DNA from: a virus | Taxonomy: Duplodnaviria; Caudoviricetes | DNA length: 45,798 nucleotides | Direction: 5' to 3' (one strand) | Virus record (IMG/VR): IMGVR_UViG_3300031890_000019 | Span: 1-45,798 of that record | Shown here: one piece after another, positions 1 through 45,798 of the stretch | How positions within the stretch are numbered: position 1 is the first letter of the stretch | Layout: every line of letters starts with the position of its first letter | Program-made: the position numbers and the translations under genes | Notes under the pieces: generated by a model | What the model saw: only the letters and a program-made list of their open reading frames with translations | The model's database searches: none | What the model was told of the DNA's origin: nothing

Positions 1-273
1 GATGCCGACATGGGCCAGCTCGCCGCGCAGGCGGAACACGAACATGTGGATGATCTTGTCATGCGGTATGTCACCGGCGCGGTCGAAATAAAGCGCCGAC
101 ATTGCCGTGTCCTTGCTGACGACCTCGCGCTGCATCAACAGGCAATAGAGCTTGCCCGTTGCGCCCGAGAGTTTCAGTTGCGGCGGATAAGCAAAGCGCC
201 CGCTGATGCCAAGCATGTGCTTGAGCTGGCGAACCTCCTCGCGCAGCGTATCAATCTCCTCCTGCGGGCTCAT
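1..273 (-). CDS. OmpR/CtrA-like winged-helix DNA-binding protein without receiver domain (runs off the window edge)
   Basis: Not in the ORF track. Manual translation from ATG at 273 is open to base 1: MSPQEEIDTLREEVRQLKHMLG...LYCLLMQREVVSKDTAMSALYFDRAGDIPHDKIIHMFVFRLRGELAHVGI. This resembles the Trans_reg_C recognition helix (CtrA KIIDVFICKLRKKL). Confidence 0.6.
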   Translation of the reverse strand, partial: MSPQEEIDTLREEVRQLKHMLGISGRFAYPPQLKLSGATGKLYCLLMQREVVSKDTAMSALYFDRAGDIPHDKIIHMFVFRLRGELAHVGI

Positions 274-337
274 CGCAAGAATCCGTGTTCCCAGAGATCA
301 ACCGCAAGCCCTAACGCGAATCCGATCACAAAGAACG

Positions 338-847
338 CTACGTATTCCATCTCCTTTCCTCCCCCAATAACTCGCGGCCCCTGTCAAAAAGCGATTTTGG
401 CAGTTTCCCCGATTTGATTGCTCTCCTCCTCCCGTTGCGATCCGATTTCAGAAATAGCTCGCGGCAGTCGAAGCGCTGGCATACATGAGGCGCATGCCCA
501 TGAATGCCACAGCCACGGTCAGTAAGGTAAACGCAAGCGCCATCTGCTCTGCGCTTGAGAGCGCGGCCAAGACGTTCTCCCTCCCGAGTGGTAATCCAAG
601 CCCAATGTCCTTCATATTTTTCGTGCTCCCCTTCCGCCAACGGTACGATCAGCGTCCGGCAACAGAGCGTGCAGCTCCCGCAAGGCACGTTGGCGCGAAT
701 GACGTCACGGTCAATGAGCTGCTTCGGGGCCATCGTCGGCAGATCAGGAAGCCGATATGCCCCGGTGGGATATTTGCTGCGGTCTATGACAACAGTGTGG
801 CTCACCCCGGCCAGCCCATGTGGCAAAGGATCTCGTCGCCCGGCCAA
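338..847 (-). CDS. YkgJ/CxxCxxCC-family cysteine-cluster protein
   Basis: CGSCTLCC followed by C-x-Y-L...GCGIH...P-x-VC-x-x-F-x-C. Start codon uncertain. Confidence 0.7.
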   Translation of the reverse strand: MAGRRDPLPHGLAGVSHTVVIDRSKYPTGAYRLPDLPTMAPKQLIDRDVIRANVPCGSCTLCCRTLIVPLAEGEHEKYEGHWAWITTREGERLGRALKRRADGACVYLTDRGCGIHGHAPHVCQRFDCRELFLKSDRNGRRRAIKSGKLPKSLFDRGRELLGEERRWNT

Positions 848-1104
848 ACGCTAAGAGGCCCCTGATTAAACGGCGCGCTATCTAATGGCTCGCCGCCGTC
901 GTGCCGGTCAAATATGGCGATGCCGCAAAATGTGGCCCTTTCCAGCTTGGTGAAATCGATGCGCCGTTGCCCCCATTCGATCTCCACACGCGGCAGTAAA
1001 AAACGATGGCCGGTATCCACCAACGCGGCATAGAGCTGTGCCTTGAAGTCCTTGGGCGTCAGAGTCAGTGCAGTGGTAATGCGGGTCAGTTCGGCGGTAA
1101 TCAT
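802..1104 (-). CDS. hypothetical phage protein
   Basis: Start trimmed to ATG 1104 (MITAELT), downstream of GGAG; collinear with neighbouring minus-strand genes. Confidence 0.45.
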   Translation of the reverse strand: MITAELTRITTALTLTPKDFKAQLYAALVDTGHRFLLPRVEIEWGQRRIDFTKLERATFCGIAIFDRHDGGEPLDSAPFNQGPLSVWPGDEILCHMGWPG

Positions 1105-1374
1105 TTCGGCATCTCCTGTGCTGCAACCCGATTGCTGCAATTGCGGCATAGCCAATGTTCCATCTGCACGACCTGCCCCTCCTCTTTCCGTGCCACGTAT
1201 TCCATCGCTGGCCGCCCGCATTTCGGGCAGCGCTTGCGCTCATCCTTCGGCAGATCGTCAAATGCCATGTTTCACCCGTTGTTTATTGCCTTCATCACCA
1301 TCAGCACCAGGCCGATGGCAACAATCAAGGCGGCGAGCAGCGTAACACCAAACCAGAAATCGTCGGCGGTCACA

Positions 1375-1713
1375 TCAGGCGCTGTGACTTACTATCGTGA
1401 TGTCGGCGGCATTGCCCGCAAGCACCAGGAATAGCCCGCTGATAAACGGCCACGGAGCGGCACTCTGCGCGCTGGGATTACCTTTGCTCATGTCGATCAC
1501 CGCCATGACGCTGCCGGTTGCATCAACACCATCGTAAACGGTCATTATCGAATTGCTCGTCGCGGGCGTATTCACCGAGATCCCGGTGATCCAGCCCTTG
1601 CCGGTCCTGACCAGATAACTGCCCGCTGCGCTGATGTGGGTCAGCGTCCCGCCGGGATTAGGATTCGGTGCGATCCAAACAGGAAGCGCATTGGCGGGAT
1701 CGTTTATGTCCAT
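1375..1713 (-). CDS. small beta-rich phage protein (possibly virion-associated)
   Basis: Start trimmed to MDINDP at 1713; alternating beta-strand pattern GSYLVRTGKGWITGISVNT...VYDG; lies downstream of TerL. Confidence 0.5.
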   Translation of the reverse strand: MDINDPANALPVWIAPNPNPGGTLTHISAAGSYLVRTGKGWITGISVNTPATSNSIMTVYDGVDATGSVMAVIDMSKGNPSAQSAAPWPFISGLFLVLAGNAADITIVSHSA

Positions 1714-1965
1714 TATCTCACCCGCAACCCATGACGATTTGTCATTCCTAACCGCCTCTTGATCTTTTGCCGAATAACAATCGCTGCATTCAATGTCTTG
1801 GCATACTTGACCACTCTGTTGTCTCGTGCCCCGCCGTAAACCTGCCAAATCCCCAAGCGTTGAACCACTTCCGAGCGCGGTTTGGCCGGTAACGCAATTC
1901 CCCTGTGCGGGAATTGTAATCGAAAAATTCCCGCAGCCTCGCCACAGCTAAGTGCTTGTATTTAC

Positions 1966-3420
1966 TCATCTAACCCACGAGAGCGTGGAGTCATAACGAT
2001 ACTTGCTCGCCAGTTTATTGAATGCTCCGCTCGAAGCATCCACCTGGTCGGCAAATTTCCCGGCCGGGAAATTTTCCATCTCATTTAAATAATCCCGGTT
2101 CCATTGCGCCGCCACCAGCCGCACATTGCCAGCCTGCCATTGCGCGGCAAAAGGATCGGCGCGGACCTCTTTCGCGCCCGACACGCGATCCGCCTCGACC
2201 TTGTAACCGGCCATCATCCGCACCGTCGCTTCGGCGCTTTCCTTGCCGCCTGATCCTGGCTCCTGCTCGATGACCACTTCCAGCTCGGGGTAAAACTGCT
2301 CATCGACCCGTGCCGTGTGTCTAATCATTCTCTCGCGCTCCAGCGCGCCCCATCGCCCACGTCGCACATCGACCACGCAATACGTGCCGTCGTCCATCAG
2401 CGTCATCAACACGCCAGCCGAATATGCGCCGCCTTCATGCGTCCCGGCCTTGTCCCAATAGCGAACGACCTTCGATACATTCGCCCTAGCCGGGATCTCA
2501 CGCACAATGGTCGCCCTGTCGATGGGGAACATATCGCCACCGACGATGATCGGTGCTTGCTGATACACAGATTGCCAGCCGGCCAGCGTCATGGTCGCAC
2601 GCTGCTTGTCGAGGAACTCAGCCGATTTCAATTCCGGAAACAGCGGCTCGCCTTCCTTGCGATATTCCTCGTCCTCCTCGGCCAGCGCCGGATAGCGGCA
2701 CACGCGCACATCTGGATTCAATTCCATCAACCGGCCAGCCGGATCGTCCAAATGCCAACGAGTCATTATCATCAGCAGTCCGCCCTTGTCGGAGAACCGC
2801 GTCATAAAGTCATCAGTCATCCATAACCATGTCTTCTCGCGAGTGAGCTGCGAATTAGCCTCCGCACGGCCCTTGATCGGATCATCGATCACGCCGATGT
2901 CCAATGATTCGCCGGTAACTTGGCCCTCGACGGTGGTGTTGCGAAAATAACCGCGATCCACGCCTTCACCATCGAATTCGATCATCTGGCTGTTCGCCAT
3001 CGATTTCCTCGGATCGAGGATCTGCTTGCCAAAAATCGCCGGATGTTTGGGGTTCATGAGAATACGTTGCAGCCTGACATTGGCGCGTATGCCAAGCCGG
3101 TCGCTGAACGAGGCAAAGATGAAGCGGATCGCAGGCTGCTTCTCTAGGAATGCCTGTCCGATGGCCCACGATACGAAATCGATGACCATCGTACTTTTTC
3201 CGTGTTGAGGCGGGCTCTGTAGTAATAGCTTTGGCCTCTTGCCCGCCAGATAATCCAACCAGAAGCGGTGCAGCTCGAGCGCAACCTCACGCTGCCACCA
3301 GCCCCAAATCATCTTCGGATTCATGTACTGGCGATATGACCAGAACGATTCCCGCGCCTCGAATTGCGCCAGTTCATCAACGAGGCGGAAATCGTCGGTA
3401 TTGAAAGCTGGCGCGGTCAT
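1966..3420 (-). CDS. terL: terminase large subunit
   Basis: Walker A PPQHGKS, Walker B IGVIDDP, MTRWH coupling motif, RNase H-like nuclease motifs YWDKAG, EQEPGSGGK, DQVDA. Confidence 0.95.
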   Translation of the reverse strand: MTAPAFNTDDFRLVDELAQFEARESFWSYRQYMNPKMIWGWWQREVALELHRFWLDYLAGKRPKLLLQSPPQHGKSTMVIDFVSWAIGQAFLEKQPAIRFIFASFSDRLGIRANVRLQRILMNPKHPAIFGKQILDPRKSMANSQMIEFDGEGVDRGYFRNTTVEGQVTGESLDIGVIDDPIKGRAEANSQLTREKTWLWMTDDFMTRFSDKGGLLMIMTRWHLDDPAGRLMELNPDVRVCRYPALAEEDEEYRKEGEPLFPELKSAEFLDKQRATMTLAGWQSVYQQAPIIVGGDMFPIDRATIVREIPARANVSKVVRYWDKAGTHEGGAYSAGVLMTLMDDGTYCVVDVRRGRWGALERERMIRHTARVDEQFYPELEVVIEQEPGSGGKESAEATVRMMAGYKVEADRVSGAKEVRADPFAAQWQAGNVRLVAAQWNRDYLNEMENFPAGKFADQVDASSGAFNKLASKYRYDSTLSWVR

Positions 3421-3740
3421 CGTCTTAGACGCAGTTCAACCACGTCTTCGATCCTGTGCGCCTCACGCAATCGCCGCAGGAACTCCTCGGTGATGGCAAT
3501 GAGGACCTGCGACTTGGCATTGAGATCGTCGCCCTCCAGCGCCCGCACAAGCCTGCGATTGCTCCACAACGATCTTCTGGTATCGCGACCATTGCCAGGA
3601 ATCACGCCCTGACGCTTCAATCGCAGCCAGCGCCGCGTCAAATTCTTTTCTTCAATCCCAAGCTCGGTGGCGACAACGAATGCCGGCTCGGGACTATGCC
3701 AAGCGCGCATCAACACTTCATCGGAAACGCGGGGTTTCAC
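3417..3740 (-). CDS. small HTH-like protein upstream of terL
   Basis: VATELGIEEKNLTRRW HTH-like pattern; ATGA overlap with terL. Confidence 0.5.
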   Translation of the reverse strand: MKPRVSDEVLMRAWHSPEPAFVVATELGIEEKNLTRRWLRLKRQGVIPGNGRDTRRSLWSNRRLVRALEGDDLNAKSQVLIAITEEFLRRLREAHRIEDVVELRLRR

Positions 3741-3928
3741 GTGTCCGGAATCTCAATGCCATCATCCGGTAACGCATCGACAATCGCGTTAGCAACCGCT
3801 TGCCGTTGCGGCCTAGACGAGCGAGGACCGTCTATCGAGATCGTGATCTTGGGATTGCCGCCATCATCGAGAAGCCATACGCCTATTGGACCTTGCTGCG
3901 CCGCCATCAACGCTGGTTTCAACTTCAT
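3737..3928 (-). CDS. hypothetical protein
   Basis: Overlaps the next gene by 4 nt; AGGAG RBS upstream. Confidence 0.45.
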   Translation of the reverse strand: MKLKPALMAAQQGPIGVWLLDDGGNPKITISIDGPRSSRPQRQAVANAIVDALPDDGIEIPDT

Positions 3929-4059
3929 AACCGTCTCCTAGTGCAGCGCTGCCGGTGCGTGCAGCAGGCCCGCGATCACGTTGAGGATATTGAACGCGAT
4001 GGCAAAGCCGAGGCCAAAACTTAGGCCGAACATAAAATTCTCAAGCGCTTTTGCTGCCA

Positions 4060-4680
4060 TTAGACCCTCCTGCTAAAGCCTGACTGTCCATATTTCTGTC
4101 GGCGTGTTATCCACGCTTCTGGTGACATACCGCGCCGCCAACCATCAGGCACCGCTTGTCCCTTCTGGATACGCTTCGTGACAGCACCGTTGTTAATCAT
4201 GATGGTATCTCTCGCTTTTTTCCCGAGAACAGAACAGTTTTTAGCAGCCCGCTCTAGAAACTCTGCGGAAAAAACGCTGCCATATCGAAATCCATCAGGC
4301 ATAGTCTGTCCCGGTTTAAGCGTTCCGTTCCTCTTTCCATTGGTGATTTGTCTGCGGCCAGATAAATGATCGTGCAGACTGTTTAAAAATGGCTTTCCTG
4401 CTCTTTTATTGGCTTCTCTATAGAAATTGATCCAGTACCGTTCGCGGACGAGTAATTGACTTACTGATACGTTCTCCAAAAGAACGATCTCCGGCATAAT
4501 ATTGTTATCTAAAAGCTGACTGATCCAAATGTTCTTTCCCGTTTTAGCTTTTCGCACCAGACTTGGCTCTATCAGATGCGCAACCAATCGGCGGGCTAGA
4601 GATTTCCTTTTGGTGCATCCCACATAATAAATTGTCTGATCAGTATCAGTCGGATCGCGCAATCCATAAATCATTGCCAT
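4060..4680 (-). CDS. GIY-YIG homing endonuclease
   Basis: IYGLRDP...IYYVGCT...RRL..HL and RERYWI motifs; C-terminal repeated xNNG/PDG(W/F)RxG motifs; AT-richer than flanks; TGATG coupling at 4678-4682. Confidence 0.8.
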   Translation of the reverse strand: MAMIYGLRDPTDTDQTIYYVGCTKRKSLARRLVAHLIEPSLVRKAKTGKNIWISQLLDNNIMPEIVLLENVSVSQLLVRERYWINFYREANKRAGKPFLNSLHDHLSGRRQITNGKRNGTLKPGQTMPDGFRYGSVFSAEFLERAAKNCSVLGKKARDTIMINNGAVTKRIQKGQAVPDGWRRGMSPEAWITRRQKYGQSGFSRRV

Positions 4681-5096
4681 CACTTGGTCCTCCAACAGCG
4701 GACGCCAGGGATCTCTATCTCATTACCGTCAGCGTCCTTCTCGTGGTTGATCCAATCGCGAGATGCAAAGCTCACGATGTTGCCCTTCTGCTTCTCGCTG
4801 TTGCGATAGCTCTGCGAGGAAGCGGTAATGGTTTTCAGTTTGCCGTCTGGCACAAAGAAGCTCTGACCCGGTTTCATATCGGGGAATGGATATTTGCTTA
4901 TGCCCACGCGTCTGGGCGGCGCTGGAATGTTGTCCTCGAGCTTGTATTCGGACTTTTCCCGATATTGCGGTGTCGCGATAATTGTCGGCGGCTCGACAGT
5001 GACAGTTGGCTGCCATTTCGGCGCTGTCGGTGCGGCAGCCATCGCTACAGGCGGCATTGGCAGCTTTGTGTTGGCTGGATACACAACCCGTGTCAT
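4680..5096 (-). CDS. small phage protein, probable DNA-binding (KYPFxxMxxGxSFFVP family)
   Basis: Motif SKYPFPDMKPGQSFFVP and C-terminal GVRCWR. Confidence 0.6.
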   Translation of the reverse strand: MTRVVYPANTKLPMPPVAMAAAPTAPKWQPTVTVEPPTIIATPQYREKSEYKLEDNIPAPPRRVGISKYPFPDMKPGQSFFVPDGKLKTITASSQSYRNSEKQKGNIVSFASRDWINHEKDADGNEIEIPGVRCWRTK

Positions 5097-5614
5097 GGCC
5101 CGTTTTCCTTGCGATGAGGCTTCGCTTCCAACTCAAGCACCGGCTTGTCGATGCCGAACACGGATAGCGGCAAGCCGCGCTCCTGTAATTTCTGCACCAG
5201 CTCGTCATGATTGAAGTCAAGCTTCACGTCGGCGCTAAACCGATGCTGCTCTACTACATCTTTCCAGCCCATGCGGTTTTTCATGTACCAGATGATTGCC
5301 GTCATGTTGCCTTCGCGGATCTGAGAGGAAAGCATCGTTAGACAGACCGCGTTCATAGTCTCGCGGCCAATCTCTAATTCCTCTTCGAAATGCTTGTGCA
5401 GCGTCTGAATCGCAATGCAACGGCGGGTATGCTGATTGCGGATCAGTTTGCAAATGCGAAATTCGGGAATGTCATAGCCCGCTAGGAGCTTGACGAGATC
5501 GCGCTGCTCTTTCGTCGCCTCAAATTTCAACTCGAGCGCAGGCTTCCTCGGACGCCCTTCGGGCTTAGGATTATTTTTTTGCCGCCAGCGGCGAGATCCA
5601 ACGACCATCGGCAT
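5093..5614 (-). CDS. terS: terminase small subunit (HTH type)
   Basis: GRPRK start, HTH (VKLLAGYDIPEFRICKLI..TLHKHFEEELEIG), AIIWYMKNRMGWKD motif; upstream of terL. Confidence 0.7.
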   Translation of the reverse strand: MPMVVGSRRWRQKNNPKPEGRPRKPALELKFEATKEQRDLVKLLAGYDIPEFRICKLIRNQHTRRCIAIQTLHKHFEEELEIGRETMNAVCLTMLSSQIREGNMTAIIWYMKNRMGWKDVVEQHRFSADVKLDFNHDELVQKLQERGLPLSVFGIDKPVLELEAKPHRKENGP

Positions 5615-5938
5615 GGCGCGGGAGGATAAGCCTTTTTGCCGCTTTTTCTAGTTGGCTGGTTTTCCGCTAAGGCTCTTGGCCTACCTCGCAGCGGTCTGCG
5701 CCTCGTTAGAACGGTTTCGTACCCGTCCACCAGCACGCTTTTTACGCGTCACACGACGTTTCATTGCTGCTTTCTTAATTCTTCTTGCCATGATTGAACT
5801 CCGTCCTTTGCGCAATAGGGATCATGCAGAATGGGTATATCAGGCAATTATCGGTTAACAAACAAATTAACAACACCTTGGTGAAGTCACGCGGTATTGG
5901 TACTCTACCGATTCATCATTGAAAAACAGGAGAGCGCA

Positions 5939-6580
5939 ATGAAGATTGGCATGAAGGCGCTGCTTGCGGCAACAGCGCTGATGATAGGCAACGCCGCACA
6001 TGCCGGTACATTCACCTATGGCAGCTTTAGCGTGAACGGCGTCGGCGTCGACATCCAGCAGCCGATACAGCGCTCCGTTATTGCAGGCGAGATCACCCTC
6101 ATCGGCGCGGGCGTCAACTCCGGTCAAACGCTAGATGTCTGGTGCCTTGACCTGCTCAACAGTTTGCAGGTCGGACCTTACACCTATCAAATCTCGCCGC
6201 TCACCGCGGCGGGTGCTGGTGGGCTCAATCCGCCGCTGACGCAGACGCAGATCACCGAGATCGGCGACCTGATGTTCGACGGCCTCAGTGTATTGGACAA
6301 GGCGGCGATCCAGCTTGCCATCTGGTCGGTTGAATATCCCGGCTTTCAGACCTTGGGCGTTGATGCTGGCACGCTCTCGGATGAAGCCATCGATCTCGCC
6401 TCTGTCACAGGCAGTCCGTTCGCCGTCGACATCAATCTCTTGCACGACGCGCCGGTACAGCCGAATCAGGCGCTGGCGTTTGCGGTCACGCCAGTACCGC
6501 TGCCGGGGGCAATGTGGCTATTCGTCACGGGCCTTGCCGGTCTGATCGGCATCGGGCGTGTGAAAAAGTTCACAGCCTGA
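5939..6580 (+). CDS. exported protein with VPLPA-CTERM (PEP-CTERM-like) sorting signal
   Basis: Signal peptide MKIGMKALLAATALMIGNAAHA; C-terminal VPLPGAMWLFVTGLAGLIGIGRVKK (motif, TM helix, basic tail); AGGAG RBS before ATG 5939. Confidence 0.85.
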   Translation: MKIGMKALLAATALMIGNAAHAGTFTYGSFSVNGVGVDIQQPIQRSVIAGEITLIGAGVNSGQTLDVWCLDLLNSLQVGPYTYQISPLTAAGAGGLNPPLTQTQITEIGDLMFDGLSVLDKAAIQLAIWSVEYPGFQTLGVDAGTLSDEAIDLASVTGSPFAVDINLLHDAPVQPNQALAFAVTPVPLPGAMWLFVTGLAGLIGIGRVKKFTA

Positions 6581-6644
6581 CGATTTTGCCAGCCGGTAAA
6601 ATCGTGACGCGGGATACCCCCGAACAGAAGGAGTCTCCAATAAA

Positions 6645-7547
6645 ATGTCTGGGTTAAGGACTGCGCTGCTTGCGGCAACAGCGTTGCTCATGACTACTGC
6701 CGCACATGCCGACCTGGTTCTGCTGAACAACGGCGTTGGTTTCGGTCTGTGCACCGATAACAACTGCAAGAGTTTTCAGGATTTGGGAGGCCAGGGCTTC
6801 GGCGACTTCCCTCGCCTGCTAACGCTGCAAACGGGTACGTTTGAAGCAGGCTTGGCTACGCCGGGGGCCGGAGGCAGCGGCACGCTGTTTCCGTCTGTGC
6901 TGACAGGCAACGCAGCGGCAGGCGGGATCATCAGCGCCGTCAACAACGGCATACAAACCGGCACCGACAAGGCCAGCACGCCCACCCTGGCGTTCTTGGG
7001 GTGGAATACCGGCCTCAAGGTCGGCGTCGGCTTCAATGCCGACCAAACGGGACAGACCGGCATCACGCTGCAACAACTGACGCTTGGCCTGTACCACAAC
7101 GGCACGCTGATCCAGACCTTCTCGCTGGACCCTGTGATCCAGCCGGTGAACTACACCGCCGGTGATCTTGCCGAGGAGCCGGGAAACGGCAACGCCGTGT
7201 TCCTGTTTATCTTGGATGCGGCTGAGCAGCAGAACTTCAACACGCTGATTACCGCCGACGTGCTGAGTAACTTCGAGATCGGCCTTGCCGCCGCTCTCGG
7301 CTGCGTCGGTACGCCGTCGGCAACCTGCCAGGTGACGAATGATGGTCCGGATTCGTTCGTGGCCTTCGCCGCGCCAGGCAGTCCGGCACGAGTGCCAGTA
7401 CCGGGAGCCGTATGGCTATTCGGCACCGGCCTCGCTGGGCTGGTGGTGTTGAGCCGCGCAAACGTAGGCAGAAGGTGGCCTGAACAAATACTCTGCGCGG
7501 GTCAAGGCCGCGCAGAGCCTAGTTCTTCATGCAGGCAAAGCTCTTAA
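6645..7547 (+). CDS. exported protein with VPLPA/PEP-CTERM-like sorting signal (3' end probably frameshifted; likely true stop 7483)
   Basis: Signal peptide MSGLRTALLAATALLMTTAAHA; VPVPGAVWLFGTGLAGLVVL near the C-terminus. Confidence 0.8.
   Translation: MSGLRTALLAATALLMTTAAHADLVLLNNGVGFGLCTDNNCKSFQDLGGQGFGDFPRLLTLQTGTFEAGLATPGAGGSGTLFPSVLTGNAAAGGIISAVNNGIQTGTDKASTPTLAFLGWNTGLKVGVGFNADQTGQTGITLQQLTLGLYHNGTLIQTFSLDPVIQPVNYTAGDLAEEPGNGNAVFLFILDAAEQQNFNTLITADVLSNFEIGLAAALGCVGTPSATCQVTNDGPDSFVAFAAPGSPARVPVPGAVWLFGTGLAGLVVLSRANVGRRWPEQILCAGQGRAEPSSSCRQSS
7491..7517. terminator. GC-rich hairpin between convergent genes
   Basis: CTCTGCGCGG-N7-CCGCGCAGAG, a perfect 10-bp stem. Confidence 0.5.
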
Positions 7548-7701
7548 CCGCGCGCATCGGATTGGCATTTGGCGTGAGCCACACATTGCCAGCCTTCCGG
7601 CATTGCTCCCAGGTGGCATAGACATCAGGCAGCTCGACCAAGGTTGGCTGCCCGCAGCCGTGCCCGCAGGTGAAATACAGGATCAGTATCCAGCGCATCA
7701 C
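7519..7701 (-). CDS. small Cys-containing hypothetical protein
   Basis: Hydrophobic N-terminus, YATWEQC motif; 4-nt overlap with the upstream gene. Confidence 0.45.
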   Translation of the reverse strand: MMRWILILYFTCGHGCGQPTLVELPDVYATWEQCRKAGNVWLTPNANPMRAVKSFACMKN

Positions 7702-7934
7702 TCTGCGGCTTGCCGCTTAGCGCTAGCCGCGACCGCGTAGATCACGTCAGGATCAATAAAGCCCTTTTCGGCAAGGAAACGCGTCACGATCTGGCGCAGG
7801 GCGGTGCCGCGATCCAGCATCTGCTGTTGCGCGTATTTTTCGATACCGTCCAGCAATGGCTTCTGCCAACGAATCGCAATCATCGTATTTTTGCCAGTTG
7901 CCGGCCGCCCCGGTGGTCGTTTCTTACGCCTCAT
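7698..7934 (-). CDS. ribbon-helix-helix (CopG-like) transcription regulator
   Basis: GRPATGK followed by beta strand IAIRW and two helices (LLDGIEKYA, RGTALRQIV); GGAGG RBS before ATG 7934. Confidence 0.7.
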   Translation of the reverse strand: MRRKKRPPGRPATGKNTMIAIRWQKPLLDGIEKYAQQQMLDRGTALRQIVTRFLAEKGFIDPDVIYAVAASAKRQAAE

Positions 7935-8119
7935 AGCGCTTTCCTCCCTAAAAGGCTGCCTTATAGCCCCGTAATGCCCCACAAATGGCCGCCTATAGGC
8001 CCAATGGCATAACTGGCTAGCCACCACCGCCAATGCCCGCAAAACGCACCAGCGGCGCCGGGCAGGCCAAATCCCTCCAAAGCCGGAAATACCCTATTTG
8101 ACCGCATTTCCACAGGGCT

Positions 8120-8139
8120 TTAATTTATGCTAGCATAAA
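8120..8139. promoter_or_regulatory. putative operator, copy 1 (TTAATTTATGCTAGCATAAA)
   Basis: Perfect 16-bp palindrome TTTATGCTAGCATAAA at 8124-8139 in an AT-rich divergent intergenic region; related copies at 11486 and 23469. Confidence 0.6.
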
Positions 8140-8242
8140 CCTCAGAAAGCTATTATATAGCCAATTATCAAACATAGGGAAAGCAAATGGTTGATCTAGG
8201 CATCCACCGCGACGACACCGAACATCAACACAGGGGAAGCAA

Positions 8243-9611
8243 ATGACCACATTCAAAAATCCATCTCTGATCCTGATCGACATGACCGTGACCTCAACCA
8301 GCACGCCGAAGTTGCGCGTATATGACACCTGGAATGACGACACCTACATGTTATTCGTAAAGGACATTCACGGGAATTGGCGTGAACACATTGGCATCGG
8401 CCTGCACCCGACCAAATCGTTCTCCACTCGTGAGGCATTGGTCGCCCACGTTGACGAGTGCTTTGAAGCAGACTGCAATTGCCCATAGGTGAATCATGAG
8501 CGAACACCAACAAGAAACAACAATGGACGACGTACACGATCTTCTCGCAGGACATGGCATTGAGGCCGGAAAGGTAAACTTTCTAACTCAAAAAATATTC
8601 AAAATAATCTCTGAGACTTGGCTCAAAGGTTACAACGAGGGAATGCATGACGAGGCAATGGCGCAAGATGCGATGAAGGAAAGACGCAAATGAACGACAA
8701 ACCCTACGAAGCCTCAGCCCTTGATCTCTCGATCCTCCGCGTTGCTCTGCGAGCGCATCTGGAGAGGGTGCGAAAGGTCTCTCCCGAGGTACAGCTCGCA
8801 ACTGAGGACCTGATCGAGAAGATCGATAACTGCGACGGCTTATTCATACAGGTGAGCATATGAACATCCGCACCGAAATGTACCTCACACCCTGGGGCCA
8901 GGAATGGCACGCCGTCGATGACGACACCTACGATGGCGCCGAGGACTCACGCAGCCCTATGGGCTGGGGCAGAACCGAGAAGCAGGCAATCGAAGACCTG
9001 AAGGAGAAGATCAGTGAGCGCTGAAATCTTCAACAACATCCTTCGCCAGTACGGCGAGTCAATGAGCAGGGTGAGCAAAATGATGCGAGATCCGTTCGAA
9101 TTCGTAGAGCCTCAGTTCCAAGTCTATCACCCGCACCACACCGACCTGATCGGCCGCGGTGATACCGAGGAGGAGGCGAACGATGATCTGCAGAGACAGA
9201 TAGATGAGATCCGCGAGTTGCACATGCTGAAAGATCCGTTCAAGGCTTGCGGCTGCATCGTCTGTGAACCTTGGAACCATGGGAAGATCCCGACATGAAT
9301 TCAACCCGCCATCTAGTCACCGCGTAGGATGGGTTGAGACTGGAGCCGCGGTTCCCCTGCCTCGGCTCCAGCACTGAATCCAGCAGACGGCGAGAACCAT
9401 GACCAAAATGGAAGCCTATAGGTACTGCCAAGACCACGGCGCATCATTTATCGCGAATGTCGTGCTCTGCCATTACCGCGATCCAGCCCGTAAACTGAAG
9501 CGTATGGCCGCCCTGATCCAATCCGGCCGGACCATCAGTCTAGGATCGACCATCGACACGCTCGTAATCGATGGGCGTGTCCAGCCGTGGGAGGCGCTCA
9601 ATGTGGAGTAA
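8243..9611 (+). other. cluster of short early-type hypothetical genes (8243-8488, 8496-8693, 9014-9298, 9399-9611 and smaller ORFs between)
   Basis: Tightly packed plus-strand ORFs with RBS and start/stop overlaps; no recognisable motifs. Confidence 0.55.
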
Positions 9612-9942
9612 TCAACGCGAAGCGATCCTCCGGTGCATGTGGAAAGACGGCGCATCGGCCAGCATCATCGGCGACGAGCTTGGTATCACACGCAATGCGG
9701 TGATTGGCAAAGTGCACCGGCTCGGGCTCGAGGCTCGGCTGCCAACCTTCAAACACACCAGTCGGATCGCGCCGATAGGAAGGCCGATCAGCAAGCCGCC
9801 ACAGCGGATCGTGAGTGTGATGACAGTGACGGTGAGCAAAAGCAAAAGCAAACCGGAACTGACCAAGGGCGAGCTACGCCGCCTGTTTGAAGAAGCGTGG
9901 CGCAATACCGCAACAATGGAGAAGCGAAATGAAACTGTTTGA
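9601..9942 (+). CDS. gcrA: GcrA-family cell-cycle regulator (N-terminal HTH)
   Basis: MWSNQREAILRCMWKDGASASIIGDELGITRNAVIGKVHRLGL closely matches the GcrA N-terminus; the C-terminal Cys domain is absent. Confidence 0.85.
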   Translation: MWSNQREAILRCMWKDGASASIIGDELGITRNAVIGKVHRLGLEARLPTFKHTSRIAPIGRPISKPPQRIVSVMTVTVSKSKSKPELTKGELRRLFEEAWRNTATMEKRNETV

Positions 9943-10108
9943 AAAGACAATCACAATCCATGTCGCGAATACGGTGCCCGAGGACGAGTTCGACAATGCG
10001 CTCAATGTACTCGATGAAATCTTCGGGAAGCTGGATGATGCAACATTCAATGCCGTGAATGCCAGCGCAGTTGCTCGGCTGAACGGCTTCCGCATCGAGA
10101 TCGACTAG
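9929..10108 (+). CDS. hypothetical protein
   Basis: Preceded by GGAGAAGCGAAATG, which is also found at 10209-10222. Confidence 0.5.
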   Translation: MKLFEKTITIHVANTVPEDEFDNALNVLDEIFGKLDDATFNAVNASAVARLNGFRIEID

Positions 10109-10219
10109 CGGTAGAGAAGTGCAAAGTGCAGCAAGCGCCGCTCTAAGTCGGGCGGCGTCATGGTCGTGGGCTACTGCCACTGGACCAAAAACCTCTACTC
10201 AAACCAACGGAGAAGCGAA

Positions 10220-10456
10220 ATGCACGTTACCAAAGCAAACGTGACTAAAGCGAAACGCGCCGAGGCTAAGGCAGCCAAGGCCGTCGATGAACGGATCAAC
10301 CGCATCTACGTGCGGAATTGCTCCGGCATCCAGATCGACATCATGGACATCAGCAAGGTGTTCAAAGTCGGTCGCGAGGCCGTCAGCAAACATCCGGAAA
10401 TGAGTGTGTATCGCCAAAGGAAGGGGATAGCGGCAAGACAGGGAGCGCCGCGATGA
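10220..10456 (+). CDS. hypothetical protein
   Basis: AACGGAGAAGCGAAATG leader. Confidence 0.5.
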   Translation: MHVTKANVTKAKRAEAKAAKAVDERINRIYVRNCSGIQIDIMDISKVFKVGREAVSKHPEMSVYRQRKGIAARQGAPR

Positions 10457-10700
10457 CAACACTCGTTAACGAGCTGAGCATTCCCAACCTTGACGCCGCG
10501 ACGAATGATCCGGACGAGCGCTGGTGCATCTTGCCACCGCTCTTTCTGTCCTCGCCGCCTACGCAGACTGCAAGGCGATTGCCATGCGCTTTCGCCTTCG
10601 CGGTGAAATCGATACCGCACAGCGACATGAGAAGCGGTGCGACATGCTGTTCGACATGCTGCCGTCATCCTGGCGGTGGTGAACCAAACGGAGAAGAAAG

Positions 10701-10961
10701 ATGAGGAAAGTACTATCGCTTGCGCTCTTGGCAGCGGGCATCGTGTCTGCCAACGCGAATGACCTCTTAGACTGTATCGAACAAGCGGATTCCAACTATC
10801 ACAAAGCGTGGGTTCAGGCTTGCTACAGTCAGGAGGGCGGAGTGAACAACTTCAAAGGTTGTCTCCTTCCGCGCTACATCGCGGATCGCTTGAATAGTGA
10901 CCACAAGGAAGCTCGTGATTTCTGCTTCCAGGCGAACGCAGCGGGACTCACTGTCCGCTAA
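10701..10961 (+). CDS. small secreted protein with four cysteines
   Basis: Signal peptide MRKVLSLALLAAGIVSANA; four Cys in the mature part. Confidence 0.6.
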   Translation: MRKVLSLALLAAGIVSANANDLLDCIEQADSNYHKAWVQACYSQEGGVNNFKGCLLPRYIADRLNSDHKEARDFCFQANAAGLTVR

Positions 10962-11004
10962 AAAAAAGAGGGCCGGGGGCGGTGTCACTCGTTCCCGGCC
11001 CTTT
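10959..11004. terminator. probable bidirectional intrinsic terminator
   Basis: A-run + GAGGGCCGGG...CCCGGCCC + TTTT directly after a stop codon. Confidence 0.55.
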
Positions 11005-11141
11005 TACCCACCACCGTCCACGAAAAGGAAAGCCTCGCGGCTTTCACAACGGAGAAGTGGACGCGCGGGCTGTCGGGGTTGTTGTGGACACTCGCCGACT
11101 TGTCCGTAGAGCAATGAACCAACTTACCAACGGAGAACCCG

Positions 11142-11474
11142 ATGAGCAAGCGCGAACGAGTGGAATTACACTGGAGCGAGCGGCGTGAACTTGAGCGCAT
11201 CATTGATCGCTTTGGATTATCTCAGGCCAAGGTAGAACAAGCCCGCAGAACAATAGTTGCCACTTCCTCTGCGGATGAAATGCTCTCGGCCATCATTGAT
11301 TTGGTTGAATACCAATCAGCGCATTATGCTTGGAAAGCCTTGCGTGACACATCAAAATATCCCCAACGAATTGAAGGTTGCGCTGACGGATTGCGTGCAT
11401 TGCTGGAGTTTGACCTTCACCTTCTGCGCGAAGATCGTGTGGGATGCAAGCCCGGTGATCGTTCAGGCGATTAG
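11142..11474 (+). CDS. hypothetical protein
   Basis: AACGGAGAA RBS; 110-aa ORF. Confidence 0.5.
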   Translation: MSKRERVELHWSERRELERIIDRFGLSQAKVEQARRTIVATSSADEMLSAIIDLVEYQSAHYAWKALRDTSKYPQRIEGCADGLRALLEFDLHLLREDRVGCKPGDRSGD

Positions 11475-11485
11475 TGGGCTTGCAT

Positions 11486-11519
11486 TTAATTTGTGCAAGC
11501 ATAAAGACTCTGATAGAAT
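11486..11519 (+). promoter_or_regulatory. sigma70-type promoter overlapped by operator copy 2
   Basis: TTGTGC (11491)-N17-TAGAAT (11514) with extended TGn; TTAATTTGTGCAAGCATAAA covers the -35 element. Confidence 0.6.
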
Positions 11520-11555
11520 TTTTCTGTCAGTGAACCCAAACAACGGAGACGAAAG

Positions 11556-12431
11556 ATGAGTATCGATACGATCATCCGCTCGCGTGGCAACGACTCGCTC
11601 ACGCTTGAGGAAATGCAACGCCGGTTACCCGCGATCTTCGCGCCGCAGCCGCACGTGAGTCGCTCTGACCGCTACGTGTATGTCAGCACCGAAGACGTAA
11701 TGACGGCGCTGATGGAGAAGGGATTCGTGCCGGTCGAGGCGCGGGTCACTCGCTCCCGCGATCCGGATCGCAAGAACTACACCAAGCACATGGTCCGGAT
11801 GCGGCTCTTGGGCGAAACCGCCTTGGCCGTTGGGGATACCTTCCTTGAGGTAATTCTCCGCAACGCCCATGACGGCACCGCCGCTTACGACTTCATGGCG
11901 GGGCTGTTCAAGCTGCTGTGCCTGAATGGCATGGCCGTAGACGATGGCACCATCGCCAGCGTTCACATCCGCCATGCGGGCAACCGCGACCGGCAAATTC
12001 AGGCAGTGGTCGATGGTGCGTTTCAGATCGTTGAACACGCACCCCTTGCCTTGGAAGCTCCCAAGGTATGGCCGACCATCGAGCTGACCCGCGACGAGCA
12101 GATGGCCTTTGCCGAGTCGGCGAGGACCGTTCGCTTCGGTGACAAGGAAGGCAACGTGGACACTCCGATCACGGCGGAACAACTCTTGTATGTGCGCCGT
12201 GAGGCAGATCGCGGCACTGGCCCGAACGGACGCTCCGATCTGTGGCGCACGTTCAATGTCGTGCAGGAGAACACCGTCAAGGGCGGCCTCCACGCTCGCA
12301 TTCAGAACGACCGTGGCCGTTGGCGGAATATGTCCACACGTGAGGTCAAGTCAATCGACGGCGACCTCAAACTGAACCGCGCCTTGTGGCAACTCGCCAG
12401 TGAAATGGCAAAGCTGAAAGCAGCGGCGTAG
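11556..12431 (+). CDS. DUF932/DUF945 family protein
   Basis: PAIFA..PH.SRSDRYVYVST, KHMVRMR, ILRNAHDGT, AGLFKLLCLNG, DLWRTFNVVQEN, LNRALW motifs. Confidence 0.9.
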   Translation: MSIDTIIRSRGNDSLTLEEMQRRLPAIFAPQPHVSRSDRYVYVSTEDVMTALMEKGFVPVEARVTRSRDPDRKNYTKHMVRMRLLGETALAVGDTFLEVILRNAHDGTAAYDFMAGLFKLLCLNGMAVDDGTIASVHIRHAGNRDRQIQAVVDGAFQIVEHAPLALEAPKVWPTIELTRDEQMAFAESARTVRFGDKEGNVDTPITAEQLLYVRREADRGTGPNGRSDLWRTFNVVQENTVKGGLHARIQNDRGRWRNMSTREVKSIDGDLKLNRALWQLASEMAKLKAAA

Positions 12432-12617
12432 GAAGCGGCGAACCGAGGCGGTTTCCGTTTCTCCGTTGACCGCCCCGCAGCGCCAGCATGGTCCAACAGC
12501 CATGCGCGGCGCGGCCCGCCGAGAGTGGCCCTTTGGTCGGAGTTTGCCCTCCTAGCCAAAGCGGCCTTCCCGGCGGGCCACTTTTCTCAACGGAGATTCA
12601 AAACAACGGAGAATCCA

Positions 12618-12839
12618 ATGAGCGCGAATGACATTCCCGCCGACATTGCCGATGCGATCTACCGGCTGCGCTACGTCGACAAGCCGATGACGCGCATCGA
12701 GCGCGCATTCCTGTGTGGTGTGCTGTGCGCCATGCAAATGATGAACCTCTCTGAGAAACTAAAAACTCAGGAGGATGCCGACATGGCGCAGATCATACCA
12801 TTCCCCAAAAAACCAACGGAGCCCGACGATGCTGGTTGA
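12618..12839 (+). CDS. hypothetical protein
   Basis: AACGGAGAA RBS; AQIIPFP motif common in alphaproteobacterial phage proteins. Confidence 0.5.
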   Translation: MSANDIPADIADAIYRLRYVDKPMTRIERAFLCGVLCAMQMMNLSEKLKTQEDADMAQIIPFPKKPTEPDDAG

Positions 12840-12891
12840 TGAAATCCTTGCTGATACAAAGATGCCGGTGACAACTTAACCAAAACGGAGA

Positions 12892-13182
12892 ATGGCAATG
12901 ACAGCTTTCTGCACATGCCGGTGGTCGGTGGTCCACAGCACGGACATCGATCCACCGTACATCGTCAAGATCGATCCGGATTGTCCTCACCACGGACACG
13001 AGGCACCAGCCGAGCCCGATCCTGACGCGGAGTACGAGCGTATGCGTGACGACGAGCTGTTCAACATCGAAACCGGGGGACTGATCGATGAGGAAGTTTC
13101 TGATCTTGATGACACTACTGACGATGCCGGTAGAAGCACAGGCAAGGCATCACCACCGCAATCACCGGGGGACGACCTATGA
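12892..13182 (+). CDS. small Cys/His protein
   Basis: CTC...DPDCPHHG and DPDAEYERMRD motifs. Confidence 0.5.
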   Translation: MAMTAFCTCRWSVVHSTDIDPPYIVKIDPDCPHHGHEAPAEPDPDAEYERMRDDELFNIETGGLIDEEVSDLDDTTDDAGRSTGKASPPQSPGDDL

Positions 13183-13510
13183 TGCAGGCACCGTCGTATC
13201 GCATCCTCCTGGCTGTCCGTGGCACTCGTTTTGTGGGTGCGGCGTGTCAGTCGAGATATTCGGCCATCCAATTCGGGGCTTGTTCCTCGCCGCAAATTGG
13301 TTCCGGTTTCCGCGGGCAAACCCTGCACCTGGAATGGTTGCGGTTAGACACGGCCACGTCATGGCAATTAGGGCAGTCGATGGTAACGGAAATGCCACAG
13401 TGTATGACCCCAACTCCGGTCATCACCTGACCCGCATCCATCAACGCAGCCTGGCCGGATACACGATTGTCGATCCCAACGGCAATCGCGCTCTGGCACG
13501 TAAGGACTAA
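13088..13510 (+). CDS. secreted CHAP-like (Cys/His) protein, possible cell-wall hydrolase
   Basis: Signal peptide; FCGCG, LAANW, PAPGMVAV.HGHV, DPNSG arranged as in the CHAP/NlpC catalytic Cys-His pair. Confidence 0.55.
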   Translation: MRKFLILMTLLTMPVEAQARHHHRNHRGTTYDAGTVVSHPPGCPWHSFCGCGVSVEIFGHPIRGLFLAANWFRFPRANPAPGMVAVRHGHVMAIRAVDGNGNATVYDPNSGHHLTRIHQRSLAGYTIVDPNGNRALARKD

Positions 13511-13848
13511 CGACGATGCAATGCCTTCATCGCCCGTTCCCTGATTCCGCCGGGTCGGAAGCAGGGATCGGGCGGTGCTGGCACATATTTAATCCCGAGA
13601 ATCATTCTCCGGATCATTCCCTCAAGTTGTTTTATCCACTGGCGATGCTCGATACGTTCCCAATCGATTTGAGTTAACCGTCTCGCTGGTTTCCTCCCCA
13701 TAATCCCAATCCTTCGTTCTTAACTGTTCCGGAAAACTGATCTCAGTGATGATGTCGTAATGAGATTTGCCCTCGTGAAACCGGCACTTTAATTCTTCAT
13801 CTTGAGCGCGGCATTTCGCCACCAGATCATCCCAACTCCTCAGAACTT

Positions 13849-14187
13849 TCATTTTCTCCTCTCCTTTGCTTTAAGCCGTTGCCATGCCCTCTTGTTGCGT
13901 TCGGTACGAAGCTGCACCCATCGCTCAAAGTCCGGATCGTTGAGACAAACCGGATCACCACATTGGTCAGTTGTCGTTGGTTTGCCACCACCGAATAAAT
14001 CCTTGAAGGCATGGTAGGCATTGCCGTCTTTCTTGTTGTGGCTGCGATACCAATACAGCAGTGCTCGATAAAGGATCGGCGGGCTATAAATCGCCTGTAG
14101 CTGATCCCTTAGATTTTCAAATTCTGCGTTCTCGCTTTCCCGCCGCCAGGACCGCTCCGCTGGTCCGCCAAAACTCGGTAGCCACAT
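13849..14187 (-). CDS. hypothetical protein resembling the C-terminal tail of phage SF2 helicases
   Basis: LYRALLYW..SHNKKDGNAYHAFKDLFGGGKP; no helicase core present. Confidence 0.4.
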   Translation of the reverse strand: MWLPSFGGPAERSWRRESENAEFENLRDQLQAIYSPPILYRALLYWYRSHNKKDGNAYHAFKDLFGGGKPTTTDQCGDPVCLNDPDFERWVQLRTERNKRAWQRLKAKERRK

Positions 14188-14189
14188 TT

Positions 14190-14744
14190 TCAATCCTCCC
14201 CACGGTGCCACTTCTGATAAAGTTCTCTTACCGCCTTCACCGCCCGCACCCGGCAATTCCAAGACATGCGCTTGAACAGGTCGATGAACTGCGCCAGCAG
14301 TTCATCATCGTCGTCGGCTGCAGGGTAATTCTTCGGCGCAAAAAGGCGCGTCACCGGCTTATCCACCTTATCCACAGTTTCGCGCATCACGTGATGCGAG
14401 GCCCTATGCTTTTGATTTCTCTCTGTATTTTTTGCCCGAAGCTCGATGATTTTGGCTTCTGGTGCGAAGTCGCCTGCTATCTGCATGTATTGAGTAGCCG
14501 TCCGGCGGCTGATCCCATCGATCCTGATATTGTCCTCAAACCATTCCCACCACGTCGCCAACTCCCCCACAGCGCCACCTTCCACCGCCTCCCGCAAAGC
14601 TATGAGCGCCTTACCGGCTGCGATCTGCCTCCGGTTTCTTTCGCTTGTGGTTTCCTTCTCAAATTTACTTAGCGCTTCCAGCTTCCGGCGAGCTGACCTC
14701 AGAAGCTCCTCGAACGGTAGTTGAATTACCTTCGCGTCCGTCAT
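14190..14744 (-). CDS. DUF3102-like protein
   Basis: IAAGKALIALRE...WWEWFEDN...ISRRTATQYMQIA pattern. Confidence 0.55.
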   Translation of the reverse strand: MTDAKVIQLPFEELLRSARRKLEALSKFEKETTSERNRRQIAAGKALIALREAVEGGAVGELATWWEWFEDNIRIDGISRRTATQYMQIAGDFAPEAKIIELRAKNTERNQKHRASHHVMRETVDKVDKPVTRLFAPKNYPAADDDDELLAQFIDLFKRMSWNCRVRAVKAVRELYQKWHRGED

Positions 14745-15024
14745 GGCCGTTTCCTTCGTTGGTTAGTGTTGGCTCCTCAATCAGTGGTGGCGGCATCGGC
14801 CACAAGAAATTCAGCGTCCCGGCTTCATGAAGGGCATAGATCGCTTCATCCGGACCTATCGCCCCAGACTTGAGCGCGAGGCCAATGGTGTCGATTTCAT
14901 TAATGAGAAGTTTGATCCGCGCCCGCGCACAACGGAGCTGCGCCAACACGTATTTTTCAAAAGCGGCGTTGCGTTCAGGTGTTGGCACGGGGATTTTTGC
15001 CTTTAGCTCGCGGGTTGGTGCCAA
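14665..15024 (-). CDS. hypothetical protein
   Basis: Helical ORF in the minus-strand operon; start uncertain. Confidence 0.45.
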   Translation of the reverse strand: MAPTRELKAKIPVPTPERNAAFEKYVLAQLRCARARIKLLINEIDTIGLALKSGAIGPDEAIYALHEAGTLNFLWPMPPPLIEEPTLTNEGNGHDGREGNSTTVRGASEVSSPEAGSAK

Positions 15025-15307
15025 GCGCCCTTGAATTTATTCCAGCCTTTCGCTTCGGCCCGAGCGCTTTATGTTTTGGATACCTCTTAACCCACCGTTC
15101 TTGTTTTTTGCTCCACCAGATTTCCGGACGGACAACCTCGCCGGTTTGTGCGTAAGGTCTTTTATCCAGCCATCGATCTGCACGGTCTTTAGTTTCTGGT
15201 TCGCGTTTTTTGGCTACGCCGCTCCTTCCGCCGCGCCGATTCGTTGACCATTCATGCAAATCACGGGCACCTATCGCTTCTCCGGGTGGCAGTTTCTTAA
15301 TCTCCAT
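14975..15307 (-). CDS. basic hypothetical protein
   Basis: GGAG RBS; C-terminal NPRA repeats (NSRALGTNPRAKGKNPRA). Confidence 0.5.
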   Translation of the reverse strand: MEIKKLPPGEAIGARDLHEWSTNRRGGRSGVAKKREPETKDRADRWLDKRPYAQTGEVVRPEIWWSKKQERWVKRYPKHKALGPKRKAGINSRALGTNPRAKGKNPRANT

Positions 15308-15319
15308 CGCCTTCTCCCA

Positions 15320-15735
15320 TAGGTCACGCCCCGCTATACCCGGTACAGAGCTAGCGTTACGGCCTTCATGCGTATCCCAGGATGCTCTTTTATCGGGGAG
15401 CCACTCCGCCCGGTCTGTTGAGAAGCCAACAGCAGCTAGTCATCGATACCGTTGTTGTGTCCTGGTTGCCGTTCCGTCCTTTTCGGAACGCGGTCGGGGG
15501 AAGCCGCGCATGACCCCGTTGTTTCGCTGCGGGGCTTCCAGCGTAATAAGGCTTTAAGCGCTCTCAGTCGGCGTCTTAGCCGGGAGCACCGAGTAGTGGA
15601 TGGCCGGGATTTGGACTTGAAAAAAACTAGATTTTCTCGTATCTAGTTGATCTTCAAATCCGATCGGGGCTAACCATCATCGGATTTCGCGCCTCGCCCT
15701 TGGCATCCAAAAGGGGGCGGGGCGCAACCTTTTTA
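15320..15735. ncRNA. candidate structured non-coding RNA or origin region
   Basis: About 400 nt with no convincing ORF and many hairpins: CTGTTG/CAACAG, CGTTCCG/CGGAACG, CCCCG/CGGGG, AACTAGAT/ATCTAGTT, AAATCCGAT/ATCGGATTT, and a GC-rich stem before TTTTT. Confidence 0.35.
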
Positions 15736-15962
15736 GACTGATATGATTCGAGCGATTGGGCAAGCGGGTTTCCCCGCTATCCACTCCACAATATCGGGCA
15801 GGAAACCAAGCCCGCCCCGGCGGACGATAGGCTCACAATCGCCCACAAAGCCCCCGTCCGTGCGTTTTGTCCGAGAACTGGGGTACTTGCCCCAACCAGA
15901 GGCCCTAGCGGCCCCGTGTGGCAATCTCGTAAAATCCTGCCCTTCCCTGAGGAGCGCATCTA

Positions 15963-17393
15963 TTGCCCAAACGAGCAAAACCGCCGCAGCGCCTGCCGAC
16001 AACGCCTGAGTGGCCAGCCGCCAACGTCGAGATGTGGCCCCTTGCCCGCGTCAAGCCATACGAGCGCAACCCGCGCACGCATAGCGACGAGCAGATCAAT
16101 CTCATAGCGGCATCGATGCGCGAGGACGGCGTAATCGCGCCGATCATGGTGGATGAGAAGGATGAAATTCTCTATGGCCACGGCCGACGATTGGCGGCAC
16201 TCAAATGCGGATTCGAAACCTATCCGGTGATCGTGGCACGCGGCTATTCCGAGGCGCAAAAGAAAGCGATCCGCATCAAGGATAATCAACTAGCGTTACT
16301 AGCCGAATGGGATAGTGAATTGATGAAGCTCGAGCTGGGCGATCTGCGGCTCGCCGACTATGAACTCGGGCGGCTCGGCCTTCCCGAATTGGATCTCACA
16401 AATTTCATCGCTGGGGGCGGCGAATACGAGGAGTTGGACCGAGAAGTCGAATTACCAACCGCCGACGAGATTTATACAGCCGCTGGCGATATCTGGCATC
16501 TCGGGCGACATCGGCTCGTCTGTGGCGATTGCACGAATCAGGCGGTTGTCGCCAGCCTACTTGCTGGCGACAAGCCAAGGCTGATGGTGACTGATCCGCC
16601 TTATGGCGTGAACTATGATCCAGGATGGCGTTCGTCGCTCGATTCCATTTATCGAGCGACGAACGCCATTAATAATGACCATCAATCAAATTGGATCAAA
16701 GCGTGGAATCTTTTCGCCGGGAATGTCATCTATTGTTGGTACGCATCGCTTGATTTAACTGTACCGACTTCGCTGCAACAAGCGGGCTTTGTTGCTCGAT
16801 CCCAAATTATTTGGGCAAAGCCAGCCTTTGCTATAAGCAGAGGTGATTATCATTGGCAGCATGAAACGTGCCTTTATTGCGTTAGAAAGAATAAAAGCGC
16901 TGATTGGAACGGCGATAGAACGCAAGCTACTATTTGGGAAATAGATAACAATACTTTTCAGCGCCACGCGAAGCAACTAGACGACATGAGGACAAAACAC
17001 GGCAGCCAAAAACCTATCCAATGCATGGCGCGGCCCATGCGAAATAACTCGCGAATAGGCGAATATGTCTATGATCCGTTCCTCGGCTCGGGGACTTCCA
17101 TCATCGCCGCAGAGACTTTGGATCGCCGCTGTCTCGGCATCGAAATCAATCCGGCGTATGTCCAGGTGGCCATCGAGCGATGGGAAAAAATGACCGGCAA
17201 GGCAGCGACGCTTGACGGCAAAACAACGGAGCAGGTTCGTGAGACTCGTAATACTCGAATCGCCGTACCAGGGCGCAACGCCGGCACAGCGAAGAAGAAA
17301 CCGAAAGTACGCCGCGCGGGCGATGCTCGACAGTCTAGCAAGGGGCGAGTCGCCATTCGCCAGCCACCTGCTATGGCCGGGGATTCTCGATGA
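15963..17393 (+). CDS. ParB-like N-terminal domain fused to N6/N4 DNA methyltransferase
   Basis: PYERNPRTH, GHGRRLAA, IKDNQL (ParB/Srx-like); HRLVCGDCT, TDPPYG, HGSQKP, YDPFLGSGT, GIEINPAY (beta-class MTase). Confidence 0.9.
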   Translation: MPKRAKPPQRLPTTPEWPAANVEMWPLARVKPYERNPRTHSDEQINLIAASMREDGVIAPIMVDEKDEILYGHGRRLAALKCGFETYPVIVARGYSEAQKKAIRIKDNQLALLAEWDSELMKLELGDLRLADYELGRLGLPELDLTNFIAGGGEYEELDREVELPTADEIYTAAGDIWHLGRHRLVCGDCTNQAVVASLLAGDKPRLMVTDPPYGVNYDPGWRSSLDSIYRATNAINNDHQSNWIKAWNLFAGNVIYCWYASLDLTVPTSLQQAGFVARSQIIWAKPAFAISRGDYHWQHETCLYCVRKNKSADWNGDRTQATIWEIDNNTFQRHAKQLDDMRTKHGSQKPIQCMARPMRNNSRIGEYVYDPFLGSGTSIIAAETLDRRCLGIEINPAYVQVAIERWEKMTGKAATLDGKTTEQVRETRNTRIAVPGRNAGTAKKKPKVRRAGDARQSSKGRVAIRQPPAMAGDSR

Positions 17394-17589
17394 TGCCGAT
17401 CCGCTTGAGCGGCACAAGGGAATAGAAGCCAGCCTAGAATGGCTGCGCGTGGCATCGGCCACGGTCGTCTATAAAGACTTGGGTATCACCGATGGAATGA
17501 AGATCGGCATTAGCAGGGCGCAAATGCTTAATAAGCCGATAGAGTACCGCAGCATCGCCGCTATCCACGCTTTAACTGCTGCTCGATGA
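17239..17589 (+). CDS. DUF4406-like / nucleoside-deoxyribosyltransferase-fold protein
   Basis: RLVILESPY.G, GESPFASHLL, ER..GI, VVY.DLGI..GM motifs; GTG start after AACGGAG; overlaps the MTase 3' end by 155 nt. Confidence 0.7.
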   Translation: MRLVILESPYQGATPAQRRRNRKYAARAMLDSLARGESPFASHLLWPGILDDADPLERHKGIEASLEWLRVASATVVYKDLGITDGMKIGISRAQMLNKPIEYRSIAAIHALTAAR

Positions 17590-17884
17590 ATGACAGGTCT
17601 TTCGCGCACTGTCGCAGCACGCTTTTCACCTGCTGAATAGAAGCTACACTGTCATTGGCGTCGCCGTTGCGCAGCCATTCCGGTTTGCACGCCAAGATTT
17701 CCGCCAATGCGGCAATATATTTTTGCTTCGGCAGCACAAAGCCGTGTTCCCAATTCGAATAAGCCTGGCGGGTGACTTCGAGATCTAACTCCTTTAGCTC
17801 CGCGATAATATCAACCGCCTTGAGCTTCTGCTTGACGCGGGTGCGTTGCAGCCGCCGCGCAAATTCCGCCTGCCTGACGATCAC
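17561..17884 (-). CDS. XRE-family HTH transcription regulator
   Basis: RRLQRTR...VTRQAYSNWEHG..LP.....LAEILACKPEWL. Confidence 0.85.
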   Translation of the reverse strand: MIVRQAEFARRLQRTRVKQKLKAVDIIAELKELDLEVTRQAYSNWEHGFVLPKQKYIAALAEILACKPEWLRNGDANDSVASIQQVKSVLRQCAKDLSFIEQQLKRG

Positions 17885-18567
17885 AGCAGTCCTCCAGCCT
17901 CACGGTGCAGCCAGCCCATCTTCGGCTCGCGGCCAATGTGCCAGCCGCGCTTAAAGACCAGCCAGCAATAATCCTGTGTCCCGCCGCCGACCTTCCCGCC
18001 AGCCAGAATGTGATCCGCTGTCGGCATTGATGGCCTTGGTGTCAGCAGCCAGACCGTGGCGAGCGGCAGCTTTTCCAGCCAGGTCGCCGCTGGAAGCCGC
18101 CGCACCGGACAGATCATGGCGACCTTGCTGAGGATCACGCTGCTGCGCATGACCTCACATGCCCGCTCGATGAACTCCTGCATGAGATTGAACGGCGGAT
18201 TTGAGACGATCCCGCCGATAGGCGGCCAGTAGGCCGGTCCCAAGAAATCGCGCTCGTAGTAACACTGCGGATGCCGACGCACGATGTCGCCGCCTACTGC
18301 CGTAAAGCCCGTCCGCTCCGCCGCCTCGGTAATACGGCACCACCCGCAGGCCGGATCGAGGATCACGCCCTTGAACGGCTCGACCGCGAACAGCCGTTCG
18401 GAAACCCATTCCGGTTCGACGTAATGATCGTGCTGGTCGCGGTCGAAGATGTGGCTATCGCGTTTCCGCAAAGAGCGGCGTGACGAGATGGGCGATTCTG
18501 GGGTTGGCGAGTCCGCAGGCGTAGGACCATCCGGCATAGGCGTCTCCTTCGTGCTCATTCTTGGCAT
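17881..18567 (-). CDS. DNA N6-adenine methyltransferase-like protein
   Basis: D.YVEPEW, ILDPACG, GDI, DFL, IVSNPPF, YCWLVF motifs. Start uncertain. Confidence 0.8.
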   Translation of the reverse strand: MPRMSTKETPMPDGPTPADSPTPESPISSRRSLRKRDSHIFDRDQHDHYVEPEWVSERLFAVEPFKGVILDPACGWCRITEAAERTGFTAVGGDIVRRHPQCYYERDFLGPAYWPPIGGIVSNPPFNLMQEFIERACEVMRSSVILSKVAMICPVRRLPAATWLEKLPLATVWLLTPRPSMPTADHILAGGKVGGGTQDYCWLVFKRGWHIGREPKMGWLHREAGGLL

Positions 18568-19003
18568 CGATCTTGAGCATCCGGCACGTTCGCATGACCG
18601 CTTCCTTGCCGAGGCTTTTCCCGGCCTTGGTCCGCCCGTGCGCCCGCTGTCCGGTTAAGTGCTGCCGCGCATCCTGTACCGAAAAATTATTTATGTCCAC
18701 AATGCTAGCACGAACTGCGCACACCTCTAGGATGGCAACGGCTCCATGCAGCAGCGTGATGGTGTCGTCGTTGACGCCGATTTTGTTGGCGACGGCGACA
18801 TTCATTGGTTTTTCGTAGCGCACCTGATCGATGTGGTTGTCCGCGAAAAAGCCGCGCAGTTTCGTATAAAACCACGCCAGCCGTTCAGGGCGGCTCTGGC
18901 CTCCCTCACGCATATCAATGGTGAACAGGCGCGGCGTGCCGCCGACCGGCCCAAAACAGACGCCGGTTACTGTTGCGATGTCGAAGGCGGCGATGATCGG
19001 CAT
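18455..19003 (-). CDS. RuvC-like Holliday junction resolvase
   Basis: IAAFDIATVTG, YEKP, K..V, NEHEGDA acidic RNase H-fold pattern. Confidence 0.7.
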   Translation of the reverse strand: MPIIAAFDIATVTGVCFGPVGGTPRLFTIDMREGGQSRPERLAWFYTKLRGFFADNHIDQVRYEKPMNVAVANKIGVNDDTITLLHGAVAILEVCAVRASIVDINNFSVQDARQHLTGQRAHGRTKAGKSLGKEAVMRTCRMLKIDAKNEHEGDAYAGWSYACGLANPRIAHLVTPLFAETR

Positions 19004-19139
19004 TTTCGTCGCTCCTCTAGTTTCTCCATCAGATAGCGGAACCAAGCATCGGCGCTGCGTTTTGGCGGCGCGTCCAATGGCTCCGCCATCGCCTGCTTAA
19101 GTAACTCGAGCCTTCGCTCGAGGTCGTCGCTCTGGTCTG

Positions 19140-19580
19140 TCAATGCTGCGTAGCGCGTTCTATGGCAGCTTCGATAGGGTGAGGCTCCTCCTCATTCGGC
19201 CTGTGTTTCTGCCCGCCTTCCTCGGCGGTGAACATTCCTTCCGGAGCAATGCGTTCAAAGTCGGTGCATTCCGCGAGGTAATAATGCAAATCCTCCCACA
19301 GCACGCGGGCCTTCATGGGATCGGCTTTGGCCTTGCTGTAGAGCCGTGCTGCAATGCGAGCTGCGGGAATATTCACGCCCTGGTCTTGGGCGCGTTTCGT
19401 GGCCGTCGAGAGTTCCTGGCCCGCCTCGCTGGTCGCGTTCTTGGTAGCGATGACCTCGGTGATGAAAGCTTTGACCGCCGCCACTGGCGCGAGTTGGCGG
19501 ATATGATCGCCTTCCGGCTCCTTCCGCCGTCCCTTTTTGGCTGATTTTGCTGGCTTTTTCGAGAGTTTCGGCTTCGCCAT
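19140..19580 (-). CDS. GapR/DUF2312-like nucleoid-associated protein (divergent)
   Basis: VKAFITEV...ELSTATKRAQDQGVNIPAARIAARL...LHYYL parallels the GapR pattern FIERIE...AK..GFD...LR.....LY. Confidence 0.45.
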   Translation of the reverse strand: MAKPKLSKKPAKSAKKGRRKEPEGDHIRQLAPVAAVKAFITEVIATKNATSEAGQELSTATKRAQDQGVNIPAARIAARLYSKAKADPMKARVLWEDLHYYLAECTDFERIAPEGMFTAEEGGQKHRPNEEEPHPIEAAIERATQH

Positions 19581-19657
19581 AACGGCCTCCGCTAGTGGTG
19601 TGAGGCCGGGAGGATACTACATATTGCGAGCGAAACGCGGGGAAAAATTCCCGACCG

Positions 19658-19687
19658 TGTGTTGCAAAAATAATTTTTGACAACACA
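19658..19687. promoter_or_regulatory. inverted repeat in the divergent promoter region
   Basis: TGTGTTG-CAAAAA-TAA-TTTTTG-A-CAACACA between the leftward and rightward operons. Confidence 0.45.
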
Positions 19688-19714
19688 ATAGGCACCAATC
19701 GATTCGGAGGCACC

Positions 19715-19921
19715 ATGCTCGCTCGGCTGGACGACGAGTGGCGGGAATGTCAGCACCACATAAAGGAATGCGAGCGCAGAGCCGCAGATCCTTTGGTCCC
19801 GCCAATCTGTCGCAGAGACTTTGAGTACCTGGCGGAAAGTTGGCGTCGCCTCGCCCGCTCTCTGGAATTTGCCGTGAGGGTTAGCGCCTACATCGAGTGG
19901 TCAGCACAGCGGATCAAATAG
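19715..19921 (+). CDS. hypothetical protein
   Basis: GGAGG RBS; first gene of the rightward operon. Confidence 0.5.
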   Translation: MLARLDDEWRECQHHIKECERRAADPLVPPICRRDFEYLAESWRRLARSLEFAVRVSAYIEWSAQRIK

Positions 19922-19931
19922 GGGGAAGGCG

Positions 19932-20924
19932 ATGCTAGTAAAGACGATCACCGCATTGAACGTGCAGGAGTGGGATGGCGAGCCAATCAAGAGGCCGGGA
20001 ATTTACTCTGGTATCCCGCTCGATCTCTATCATTCGGCAGAGATTTGTGTTGAACCGAGCATATCGTCTTCGGGATTGCGCTTGATCTACAGTCCATTCC
20101 CGTGGGTGAAGGCGAGCCCCGCGCATTATTGGTGCCAGAGCCCGTACAATCCCGATGCCGAAGAAGATGTGGACGAGAAGGAAGCGTTCATTCTTGGCCG
20201 CGCCGCACATCATCTGCTGTTTGGCGAAGCGGCATTCGATGAACTCTTTGTCGTGCGACCGGCCACCATCAACGGCGAGGCGTGGCACGGCAACAAAACT
20301 ATCTGCAAGCTGTGGCTGGAAAAGCAGCGTGACGCCGGTCTCTGCGTTCTCACGCCGGATCATCTGAAACGCATCAAGGGAATTGCGCGTGAGCTAGCGA
20401 AAGAGCCGCTGATAAATGATCCGGAAGGAAAGCGATCCGGCATTCTGAACGGCTACATCGAGCATTCGTGGTTCTTCAAGCATCGTACCGGAGTCTGGAT
20501 CAAGGTGCGGCCCGACGCGACGCCGAATGACAGTCTGGATTTTGTCGATCTTAAACTCACCAGATCGATCCTGTGGCCCGACATGCAACGCACGATCCGC
20601 GACTACGGCTATTGGATGCAAGCCGGGCTCACGGCGATGGCCGTGAAGGCGATCCTCGGCCAGCCAGTCAACTCCTATTCGTATGTATTTGCCGAGAACG
20701 CGGAGCCGCATTGCATCGATTTCGTCACGCTCAAAGAGAATGAGATTGGTCGAGGCGTCCAAGCCTGCGAGATTGCGATCAGCATCTTCGCCAAGTGTAT
20801 GCGCGAGAGGCGATGGCCTGGGCCGCGCGGCGACCGTGCCGATGCGCAGTTTATTGAGATGCAAGAGGCAGATCAAAAACGAATTGACGAAACCCTAGCG
20901 CAGGATCGGAGGAATAGTAAATGA
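19932..20924 (+). CDS. RecE/exonuclease VIII-like PD-(D/E)XK nuclease (DUF3799 type)
   Basis: PGIY.GIP...YH, ISSSGL, GRAAH, KVRPD, VDLK, YGY.MQA motifs. Confidence 0.9.
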   Translation: MLVKTITALNVQEWDGEPIKRPGIYSGIPLDLYHSAEICVEPSISSSGLRLIYSPFPWVKASPAHYWCQSPYNPDAEEDVDEKEAFILGRAAHHLLFGEAAFDELFVVRPATINGEAWHGNKTICKLWLEKQRDAGLCVLTPDHLKRIKGIARELAKEPLINDPEGKRSGILNGYIEHSWFFKHRTGVWIKVRPDATPNDSLDFVDLKLTRSILWPDMQRTIRDYGYWMQAGLTAMAVKAILGQPVNSYSYVFAENAEPHCIDFVTLKENEIGRGVQACEIAISIFAKCMRERRWPGPRGDRADAQFIEMQEADQKRIDETLAQDRRNSK

Positions 20925-21355
20925 TGGCGGCCCTTCATCGATTGAAACCCAAGAAGCGGATACTGCCATCGCGGGCCGACTACTACTCCCTTGTCAACCT
21001 GGCGACGAATGTCGGCCCACCCTTTGACGGCGGCCACCTCAGGAGTGTGACCCAATGTTGCATTGCCGCCATCAACGGGCCGACCAAAAACCGATTGCTC
21101 GCCAAAGATCGCAAGTCGGCCCGATCTTTTTTGGACGGCAACCACGTACATTCTGAACCCCATGTTCAAGGTGTTGCTGTCCGGGCCGACCACTTTGTTG
21201 GTGCAATCCATATCTCGGATGTCGGCCCGATCTTTTCGACGGCCACTAGGCGCTTGTTCACCAGGAGCATCGTGCCGTCATGCGGGCCGACCAGAACAGT
21301 GGTGCCAACCATTCCCCCGCTGTCGGCCCGTCCTTTTCAAAATAGGAGAGTGTGA
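20921..21355 (+). CDS. ORF spanning the entire TIGR array (may be translated; protein function doubtful)
   Basis: GGAGG at 20908-20912, ATGA overlap with the recE stop, and its TGA overlaps the next start. Confidence 0.3.
   Translation: MMAALHRLKPKKRILPSRADYYSLVNLATNVGPPFDGGHLRSVTQCCIAAINGPTKNRLLAKDRKSARSFLDGNHVHSEPHVQGVAVRADHFVGAIHISDVGPIFSTATRRLFTRSIVPSCGPTRTVVPTIPPLSARPFQNRRV
20923..21330 (+). ncRNA. TIGR-type stem-loop guide array, 8 units
   Basis: Each unit is stem-CCA-N9-TG-N4-CCA-N9-TG-stem, e.g. GGGCCGA CCA CTTTGTTGG TG CAAT CCA TATCTCGGA TG TCGGCCC. Units at 20923, 20973, 21024, 21076, 21133, 21183, 21238, 21283. Confidence 0.9.
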
Positions 21356-22122
21356 TGAAAGAGAAAGAGAAAGAAACTGCGATGTCCGCCGCGATGAAAC
21401 GCGCCGGTCTAAATGTTGTAACGTCGGCACTCTATGTCGCCGCCGTCGAAGCCCTGCGTGAACGCTCGCTACCGGAGGCGCTGCGGATATTCACCAAACA
21501 ACTGCTGGCGAAACGGCAATTGTTAGACGCACTTGCCTTGCCATATCTGCAGGACGTGGCGAGCGATATGAAAAAGCCCGGCCATTCAAGCAATGATGAA
21601 ACCACAACACCGGCGCCGGGCCTAAGTGGCGGCCCTTTGGCTGATGAAGCCCCCAAACATGCTGCCGCCAAGGACGACCGCCAACCGCCGGCTGCGACCC
21701 AATGGACCACTGCGGTCGTCCCCCCTATTTCCTCGAAGCGCCGCGACGCCGCCAAGCGTGCCGCCCGTGCCGAGATTGATGCGCTAGATCCGATTTTCAA
21801 AATACGCCGGATTAGCGGCACCTACATCGGCAATTTGAGATGGCGCGAATTGCAGGAAATCGCGCGTCGCAATTCATGGACCGCCGCCAAGGCACTTGAA
21901 CGCGGCACCATCGCGACGGAGAACGTCTTTCTCTGCATGAAGATTTTGAACTATGCCAAGCCGGTTGACCCTGACGCGCGTGTTCACAACATCGTGCCGC
22001 CCGCCAAGCTCTTGACGTTCATGAATGAAATCAGGATCGAGGTGCCACAGTTCATTGCCAAAGCGGAAGAAGAACACGCTCGCAGAACGCTCAATCACAG
22101 GGAGATTCAACATGCGAGCTAA
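21352..22122 (+). CDS. uncharacterised Tas-associated protein containing 3 in-frame TIGR units
   Basis: AGGAG RBS; helical N- and C-terminal parts with a low-complexity linker encoded by the units at 21576-21721. Confidence 0.7.
   Translation: MMKEKEKETAMSAAMKRAGLNVVTSALYVAAVEALRERSLPEALRIFTKQLLAKRQLLDALALPYLQDVASDMKKPGHSSNDETTTPAPGLSGGPLADEAPKHAAAKDDRQPPAATQWTTAVVPPISSKRRDAAKRAARAEIDALDPIFKIRRISGTYIGNLRWRELQEIARRNSWTAAKALERGTIATENVFLCMKILNYAKPVDPDARVHNIVPPAKLLTFMNEIRIEVPQFIAKAEEEHARRTLNHREIQHAS
21576..21721 (+). ncRNA. 3 TIGR units embedded in a CDS
   Basis: e.g. GGACGACCG CCA ACCGCCGGC TG CGAC CCA ATGGACCAC TG CGGTCGTCC (21672-21721); others at 21576-21621 (6-nt loop) and 21627-21670. Confidence 0.8.
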
Positions 22123-23269
22123 GAAAAGCCGAAGCCACCCCGGCGCTGATGCCCTGGGAGACCATGCTTCGGTTTCTAAGCGGGCCAGCCTATCTCTGAA
22201 ACCCACAGGAAGCCTGCTCGCATCTGACGGCCAGGAACGTGCTAATCTCCTCCAGCCGAGTGCCGTCAGCGGCCCAAAGGTAACTGACAACCCGTTACCT
22301 GCTGCCAACGACATCGCGGACCAACCACCGCTTGAAACCCAGCCGCCTGATGTCCGCGATGTCGTCCTTTCCATTCGTATCGCACATCGTCGTCGCCGTT
22401 ATGCCTTAAAGCAGCAGCAAGGCGTGGATCGCCGCTGCGAGGGCTATGTCAGATCGAACTACACAAACTGGCACCCTGAAATGAAGGATGATGACCGCGA
22501 GCGTATCCACAAGGAAGTCGAAGCGCATCTGAACCGCGCACGATCCGGCGAGCATGAGGATGCTGGCCTCATTGATCTTGTACGTGTTACCGACGAGATG
22601 CGCGCCCCAGTCGACCGGATTAGGTCACAACAAGAGAAGTTGATGGAGAAGCTAGCGGCGCAACTTCCTGGCTATGACTTTGTAAAATCTGTTTCCGGTG
22701 CTGGTGGTATCGGGTTTGCGACGATTGTTGCGGAATGCTCGGGACTTGATCGCGTGACTGGCGAGATCACGACACTTGATGATTATCCCCATTGGATGAA
22801 GGTGTGGAAGCGGCTCGGCTTCGCGCCTTACGAGGGCTTCGCCGGTTCCACTTGGAAGCGAGAAAAATGGCGACCACGCTCGTTGTCATCGGACGAATGG
22901 ATCAAGAATCCGTTCGCAGGTGAACGCTATGCGTTAATGATTATGATCGCCGATTCCCTGTTTCGTAAGCAGTGGCAAAGTGCCGAGAAGGCTGGCGCAG
23001 ACGAAGGCAAGCCGACCGGCCCTTATGGTCAGTGCTATGCAGATCGGCGGCGAGTAACCGCAGTCACGCATGGCGATTGGAGCAAGCAACACAGTCACCG
23101 TGATGCTCTCAGGGTAATGATGAAACAATATCTGAAAGACCTGTGGAGCGCATGGAGGAAAGATAGCAAGACGGCCGGTCAATATCTGACAGCCACCGAT
23201 CATGTGCCGTCTGCCGCGCCCGGCCAAGCCCCGATTGAAAACCACCGATCAGTTGCCGGGCGCACTTAA
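22112..23269 (+). CDS. TasA-like Nop-domain RNA-binding protein (IS110/Nop-related, no nuclease domain)
   Basis: Coiled coil, then LP.YDFVKSVSGAGGIGFATIVAE, Y....KVWKRLGFAP, and C-terminal H..RDALRVMMKQYLKDLW..W. No DEDD RuvC or HNH domain. GGAG RBS before ATG 22112; flanked by TIGR units. Confidence 0.85.
   Translation: MRAKKSRSHPGADALGDHASVSKRASLSLKPTGSLLASDGQERANLLQPSAVSGPKVTDNPLPAANDIADQPPLETQPPDVRDVVLSIRIAHRRRRYALKQQQGVDRRCEGYVRSNYTNWHPEMKDDDRERIHKEVEAHLNRARSGEHEDAGLIDLVRVTDEMRAPVDRIRSQQEKLMEKLAAQLPGYDFVKSVSGAGGIGFATIVAECSGLDRVTGEITTLDDYPHWMKVWKRLGFAPYEGFAGSTWKREKWRPRSLSSDEWIKNPFAGERYALMIMIADSLFRKQWQSAEKAGADEGKPTGPYGQCYADRRRVTAVTHGDWSKQHSHRDALRVMMKQYLKDLWSAWRKDSKTAGQYLTATDHVPSAAPGQAPIENHRSVAGRT
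22126..22365 (+). ncRNA. 5 TIGR units embedded in the 5' end of the Tas gene
   Basis: Units at 22126, 22180, 22224, 22271, 22308; e.g. ACGACATCGCGGA CCA ACCACCGCT TG AAAC CCA GCCGCCTGA TG TCCGCGATGTCGT. Confidence 0.85.
23169..23263 (+). ncRNA. 2 TIGR units embedded in the 3' end of the Tas gene
   Basis: AGACGG CCG GTCAATATC TG ACAG CCA CCGATCATG TG CCGTCT and GCGCCCGG CCA AGCCCCGAT TG AAAA CCA CCGATCAGT TG CCGGGCGC. Confidence 0.85.
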
Positions 23270-23468
23270 TTTGCGAGGCCCATCCTTTAACCAATTGCAG
23301 AAGCTGATTTACAATCTGAGCTGCTACGTCGGATGCTTCGCCGTGCTGATGCAGTTGGAAGTTGTTTCTTTTGTTGCGATTGGCCTCATGCAGATCACCT
23401 GTCTGATGTTGTTGAAGCGGACGACGCACGGATTGTTGGCCGGGATGCGGGAGCCAGAATGTAGGTGG

Positions 23469-23514
23469 TTAATTTATGATAGCACTTGCTAAAATTTATT
23501 TCTGCGAGCATGAT
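23469..23514 (+). promoter_or_regulatory. operator copy 3 plus sigma70-type promoter for the Cas7-like operon
   Basis: TTAATTTATGATAGCA (23469-23484) immediately before TTGCTA (23486)-N17-CATGAT (23509). Confidence 0.55.
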
Positions 23515-23615
23515 GCCGGTGCCTGTCAGGACTCCAATCAAAATCCGCGCGCGTGATGGCGGCCCCGAGTTTCCCTGACAGGCGGCTCGGGGCCGTTCAC
23601 GCATGGAGAATTACT

Positions 23616-24500
23616 ATGGCTAAAGCAGCTAAAGCGAAGAAGCCGGTCAAGGAAGAAACAGTCATTGAAATTCAGGAGATTCAAACACAGGAAGCCCGGT
23701 TCAATGTCCTCGGCACGTCGCCTCTTATCATGCACCGCTTTCCCTTCAAGGCATGGCAAGAGCTGATCCTGCCTGCCCGCAAAGAGAACCGCGCCGCGTT
23801 GGAGCAGACGCTCAAGCACTTGCCGATTGAGGAATATCGGGAGTCGTTTTATCGCAACAGCAATCCCAAGGCGAAAACGCTCTTTCATGTTCCCAACCGG
23901 ATGTTCGCTTGTGCCATTGCTCAGGCTGCCGTGGATATTCCCGGAGCTGCGCGGGCGCAGATCGAGCGGCTGACGCGGGTCACGGACATCAACATCGAGT
24001 TGTTCGGTGTCCCGCAAATCTTCTGCGCGATGGTTCGCAACTCGGGCATGAACCGAAGCCCCGATGTGCGGACGCGACCGATCTTCCCGCAATGGGGGTG
24101 TCGCGTCACCGTGCGGTTTGTCGTTCCGATCCTGACGGAAAGAAACGTGCTGCATCTGGCAGGAGCGGCGGGACTCATCGTCGGCATCGGCGATTGGCGC
24201 GGCGAGAAGGGCGGCCCTTACGGGGCGTTCCGCATCGTCAGCGATAGTGATCGTGATTTCACTCAGGTGTTGAAACAGGATCGCAGATCACAGCAATCGG
24301 CTTACGACGCGCCGGTCTATCACGACGAGGATACCGAAGCGATCTTGAGCTGGTTCGACGCGGAGCTGCGCCGTCGCGAACAGGACGGCTCGGCGCAACA
24401 GCGGCGGCGGCGCGGTAATGGACCGAAAACAAAGAAGGTCCACGTCGTCGATGGTTCGGAAAAGGATGAAACCTTTATGCGAACGGAGGCCGTGTCGTGA
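23616..24500 (+). CDS. stand-alone Cas7/RAMP-like protein
   Basis: First strand F.VLGTSPLIMH; VP..MF..AI..AA helix; RTRPIFPQW...V.V.F; C-terminal glycine-rich loop AG..VGIGDWRGEKGGPYGAF. GGAG RBS before ATG 23616. Confidence 0.75.
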   Translation: MAKAAKAKKPVKEETVIEIQEIQTQEARFNVLGTSPLIMHRFPFKAWQELILPARKENRAALEQTLKHLPIEEYRESFYRNSNPKAKTLFHVPNRMFACAIAQAAVDIPGAARAQIERLTRVTDINIELFGVPQIFCAMVRNSGMNRSPDVRTRPIFPQWGCRVTVRFVVPILTERNVLHLAGAAGLIVGIGDWRGEKGGPYGAFRIVSDSDRDFTQVLKQDRRSQQSAYDAPVYHDEDTEAILSWFDAELRRREQDGSAQQRRRRGNGPKTKKVHVVDGSEKDETFMRTEAVS

Positions 24501-24991
24501 CGAAACGGGCGGAAGCACTCACCGCCGCGATCCTTGCCTGCCGCGATAAGGATGGAAGGATCACAAAGCGCAGGGTTTTTACTGCGGCCCGCGATGACAA
24601 GAGAAGTCTACTCGGGCGACAGTTTAACTGGAATCTGCGCGAAGCGGCGGAACGACACTGGCTCGACCGTGCTGGCGAACTGATAAAGCAGTACATCACC
24701 ATCACGGTCGTCAACAAAAGCGTGAAAATCAAGTCCGTTGCCTACGTGAGAGACCCAAGACTCCCTGCACGTCAGGAAGGCTTTTGTTCTCTTGCCGACG
24801 TGGCGCAATCCGACGCCGAAAAAATCACGCTGGATGAACTTAACCGTTGCGAGAGCGCAATACTCCGGGCTCGCGCGGTAGTCGGCGTTCTTGACGCGCG
24901 CTTTCCGGGCCTAAGCGACAAACTGGAAAATGCGCTCAGTTTGCTCGTTGAAGCTCGAACTCAAATCAATAGCCGCAGGAAAGCTGCGTAA
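24497..24991 (+). CDS. partner protein translationally coupled to the Cas7-like gene
   Basis: GTGA overlap; G.IT...V..AARD...L...F.W....AA..HWL..A..LI pattern. Confidence 0.7.
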   Translation: MTKRAEALTAAILACRDKDGRITKRRVFTAARDDKRSLLGRQFNWNLREAAERHWLDRAGELIKQYITITVVNKSVKIKSVAYVRDPRLPARQEGFCSLADVAQSDAEKITLDELNRCESAILRARAVVGVLDARFPGLSDKLENALSLLVEARTQINSRRKAA

Positions 24992-25004
24992 TTTTTGTGA
25001 TTTG

Positions 25005-25500
25005 GGTCAGGTATGGCAGGCGTAGGTGGACGAGGACTGAGGAGCCCTTAGCATTGGTGAGTTGGGGGCGGTCTTGGGTCGGAAAGGCAGGTGAGGCGTG
25101 ACGAGGATTGATGAGTCTCGTCTAGGCGGCGTCGGTCGCGGGCGGCAGGTCGGGTCGGTCTTGGTCTGGTCGGTTGGGCGGGATTCGGAAGGATTTGGTG
25201 TGGCAGGCTGGTTATGGAACGGTGCGAAAGGTTGCGGCTGTTCCGGATCTGGCAAGGTGGCGCACGGAAAGGCAGGTGTGGACGGCAAGACCTGTTCGGG
25301 TCGGGCAGTGCTCGGTTGGGCAATACCGATCAGGTGGGGCAGGCAGGTCGTGGCCTGGCGCGTTGCGTTCGGGTCGGGCAGTGCTCGGTTGGGCATGTCC
25401 GTGTTCAGGTCCGTCCGGGCAGGCGAGGCGCGTAAGGCCCGTTGCGGTCAGGCTTGATACGGCTGGCTCCGGCAGGCGGGTCCCGGCAGCGCCCGGTAAA
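25005..25500 (+). repeat. G-rich 5-nt-periodic (GGY-NN) array segmented by GGCAGG; putative guide-RNA array
   Basis: GGCAGG at 25015, 25086, 25144, 25202, 25271, 25338/25342, 25418, 25471. The unit at 25202 reads GGCA + 13 pentamers: GGCTG GTTAT GGAAC GGTGC GAAAG GTTGC GGCTG TTCCG GATCT GGCAA GGTGG CGCAC GGAAA. Confidence 0.8.
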
Positions 25501-25504
25501 GATT

Positions 25505-25538
25505 ACCTAGCGGCGGCGTAAAACCTGCCGCTAGGTTT
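25505..25538 (+). terminator. hairpin closing the main pentamer array
   Basis: ACCTAGCGGCGG-loop-CTGCCGCTAGGT followed by TT. Confidence 0.5.
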
Positions 25539-25657
25539 GATGAAGTGAGGCGAGGCTAGGTCGGACGACTTGCGGCGTGGCGAGGTTTGACGCGAACAAG
25601 TCATGTCATGGCCCGGCCTCACCTGACTTCATTCAATCAAACCAACGGAGGAGAAAC

Positions 25658-26764
25658 ATGACTGACACGACGACGATTCCCCTTGAGCCACCCCTCGCGC
25701 AACAGCTCACCCGCATTGATGAGCCATTGGAGCGCAAGCGTGTCGGCGATATGAGCATCGACAAATTTGCCGGATTAAGATTCGACGAATTTAGGCAAGC
25801 TATTGAATTTGCAAAATTAATGGCGCAGGCGCATCACTCGGTTCCGGCTTATCTTAAACAGAATCCCGGTGATTGTCTCGCCATCGTCACGCAAGCTCTG
25901 CGTTGGCATTTAGAACCCTATTGGGTCGCGCAGCATTCCTACATCGCCAAAGCCGAAGCGCTGATTGCCTACGATGCTGCTGTTCATGCTGCCATTGTGA
26001 TCAGCTCGCCGCTGCTGAAAACGCGACCGCGCTACACGTTCAATGGTGAAGGCGAGGAGCGGACTTGCACTGTGAGCGCACACATCGTCGGCGAAGCTCA
26101 TCCGCACGAATACACCACCCCGCCGCTCAGCCAATGCCGTCCGCCCAAGAATGCGGAAGGCGTGGTCAAAGGCTCACCGCTGTGGGTGAAAGATAGTGAT
26201 CAACAACTTTGTTATTACGGGATTCGGAGTTGGGGCAGGCGTCACACTCCGGAGCTGCTCGGCGGCGTCTATGACCGTGAGGAATTTGCCGAAACGACAC
26301 AGGACGAAATCGACGTCACCCCGCCGTCACCGAACCTGATGCAGCGCCTCCCCGGCAAGATGGCGGCCGTGGCAGGCTTCCAGGCGGACGTGGTGGACAA
26401 CGGACTCGCCAAGGAAGCGGCGAATCTGCAAGAGGCGAAAACCGGCGAAAAGAAGGCCCGCAAATCAACAGAGAAGGCCCAGCAAGAGCCAAAAGCGGTC
26501 GAAGGCTCCCCACCTGCCTCCGACGCCGGAAAACCCACTGCCGGGCCTTCCCCTCCCCCGAGCACAGCCGATGAATATGTGGCCTACGCTATCGACTGGA
26601 TTTCCAAGGCTGTCGATGCGGATGAGGTTCAAGCCCGCTTTGACGCTGAAATGGAAATGCGGCGGAAGCTTGCCGTGCCGCTGCCGCAGCGCAAGCAGTT
26701 GAACGGAGCGGCGCTCAACAAGGCCGCCGAGCTACGGAAGAAGCCTAAGAAGGGCACCAAATAG
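25658..26764 (+). CDS. recT: RecT-family single-strand annealing protein
   Basis: NPGDCLAIVTQALRWHLEPYWVAQ, PLW..D.DQQL.Y...R.W.R...PE.L.GVY..EE; same operon as the RecE-like nuclease; GGAGG RBS before ATG 25658. Confidence 0.8.
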   Translation: MTDTTTIPLEPPLAQQLTRIDEPLERKRVGDMSIDKFAGLRFDEFRQAIEFAKLMAQAHHSVPAYLKQNPGDCLAIVTQALRWHLEPYWVAQHSYIAKAEALIAYDAAVHAAIVISSPLLKTRPRYTFNGEGEERTCTVSAHIVGEAHPHEYTTPPLSQCRPPKNAEGVVKGSPLWVKDSDQQLCYYGIRSWGRRHTPELLGGVYDREEFAETTQDEIDVTPPSPNLMQRLPGKMAAVAGFQADVVDNGLAKEAANLQEAKTGEKKARKSTEKAQQEPKAVEGSPPASDAGKPTAGPSPPPSTADEYVAYAIDWISKAVDADEVQARFDAEMEMRRKLAVPLPQRKQLNGAALNKAAELRKKPKKGTK

Positions 26765-26941
26765 GTTCGGTGGTGAATTGGCGGAATAATCAACAACTTA
26801 TGTGTTTTAGGTGCGGCCAAAACCCCCGCGCGACCGTAACCGGAGAGCTGTGCCGTAGATGCTACATACGAGCGCGAAGGCAGGCAGCGGGCAAGGCATG
26901 GCGGTCGTGGCACAGAATGCGAGAGGCGAGGAGAGTGAAAA

Positions 26942-27133
26942 ATGGACAGGGTGATGACGGCGCACGTCAGTACCGCACAGAACGAGAATAGCGGACGCTG
27001 GCATGTGGTGATCGATTACGAGGATGGCGGTCAATACGTGAGCCGCGAGTCGTGGGAAAGCCAGAACGAAGCGGACCTTAATGCGCAGGCTTGGGCGCTG
27101 GAAAACTATGTGCCGGAATCGAAGGCGTCATGA
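26942..27133 (+). CDS. hypothetical protein
   Basis: GAGGAG RBS; ATGA overlap with the next gene. Confidence 0.5.
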   Translation: MDRVMTAHVSTAQNENSGRWHVVIDYEDGGQYVSRESWESQNEADLNAQAWALENYVPESKAS

Positions 27134-27546
27134 GCCAAAGGAAGCGCAAGCACATACCCATGATCGAGATCGCCGCGTCGGCACTGGCGGACAAACTGTC
27201 GATCTACGAGAGGGAGATCGCCAAAGAGCGCCGGTTGCCAGCGCGCGAGGTGGTGCGACTGTTCACGCCCGATCATTTAGACCTTCATTGCCTTGGTGGA
27301 GTGGATCGTTGGTACAATCTTGATATGCGCCGACGAGGGCCGGATCTCAAATCGAAGGATCAATTGGACACATCGCGCGCTGCAAAGGTCAGGCGCATTA
27401 ACGAGAAATGGGCACCGTTCATGCGGGCGATAGCAGCAGGCCGAAAGCCGCCGAAGAAACAATCGCGATGGCCGAAGCGCAAGCTGTGGTCGAGGAGAAG
27501 GCAAAATGTTCAGCAACGAGGAAAAAGCAAAAGAAGCCGAGCGTGA
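27130..27546 (+). CDS. degenerate HNH-family protein
   Basis: DHLDLHCLGGVDRWYNL...K...D....AKVRR; lacks the usual CxxCH. Confidence 0.55.
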   Translation: MSQRKRKHIPMIEIAASALADKLSIYEREIAKERRLPAREVVRLFTPDHLDLHCLGGVDRWYNLDMRRRGPDLKSKDQLDTSRAAKVRRINEKWAPFMRAIAAGRKPPKKQSRWPKRKLWSRRRQNVQQRGKSKRSRA

Positions 27547-27913
27547 GGTCAAGATGCGCGAGCAGGTCTATGGCCGACACACGCAGGGGAAATTCACGTC
27601 CGACCAGAAGCGCCGGATCGAGATCATGCTTGAGATCGCCGCCGAGTATCGCGTCAAAGCGGAATCCGAGAGGCTAGTGTGAGCTTCGGCCCGCCGCAGA
27701 ACCGGGAAAAACAGAACGTCAAATTTATTGCCGACGAAAAGCTCTGCCGTGCGTTGTCCAGCGTGTTCGAGCAGATAGATGAGATGAGGAGGTTGGCGGC
27801 CCGCTATGACCAAACCTGCCCCGAACGGGGAGGAGACTCTCGCCCGGATCGGTAAAGGATAACGGGCCGCCCGGACGGAGCGCGAGGATGCCGACTCGTG
27901 CTTCGTCCGTTTC

Positions 27914-30900
27914 TCATGCGAGCCAATCTGCTGTTGGTTCGCCGAATTGCTCTTTCGTCCATCCGCTCATTGATCTGAAATACGGCTCGATCTGTTTGCG
28001 ATATTGTATCCATCCCTGCCGGAACGAGATCGCCGATTGCCATAGCTGGTGTCTCTCGAAATGAGAACCGTCGACCGTCATCGGCACACCGCAAGCAATC
28101 ACCCTGACGTGCCCGAGCCTCCGCGCGACGCAGAAGGCAAACAATCCGGTTGAGCCACGCCACTCCTCACTCGCAGTGTCGTGCGTGACCGCGCTGTGTT
28201 TCCGGTGCGCCCAAACCTGCTCCGGCTTCGGAAGTCCTGCTCTCTCCCGTTCGCCCAGCCACGCGAAGTGTCCGTTCAGTTTGTCAGGATGCAGGGTGCA
28301 AGCAACCCCCGGTTCGGCAAATGATTTGATGTGATCGTTAATATAGAGGTAGCGAAACTTTTTTCCTTTAAGTAATTCCTTGGCCCGCTCAAGATCCTCG
28401 CGCCAGCACTCAGCACCGCCGACTATGACCGCTATCTCCGGCGTGAGATTAATGGGGAGCTGTCCGGCCTTGCGTGCCTCATGTGAGCAGCTCTCGATGA
28501 GATTGAACTTGTCTCCGATAACCCGGCCATGACCCTCGACACCACGCAGCACCGGATCGTCCGACTGCCCCGGCGTCCACTCCTTCACGTCATCGAATCC
28601 GGCGAAGAACAGCGTGTCGCGCATGAGCTGCGCGTTCCATGCCGTCTCGTGTCCGTGCGCGTAGATGATGGCGTGCATTGACCCGCGTTTGGTCGGACCG
28701 ACCTTCTGCCACTTGGTCGTGAACTGCCAGTAATCGCGTTCCTCACATTTAGCGATTTGCTCAAGGCTAGGAACCGTCACCCGCAGCTTGCCGCCAGGAG
28801 CCAGCACGCGCAGCGCCTCCTTGAAGAACTCGATTGCCGCCTTGTAGGGGACGTGCTCGACGCAATGCTCGATCGATATGTGGCTAGCGCTGTTATCGGG
28901 CCACGGCAGGCGCTTGGTAATGTCCACGTCAGCGTCGTGGTTCTCCCAGCCGGTCATCTTGTTGGTGCCGCAGCCCAGATTGAATCTTCTAAGCTGCGGC
29001 ATCGTTACAGGTCTGTTGGTGTTGCTGTGTTCAGCGGGCATCACCTCCTCTTTCGGTGCCTCGGGCACCGCATTCCTCTCTGCCAGCGCCATCTCCACGA
29101 ACCTTTGATAAACGCCCTGCTGGGCGCTGTTGTGCTGGTGCGTGACCCAATCGAGGTTGAGGTCGCCGATGTTGTCCTTGGTGATCTGATTGCGATCCGC
29201 ACGCAGCGCCTTCCACGGCATGAAGCGGAAATTCTGCCGCGTCATCCCGAGCTGGCCTTCAAGAATGAATTGCCTGATCCACCGTTCCGGCGTTGGCGTG
29301 GCAAACCGATTCGGCCAATCATAGCGGCGGATGAAATCGCTGCGCTTGAGGAAATCGGTGGTGAAGAACATCAGGCCGGTTTCGACCCAGCCGCTGCTCA
29401 ATCCCGGTACGCGCATTCCCTCCACGATGGTCGAAGCGATCTCGACCTTCTCTTTGCGCATCCAGTTGGTGGTATCCATCACCTTCAACCTAAACAGGCT
29501 ATCGCCCTCGATGTGCACGGCGAACTCGTAGCCGAGGCCGATGGCGATCTCTAATCCCTTGCAGAAGGCGCGGCCCCAGCCGTCACGGCCTTGCGTCGTG
29601 CTTCTGCGGCTGAGGTGCCCGATGTTGTTGGCAAAGTTGAAATACATGCAGTGATGGCGCCAGCCGTCATACGGCGTCCAATCGGCGAACTTCTTCACTG
29701 GAGACTGCGAATCGACGGCGAGGAAATCACAATCGTCATTGAGCGTCAGGTGCAGTTTCTTCCATAGATCGGTGAGACCGATGCGATCCTCACTGTCGAT
29801 ATAGAACGTGCCGAAAACCAGCGTGTTGGCATTGCGGCGGGTGCCGACAAATTCCTTCACCTTTGGCAAGGCTGCATCCATGTTAATCCGCTTATTGCAG
29901 GCATGATGCGCGCTGTGGCAGTCACAGGGATTGATTGTGTCAATCGGCAGCGTCGGAGCCAAGTGCGCGCCGACGCGCTGTGTCGTGCGATAACTCTCGC
30001 GCCCGCCATAGACCACGATCACTGGCGTGCCCACGGACTGCGCCAGGACCGGAGCAAAACCGGCATTGCAGAATATCAGATTTGCAGCAGAGAACAGCGC
30101 CGCCATTTCCGGAAAGTCTAGCTCGCCCTTGTGAAGCTTGACATCGGCCTCTTGCTCGGGGCCTTCGATCCACTCTCGGCCCGGCGCCAGATCGGCGATG
30201 CTGACGACAAAGAATTGCTGCCTGATTGAATTGTAAAGATCGTGATAGTGCTGCGGATCGGGATTGCGCGTGCGTCCGTTCCATTCTGTGCGCAGCACTA
30301 CCGGACGGTGAACCATCAGCGGCCTGCCATTGGTGTTCCATGTGCTGAGGTATTTGTCGCGGACGATATTGCTCCACTCGGGTTTGATGGGCAGGCTGAA
30401 ATCCGGCTTCTGCGGCATCTTCAATCCGGCGCAACTGAACATCGCTTCAAGAATGCTACCGTGCTGGTCAACGAGAACCTTGGGATAGCCGATGTTGAAT
30501 TGCCGTGCGTTGCGCGGCGGCGGAGGAAAGGTGAACAAGTGCTGTTCGCGGGCGATGGTCTTGGCCTGTGCGTGCAGCGATGTCGGCCGCATAATCAGCT
30601 TGAGGCCGCGCTCGATCAGATCGTGATAGAGGTAGTAGTGACAGGTACGAAGCCAGACATCGTTCTGCTTCATCAGCTCCCGCATCAGGGCGCGTTGATG
30701 CAGCGCATCGCCGATGCCGAAGTGCCCCGTCACCACCAGCGGCGCTCCCGACGGCACGGCCTGCTTGGGGACATTCGATTCCATCTGAATGACCATGTCG
30801 TCACGCAGCAACAATTGGCTCAAAGTGCCCTCGTTCAAGTTCACCCTGACGCTGCCGCCCGGCGGTATCGTGACCTCGCTGTTACCGGCGTTATAAATAA

Positions 30901-30940
30901 CACGCGGTGACGGCGATATGTTCTGAACCGTGCAGATCAT
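27914..30940 (-). CDS. multidomain glycosyltransferase/methyltransferase
   Basis: GT9-like (GIGDAL...HKGEL...AALFSAANLIFCNAGFAPVLAQSVGTPVIVVYG); second GT-A-like region (VHIEGDS); class I MTase (NLGCG, HCVEHV, RVLAPGGKLRVTVP); C-terminal Rossmann-like domain (IVGGA, GSTGLFA, LG..RVIACGVPM). Confidence 0.75.
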   Translation of the reverse strand: MICTVQNISPSPRVIYNAGNSEVTIPPGGSVRVNLNEGTLSQLLLRDDMVIQMESNVPKQAVPSGAPLVVTGHFGIGDALHQRALMRELMKQNDVWLRTCHYYLYHDLIERGLKLIMRPTSLHAQAKTIAREQHLFTFPPPPRNARQFNIGYPKVLVDQHGSILEAMFSCAGLKMPQKPDFSLPIKPEWSNIVRDKYLSTWNTNGRPLMVHRPVVLRTEWNGRTRNPDPQHYHDLYNSIRQQFFVVSIADLAPGREWIEGPEQEADVKLHKGELDFPEMAALFSAANLIFCNAGFAPVLAQSVGTPVIVVYGGRESYRTTQRVGAHLAPTLPIDTINPCDCHSAHHACNKRINMDAALPKVKEFVGTRRNANTLVFGTFYIDSEDRIGLTDLWKKLHLTLNDDCDFLAVDSQSPVKKFADWTPYDGWRHHCMYFNFANNIGHLSRRSTTQGRDGWGRAFCKGLEIAIGLGYEFAVHIEGDSLFRLKVMDTTNWMRKEKVEIASTIVEGMRVPGLSSGWVETGLMFFTTDFLKRSDFIRRYDWPNRFATPTPERWIRQFILEGQLGMTRQNFRFMPWKALRADRNQITKDNIGDLNLDWVTHQHNSAQQGVYQRFVEMALAERNAVPEAPKEEVMPAEHSNTNRPVTMPQLRRFNLGCGTNKMTGWENHDADVDITKRLPWPDNSASHISIEHCVEHVPYKAAIEFFKEALRVLAPGGKLRVTVPSLEQIAKCEERDYWQFTTKWQKVGPTKRGSMHAIIYAHGHETAWNAQLMRDTLFFAGFDDVKEWTPGQSDDPVLRGVEGHGRVIGDKFNLIESCSHEARKAGQLPINLTPEIAVIVGGAECWREDLERAKELLKGKKFRYLYINDHIKSFAEPGVACTLHPDKLNGHFAWLGERERAGLPKPEQVWAHRKHSAVTHDTASEEWRGSTGLFAFCVARRLGHVRVIACGVPMTVDGSHFERHQLWQSAISFRQGWIQYRKQIEPYFRSMSGWTKEQFGEPTADWLA

Positions 30941-33003
30941 AACTTGGTACTGTGCTGTGGTTGAGCGGCGACAAGGTCGCGCGGATCATACCCTTGCTCA
31001 ATGTAGGTGTTCCACGTTGGGTCTTCGGGGAGAATCCCAAACCTTGGAGACGTCCAGGTGATGTTGGAGATTGGTCCTGTCACAGCGTTTGGCAGCCAGT
31101 AGTCGCCCTGGCTGTCTTTCACCAGTTGAGAAATTAAATGGCCTCCGTAGAACCCGTTCGGATTACTCGTGTTGCCGTAGCCCGGAGTCTGAAATGCAGC
31201 ACCACCGCTATAAAAGTTCACTGCGATGTAATCTTTAGAGATGTCGATCCACTCTATCCCCTCAGTACACAGGGTCGCGAACCGTAGGTTTCCGTTCTCG
31301 TCGTAGCTAAAAATTCCAGCCACTTCATAAAAGAAAATATTGTTGGCTGGATCGCTGCCTTCCAATCCGACTGCCTCGGAATTCGTGTTGCCATACACGT
31401 TCCCGGCAGGATCGACGCAGATGGCCCCGGAATATCGCGAGTCTGGGGTAAAGTTACCTGGACTGTTGATGTTCGCACTGCCGATTGAGCGCCCAAATAT
31501 GTTCGAGAGCGGCGATGTCCACTTAATAACGCCGGTATCTGCGTCAATACCTTGGCCTTGAAAGGCTTGATTGCCATTGCTGTCTGTCTGACCACTAAGG
31601 AAATAAACGGTCTTGCCGCCCACTATGGGACCGCCGCCACTTAGTAAGTTTGGATCTGTACAAGACCAGAGAAGCTTGCCGGTGCCGCTGTTGTCGTACT
31701 TGTTCAGCCAGCCGCTGCCGGACACAAAGACGTTGCCGGCTTGGTCGATATAAGGAGCGTTGCTGCCAATGTACGAATGTGCTCTTACTTGCGTGCCGGT
31801 TGTGTCGTATTCGATCCACTGACCACCCACATTAAGCAAAAGATGGTTGCGGGGCATCCAGACCCAATAGAAACTGTTAGGAGATGTCCTCGTCCAACTT
31901 GGCGAGCCGCCCGGCATCGTTACCGTCAGCGTGTACGGACCGGCAGTTGGACTGAGCGTCCACGCGTAACCCTGAGCAGGGCCCGCATCAATAACGTAAT
32001 TATCACGAGGTGGATGTGTGTACGGTGGACTATCTACCCAGAAAGTTTGGGGGCCGGGTACTGGACTATCAACATGGACAACCCATAAACGGTAGCCAAG
32101 ACTCGATGTGTTGTTGGTCCAATCAGCCGTTTGATAAGCCAACGCTCCGTTCGCAGAGAACTGTCCATTCATGGGGCCCGACTTCTTCGGGATGACCGTC
32201 AAGCCAGGACCAGCGACCGACTGCTTCGTAGCTACATTGTAACTCGCCTGCAACCTAAATTGGTTTGGGTCGGTGTTCTGCGTGTTGATCCAGTCCGTAA
32301 ATGAATACTGCTCGGCCCAGCAAAATGCGCTTATGCTGCCGCCTGCATATCCTACGATGTTCTGAAAAGGATCGAGCCGCCAAGCGGGATCGATGTTGCC
32401 GCTGGTGTCGGTGATGTCGGGATCACTAGGATCGGCGGTGATGACATACATGCCGCTGTTGCTGTCATAGGTGCCCTGCGGCTGACTTAACTGTAAATCG
32501 GTTTCCTGCCCGCGATCTGAGCCATCGAGCCAATCAAGTTCGTCGATCAGTTCGACATCGACGTAGTTTCCGTCGTCGGGATCGTTCTGCACGCGCACGA
32601 CATGGCTCGCCTTGTGCCGCGTGAAGAACGGCGGCCCGTTTGGATCGTAATTGGCCTGATCGTTGTAGAGCGTGACGTCCGTTTCCTGTGCCCGGTCGAC
32701 AGGATCGAGGATCACCCATTTGTCGACGCGCTCCACCGGCAACAACGACGTATCGCCGGGAGGAAACGGCTGGCTGTTATCTATATTCCCGGTTTCATCG
32801 ATCTGGTCGACGTGTGTCTGCCGGTGCGTCGGCTGGTTGGTCGTGGGATCGTAGTAATCATTGATGATGGTGTAGTCGGTTTCCTGATAGCGGTCGGTCG
32901 AATCGACGACGTTGAGCTGCGTGATGACGGGCACGAGAACGGTGCCGCCCGTCGGCAGAGTTATCGTCTTGTTGGCTGTCGTGCGGCCCTTGACGACAGG
33001 CAT
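30937..33003 (-). CDS. tail/receptor-binding protein with beta-propeller-like C-terminus
   Basis: N-terminal D..DR.QETD repeats; PQQ-like blades (YD..G..LW, DADTGVIKW, DPAGNVY). Confidence 0.6.
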   Translation of the reverse strand: MPVVKGRTTANKTITLPTGGTVLVPVITQLNVVDSTDRYQETDYTIINDYYDPTTNQPTHRQTHVDQIDETGNIDNSQPFPPGDTSLLPVERVDKWVILDPVDRAQETDVTLYNDQANYDPNGPPFFTRHKASHVVRVQNDPDDGNYVDVELIDELDWLDGSDRGQETDLQLSQPQGTYDSNSGMYVITADPSDPDITDTSGNIDPAWRLDPFQNIVGYAGGSISAFCWAEQYSFTDWINTQNTDPNQFRLQASYNVATKQSVAGPGLTVIPKKSGPMNGQFSANGALAYQTADWTNNTSSLGYRLWVVHVDSPVPGPQTFWVDSPPYTHPPRDNYVIDAGPAQGYAWTLSPTAGPYTLTVTMPGGSPSWTRTSPNSFYWVWMPRNHLLLNVGGQWIEYDTTGTQVRAHSYIGSNAPYIDQAGNVFVSGSGWLNKYDNSGTGKLLWSCTDPNLLSGGGPIVGGKTVYFLSGQTDSNGNQAFQGQGIDADTGVIKWTSPLSNIFGRSIGSANINSPGNFTPDSRYSGAICVDPAGNVYGNTNSEAVGLEGSDPANNIFFYEVAGIFSYDENGNLRFATLCTEGIEWIDISKDYIAVNFYSGGAAFQTPGYGNTSNPNGFYGGHLISQLVKDSQGDYWLPNAVTGPISNITWTSPRFGILPEDPTWNTYIEQGYDPRDLVAAQPQHSTKL

Positions 33004-34062
33004 TTACAACGGCCCCGCTCGAGCAGTTTCGAAGAAGTAATGACCGTCGGCACAGAACGAAACGGTGAACGCTTTACCGATGACCGATCCTAGCGACAGC
33101 GTGCCAGTTGATCTAAAGCTCGTGCCGAAGGTAATGGTCTGGCTGCCGCCATTGCTATTGAAAATAAATTTCATCTCCGCGCCGTCTGGTGTGGAGGAGG
33201 CGTTGAAAGTAATGCTGACGGTTGGCGACACCTCGAAGTATCTCGCGGTCGTTGGATCTACCGTTTGCGTTGCGACGCTCGGGCTCAAACCGAAATTCGT
33301 GGGATACTGATATTGAGAAATTAACAGGTTGCCGGAGATCGAGCTGAATGGCACATGGCCGTTTTGCCAATCTATTCCGTTCCAATAGAGCACGTCGTTG
33401 GTGGCAAGGGGGGCTATCAGGGCAACATCGCCGAGGTTGGAAAGATTCTCGTTCGCGTTCACCCATTTTAATCCGTTCCATGCAAGCAACTGGCCACTAG
33501 TTAGCGCCGACAGCGAAACATCGGCGAGGCCGGAAAGCGGAATCGTCTGCCAGATGGTGTCGAGGTCAGTGTTGGAATGCTTGACCAGCGCCTGCCCCGT
33601 CGTGCCGCCAAGAGGAATGGCGGCCTGCGGCTGCGCGAACAGGACGGAATATAGTTTGTGGCCAGAGCCGTCCGTGGCATTCGGATCGAAGGTCAACCCT
33701 GACGTATGAGTGATGTTGACGACGTAAAGCGTCCCGTTGTGCTGAAACACATCCATCGAGTTGTACAAGGTGCTTGGCAGCCAAGTACCGGGAGGCGTGC
33801 CGTCCTGCCGGAAATTGAAAGTGACAACAGGCAACGGATACGGGCCGAGGATCTCGTGATTGGTGAGATGGACGTAAAACTGATTGCCGGTGACGGAAAA
33901 GTAATCGATGCCCGCGCCGCTGCTCAATGTCGCGACGTGTTGTTCCAGCGTGGTGATGCGCGATTCCTTGTCATAGATATTCGAATCACTCTCAAGGAAC
34001 GTCAGCGGACGGTTGACGCCGGTCCACAGCGGCAGATTGCTTTCGCGGTAGGTGGAAGTCAT
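33004..34062 (-). CDS. tail fibre-like protein
   Basis: RPLTFLESDSN N-terminus; W.PST.Y...D....NG..Y (CBM5/12-like); GGTTGQAL.K; LSDV...GQLL.WNG..W repeats. Confidence 0.7.
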   Translation of the reverse strand: MTSTYRESNLPLWTGVNRPLTFLESDSNIYDKESRITTLEQHVATLSSGAGIDYFSVTGNQFYVHLTNHEILGPYPLPVVTFNFRQDGTPPGTWLPSTLYNSMDVFQHNGTLYVVNITHTSGLTFDPNATDGSGHKLYSVLFAQPQAAIPLGGTTGQALVKHSNTDLDTIWQTIPLSGLADVSLSALTSGQLLAWNGLKWVNANENLSNLGDVALIAPLATNDVLYWNGIDWQNGHVPFSSISGNLLISQYQYPTNFGLSPSVATQTVDPTTARYFEVSPTVSITFNASSTPDGAEMKFIFNSNGGSQTITFGTSFRSTGTLSLGSVIGKAFTVSFCADGHYFFETARAGPL

Positions 34063-34260
34063 TTATTTCTCTTTCGGCGTTTTAATCATGTAGAAGGTGA
34101 TGGTGAGATCATAATTGCCGCTGAATGTTTTTACTCCGCCACCCTTGCCGGGATTGATGACCACGGTTTTTGCCGCGACGATCTGCGGCTGTGCGGATAC
34201 AGACGGCGCAACATCCGGTGTCTGGAACGGCCTGATGACGCTTTCTAATGCTGTGCTCAT
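34063..34260 (-). CDS. small tail protein
   Basis: LESVIRPFQTPD; coupled to flanking tail genes. Confidence 0.55.
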   Translation of the reverse strand: MSTALESVIRPFQTPDVAPSVSAQPQIVAAKTVVINPGKGGGVKTFSGNYDLTITFYMIKTPKEK

Positions 34261-37200
34261 GCGGCGAGATCTATCATCTTAGGGATGGCAAGCAGGGTGC
34301 AGTTGAGATTGTACTGCGTCTTGAACGAGATTCCATCGAGCGGGCGCAGCTCAAGGAAGTATTGCGTAAGCGGATAGAATACCGGCGTGTTGACCTGCAC
34401 GGTGGTCTGATAGGGCAGGAACATCAACGTGTCGAACGGGATCTCCACATAGGTCCATCCCTGTTGCAGCGTGATGGTCTGGATGATGGTGACGTACTGA
34501 TAGGTATTGTAGGCGACGTAGGGAATTGTCTGCTGTGTCGTAATCGTCTGCGTCGGGCCGGGGGTGGTGCCGGTCATCCATCGATTTTGCAGCGATACCT
34601 GCCCGAGCGAATTAATGGGGAAGATCACGCCATCATCATTGGAGCTGCTGGCAACCGGCGTCGAGAAGCCGACATCGGAGGTGTTTGGATCGACGACGAT
34701 AGTGCCGCCCTGTTCTTCATAGAAAGTGCCACTGGTGTAGCCGGGATCGGTATAGGCTTGCCCGGTTATTGGCGTCATCGGCGTGCCGGTGCCTACCGCC
34801 GCCGCGATAGTGACGTAACCGCGCAGCTCACCCTTGTCGCCGTGCCCGGTAAACCGATAGCTCACGATCTTGCCGACCATGCTGCCGCCGGGCAGCCGAT
34901 GGTCGTAGAGGATCACGCCCATGCGGCAGGAAAGGGAGATCGCAAGCTCGAACCGGCATTCAAATGAAACCTGTACACACCTTGAGCGCATCAGCAGATG
35001 GGCACGGGCGCGATTGACGAGATAGCCGAGACTGTTGAGACCACGTGAAGTTGGCAGATAGGCGTTGGCGGCAAGATTATTGAGCAGCGGGACTTGCATG
35101 GTGTCGCCTGCAGCAAGCCCCTGCCCCAAGGAAATCCACGTCACGCCGCCGTCCTGCGTGATCCCGCCCGCCGCCGATTGGAATGACGGCTCGGGATGAG
35201 CCGGATTCACGTCGGCAAGGCCGTTGAGGCCGTTGCTATAGACCTGAGTCACGCCTGTCGTAAGCGCGAGCTGATAGGAAAGCAGACCCGCTGGCGGTTG
35301 TGGGGGCAAAATACCCCACTGCGCGATCACACCGCTCTGCACCGCGCCGTTAACGGGCGGCTGCGGAATGATGGTCGGCGGGGCTTGATAAAAGCTTGCG
35401 CGAATGATCGTGCCCGCCTGCACGGTGGCATTGGCGACCTCGCGCCAGATCGGGAAGGTAGTCGGCAATTGGTAGCCGACGATGGCCCAGACCGCCGCGC
35501 CATCGTTGACAAGCGTACCCGTGATGTCGGGCCAATTTGGTTCTGTGCCACCTATGCCGCCGGGAACGATGCAGATCGCGTATATTGTCTGTGGGGAAAA
35601 TTCCGGCGTCGAGGCGACGAATTGGCCTTGGTTTACGTAGCCGCTGCCGCCGCCTGCAACCGTATATGAATACCACATCAGCGGGAGTATCAGCGGCGAA
35701 CTGGCATCGCCACCCGTGACTTGCAGGATCTCGGTATCGGTGGAAGCGGGTTCTCCGGGTTCCGTGTAGACGTTCTGCAAATCTCCGGAAAGCGTAAAGT
35801 CGATGTTCTCTGTGCGCGGCCTGTTGGCCTCGTAGTCGAGCGTCAGGAAGGTGGAAAGATTCCATAACGCGACCATCGTCTGATCGTAGTGGACGTGCAG
35901 CGGGATATTTATCCCGGTCGGAGCACCGCCAAGGTTGGGAATGCCATAGGGATTAACGACTCCGCCCTGCGCCAGATAGGCGTAGGTCCATACCTGTCCT
36001 TCGCACGGCCACTCCACCCACGAGGCGTCCTCGGTCATCACATCGCCGGTCAAATGCGTCGTCTGCGCGTTCTCGTAGTGGAAGTGCCGTGATTGCGGCG
36101 AGCCATGCAGAGCGCCGTTAATGGCAATCGCGAATGACGTGGAAACGGTATAGCCGCCTGCGAGCTGCGCACCCGGCTTGGGCCAATCGCTGATGATCGA
36201 TTCGCCATTCCACGCATTGACGGCCCACTGGCCGACATAAAAGCGGCCCGCCGATTGCTGTGTCCACGTAACCGTACCGCGTACCCTGACATTGGTCAGC
36301 GGTACTTGCCCGACCTTGAGCGTCATCCCGTCATACCAATGCTGCTGCTCGGTGACGGTGACGTAGCCGTCCTCGGGAAGAAGGATGTCGCTGATCGTTA
36401 TGGCGAGGGTCAGTCGGTCGTAGTGATAGGTGGCTGAATAGGCTTCGAGCACCGTGTCGGGATCGTCACGTTTTTCCGGCACGACGAACAGCGGATCGTA
36501 GTACGGCAAAACGCGCAATCCCTCGGCGACTGACTGCTTCGCCAATAGGTAACGCACGTGCCGCGCCATAAAGTGCAGCGTGAGAACTTCCGCGAACAGA
36601 TCGTCCGGAATCGCCACGAGGCGTCCGAAGAACAGCGGCTGCACCTGCTGAGTCTGCGGATTGAGCCACGACAGCCATGCCCACACTTTCTGACCGGGCT
36701 TGAGATAGCCCTGATACCTGTTTTTGATTTCGACCTTGATGCCGGGAAATTCCGCTTCCTTGTGCTCCATATCCAATGACAGCACGGCCTCGTCGATGCG
36801 GCGATGATAGTTCGGGTCGAACACTGTTTCGGTAGAGTCCGCCCATGCGAAGAAGAATGCCTGCGTTAAGCTGACAGTAACGGGGCCGCCAGTAGGCGGC
36901 GGTGGAGTGACGACGGGCGGTCCAGTGGAAGTTACAAAACTCTGACCAACCGCTGTCGCCGTGCCGATGCCATTGGCATGGCCGACAGCAACCACAGTCA
37001 TCAACGGAGATGCGTTGGCGGTGCCTATGCCTGCCGCATTGCCGACACTAGGGGCAAGGATCGTAGCGGTTGCTGCGGCGGTGCCAACGCCGCTGGCATT
37101 GCCAACCCCTGCGACATTGCGTGATCTGAGGCCGACTGCGGTTGCGGTGCCGACCCCGGCTGCGGCTCCTGCGGGTGCGGCAAAGGCACTGGCGGTGCCG

Positions 37201-37715
37201 ATACCGGAAGCGGCTCCCACCGCCGCATTTGCATTGACGCCAACGGCAGTCGCCGTGCCGGTCCCTGCGGCAGCGCCAACTCCGGTTTGCAGCGTCGTGG
37301 CCGCGCCGACCGCCGTTGCCGTGCCGGTGCCATTGGCGGTGCCGGTCCCGCTTTGTAGGGTCGTGCCAGAGCCGACCGCGTTCGCGCTGCCGGTGCCGGT
37401 AGCGGTGCCAGCACTTGTTGTTGCGCTTGTGGGATAGGCGTTCGCGCTGCCGGTGCCAGCAGCCGAACCGACGCCGATTGCTAATCCCTGAGTAGAACCG
37501 GCTGCCGTTGCATCGCCGGTCCCGGCGGCAGTTCCCGCCCCTGTTGGAGCGTCTTGTCCAACTGCGGTTGCGGTGCCAGTGCCGCTGGCGCTACCTGCGC
37601 CAATGACAAGATAACTGGTGCTGCGCCAGACCTCCGCGCCGATCTGCGTGACGCGGATTTTCGATGGGTTTTGTACCCAAACTTCAATGCCGGTCTGGGT
37701 GACGCGAATAGCCAC
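34257..37715 (-). CDS. large tail (hub/baseplate-like) protein with N-terminal Gly/Ala/Thr repeats
   Basis: About 240 aa of G.A.G.GTATAVG repeats, a PPP linker, then PLFFGRLVAIP-containing body and EP.W/F...DG...W repeats. Confidence 0.7.
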   Translation of the reverse strand: MAIRVTQTGIEVWVQNPSKIRVTQIGAEVWRSTSYLVIGAGSASGTGTATAVGQDAPTGAGTAAGTGDATAAGSTQGLAIGVGSAAGTGSANAYPTSATTSAGTATGTGSANAVGSGTTLQSGTGTANGTGTATAVGAATTLQTGVGAAAGTGTATAVGVNANAAVGAASGIGTASAFAAPAGAAAGVGTATAVGLRSRNVAGVGNASGVGTAAATATILAPSVGNAAGIGTANASPLMTVVAVGHANGIGTATAVGQSFVTSTGPPVVTPPPPTGGPVTVSLTQAFFFAWADSTETVFDPNYHRRIDEAVLSLDMEHKEAEFPGIKVEIKNRYQGYLKPGQKVWAWLSWLNPQTQQVQPLFFGRLVAIPDDLFAEVLTLHFMARHVRYLLAKQSVAEGLRVLPYYDPLFVVPEKRDDPDTVLEAYSATYHYDRLTLAITISDILLPEDGYVTVTEQQHWYDGMTLKVGQVPLTNVRVRGTVTWTQQSAGRFYVGQWAVNAWNGESIISDWPKPGAQLAGGYTVSTSFAIAINGALHGSPQSRHFHYENAQTTHLTGDVMTEDASWVEWPCEGQVWTYAYLAQGGVVNPYGIPNLGGAPTGINIPLHVHYDQTMVALWNLSTFLTLDYEANRPRTENIDFTLSGDLQNVYTEPGEPASTDTEILQVTGGDASSPLILPLMWYSYTVAGGGSGYVNQGQFVASTPEFSPQTIYAICIVPGGIGGTEPNWPDITGTLVNDGAAVWAIVGYQLPTTFPIWREVANATVQAGTIIRASFYQAPPTIIPQPPVNGAVQSGVIAQWGILPPQPPAGLLSYQLALTTGVTQVYSNGLNGLADVNPAHPEPSFQSAAGGITQDGGVTWISLGQGLAAGDTMQVPLLNNLAANAYLPTSRGLNSLGYLVNRARAHLLMRSRCVQVSFECRFELAISLSCRMGVILYDHRLPGGSMVGKIVSYRFTGHGDKGELRGYVTIAAAVGTGTPMTPITGQAYTDPGYTSGTFYEEQGGTIVVDPNTSDVGFSTPVASSSNDDGVIFPINSLGQVSLQNRWMTGTTPGPTQTITTQQTIPYVAYNTYQYVTIIQTITLQQGWTYVEIPFDTLMFLPYQTTVQVNTPVFYPLTQYFLELRPLDGISFKTQYNLNCTLLAIPKMIDLAA

Positions 37716-37716
37716 G

Positions 37717-38178
37717 TCACGTCACCTTGAGGTTCAGCGCCTTTACGGCGCGTTCACGTGCCTCCTTCATGCGTTGGCGTATATGCGGAACGTCGCCCTC
37801 CTTCCCGTCGCCATAGGCTTCGAGGACGGCATCCTCCATTGCTTTCTGGATTTCGGCCATCGCCGGTTGGAGCAGCTCCGAGGCGGCGTTGACCGAAATA
37901 CCGACCGCCGTCACCACCTTCGGATAGATGCGCTCTGCGGCTGGCTTTAAGTCGTCTGGCAATTGTGATGGGAGATTGTGATCGAGCAACCAACGATGCG
38001 AATAGGCACGCAGCTTCAATGCAATCGAGTTCGCCATCGTGCGCGCCATGTGCAGCGCTACCAAGGCTTCCTTGTCGTCCTTTGGTTGCGGCAAACCCGG
38101 ATACACAAGCGCCCATAAACGGCGTGCGCCGTCCGCATCGCCCGCTTCCAAATAACGGCGCATGTCCGTGACGTACAT
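37717..38178 (-). CDS. hypothetical protein in the tail module
   Basis: TGATG coupling at 38176-38180; starts MYVTDMRRYLE. Confidence 0.55.
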   Translation of the reverse strand: MYVTDMRRYLEAGDADGARRLWALVYPGLPQPKDDKEALVALHMARTMANSIALKLRAYSHRWLLDHNLPSQLPDDLKPAAERIYPKVVTAVGISVNAASELLQPAMAEIQKAMEDAVLEAYGDGKEGDVPHIRQRMKEARERAVKALNLKVT

Positions 38179-38615
38179 CAGTCGAGCGTGATCGCTGTCG
38201 CCGTCGACAACTGCGGAGTGACGCCGCTGCCGCAGACGATGTTGGGTGTGACAGTGCCCGACCAGAGGATCGCCGCCGCGCCGCCGCCGGTCTTGCCGGT
38301 GGAAAAGAACGATGCGGTGCCAGAGCCGCCCGTGCCAGCGGGGAAGGTAATGGCAGACACGGGATTGATTGTCGTCGGACTTGATCCGGAAATTGCCCAT
38401 CCGCCGGTCGTGCGCGCGACGCTCGCGCGCGCGTAGCTGGTATAGGCGATTTCATTGGTGCTCATCGTGCCAGCGGTCGTCGGGTCAGCCGTGTTCAAGC
38501 CGATCTGAGTGCTGGTCTGCGGCGAACTGGCCGCGTTATCGGCATAGTTGGCCCATGCGACTGCCTGAAAGGTCAATGCTAGGATCGCATTCTGAGTCGC
38601 GTTGGATATTGGCAT
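38178..38615 (-). CDS. minor tail protein
   Basis: IGLNTADP...NEIAYTSYARASV...ITFP...G.TPQ pattern typical of phage minor tail proteins. Confidence 0.7.
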   Translation of the reverse strand: MPISNATQNAILALTFQAVAWANYADNAASSPQTSTQIGLNTADPTTAGTMSTNEIAYTSYARASVARTTGGWAISGSSPTTINPVSAITFPAGTGGSGTASFFSTGKTGGGAAAILWSGTVTPNIVCGSGVTPQLSTATAITLD

Positions 38616-38627
38616 TTTCAGTTCCTT

Positions 38628-39092
38628 TCATGTTTCTTCGAGATCGATCTGCCATGCGTATTCCGCTCGCCATTCGCGGAAGGTGTTCTTGATGGCCTTG
38701 ACCATCATAGTCAAAATTGGCCGATAGTATTCAAAATGGCCTTCGCCACGGATTGAACCGGGGACAACGGGACGGAACGGCGTGCCGCCGAGTGGGTAGT
38801 TGAGTTCTGCCGCGCACTCGACCGAGCATTGTTGCCCGATCCAAGCGTCGTCGAGGCATGGCGTGTTCTGGTCACTGCATGAAATGGTCGATTGATACTT
38901 GCGAAACGGCGGATACGTCAGATCGTGCAGCATTCCGGAAACGTCGCGGCGGACAAGCAGGGCTGATCCAATTATCGGCTCAAGCGTCTGCGTCAGACCG
39001 CGCACCGCGTAAGGTGTGAGCGTGAGCGAGGAGATTCCTGATAATGGAGTGATTATGAGGAGAGTATTATTCGGCAAATTCAACAGCGGCAT
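38628..39092 (-). CDS. distal-tail-like protein
   Basis: Follows the tape measure; RGLTQTL.PI, RR.V.G.L.DL, RKY.S.I, W..DLEE motifs. Confidence 0.6.
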   Translation of the reverse strand: MPLLNLPNNTLLIITPLSGISSLTLTPYAVRGLTQTLEPIIGSALLVRRDVSGMLHDLTYPPFRKYQSTISCSDQNTPCLDDAWIGQQCSVECAAELNYPLGGTPFRPVVPGSIRGEGHFEYYRPILTMMVKAIKNTFREWRAEYAWQIDLEET

Positions 39093-39604
39093 TAGCGGCG
39101 CTCGCGTCTATTGTTGGCTTGCTCTTTGCGTGTGGCCCACTTGCAATTTGATGGCTCGTAATTGCCGTCGTTATCGGTACGGTCGATGGTGTATGTGATT
39201 GATGGTTTTAGCCCCATATCGGCAAGAAAATTTTCAAAACTATTAAGCCAACGGTCGCAGACCATGATCCCTCTGCCGCCGTAATATCTATAGTTTTTAT
39301 GTTTGAGATCGAGACACCGACTTTTCATCGCCATCCAAGACCTATATTCCGGCGATTGTCGTCCTCGCGGGGCACATCCGTGCGTGCGTTGCCAGCCGCC
39401 CTTGCGGCGGTTACGTGCAAAAATTTCTTTGATAAGGCAGCCGCATGAACGGCTGACACCGCCTCGCAAAGAGTCGCTAATCACGGCAACCTGATTGCCG
39501 CAGTCACAGAGGCATAGGAATCTTGTGTGCCTTCCGCAATTTTCAACTCGCCTGACGACAACCAACCGGCCAAACCGCTGTCCGGTAATATCTATAAACT
39601 TCAT
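39092..39604 (-). CDS. HNH homing endonuclease
   Basis: DITGQRFGRLVV, CLCDCG, SCGC, EYRSWMAMKSRC, YGGRGI.VC.RW, IDRTDNDGNYEPSNCKWAT. Confidence 0.85.
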   Translation of the reverse strand: MKFIDITGQRFGRLVVVRRVENCGRHTRFLCLCDCGNQVAVISDSLRGGVSRSCGCLIKEIFARNRRKGGWQRTHGCAPRGRQSPEYRSWMAMKSRCLDLKHKNYRYYGGRGIMVCDRWLNSFENFLADMGLKPSITYTIDRTDNDGNYEPSNCKWATRKEQANNRRERR

Positions 39605-39614
39605 AGTCTGTCCC

Positions 39615-42600
39615 TCACCTGTACCACGAGGGCTTGGAGCCACCTGATCGCAGCTTACGATCAACGGCATAATTCTGCACCTGGTCGATGGCGTGCGGCG
39701 GCGCGGTAAATCCGCTGAACGTATTGCCATCGATGACGATGTTGACCGGATGACCCTGCGGTGCGGAGCCAGCAGAGCTGCCGCCGATCCCGACACTCAT
39801 GTTGTTAGACGACGGTTGCATTGTTTCGCTGAGACCGCCGACCAAACCGCCATTGAACATTTCTGCAATAGCCGAGCCCACTATGGCTGGTTCAGGTGAC
39901 GATGCACGCTCTCTTGGGAGCCCACCGAGAGTAGGCAATGCACCGCCACCGCTACGGCGGTCACTGGCTGCCGCGTAGTTGATTGTTTGATCGCTGCTGT
40001 CTACCGATCCACCGCTGGAAAATGTTTGCGCAATTGAACCGAAATAGTTTGCGAGATTGCTGACAGTGCTGCCAACCGCGTTGCTTACCGGCCCTCCGCG
40101 AGCAAAATGTTGAACGATAGAGCTGAGATTGCTGATGCCAACTCGTCCGCCGTCAGAGAACGATTGAGCGAACCTGCTGCTGACGAGATTGTTGACAAGA
40201 CCGCCCGTTACATAGTTTCGAATAATGTGATCGACCAAACCGCCCGCGCTGGCGCCGGGGGCCGCTTGCGAGTCGGCTTCTCCCGCATTTGGATTGCGGG
40301 TGTCTTTCGCTATTTGACCATCCCCGGCGAAGGGCGAGGTATGGATAATAATGCTATCCCCAACTGATCCGCCAGTCGCAAAATGCTCATTGATGCTGTT
40401 GCTGGTTACATCGCCGCCGACAACACCTCCGGCTGCAAAGTGTGGTGCATTGATGTTTGTGGTGTCGCCGTCCTGTTGTGTGTTAGTGACGTGCGAACTC
40501 GAGTCCGTGTCTGGCCGGATTAAAACGCTAGGCTGGCGGGTACTGCCATGACGGTCGCGAACGTCAAAAGTGCCTCTATCCCCAACTGATCCGCCACTAG
40601 CGAATGATTGCTCGCTGCTGATCCGGCTTACGCCGCCGATGACAGTATCACCACCAACTATACCCCCGGTGGCAAAGCGCGGTGCGTTGATGTTTGTGGT
40701 ATCACCGCCCTGTTGTGTAGTTACGCCGCGGGTTTCGCTACGTGAGGCGTCGATGACCGTGCCGCCAGCGGCAAAATGCTGAGTATCAGACGAGGACGAA
40801 TCAATGCTGATTGGTCCGCCTGTGCTGAAATGAGTCTGCGAACCTTCTTGAGTGATATTTGGAGCTGCCGCTGTATGCCGCACAGAGAGATCACCCTGCC
40901 GCTCTGGCGAGCCGTCACTGGCCTTCTGCTGGCTTTGCTTCTCGGGCTGCTGGTGGGATACAGCATTGGCTTCCATGCGGGTTGAAACATCACCGCCGCG
41001 CACATTGACGACACCGCCGCCCGCAAAATGCTGAATGATAGTCTTGTCGGTATCTCCGCTTACGGGGCCGCCGGTGGCAAAATATTGGCCCGCTGATACG
41101 TTTGTCGTTTGATTGCTGGCTGTCGTGCTGTCAGTCGCCGTCGTGCTGGTCGTATCACCGCCGATTTCCCCACCTTCTGCAAAAGTAGTCGGAGCGTTGA
41201 TGCTGGTTGCGCCATCGCCTATCACCGCTCCTCCGGCTGTGAATTGTCTGGCATTGATATTTGTGCTGCTGGTGATATTTTTTACGTCGCCGCCAGCGGC
41301 AAATGAGGCAGTATCAACATTGCTATCACCACCTGTGATGTTTTGAGTGCTGATGCTTGATTGTTTACTCGCTTGCTCGCTGATCGTGTTCTGACTTTGT
41401 GTTGTGCTTTTTACATCGCCGCCAACGGCATAAGACGACCAAGCCTGGTTCAAATTTGTTGAATTGGCTAGAGCAACCTCAACCTCGCCGCCTTTCGCGT
41501 AATCACCGCGTGCGATCAAACCTCCCCAGGCGTGAGGACGGAAATGACTGATAGCTTCACCGAGGTTACTGCCATCGGCCCTGACAACATACTCGCCAAC
41601 GGAGAGCATGGCCGGAACGTCATCGCTGGTGCCGCTACCGAAGCCGCGAACGTGACCGCCGCCAGCTTGCTCAACTCCGGGTCCAAGCATTCCTCCTCGC
41701 GCTGGAGCCGGAGCTGCTTGTTGATTTAACTGACCCAGCTTGCCTGTCGTTTTATCAACTTCCGTTTGAAGTTTTTGGAGTGACGCTGAGGTGGCGTCTG
41801 CTGGTGCCGGTATCTTGCCCAGACTTGCTGAAACGTCTGGTATCTTGGATGTCTCTAGCGTTGGTTGACCGGCTGGTGGTGGCGGTGCTTGACTCGGAGG
41901 AACAAGAGGAACGCCTTGGCGCCTTAATTCCGCGTCGAACTGGGCTTGAGTAAATGGCCGCTCTATGTGCGGTGCTTTTGCCTCGGCTTCTGCCTTCTTC
42001 CTATCCTCCTCGATTTGTTTGAAAACCATATTGATCGGGCCGCCCGTTGCGGAGGGTCGGGTCAGATCAATCGGCAGCGACAATGGTACGCCGGGCTTCG
42101 GTCCTTCTTCCTCCTTCTTTGCCGCCTCCTTCTTCTTGGTTTCGACCTGCTTACTTGCTTCCGCTTCTGCCCTGACTTGTTCGGTCGCCTGCTCGATTGT
42201 CAGCGCCTCTGTTCGCCGTTTGTTGGCTACCTCCTCCTCCGATTTCATCACCAGATCGAGCGCCTTGGACTCCTGTGCCCGCGTCAGCGGTGCCCGCACA
42301 TCAGCAAGGCTATAAGCTTGGCGATACCCGGCCTCGCCCGGTTGCACGCGAGCTGCCAGCTCCTCGCGAGCTTGCGCCTCTGCCCGTCGCCGCATTGGCG
42401 CTTCTCTGGCTTCTCGTTCCTTTTCCGGAAGTGCCAAGAGTTGAGCCTCGACCTCGGGGCCTGCTCGTTTGCGCATCTCCACTACGAGTTCTTCGGTCCT
42501 AGCCTTGGTGTTCGCGTAATCTGCTTCGCGTATTTTCCGCTGTTCATCGCGGCGTTTCCGTTGTTCTTCCTCATACTGCTCGCCTGAAAGCGGCGGTACA

Positions 42601-44813
42601 CTCTCGCCCTCGCCGAGATAGGGTGTCTCAAAAGCCTGCTCTCTTGGCGTGACTACCGTTGTTGGCTGGGTCACACGCAGCCCCAACCTCGCCTGGGCCT
42701 GCCGTTCCGCTTCCGCTGCGGTTTCCGGCTCTCTTTCTTCGGGCTTCTTCATTGCCTTCTGAACGGCAGCGATAGCCGTTTCGAGACCAACGTCCAGAAC
42801 GGTGAGGACGATAGCCGTGACAATCGCTGTTGATAGAAAGCCCATGCCTGCTGCGCCGCCAGCGGCCAGTGCGCCACCACCCGCCAACGCAGCTTCCGTC
42901 GCCCCTACTCCACCACGCAGAGCGGTAGAGGCCCGTGCCAACAGGCCGGTCGCCGCCGCTTCCGTTTCCACTGCCTCGCCAATCACTGTAGCAGTAGCGA
43001 TCCGACGCATCCCTGACGCGCCCTGACCGGCGACAACAGAACCAACACCCTCTGTCGTGCCAAAGGTGCCGCTGACGCGCCGCAGCAGATTGCCTTCTTC
43101 GTCAACGATAAATTCCTTTGCGCCCGCCTTGGCTCCTACTTTCGCCATTGCACCGGCAGCCGTGGCTCCTGCCGCACCAGCCACCGCGCCTTCGACAGCG
43201 CCTGTCGCAGCACCCGCCGTCGCGGCAGGGGCACCGCCGCCGAATAATGCTTTCAGAGCAGTAGGAGCAAACATCGCCGCGATTGCGCCGCCGGGACCAA
43301 ACATGCCGCCGAGCGCCGCGAGGAATCCGCCGACGAATAGTGTGCCAGCAGTGCCGCCGAGAGCGGCCCAGCCGACAAGGCCAATGAGGCCCGCTGTTAT
43401 CTTGGAAATGTCCGTCCCTAACAGGCTATCGATTACGGACTTGATGCCGTTGATGGCCGACATGATGCCGTCGGCAACCGTTTTGATGACCCGGCCAACC
43501 TCGATCCAAGTGTTTTTCCATTTCTCCGCATTACCGCCGCCGACATCGATGCCGGTCATTGCCCCGACCAGCCCTTTGAGCGCATCGAAGAAGCCGATGA
43601 TGATCGGCTTCACCTGCGCGACCATATCGGTAGCCCAGCTCATTATCGCTTCATGGTTCTCCTCGATGTATTTGGTGAAGGTCTGCATCTGCTCCGTGAA
43701 AGTCGGAGCAAACATCAATCCGATCTGCTCCGTCGTTATCGACAGAGCGCTTGAGAGCCGGTTGAATGCCTGATGAAATTCTGTACCTGCCTTGGTCATC
43801 TTGTCGGTAATGACAAGCCCGAACTCCTCCATTCTTTTCTGATATTCTTTGAGCGCCTCGCTGCCCTGACTGAGCGGCACAACCATTTCCGTGCCGACAG
43901 TCCGGCCAAACAGGTGCATCTGCACCGCGCTGTTCAATGCCGCATTGCCGCTGTTCTTGAGGAAGTCGGCGAGGCGGAAAAGAATGTCGGTGACTTGCGG
44001 CCCGAAGCCCTGAATTGATTCCAGTGTGCCGTTGAACTTCTTTAGCGCTTCCTCTGCGCCCGGCGCGTTGGCGACAAGTCCCTTGGTGATATTCTCGACG
44101 CTGAGATTGGCTTCCTTGCCCGCCTCGGCGGCATTTTTCGTGCCTTCGGTGATGTCCTTGATGGCCTTGGCATAGGCCGGTTCTGAATTGCGCTGGTCAT
44201 CGCGGCGTTTTTTCTCGGCTACGCGCAGCGCCTCCTCGTGTTCCTCCAAATCTGTCTGCGACTCTTTCCGTTTTTCCAGCCGCTCCTGTTCCGGCGTAGC
44301 GAGCTGGTGTGCGAGATCGCCGGTCTCGTTAAGGACCTTGAGATGCTTTTGCCGCGCCTGCCAAAGCGCCTGCTCCGACTTCTCGACACTTAGCGTATCT
44401 TTGATCTGTATATCGGCGGCATTGGTGACGTCTATTTTGACTTGATTCCACGCCTCCGTGATGGTGCTGCCCATCCGCCGGAACATGGCCTGCATGTTGG
44501 CCGCGCCACCGCCCATCGCGCTGAGTGCGGTTTGCAGGGATGAAATACTCTCAACACTCTCGCCGGATTGTTTGGATAGGATCTCAAGACTATGCGCTGC
44601 CTGCGAGCTACGTTCGGCCCACAGGAATGAACTGCCGACAAGGCCCGCGAGCGCCCCCGCTGCGCCGCCTAGAACCTTTCCGACCGGACCAGCGGCCTCG
44701 GCGACGTGCTTGAATGCTTGGACGCCAGCCTCGCCAATGCGCCCGAAGGAGGCTATAACATCATCTGAGCCCGCTAGGGCTATCCTCTGGACGATATCCT
44801 CGAGGTCGGGCAC
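39615..44813 (-). CDS. tape measure protein
   Basis: 1732 aa, Ala/Gly-rich helical, hydrophobic stretch, G.GSGTSDDVPAMLS.GEYVV motif, many FAxGGxV repeats. Confidence 0.9.
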   Translation of the reverse strand: MPDLEDIVQRIALAGSDDVIASFGRIGEAGVQAFKHVAEAAGPVGKVLGGAAGALAGLVGSSFLWAERSSQAAHSLEILSKQSGESVESISSLQTALSAMGGGAANMQAMFRRMGSTITEAWNQVKIDVTNAADIQIKDTLSVEKSEQALWQARQKHLKVLNETGDLAHQLATPEQERLEKRKESQTDLEEHEEALRVAEKKRRDDQRNSEPAYAKAIKDITEGTKNAAEAGKEANLSVENITKGLVANAPGAEEALKKFNGTLESIQGFGPQVTDILFRLADFLKNSGNAALNSAVQMHLFGRTVGTEMVVPLSQGSEALKEYQKRMEEFGLVITDKMTKAGTEFHQAFNRLSSALSITTEQIGLMFAPTFTEQMQTFTKYIEENHEAIMSWATDMVAQVKPIIIGFFDALKGLVGAMTGIDVGGGNAEKWKNTWIEVGRVIKTVADGIMSAINGIKSVIDSLLGTDISKITAGLIGLVGWAALGGTAGTLFVGGFLAALGGMFGPGGAIAAMFAPTALKALFGGGAPAATAGAATGAVEGAVAGAAGATAAGAMAKVGAKAGAKEFIVDEEGNLLRRVSGTFGTTEGVGSVVAGQGASGMRRIATATVIGEAVETEAAATGLLARASTALRGGVGATEAALAGGGALAAGGAAGMGFLSTAIVTAIVLTVLDVGLETAIAAVQKAMKKPEEREPETAAEAERQAQARLGLRVTQPTTVVTPREQAFETPYLGEGESVPPLSGEQYEEEQRKRRDEQRKIREADYANTKARTEELVVEMRKRAGPEVEAQLLALPEKEREAREAPMRRRAEAQAREELAARVQPGEAGYRQAYSLADVRAPLTRAQESKALDLVMKSEEEVANKRRTEALTIEQATEQVRAEAEASKQVETKKKEAAKKEEEGPKPGVPLSLPIDLTRPSATGGPINMVFKQIEEDRKKAEAEAKAPHIERPFTQAQFDAELRRQGVPLVPPSQAPPPPAGQPTLETSKIPDVSASLGKIPAPADATSASLQKLQTEVDKTTGKLGQLNQQAAPAPARGGMLGPGVEQAGGGHVRGFGSGTSDDVPAMLSVGEYVVRADGSNLGEAISHFRPHAWGGLIARGDYAKGGEVEVALANSTNLNQAWSSYAVGGDVKSTTQSQNTISEQASKQSSISTQNITGGDSNVDTASFAAGGDVKNITSSTNINARQFTAGGAVIGDGATSINAPTTFAEGGEIGGDTTSTTATDSTTASNQTTNVSAGQYFATGGPVSGDTDKTIIQHFAGGGVVNVRGGDVSTRMEANAVSHQQPEKQSQQKASDGSPERQGDLSVRHTAAAPNITQEGSQTHFSTGGPISIDSSSSDTQHFAAGGTVIDASRSETRGVTTQQGGDTTNINAPRFATGGIVGGDTVIGGVSRISSEQSFASGGSVGDRGTFDVRDRHGSTRQPSVLIRPDTDSSSHVTNTQQDGDTTNINAPHFAAGGVVGGDVTSNSINEHFATGGSVGDSIIIHTSPFAGDGQIAKDTRNPNAGEADSQAAPGASAGGLVDHIIRNYVTGGLVNNLVSSRFAQSFSDGGRVGISNLSSIVQHFARGGPVSNAVGSTVSNLANYFGSIAQTFSSGGSVDSSDQTINYAAASDRRSGGGALPTLGGLPRERASSPEPAIVGSAIAEMFNGGLVGGLSETMQPSSNNMSVGIGGSSAGSAPQGHPVNIVIDGNTFSGFTAPPHAIDQVQNYAVDRKLRSGGSKPSWYR

Positions 44814-44892
44814 TTTATTTGCCCCATAGCAAACGAGCCGCCGAGACGTGCAACCGTCCCAACGGCTCTAACCAAGGACAAGGAGATAAGCC

Positions 44893-45435
44893 ATGTCCAA
44901 GGCTGCGCGTGTAATTACCACCAAAGAGATAATCGGAAAACGCTTCGGGCGATTCGTCGTGCTCAAGCGAGCGAAATCTCGTCGCCGCAAGAGCCGGACT
45001 GGCAAGAATAGCTGGGCGCGGTTGTGTATTCTGTGCCTGTGTGATTGTGGGACAATGAAAGTGGTAACAGTTGATAGCGTTCGGCTTGGCGGCGTCAAAA
45101 GCTGCGGATGCCTGCTTCGAGACACGCTGATTACTCGGAACACAACGCACGACGATTATAGAACGCCTGAATACAATAGCTGGCGAGCGATGAAAGAGAG
45201 GTGCCTTAATCCAAGACACAAGTGGTTCCCAAGCTATGGCGGCCGGGGAATTGGCGTCTGTCGAACGTGGCAAAAGAATTACGAAGCGTTTCTGAGAGAC
45301 ATGGGCCGCAAGCCGTCGAAGGCTTATAGCCTTGAGCGCGTTGACAATGACAAAGGATATTCTCCCAAGAACTGCAAATGGGCGACACGCGAGGAGCAGG
45401 CCCGAAATAGGCGCAAGCCAAAGAAACGACGATGA
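44893..45435 (+). CDS. HNH homing endonuclease (antisense to the tail operon)
   Basis: GKRFGRFVV, CLCDCG, KSCGC, EYNSWRAMKERC, YGGRGI.VC, LERVDNDKGYSPKNCKWAT. Confidence 0.85.
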   Translation: MSKAARVITTKEIIGKRFGRFVVLKRAKSRRRKSRTGKNSWARLCILCLCDCGTMKVVTVDSVRLGGVKSCGCLLRDTLITRNTTHDDYRTPEYNSWRAMKERCLNPRHKWFPSYGGRGIGVCRTWQKNYEAFLRDMGRKPSKAYSLERVDNDKGYSPKNCKWATREEQARNRRKPKKRR

Positions 45436-45437
45436 TC

Positions 45438-45798
45438 TCATGTCGCTTTCATCGCTTTCATATGGTCCCGATAATAGACCCGCAATTCCTTCGCTACGTC
45501 AGCGATAATCTTGCGAAGGTGGAATTTCTGCGGGATCGTAACCTCTGCCAAGCCGAAGTAGCGCCAGGGGTTCTGTTTATCTGCCTTGTCTCCGAGTAGC
45601 GGCGTCCCTTTCTTACTCCTCGCGCGGAACAACTCGCCTGGATAGGCGCGAGGCCACACATCGACGCCGGGGGCGCCTCTAAAAGGTAGCCATAAAAATC
45701 CGCTCGGATTCTTGGGAGTGATATGCGCGCCCATCTCGAAGACTCTCCAGTACGAAACTGGCGGCTGGCCGCGCATGAAGGTTTCGACGCGGATGGTG
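45438..45798 (-). CDS. neck/tail-completion-like protein (5' end outside window)
   Basis: Frame open to the window end; FEMGAHITPK...LWLP and VTIP motifs. Confidence 0.5.
   Translation of the reverse strand, partial: TIRVETFMRGQPPVSYWRVFEMGAHITPKNPSGFLWLPFRGAPGVDVWPRAYPGELFRARSKKGTPLLGDKADKQNPWRYFGLAEVTIPQKFHLRKIIADVAKELRVYYRDHMKAMKAT

Follow-up and report, generated by a model that had tools for sequence, protein, structure and literature searches.

Why should the guide units of an RNA-guided system be written into reading frames that carry no stops? The question is raised by a tailed soil phage whose genome, represented here by a window of 45,798 nucleotides (the whole stretch of DNA that was analyzed; IMG/VR record IMGVR_UViG_3300031890_000019), carries a TIGR-TasA locus of the stem-loop type, a predicted RNA-guided DNA-binding system. 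An earlier note on this DNA proposed that every TIGR unit of the locus lies inside an open reading frame (ORF). For this genome the proposal stands, with 18 units, one of them degenerate, falling in stop-free frames. Ribosomes likely run through the guides, because related phages keep such frames open far above chance.

Guide units within a chain of overlapping genes

The genes of the locus follow one another on the plus strand in the order recE, array ORF, partner, and tas, joined in the sequence through overlaps of starts and stops. The recE-like exonuclease VIII gene (19932..20924; PHROG 412, E 3.9e-51; Pfam DUF3799) ends in a TGA that overlaps the start of the array ORF as ATGA. As the earlier note had described, the 144-codon array-only ORF (20921..21355), which holds units 1 to 8, is preceded by a GGAGG ribosome-binding motif (20908..20912, 8 nt 5' of ATG 20921) and has start/stop overlaps at both ends; its stop overlaps both GTG 21352 and ATG 21355 of the partner gene. 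A short hairpin at 21331..21357 on the same strand, a ViennaRNA prediction only, would pair the partner's AGGAG (21344-21348), which lies within the last codons of the array ORF. The Tas-partner gene (21352..22122) starts at either ATG 21355, giving 255 aa, or GTG 21352, giving 256 aa. It is followed by tasA (22112..23269; 385 aa), which has a GGAG at 22101-22104 and an ATG that overlaps the partner's last codons.

A scan for motif plus stem placed 17 plus-strand units at 20922-23263. An 18th, unit 15 (about 22271-22306), is degenerate and was placed by hand, with box C at 22273 and a stem of 2-3 bp. A stricter scan of both strands of the 45.8-kb contig returned no further units outside 20922-23263. 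Units 1-8 (20922..21331) have box C at 20931, 20980, 21034, 21084, 21142, 21190, 21243, and 21291. Units 9-11 (21576..21721) encode the partner's linker, units 12-16 (22126..22365) the Tas N-terminal leader (codons 5-85), and units 17-18 (23169..23263) the Tas C-terminal tail (last ~33 codons), an assignment already made in the earlier note. All 18 units parse as 9+9 nt of spacer flanked by box C (CCA) and box D (UG), within the 8-12 nt per spacer expected of stem-loop TIGR-TasA units, with single deviations in several of these boxes. Stems are palindromic (5-13 bp in the 17 scanned units) rather than edge repeats, with folding z values of -3.3 (units 1-8) and -4.3. A dual-repeat TIGR was rejected on the variable palindromic stems and a box C spacing of 42-58 nt, rather than edge and loop repeats alternating with a regular short period. 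All host frames of the 18 units lack stops, and in none of the 18 does box C occupy codon position 1, which would set the box-D TG at a codon start. In addition, CTT starts 1-3 nt behind 6 of the 17 listed units (2, 4, 6, 8, 16, and 18), a count made without a null.

No target with two or fewer mismatches was found for the 18 guides in the phage's own genome, where the best match had three mismatches, or in the fetched relative loci. When 600 guides were compared for cross-targeting under the published rule, there were 4 one-mismatch ungapped matches against 1, 0, and 0 in three control arrangements, and 36 two-mismatch matches against 17, 19, and 30; this excess is suggestive only. For an 18-nt target, we estimate about one chance match in the viral collection.

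In the structure model, Tas has a Nop/coiled-coil core at about residues 81-356 and no RuvC or HNH nuclease domain. Model confidence is low (pLDDT <50) at residues 1-78, 238-268, and 357-385; residues 1-78 are unit-coded coil, directly followed by the helical core. The ten best Foldseek matches are all TasH or TasR (best E 8e-4, probability 1.00, TM by target 0.63), and a Tas profile searched against PDB sequences returned TasR and TasH alone, weakly (E 0.42 and 0.77). A single-protein search of viral contigs found no relatives, and alignments were needed to find them. After the ATG at 22112, no in-frame ATG, GTG, or TTG occurs before the Tas core, so no later start bypasses the leader and translation would begin upstream of the units, as the earlier note had supposed. 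An alternative tas start at 22025 was set aside; it lies inside the partner gene and leaves the conclusion unchanged. The leader is probably an array ORF that became fused to tas, because the interval between partner and tas in many relatives holds a separate coupled array ORF. Specifically, these arrays contain six, four, six, and four units in L002, L005, L007, and L010, each with ATGA at both ends.

The partner consists, by alignment, of two conserved domains with the guide-coded linker between them, and its C-domain is present in 54 of 73 loci. No Pfam family was common to more than one of 26 members, no PDB match was found, the Atlas also gave no family, and the predicted structure was unusable (mean pLDDT 40).

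Frames kept open among relatives

Within this genome alone, the open array ORF is weak evidence, and the strong support is comparative. ORF 20921 is open in 13% of spacer shuffles (P 0.13) and in 1.6% (P 0.016) when unit spacing is also shuffled and an end overlap is required. For the comparison, dereplication of 72 loci at 85% Tas identity left 39 representatives, 37 of which have units. Among non-tas clusters of at least four units, 31 of 46 are open (28 loci, including this one), against 14.8 expected when spacers are shuffled and 7.5 when spacing is shuffled as well. Clusters of two or three units are open in 33 of 38 cases against 29.9 expected, an excess that is not significant. Furthermore, an ATG beside the upstream gene's stop opens the whole array at 21 of 30 junctions (23 loci), against an expectation of 8.8-10.0. 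P values overstate independence, given the shared ancestry of the loci and the origin of units by duplication.

A coupled-frame test, in which the frame was fixed solely by an ATGA or TRATG overlap, covered 28 junctions, 21 loci, and 151 units. Across these units, stops numbered 12 in the coupled frame versus 119 and 74 in the other two. Stops overlapping spacers numbered 6 in the coupled frame against 23.9 expected, which supports the earlier claim that spacers are constrained to keep the frame. Tempering this, spacers are mildly stop-poor in the non-coupled frames too (19 versus 30.1 and 21 versus 26.9 expected). Box C sits at codon position 1 in 6 of the 151 units. The frequency of ATGA or TRATG overlaps alone is not discriminating: they occur at 31 of 64 junctions, but also at 66 of the 179 remaining long-ORF stops and at 30% of stop triplets overall.

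Nearly all arrays with enough flank (42 of 44) have a same-strand gene behind them, mostly 20-35 nt on. By hand count, of the 27 open arrays that have a next gene, 22 stop between -5 and +21 nt from its start, and 11 of these overlap it by exactly 4 nt. In relatives, an open frame can extend across as many as 24 units even though their spacers turn over, and loci with different unit numbers retain both overlaps, in line with the expectation that homologous loci gain or lose units in frame. For example, the equivalent array ORF holds two units in L028 and four in L071, both from a hand-picked list (which also includes L029, L045, L046, and L048) that is illustrative only.

Open guide frames are a tendency, not a law. 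Stops occur in all frames of 15 of the 46 arrays; by hand, six of these are chains of closely coupled ORFs and nine are broken. What the earlier note would have counted against it, stops in homologous arrays, is thus seen in a minority only, of which nine look truly broken. A gene lies behind all 15 stop-bearing arrays, and ribosome coverage is therefore not essential. Similarly, no ATG-started ORF covers 50 of the 504 units, so the statement that every unit is inside an ORF does not extend from this genome to its relatives. The close relative L071 ends tas within the first 3' unit, leaving the second outside the gene; in L029, the units that follow the tas stop share no single open frame.

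Among strain variants, where our reading covered 4 of 24 listed runs, P0127, P0132, and P0137 have 19, 16, and 8 residue differences, of which 19, 15, and 8 are in unit codons, with no stops. P0128 has 34 more residues, and run X22 carries an extra unit at the C-terminal end of Tas. The changes are blocks of amino-acid replacement, with spacers swapped in frame, as in variants of units 9-11. A -1/+1 pair inside spacer B of unit 9 (X20), considered as indels, was read instead as a spacer swap. The array-encoded peptides are not conserved.

Probable ribosome passage and its alternatives

We favor, at a probability of about 0.62, the reading that selection keeps the frames open so that ribosomes pass the guides and hand translation on, the peptide itself being largely dispensable. 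Such passage probably serves expression of the surrounding operon, and an antipolarity or coupling role would fit the anatomy, with genes behind nearly all arrays. The array ORF itself would be translated. Ribosomes would cover structured, otherwise untranslated mid-operon RNA, preventing Rho-dependent or hairpin/U-tract termination, and those on the array would open the partner's occluded ribosome-binding site. Some transcripts would be cut into guides and lose their role as message, and the TasA-guide complex would act as a repressor at its DNA targets, an activity demonstrated for other TasA proteins. CRISPR arrays, when untranslated, are described as susceptible to Rho termination, and coupled ribosomes are reported to block terminator hairpins and Rho loading (PMC5021804). 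A broader and tentative proposal, possible but doubtful as a whole, is that this phage clade writes guide arrays as disposable coupled genes, with the ribosome as antiterminator, a Tas-first-hairpin feedback attenuator, code-filtered spacers, and a partner that is possibly a processing or spacer-acquisition factor.

Feedback, the autoregulation of the earlier note, could also be the main function, with Tas binding guide hairpins in its own nascent mRNA or triggering their excision, so that the message is blocked or destroyed and synthesis of Tas and the partner falls. The positions of the hairpins agree with this: a second ATG of the array ORF (20924) sits paired within the stem of unit 1, unit 12 starts 14 nt after the tas ATG, and the array ATG lies about 10-35 nt from unit 1 in most relatives. 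Processed guides have also been recovered within the BlTasA coding sequence, where coupling with translation was suggested (bioRxiv 10.64898/2026.09.09.750476). Yet the tas frame holds only 94 of 504 units, spread over 19 of 37 loci; since many relatives have no units in tas, destruction of its coding region is not general. Array-only ORFs 3' of tas (L045, L046, and L048) could not regulate Tas in this way. We regard feedback as unlikely to be the main explanation, and as compatible with coupling as an added layer.

It is less likely still that the open frames are a by-product, in which palindromic inserts in a gene-dense phage survive where they are harmless and array-only ORFs are functionless leftovers. 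The openness of ORF 20921 under spacer shuffling in this window alone, the nine broken arrays, and the presence of linker units in only 12 of 31 representative partner genes (hand-assigned) would agree with this account, which covers the units in tas and the partner but not the array-only ORFs, nor frames open across as many as 24 units despite spacer turnover, with both overlaps retained.

Separate internal promoters for the guides, with the mRNA translated only and not serving as guide precursor, are a reading left open by Xu et al., in whose preprint sequence cannot separate co-transcription from internal promoters (bioRxiv 10.64898/2026.09.09.750476). We consider it very improbable here. 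One promoter would be needed for each of four unit clusters, and a promoter and terminator scan of the locus gave results at chance level: a sigma-70 scan, which has little power for an alphaproteobacterial-type phage, detected no promoter-like site in 19500-23270 and a single one (23287) in 19500-23700 against 2.1 expected. Finally, a function of the guide-coded peptides in their own right, for example as variable protein parts, is the least credible reading. Units in real proteins favor codon register 3 (106:25) and those in coupled array ORFs register 2 (125:69), which suggests some filter at the peptide level. Against this, Pfam and PHROG gave no match for the product of ORF 20921, a register switch within a single ORF yields an altogether different peptide, strains differ by blockwise amino-acid replacement, and the model shows the guide-coded parts of Tas as coil of low confidence.

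Relation to known systems

Tas shares a Nop-related C-terminal fold with IS110/IS116 proteins (PHROG 4285 "transposase," E 6.5e-10; IS621 by Foldseek, E 0.13), but its guides are box C/D stem-loops rather than bridge RNA. Membership in the IS110 transposase family was rejected, as the N-terminal RuvC-like (DEDD) domain is absent from both the model and the Pfam scan. In Rickettsia, palindromic RNA elements occur in frame inside proteins; unlike those, the elements here are the guide units of an adjacent effector, with spacers that are rapidly swapped.

Among TIGR systems, PlTasA is similar in its pair of 9-nt spacers bounded by box C (CCA) and box D (UG), its TasA, its variable palindromic stems, and its several sub-arrays, but these sub-arrays are separated intergenically and a coding role is not mentioned in the available text of the sources (PMC12045711; bioRxiv 10.64898/2026.08.11.744272). 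The closest parallel in the texts searched is BlTasA, a nuclease-free Tas with a suggested link between guide maturation and translation, whose gene carries stem-loop units at its 5' and 3' ends; these fall in disordered regions and leave the frame intact (bioRxiv 10.64898/2026.09.09.750476). Units inside tas and a link to translation have already been described in that 2026 preprint by Xu et al. As far as its available text goes, the intragenic units of BlTasA are in tas only, whereas this phage also has units in the partner linker, coupled array-only ORFs, and family-wide stop depletion. The portions of the literature texts searched mention neither array-only ORFs nor the conserved partner family. 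CRISPR arrays likewise present a long guide array that has to be transcribed to its end despite Rho, but they are noncoding and use boxA with Nus factors (bioRxiv 10.64898/2026.07.09.737519), whereas ribosome coverage would take that place here.

Our findings bear on two questions raised by Xu et al., namely, the maturation of stem-loop guides and the origin of intragenic ones (bioRxiv 10.64898/2026.09.09.750476). Engineers who use native stem-loop arrays in Rho-dependent hosts may have to place them in a translated frame for good expression. Should the arrays prove to be translated genes, the TIGR arrays labeled "intergenic" and the Pro/Arg-rich hypothetical proteins annotated over them would have been misread. 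More generally, guide production and effector synthesis would compete for one transcript, and each new spacer would have to pass the filter of a reading frame.

Results

A scan for the pattern stem-CCA-spacer-TG-loop-CCA-spacer-TG-stem recovered 17 TIGR units, the stem-loop guide-RNA units of the TIGR-Tas system, in 20922-23263; a weak match at 39720 was dropped by a stricter scan. A degenerate 18th unit (box C at 22273) was placed manually. In this unit, number 15 (22273-22304), the spacers are partly self-complementary and the stem is almost absent, and it is possibly a dead guide. The earlier note had claimed that every unit lies inside an open reading frame, and its placement was borne out for all 18: eight in ORF 20921-21355, three in the linker of a partner gene (21352-22122), and five and two at the ends of tas (22112-23269), all on the plus strand. 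The sequence likewise confirmed a GGAGG 8 nt 5' of the start of ORF 20921 and its overlaps with the recE stop and the next start. Box C never occupies codon position 1 (0/18 units), a register that would create TGA or TAA in 12 of the 18. U-rich runs with CTT stand behind every second main-array unit (21124-21131, 21230-21237, 21332-21337), which look like the CUU processing motif as well as like terminator tails. With spacers shuffled, ORF 20921 stayed open in 13% of 20,000 trials, and in 1.6% when unit spacing was shuffled too and the end overlap required. The open frame within this genome is not enough evidence alone, and we therefore compared relatives.

At 85% Tas identity, 72 loci gave 39 representatives, 37 of which carry units (504 in total); the window's own locus (L026) is among these. 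We considered clusters not wholly in the tas frame against two nulls, one shuffling spacers and the other both spacers and spacing. Among clusters of at least four units, 31/46 were stop-free in one frame, versus 14.8 and 7.5 expected under the respective nulls; for at least six units the count was 19/28 (6.7 and 2.2 expected). Clusters of two or three units were open in 33 of 38 cases, which did not differ significantly from the 29.9 expected. At 21 of 30 junctions, an ATG beside the stop of the upstream long gene opens the whole-array frame (8.8-10.0 expected).

The same tendency emerged when an ATGA or TRATG overlap alone set the frame, independently of openness. Across 28 such junctions (21 loci, 151 units), the overlap-fixed frame held 12 stops versus 119 and 74 in the other two. 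Stops overlapping spacers numbered 6 versus 23.9 expected, compared with 19 versus 30.1 and 21 versus 26.9 in the other frames (Poisson 0.002 when scaled to these other frames, a value inflated, like all P values from the relatives, by locus relatedness and unit duplication), in keeping with the proposal that spacers are frame-constrained. By manual count, 22 of 27 open arrays followed by a gene have their stop between -5 and +21 nt relative to the start of that gene, and 11 overlap it by 4 nt. The array ORF of locus L021 runs for 441 codons over 24 units, and those of L045, L046 and L048 (192-223 codons) start on the tas stop. Units in real proteins prefer codon register 3 (106:25), and those in coupled array ORFs register 2 (125:69).

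Homologous loci gain and lose units in frame, as predicted. The array between partner and tas has 6, 4, 6 and 4 units in L002, L005, L007 and L010, with ATGA overlaps kept at both ends, and the ORF preceding the partner contains eight units in the window, two in L028 and four in L071. Among near-identical strains, almost all changes fall in unit codons (19/19 in variant P0127, 15/16 in P0132, 8/8 in P0137), and P0128 has a tail longer by 34 residues. In contigs from 4 of the 24 runs listed, the spacers of units 9 and 12 are exchanged as whole units, and there is one extra 3' unit. In the encoded peptides, conservation is confined to box- and stem-coded residues. In L071, a six-unit array ORF (2241-2732) has a relic of the start of the Tas core at its end, and behind it come a new ribosome-binding site and a tas gene with seven further units (2591-3856); judging from this arrangement, the guide leader appears to have been duplicated.

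Because of closed clusters and units without an ORF, what holds for every unit in the window is a strong tendency elsewhere. Only a minority of homologous arrays contain stops freely: 15 of the 46 clusters have them in every frame. On manual reading, six of these are closely coupled ORF chains (L001, L008, L011, L017, L019, L028), three of which use the loop sequence TGATG as simultaneous stop and restart, and the remaining nine seem broken (L004, L013 twice, L018, L023, L031, L041 twice, L042). The common loop TGATGC is a built-in stop-restart when a frameshift puts box D in frame (L001:5281, L008:4870, L028:2909). Fifty of the 504 units lie outside any ATG-started ORF, the tas stop of L071 falls inside the first 3' unit, and L029 has no single frame across its trailing units.

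The partner more likely starts at ATG 21355 (255 aa), a choice suggested by its spacing to AGGAG. Units 9-11 are flanked by its two conserved domains, which form one ORF in relatives without linker units. The C-domain of its family occurs at 54 of 73 loci (31 of 39 representatives), nearly always adjoining tas; 12 of the 31 representative genes carry one to four linker units, assigned manually. Searches of Pfam, PDB and Atlas assigned it to no family, and the words "accessory" and "neighbor" are absent from the text portion of Xu et al. (bioRxiv 10.64898/2026.09.09.750476) available to us. A truncated partner gene at L073:4026-4511 has no C-domain match, and its linker retains what look like in-frame units.

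No in-frame ATG, GTG or TTG lies between 22112 and the conserved Tas core (about residue 82), and close relatives (P0003, P0134) start at an equivalent position. The true start of Tas is thus upstream of its units, and Tas cannot be made without reading through the five leader units. The AlphaFold model has a mean pLDDT of 70, with most of the core above 85 and residues 1-78, 238-268 and 357-385 below 50. Its ten best Foldseek matches are TasH and TasR chains; since the model contains no nuclease domain, we class the protein as TasA on structural prediction. The units match the stem-loop TIGR class as described in the part of Faure et al. (PMC12045711) accessible to us.

The window comprises the complete contig of 45,798 bp. 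The genome is that of a tailed phage, with a terminase large subunit (E 1e-74) and tape-measure, RecE-like and RecT-like genes. A 1008-aa ORF at 27914-30940 (-) resembles, by eye, a glycosyltransferase-methyltransferase fusion. All runs with the locus (24/24 among the matches listed) are soil metagenomes. The nearest named relative, L071 (Tas 69% identical), lies on a Xanthobacteraceae MAG contig, from which we infer an alphaproteobacterial host.

Discussion

The seven units inside tas represent a layout already known, since the accessible text of Xu et al. reports stem-loop units within tas (5' end, 3' end or internal) that keep the frame intact and lie in disordered regions. According to the same text, guides inside tas were recovered from BlTasA, with a suggested link to Tas translation, and TasA represses transcription. 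Array-only ORFs and partner-gene units were not found in the searched text of the TIGR papers, whose supplements or figures may hold them.

What might select for open arrays? The earlier note invoked continuous translation that may prevent polarity. We consider ribosome coverage, for coupling and anti-polarity, the selected feature with a probability of about 0.6. Arrays are mid-operon in 42 of 44 cases. CRISPR arrays, when untranslated, are regarded as susceptible to termination by Rho, and they employ boxA antitermination (10.64898/2026.07.09.737519, as far as its available text goes). Coupled ribosomes prevent both the action of terminator hairpins and the loading of Rho (PMC5021804, likewise). 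U-rich runs follow several stems in the window, and the partner's AGGAG is paired in a predicted hairpin that an array-ORF ribosome would cross. Ribosomes would thus cover the guide arrays, coupling them to the next gene and countering polarity. A transcript that is cleaved into guides would no longer serve as a message. It is also plausible that Tas bound at unit 1 or unit 12 could block initiation as feedback, given that ATG 20924 is paired within unit 1 and unit 12 sits 14 nt behind the tas ATG; for arrays that lie downstream of tas, such feedback is excluded.

Natural targets of the window's guides, with up to two mismatches allowed, were not found in its own genome or the related loci. 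Following the tandem-spacer rule, guides of relatives (L049, box C 1860 and 582; L017, 3856) match tas of other loci, with one mismatch in L035, L037, L043 and L052 and two in several more, so that TIGR-against-TIGR conflict is possible, with match numbers near chance overall. One-mismatch targets in the window lie at 11090 (+), for an L028 linker guide, and 35111 (-), for an L016/L048 guide.

Directly behind the TIGR locus, 23616-24991 (+) encodes a phage-family protein weakly matching SUSP1 Vipr (E 0.025). The only sigma-70-like site in 19500-23700 (23287-23315, +; chance level) lies just behind tas, ahead of this gene. Coupled to it is a 164-aa gene (25007-25570, +), followed by GGY-rich tracts with 5-nt gaps in 18/71 cases versus 4% genome-wide. 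Together, the two genes and the tracts likely constitute a VIPR system. If this reading is true, recE and recT would bracket two adjacent RNA-guided silencing systems.

Follow-up and report, generated by a model that had tools for sequence, protein, structure and literature searches.

A staggered-array VIPR locus in a soil phage with guides predicted to address tyrosine integrase genes

VIPR, an RNA-guided DNA silencer, was first described in 2026 (10.64898/2026.04.26.720920). In the SUSP1 system, according to the accessible portions of the original reports (10.64898/2026.04.26.720920; 10.64898/2026.04.26.720927), one Vipr subunit binds each guide pentamer, holding GGY while the NN dinucleotide reads DNA, and the target is silenced without cutting; residues R138, D177, W178 and R179 contact GGY in the SUSP1 Vipr cryo-EM structure, as given in the accessible part of 10.64898/2026.04.26.720927. 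'Staggered' arrays, with an overlap of 1 nt between tracts, appear in the legend to fig. S18 of 10.64898/2026.04.26.720920. The accessible text of 10.64898/2026.10.15.759431 reports that SUSP1 VIPR blocks excision of the F5 satellite via its recombinase gene and requires vap1; the words 'staggered', 'indel' and 'TIGR' have no occurrence in its main text, as far as this is accessible. Experiments in the accessible parts of the 2026 preprints mostly concern type II, types III and V being represented by small-RNA sequencing only. Cas7 proteins of class 1 CRISPR systems (Csm3/Cmr4) have the same RAMP fold as the protein described below, and Cas7 polymerises on guide RNA; the present locus, unlike theirs, has no other cas genes or repeat-spacer array, and its code is non-contiguous.

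The locus (Table 1) is contained in the viral record IMGVR_UViG_3300031890_000019, whose 45,798 nt constitute the window analyzed here. Terminase, tape-measure, RecE-like and RecT-like genes are recognized in the record, and its completeness is estimated at 60%. The virus is present in soil metagenomes of at least 21 studies; no RNA dataset containing the locus is listed among the 24 sequencing runs, and the contigs of runs X4 and X8 leave parts of the array uncovered. The 294-aa and coupled 164-aa open reading frames proposed in the initial annotation are correctly placed, and the peptides GTSPLIMH and GIGDWRGEKGG, cited there as RAMP/Cas7 hallmarks, are both present. The vipr gene is preceded by GGAGA, 6 nt before its ATG, and the GTG start of the partner gene overlaps the vipr TGA. 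Pfam, PADLOC and Rfam return no match for the two genes and the array. The absence of cas genes and of a CRISPR array, claimed initially, is borne out by the PADLOC cas models, with 0 matches among the 44 ORFs scanned in this approximately 60% complete record, and by the 20 largest of the 29 direct-repeat families in the window, none of which forms a CRISPR-like array. Within the record, then, the further cas genes and repeat-spacer array that characterize class 1 CRISPR-Cas are both missing.

Table 1. Position and character of the features of the VIPR locus and its surroundings in the window.
Feature	Position	Strand	Remarks
RecE-like exonuclease gene	19932-20924		Neighbor; with the RecT-like gene flanks the VIPR/TIGR island
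Stem-loop TIGR array, 13 units	21034..23260	+	stem-CCA-9 nt-TG-4 nt-CCA-9 nt-TG-stem
Tas-like Nop-domain gene	22112..23269	+	Open from 22025; ATG at 22112 overlaps the upstream stop and is the likely start
vipr gene, 294 aa	23616..24500	+	RAMP/RRM core at residues 22-210, conserved helical extension at ~210-258, variable tail
vap-like accessory gene, 164 aa	24497..24991	+	Translationally coupled; N-terminal alpha/beta part, C-terminal two-helix hairpin
Staggered vrRNA array	25005..25499	+	Periodicity and parsing of pentamers
Tract G2, 11 units	25090..25143	+	Resembles a lambda-type portal motif weakly; unconfirmed
Tract G4, 13 regular units	25206..25270	+	Antisense fits integrase VPLSxQA
Tract G5, 13 units, including two 4-nt units	25275..25337	+	Antisense reading corresponds to integrase box II (PWRLHDLRR)
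Tract G6, 15 units (one of 6 nt)	25342..25417	+	Antisense fits WTIHDLRR
3' end: 14-bp hairpin, then long hairpin	25505..25636	+	Long hairpin formed by a pentamer tract (from 25534) and its antisense copy
RecT-like ssDNA annealing gene	25658..26764	+	Neighbor directly 3' of the array

A profile of 120 homologues of the 294-aa protein has SUSP1 Vipr (36pp; E=5.7e-8) as its sole significant match in the PDB, over the thumb-to-G-loop stretch, so that the name VIPR, suggested with reservation in the initial annotation, proves correct. In this alignment SUSP1 R138/D177/W178/R179 correspond to R154/D193/W194/R195, which are kept in 98-100% of the 120 rows; the equivalent of SUSP1 H17, H40, is conserved in merely 47% of the family. 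The AlphaFold model (pLDDT 87.5) matches Csm3, Csm, Cmr and Cas7-11 chains, the best match being to a Csm-complex chain (VIA Z 10.5, rmsd 3.6, 149 residues aligned). The structure prediction and Foldseek search proposed for positions 23616-24500 thus return a RAMP fold, and 'Cas7-like' holds as a description of the fold and fails as a family label, the family being Vipr. By sequence comparison the 294-aa protein is a Vipr homologue with an RRM core, a thumb and a G-loop.

The fold matches by themselves would also suit an orphan CRISPR Cas7 lying beside a low-complexity G-rich repeat, with the peptide readings presented below arising by chance. This is highly improbable, and is largely refuted: the sequence profile matches Vipr only, no Vipr chain is present in either fold-match list (Foldseek library up to April 2026), cas partners are absent, the gene pair and the array are conserved in relatives, and both the periodicity and the decoding beat shuffle controls.

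The partner protein is assigned to phrog_15946, a family without known function. Its model (pLDDT 91.8) gives generic two-helix matches alone in structure searches (Z up to 9.0), and Foldseek finds nothing at E<=0.001, with the N-terminal domain searched within the whole model. Sequence searches of the PDB return coiled coils only, and a weak, single-sequence comparison with SUSP1 agp038 gives no match. By analogy with vap1, the partner may act as a DNA-binding enhancer.

The third component had been described as about 600 nt of G-rich DNA of 5-nt periodicity following the gene pair, and it is real. Region 25005-25620 contains 43% G and 22% C versus 28% G and 29% C in the window. Its identity autocorrelation has maxima at lags 5, 10, 15 and 20 (z 5.6, 5.7, 3.4 and 4.1), none of these maxima being reached in any of 1000 dinucleotide shuffles; the lag-5 value is 0.39 versus 0.29 in the shuffles. 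This region has 21 occurrences of GGYNNGGY, versus 3.9 +/- 2.0 in shuffled sequence, and the opposite strand has one; the array region is the top-scoring 600-nt window of all 45.8 kb. The proposed GGY-NN unit is not strict: only 52% of the 97 parsed pentamers start with an exact GGY, with unit boundaries drawn by a parser favoring GGY; the corresponding values in relatives are 43-100%.

Junctions of 4 nt, GGCA, at 25015, 25086, 25144, 25202, 25271, 25338, 25342, 25418 and 25471 divide the array into tracts, the GGCA at 25342 being an in-frame unit. There are about nine tracts overall; six of the GGCA-bounded ones comprise 10-15 units and are degenerate. No single parsing frame accounts for tract 25019-25055. 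The 3' end of the array is strongly folded (z -5.4 for 25500-25540 and -7.2 for 25500-25645), the array ends of 12 relatives reaching -2.9 at best. The segment 25534-25636 includes an imperfect antisense copy following the last tract, and the resulting hairpin extends over the sequence leading to the recT ribosome-binding site. There is no support for a hammerhead at 25040-25090.

Relatives were compared at 46 Vipr loci whose downstream sequence is 1.5 kb or longer, near-duplicates and SUSP1 included. At least 12 GGYNNGGY per 300 nt are found in 40 of them, whereas 24 Tas loci have 7 at most. The expectation that homologues are always followed by periodic G-rich tracts holds for most loci and not for all; in a few relatives the array is located upstream of vipr. 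The partner gene is present in 29 of the 46. At least three GGCA-closed tracts occur in 30 of 66 loci, many of the others being short contigs; the tracts of relatives are mostly of 8-12 units. Very long staggered arrays of ~50 and ~44 tracts are carried by L011 (6640-9675) and L048 (6359-8929), and the 5.9-kb contig L071 has GGY arrays on both strands, apparently belonging to two VIPR loci.

The locus thus combines a Vipr RAMP homologue, a minimal vipr and vap phage arrangement lacking cas genes and CRISPR, and adjacent GGY/NN tracts of about 9-16 units. It shares with described VIPR systems a solo phage RAMP protein with one accessory gene, GGY/NN tracts of similar length, the DWR of the G-loop and the thumb arginine, a 1-nt wobble skip and, as in staggered arrays, a one-base overlap of tracts. 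SUSP1 Vipr has 195 aa and the protein described here 294 aa, with a conserved extension of ~50 aa. SUSP1 and type II systems carry vap1 and a repeated ~40-nt structured tail per guide, whereas here no such repeated tail is found and the tracts abut via GGCA. On every feature that can be assessed from sequence the locus is a member of VIPR, and it is not of type II, the comparison of the partner proteins being weak.

For decoding, the gap size, left open in the initial annotation, was set to the 1-nt skip of the published code: an NN pair stands for codon positions 1-2 on the antisense strand, and the wobble base is passed over. Tract G4 then reads [FL]VP[FL][RS]R[HQ]ALAV, G5 reads P[WC]R[FL][HQ][DE]LRR[RS][FL]VT, and G6 reads RG[WC]T[IM][HQ][DE]LRRAA[RS]TL. 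Tyrosine-integrase motifs therefore occur in three tracts, VPLSxQA once (G4) and HDLRR twice (G5 and G6), and the suggestion that the NN dinucleotides form a discontinuous code is supported computationally for these. One L011 tract likewise reads integrase HDLRR.

At the DNA level, a 16-base seed of G4 has 15 viral matches, of which two, at an identical site in L086/L093, lengthen to 23/26 within a gene recognized as an integrase by Pfam; the remaining ones extend to 17-21/26, one being scored in the wrong orientation. Tract G5 reaches 23/26 in the integrases of L144 (genome G001) and L145 (genome G002), in two of three alphaproteobacterial genomes, and 0 in the control. Both are arm-type integrases encoded beside primase and invertase genes. 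With a skip of 1 the best DNA sites score 23/26; skips of 0, 2 and 3 give 14-17.

Because these 23/26 sites were selected by the guides themselves, an independent profile was built from 23 integrases picked by PF13356 and not by the guides, an ORF being obtained from 23 of 29 loci. On this profile G4, G5, G6A and G6B score 21, 17, 25 and 26 bits, and 0, 3, 0 and 0 of 2000 order shuffles, respectively, do as well. A 150-protein profile centered on one G5 match gives 0 of 2000 shuffles for G4, G5 and both G6 alleles. Among 356 tracts of relatives, 11 match the integrase profile, versus 1 with the unit order reversed. The mean-best DNA score over the 23 integrase genes is a weak signal (z 2.0, 3.1, 0.9 and 2.4), and the best DNA score of G6 among them is 20/30. 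Tracts G2, G3, G7 and G9 have no match to the integrase profile, and G3, G7 and G9 have none to the other profile either. The wobble-skipping code of 1 nt is thus observed computationally for three of about nine tracts, and the integrase motif as their target appears well supported by the profile comparisons.

The proposed fixed-gap search with concatenated NN dinucleotides leads to 23/26 sites in integrase genes, but an exact target of G4, G5 or G6 was not found in the viral and genome searches. For G4 these comprised an 18-nt exact search of viral contigs and a 20-nt search of genome contigs, both without a match, and 301 genomes with 0 matches at <=3 mismatches. For G5 there was no 22-nt viral match, 0 of 301 genomes at <=2 mismatches and 0 of 10 in a second search; a search of 121 genomes gave 1 match, the already known site. 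G6 had no viral match and 0 of 101 genomes. No relatives of the L144 integrase were found in the viral scan. Distant Vipr homologues (L111 and L106) are also carried by the only two genomes in which G5 reaches 23/26; the G5 match is absent from the 120 other genomes of the family sample.

The possible target of tract G2 was sought in portal genes. Its 18/22 match to the L103 portal gene is seed-selected, and its score on a profile of 11 portals is reached by 1031 of 2000 shuffles. Four of its five top sites in the 11 independent portal genes fall on one motif, yet the scores equal those of shuffles, and the portal reading is no more than a lead. A 20/20 match of G2 in L104, off the wobble frame and in a contig of 37% GC, was taken as chance.

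No PF00589 integrase is present in the approximately 60% complete record, so, given this incompleteness, the guides would not be expected to strike their own phage. The best match of the six tract runs tested to the window itself is 13/16, and none of the six shows self-targeting.

In SUSP1 the satellite is immobilized via its recombinase, which makes silencing of integrase genes and a block of excision the most likely outcome for this locus too. By this model the array would be transcribed and processed at the GGCA junctions, and Vipr subunits would coat the guide RNA, one per pentamer, to form a filament. GGY would be gripped by the thumb and the G-loop, and NN would pair with double-stranded DNA with no cutting. 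With its integrase gene silenced, the satellite would be unable to excise and, remaining integrated, could not hijack the phage. The mechanism put forward in the initial annotation (one subunit per pentamer, GGY held, NN reading, silencing) is as published for SUSP1, and the part of it borne out at this locus is the code. In the accessible text of 10.64898/2026.10.15.759431 the SUSP1 guide against the F5 recombinase likewise reads codon positions 1-2 of the recombinase active-site region, with the wobble base skipped; the present case differs in its three guides, which by sequence correspond to two motifs of arm-type tyrosine integrases and span 13-15 codons.

Very probably, the locus is a VIPR system of the phage in which guides from a GGCA-staggered array are likely coated by Vipr subunits, with silencing of tyrosine integrase genes in satellite-like elements of the host as the predicted effect. 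A considerably less likely alternative within VIPR is that the integrase guides act on rival prophages, integrative conjugative elements or any element bearing the motif, rather than on a satellite of this phage. The integrase motifs are common to many arm-type integrases, prophage targets have been reported for the VIPR guides of P. fulva (10.64898/2026.04.26.720920), and the portal likeness of G2 would indicate a lambda-like prophage; that portal reading failed the profile test, however, and the best two G5 matches belong to integrase-primase elements of small size, whose 8-10 kb contigs show no structural gene.

The irregular units preserve the codon register. Tract G5 scores 32.9 bits when the last two bases of both its 4-nt units are read and 16.2 bits when they are dropped; on the independent profile the values are 17.1 with and 9.1 without the 4-nt units. 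One of these unit boundaries was chosen after the peptide had been seen, and the alternative reading is equaled by 36 of 2000 shuffles on the independent profile. Across its 6-nt unit G6 scores 24.5, versus 19.8 for the core.

Two alleles of G6 were found, that of the window also in L007, L009 and runs X15, X23, X24 and X5, and the other in L006 and runs X20 and X21. They differ in two NN pairs, the antisense codons changing from CT to TT and from CG to AG, and both changes are compatible with unchanged Leu (CTN/TTR) and Arg (CGN/AGR). By post hoc arithmetic the chance of such synonymous-compatible swaps is ~1 in 36, and both codon types occur at the variable G6 positions in integrases (4 genes).

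An array in decay or partly silent, with once-functional guides drifting, could account for the 52% of exact GGY starts, the 4- and 6-nt units and the unparsable stretch 25019-25055. We regard this as improbable: the degeneracy lies within the range of relatives, the irregular units hold the codon register, both genes are intact, and the changes between G6 alleles are compatible with the same peptide.

In the window allele of G6, positions 25367-25395 are a 29-nt exact copy of 25294-25322 in G5 (repeat D13), for which conversion between in-register guides would be the simplest reading. Related arrays seem to differ at their 5' guides: in contigs of X20 and X24, 25029-25177 is replaced by 94 other letters with a different upstream flank, and in X5 the sequence preceding 25178 is a different pentamer-like run. 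Six-codon Leu and Arg would allow silent escape from a wobble-blind guide, and the phage population would then track satellite escape. We tentatively suggest that the array records a rewriting of guides, in which G5 and G6 derive from one integrase guide, their codon readings were swapped by recombination, possibly by the flanking RecE/RecT, the phage population tracks satellite escape, and 4- and 6-nt units are tolerated as one codon step; together with TIGR-TasA this would form a two-code anti-parasite island. The accessible VIPR literature gives no account of the acquisition or updating of vrRNA guides; handles on this process, and on the scaffold error tolerated by Vipr, are provided by the two alleles, the 29-nt copy inside the array and the irregular units that keep register.

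The locus extends the wobble-skip code to the staggered-array clade with a longer Vipr, and its three natural guides with a nameable target motif make reporter tests easy to design. Recombinase targeting and the wobble-skip principle are already published, so the gain is incremental; judging from the accessible text of the papers, the targets of this clade may already be listed in supplementary data S3 and S4 of 10.64898/2026.04.26.720920 and in the tables of 10.64898/2026.10.15.759431.

Upstream of vipr the genome encodes a second putative RNA-guided module. Strict TIGR units number 10, versus a mean of 0.002 in 500 mononucleotide shuffles, with 0 elsewhere in the window; several lie inside the ORFs 20921-21355 and 21352-22122 and inside the tas gene, which ends ~350 bases before vipr. 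The Tas profile matches 9mty (TasR; E=3.3e-5) and TasH (E=0.02); its 281 conserved positions match only the Nop region of TasR/TasH, and the N-terminal stretch overlaps tigRNA units. Atlas places the protein in Transposase_20 clusters at 0.97. At least six TIGR units occur in 23 of 24 related viral Tas loci. This upstream locus is a TIGR-Tas system, with a Nop-domain protein and box C/D dual-spacer units, and the protein is likely TasA. Stem-loop TIGR-TasA, as described in the accessible parts of PMC12045711 and 10.64898/2026.09.09.750476, has the same organization: a Nop-domain protein and box C/D units, partly within tas, whose palindromic stems enclose two 9-nt spacers. Intragenic units are described in the accessible text of the latter. 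A 73%-identical Tas relative from a Xanthobacteraceae genome gives the only hint of the host.

TIGR-TasA is a module separate from VIPR and unlinked to it in relatives: Vipr is found at 0 of 24 related Tas loci, and Tas at 0 of 91 other Vipr loci, many of them short. Searches of 1.13 Mb with the TIGR spacers gave best matches of 14-16/18, equal to reversed controls, and no target in common with VIPR. In the literature searched, no 2026 paper was found that joins VIPR and TIGR-Tas in a phage; 10.64898/2026.10.21.760802 covers both array types, unpaired in its accessible part. The ORF at 21352-22122 encodes 256 aa of no known family, its stop overlaps the likely tas start and it has tigRNA units in its middle; it is a possible TIGR accessory gene.

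A RecE-like and/or RecT-like gene is also found in the vipr neighborhood of L035, L038, L042, L048, L056 and L080-L082. A 24-nt leader (AAC..GGAGA..ATG; repeat D3) is common to several early genes (9908-12621) and recT (25637). On the minus strand, 27914-30940 encodes a 1008-aa protein with a methyltransferase domain and apparent glycosyltransferase-type regions, possibly a DNA- or surface-modifying fusion.
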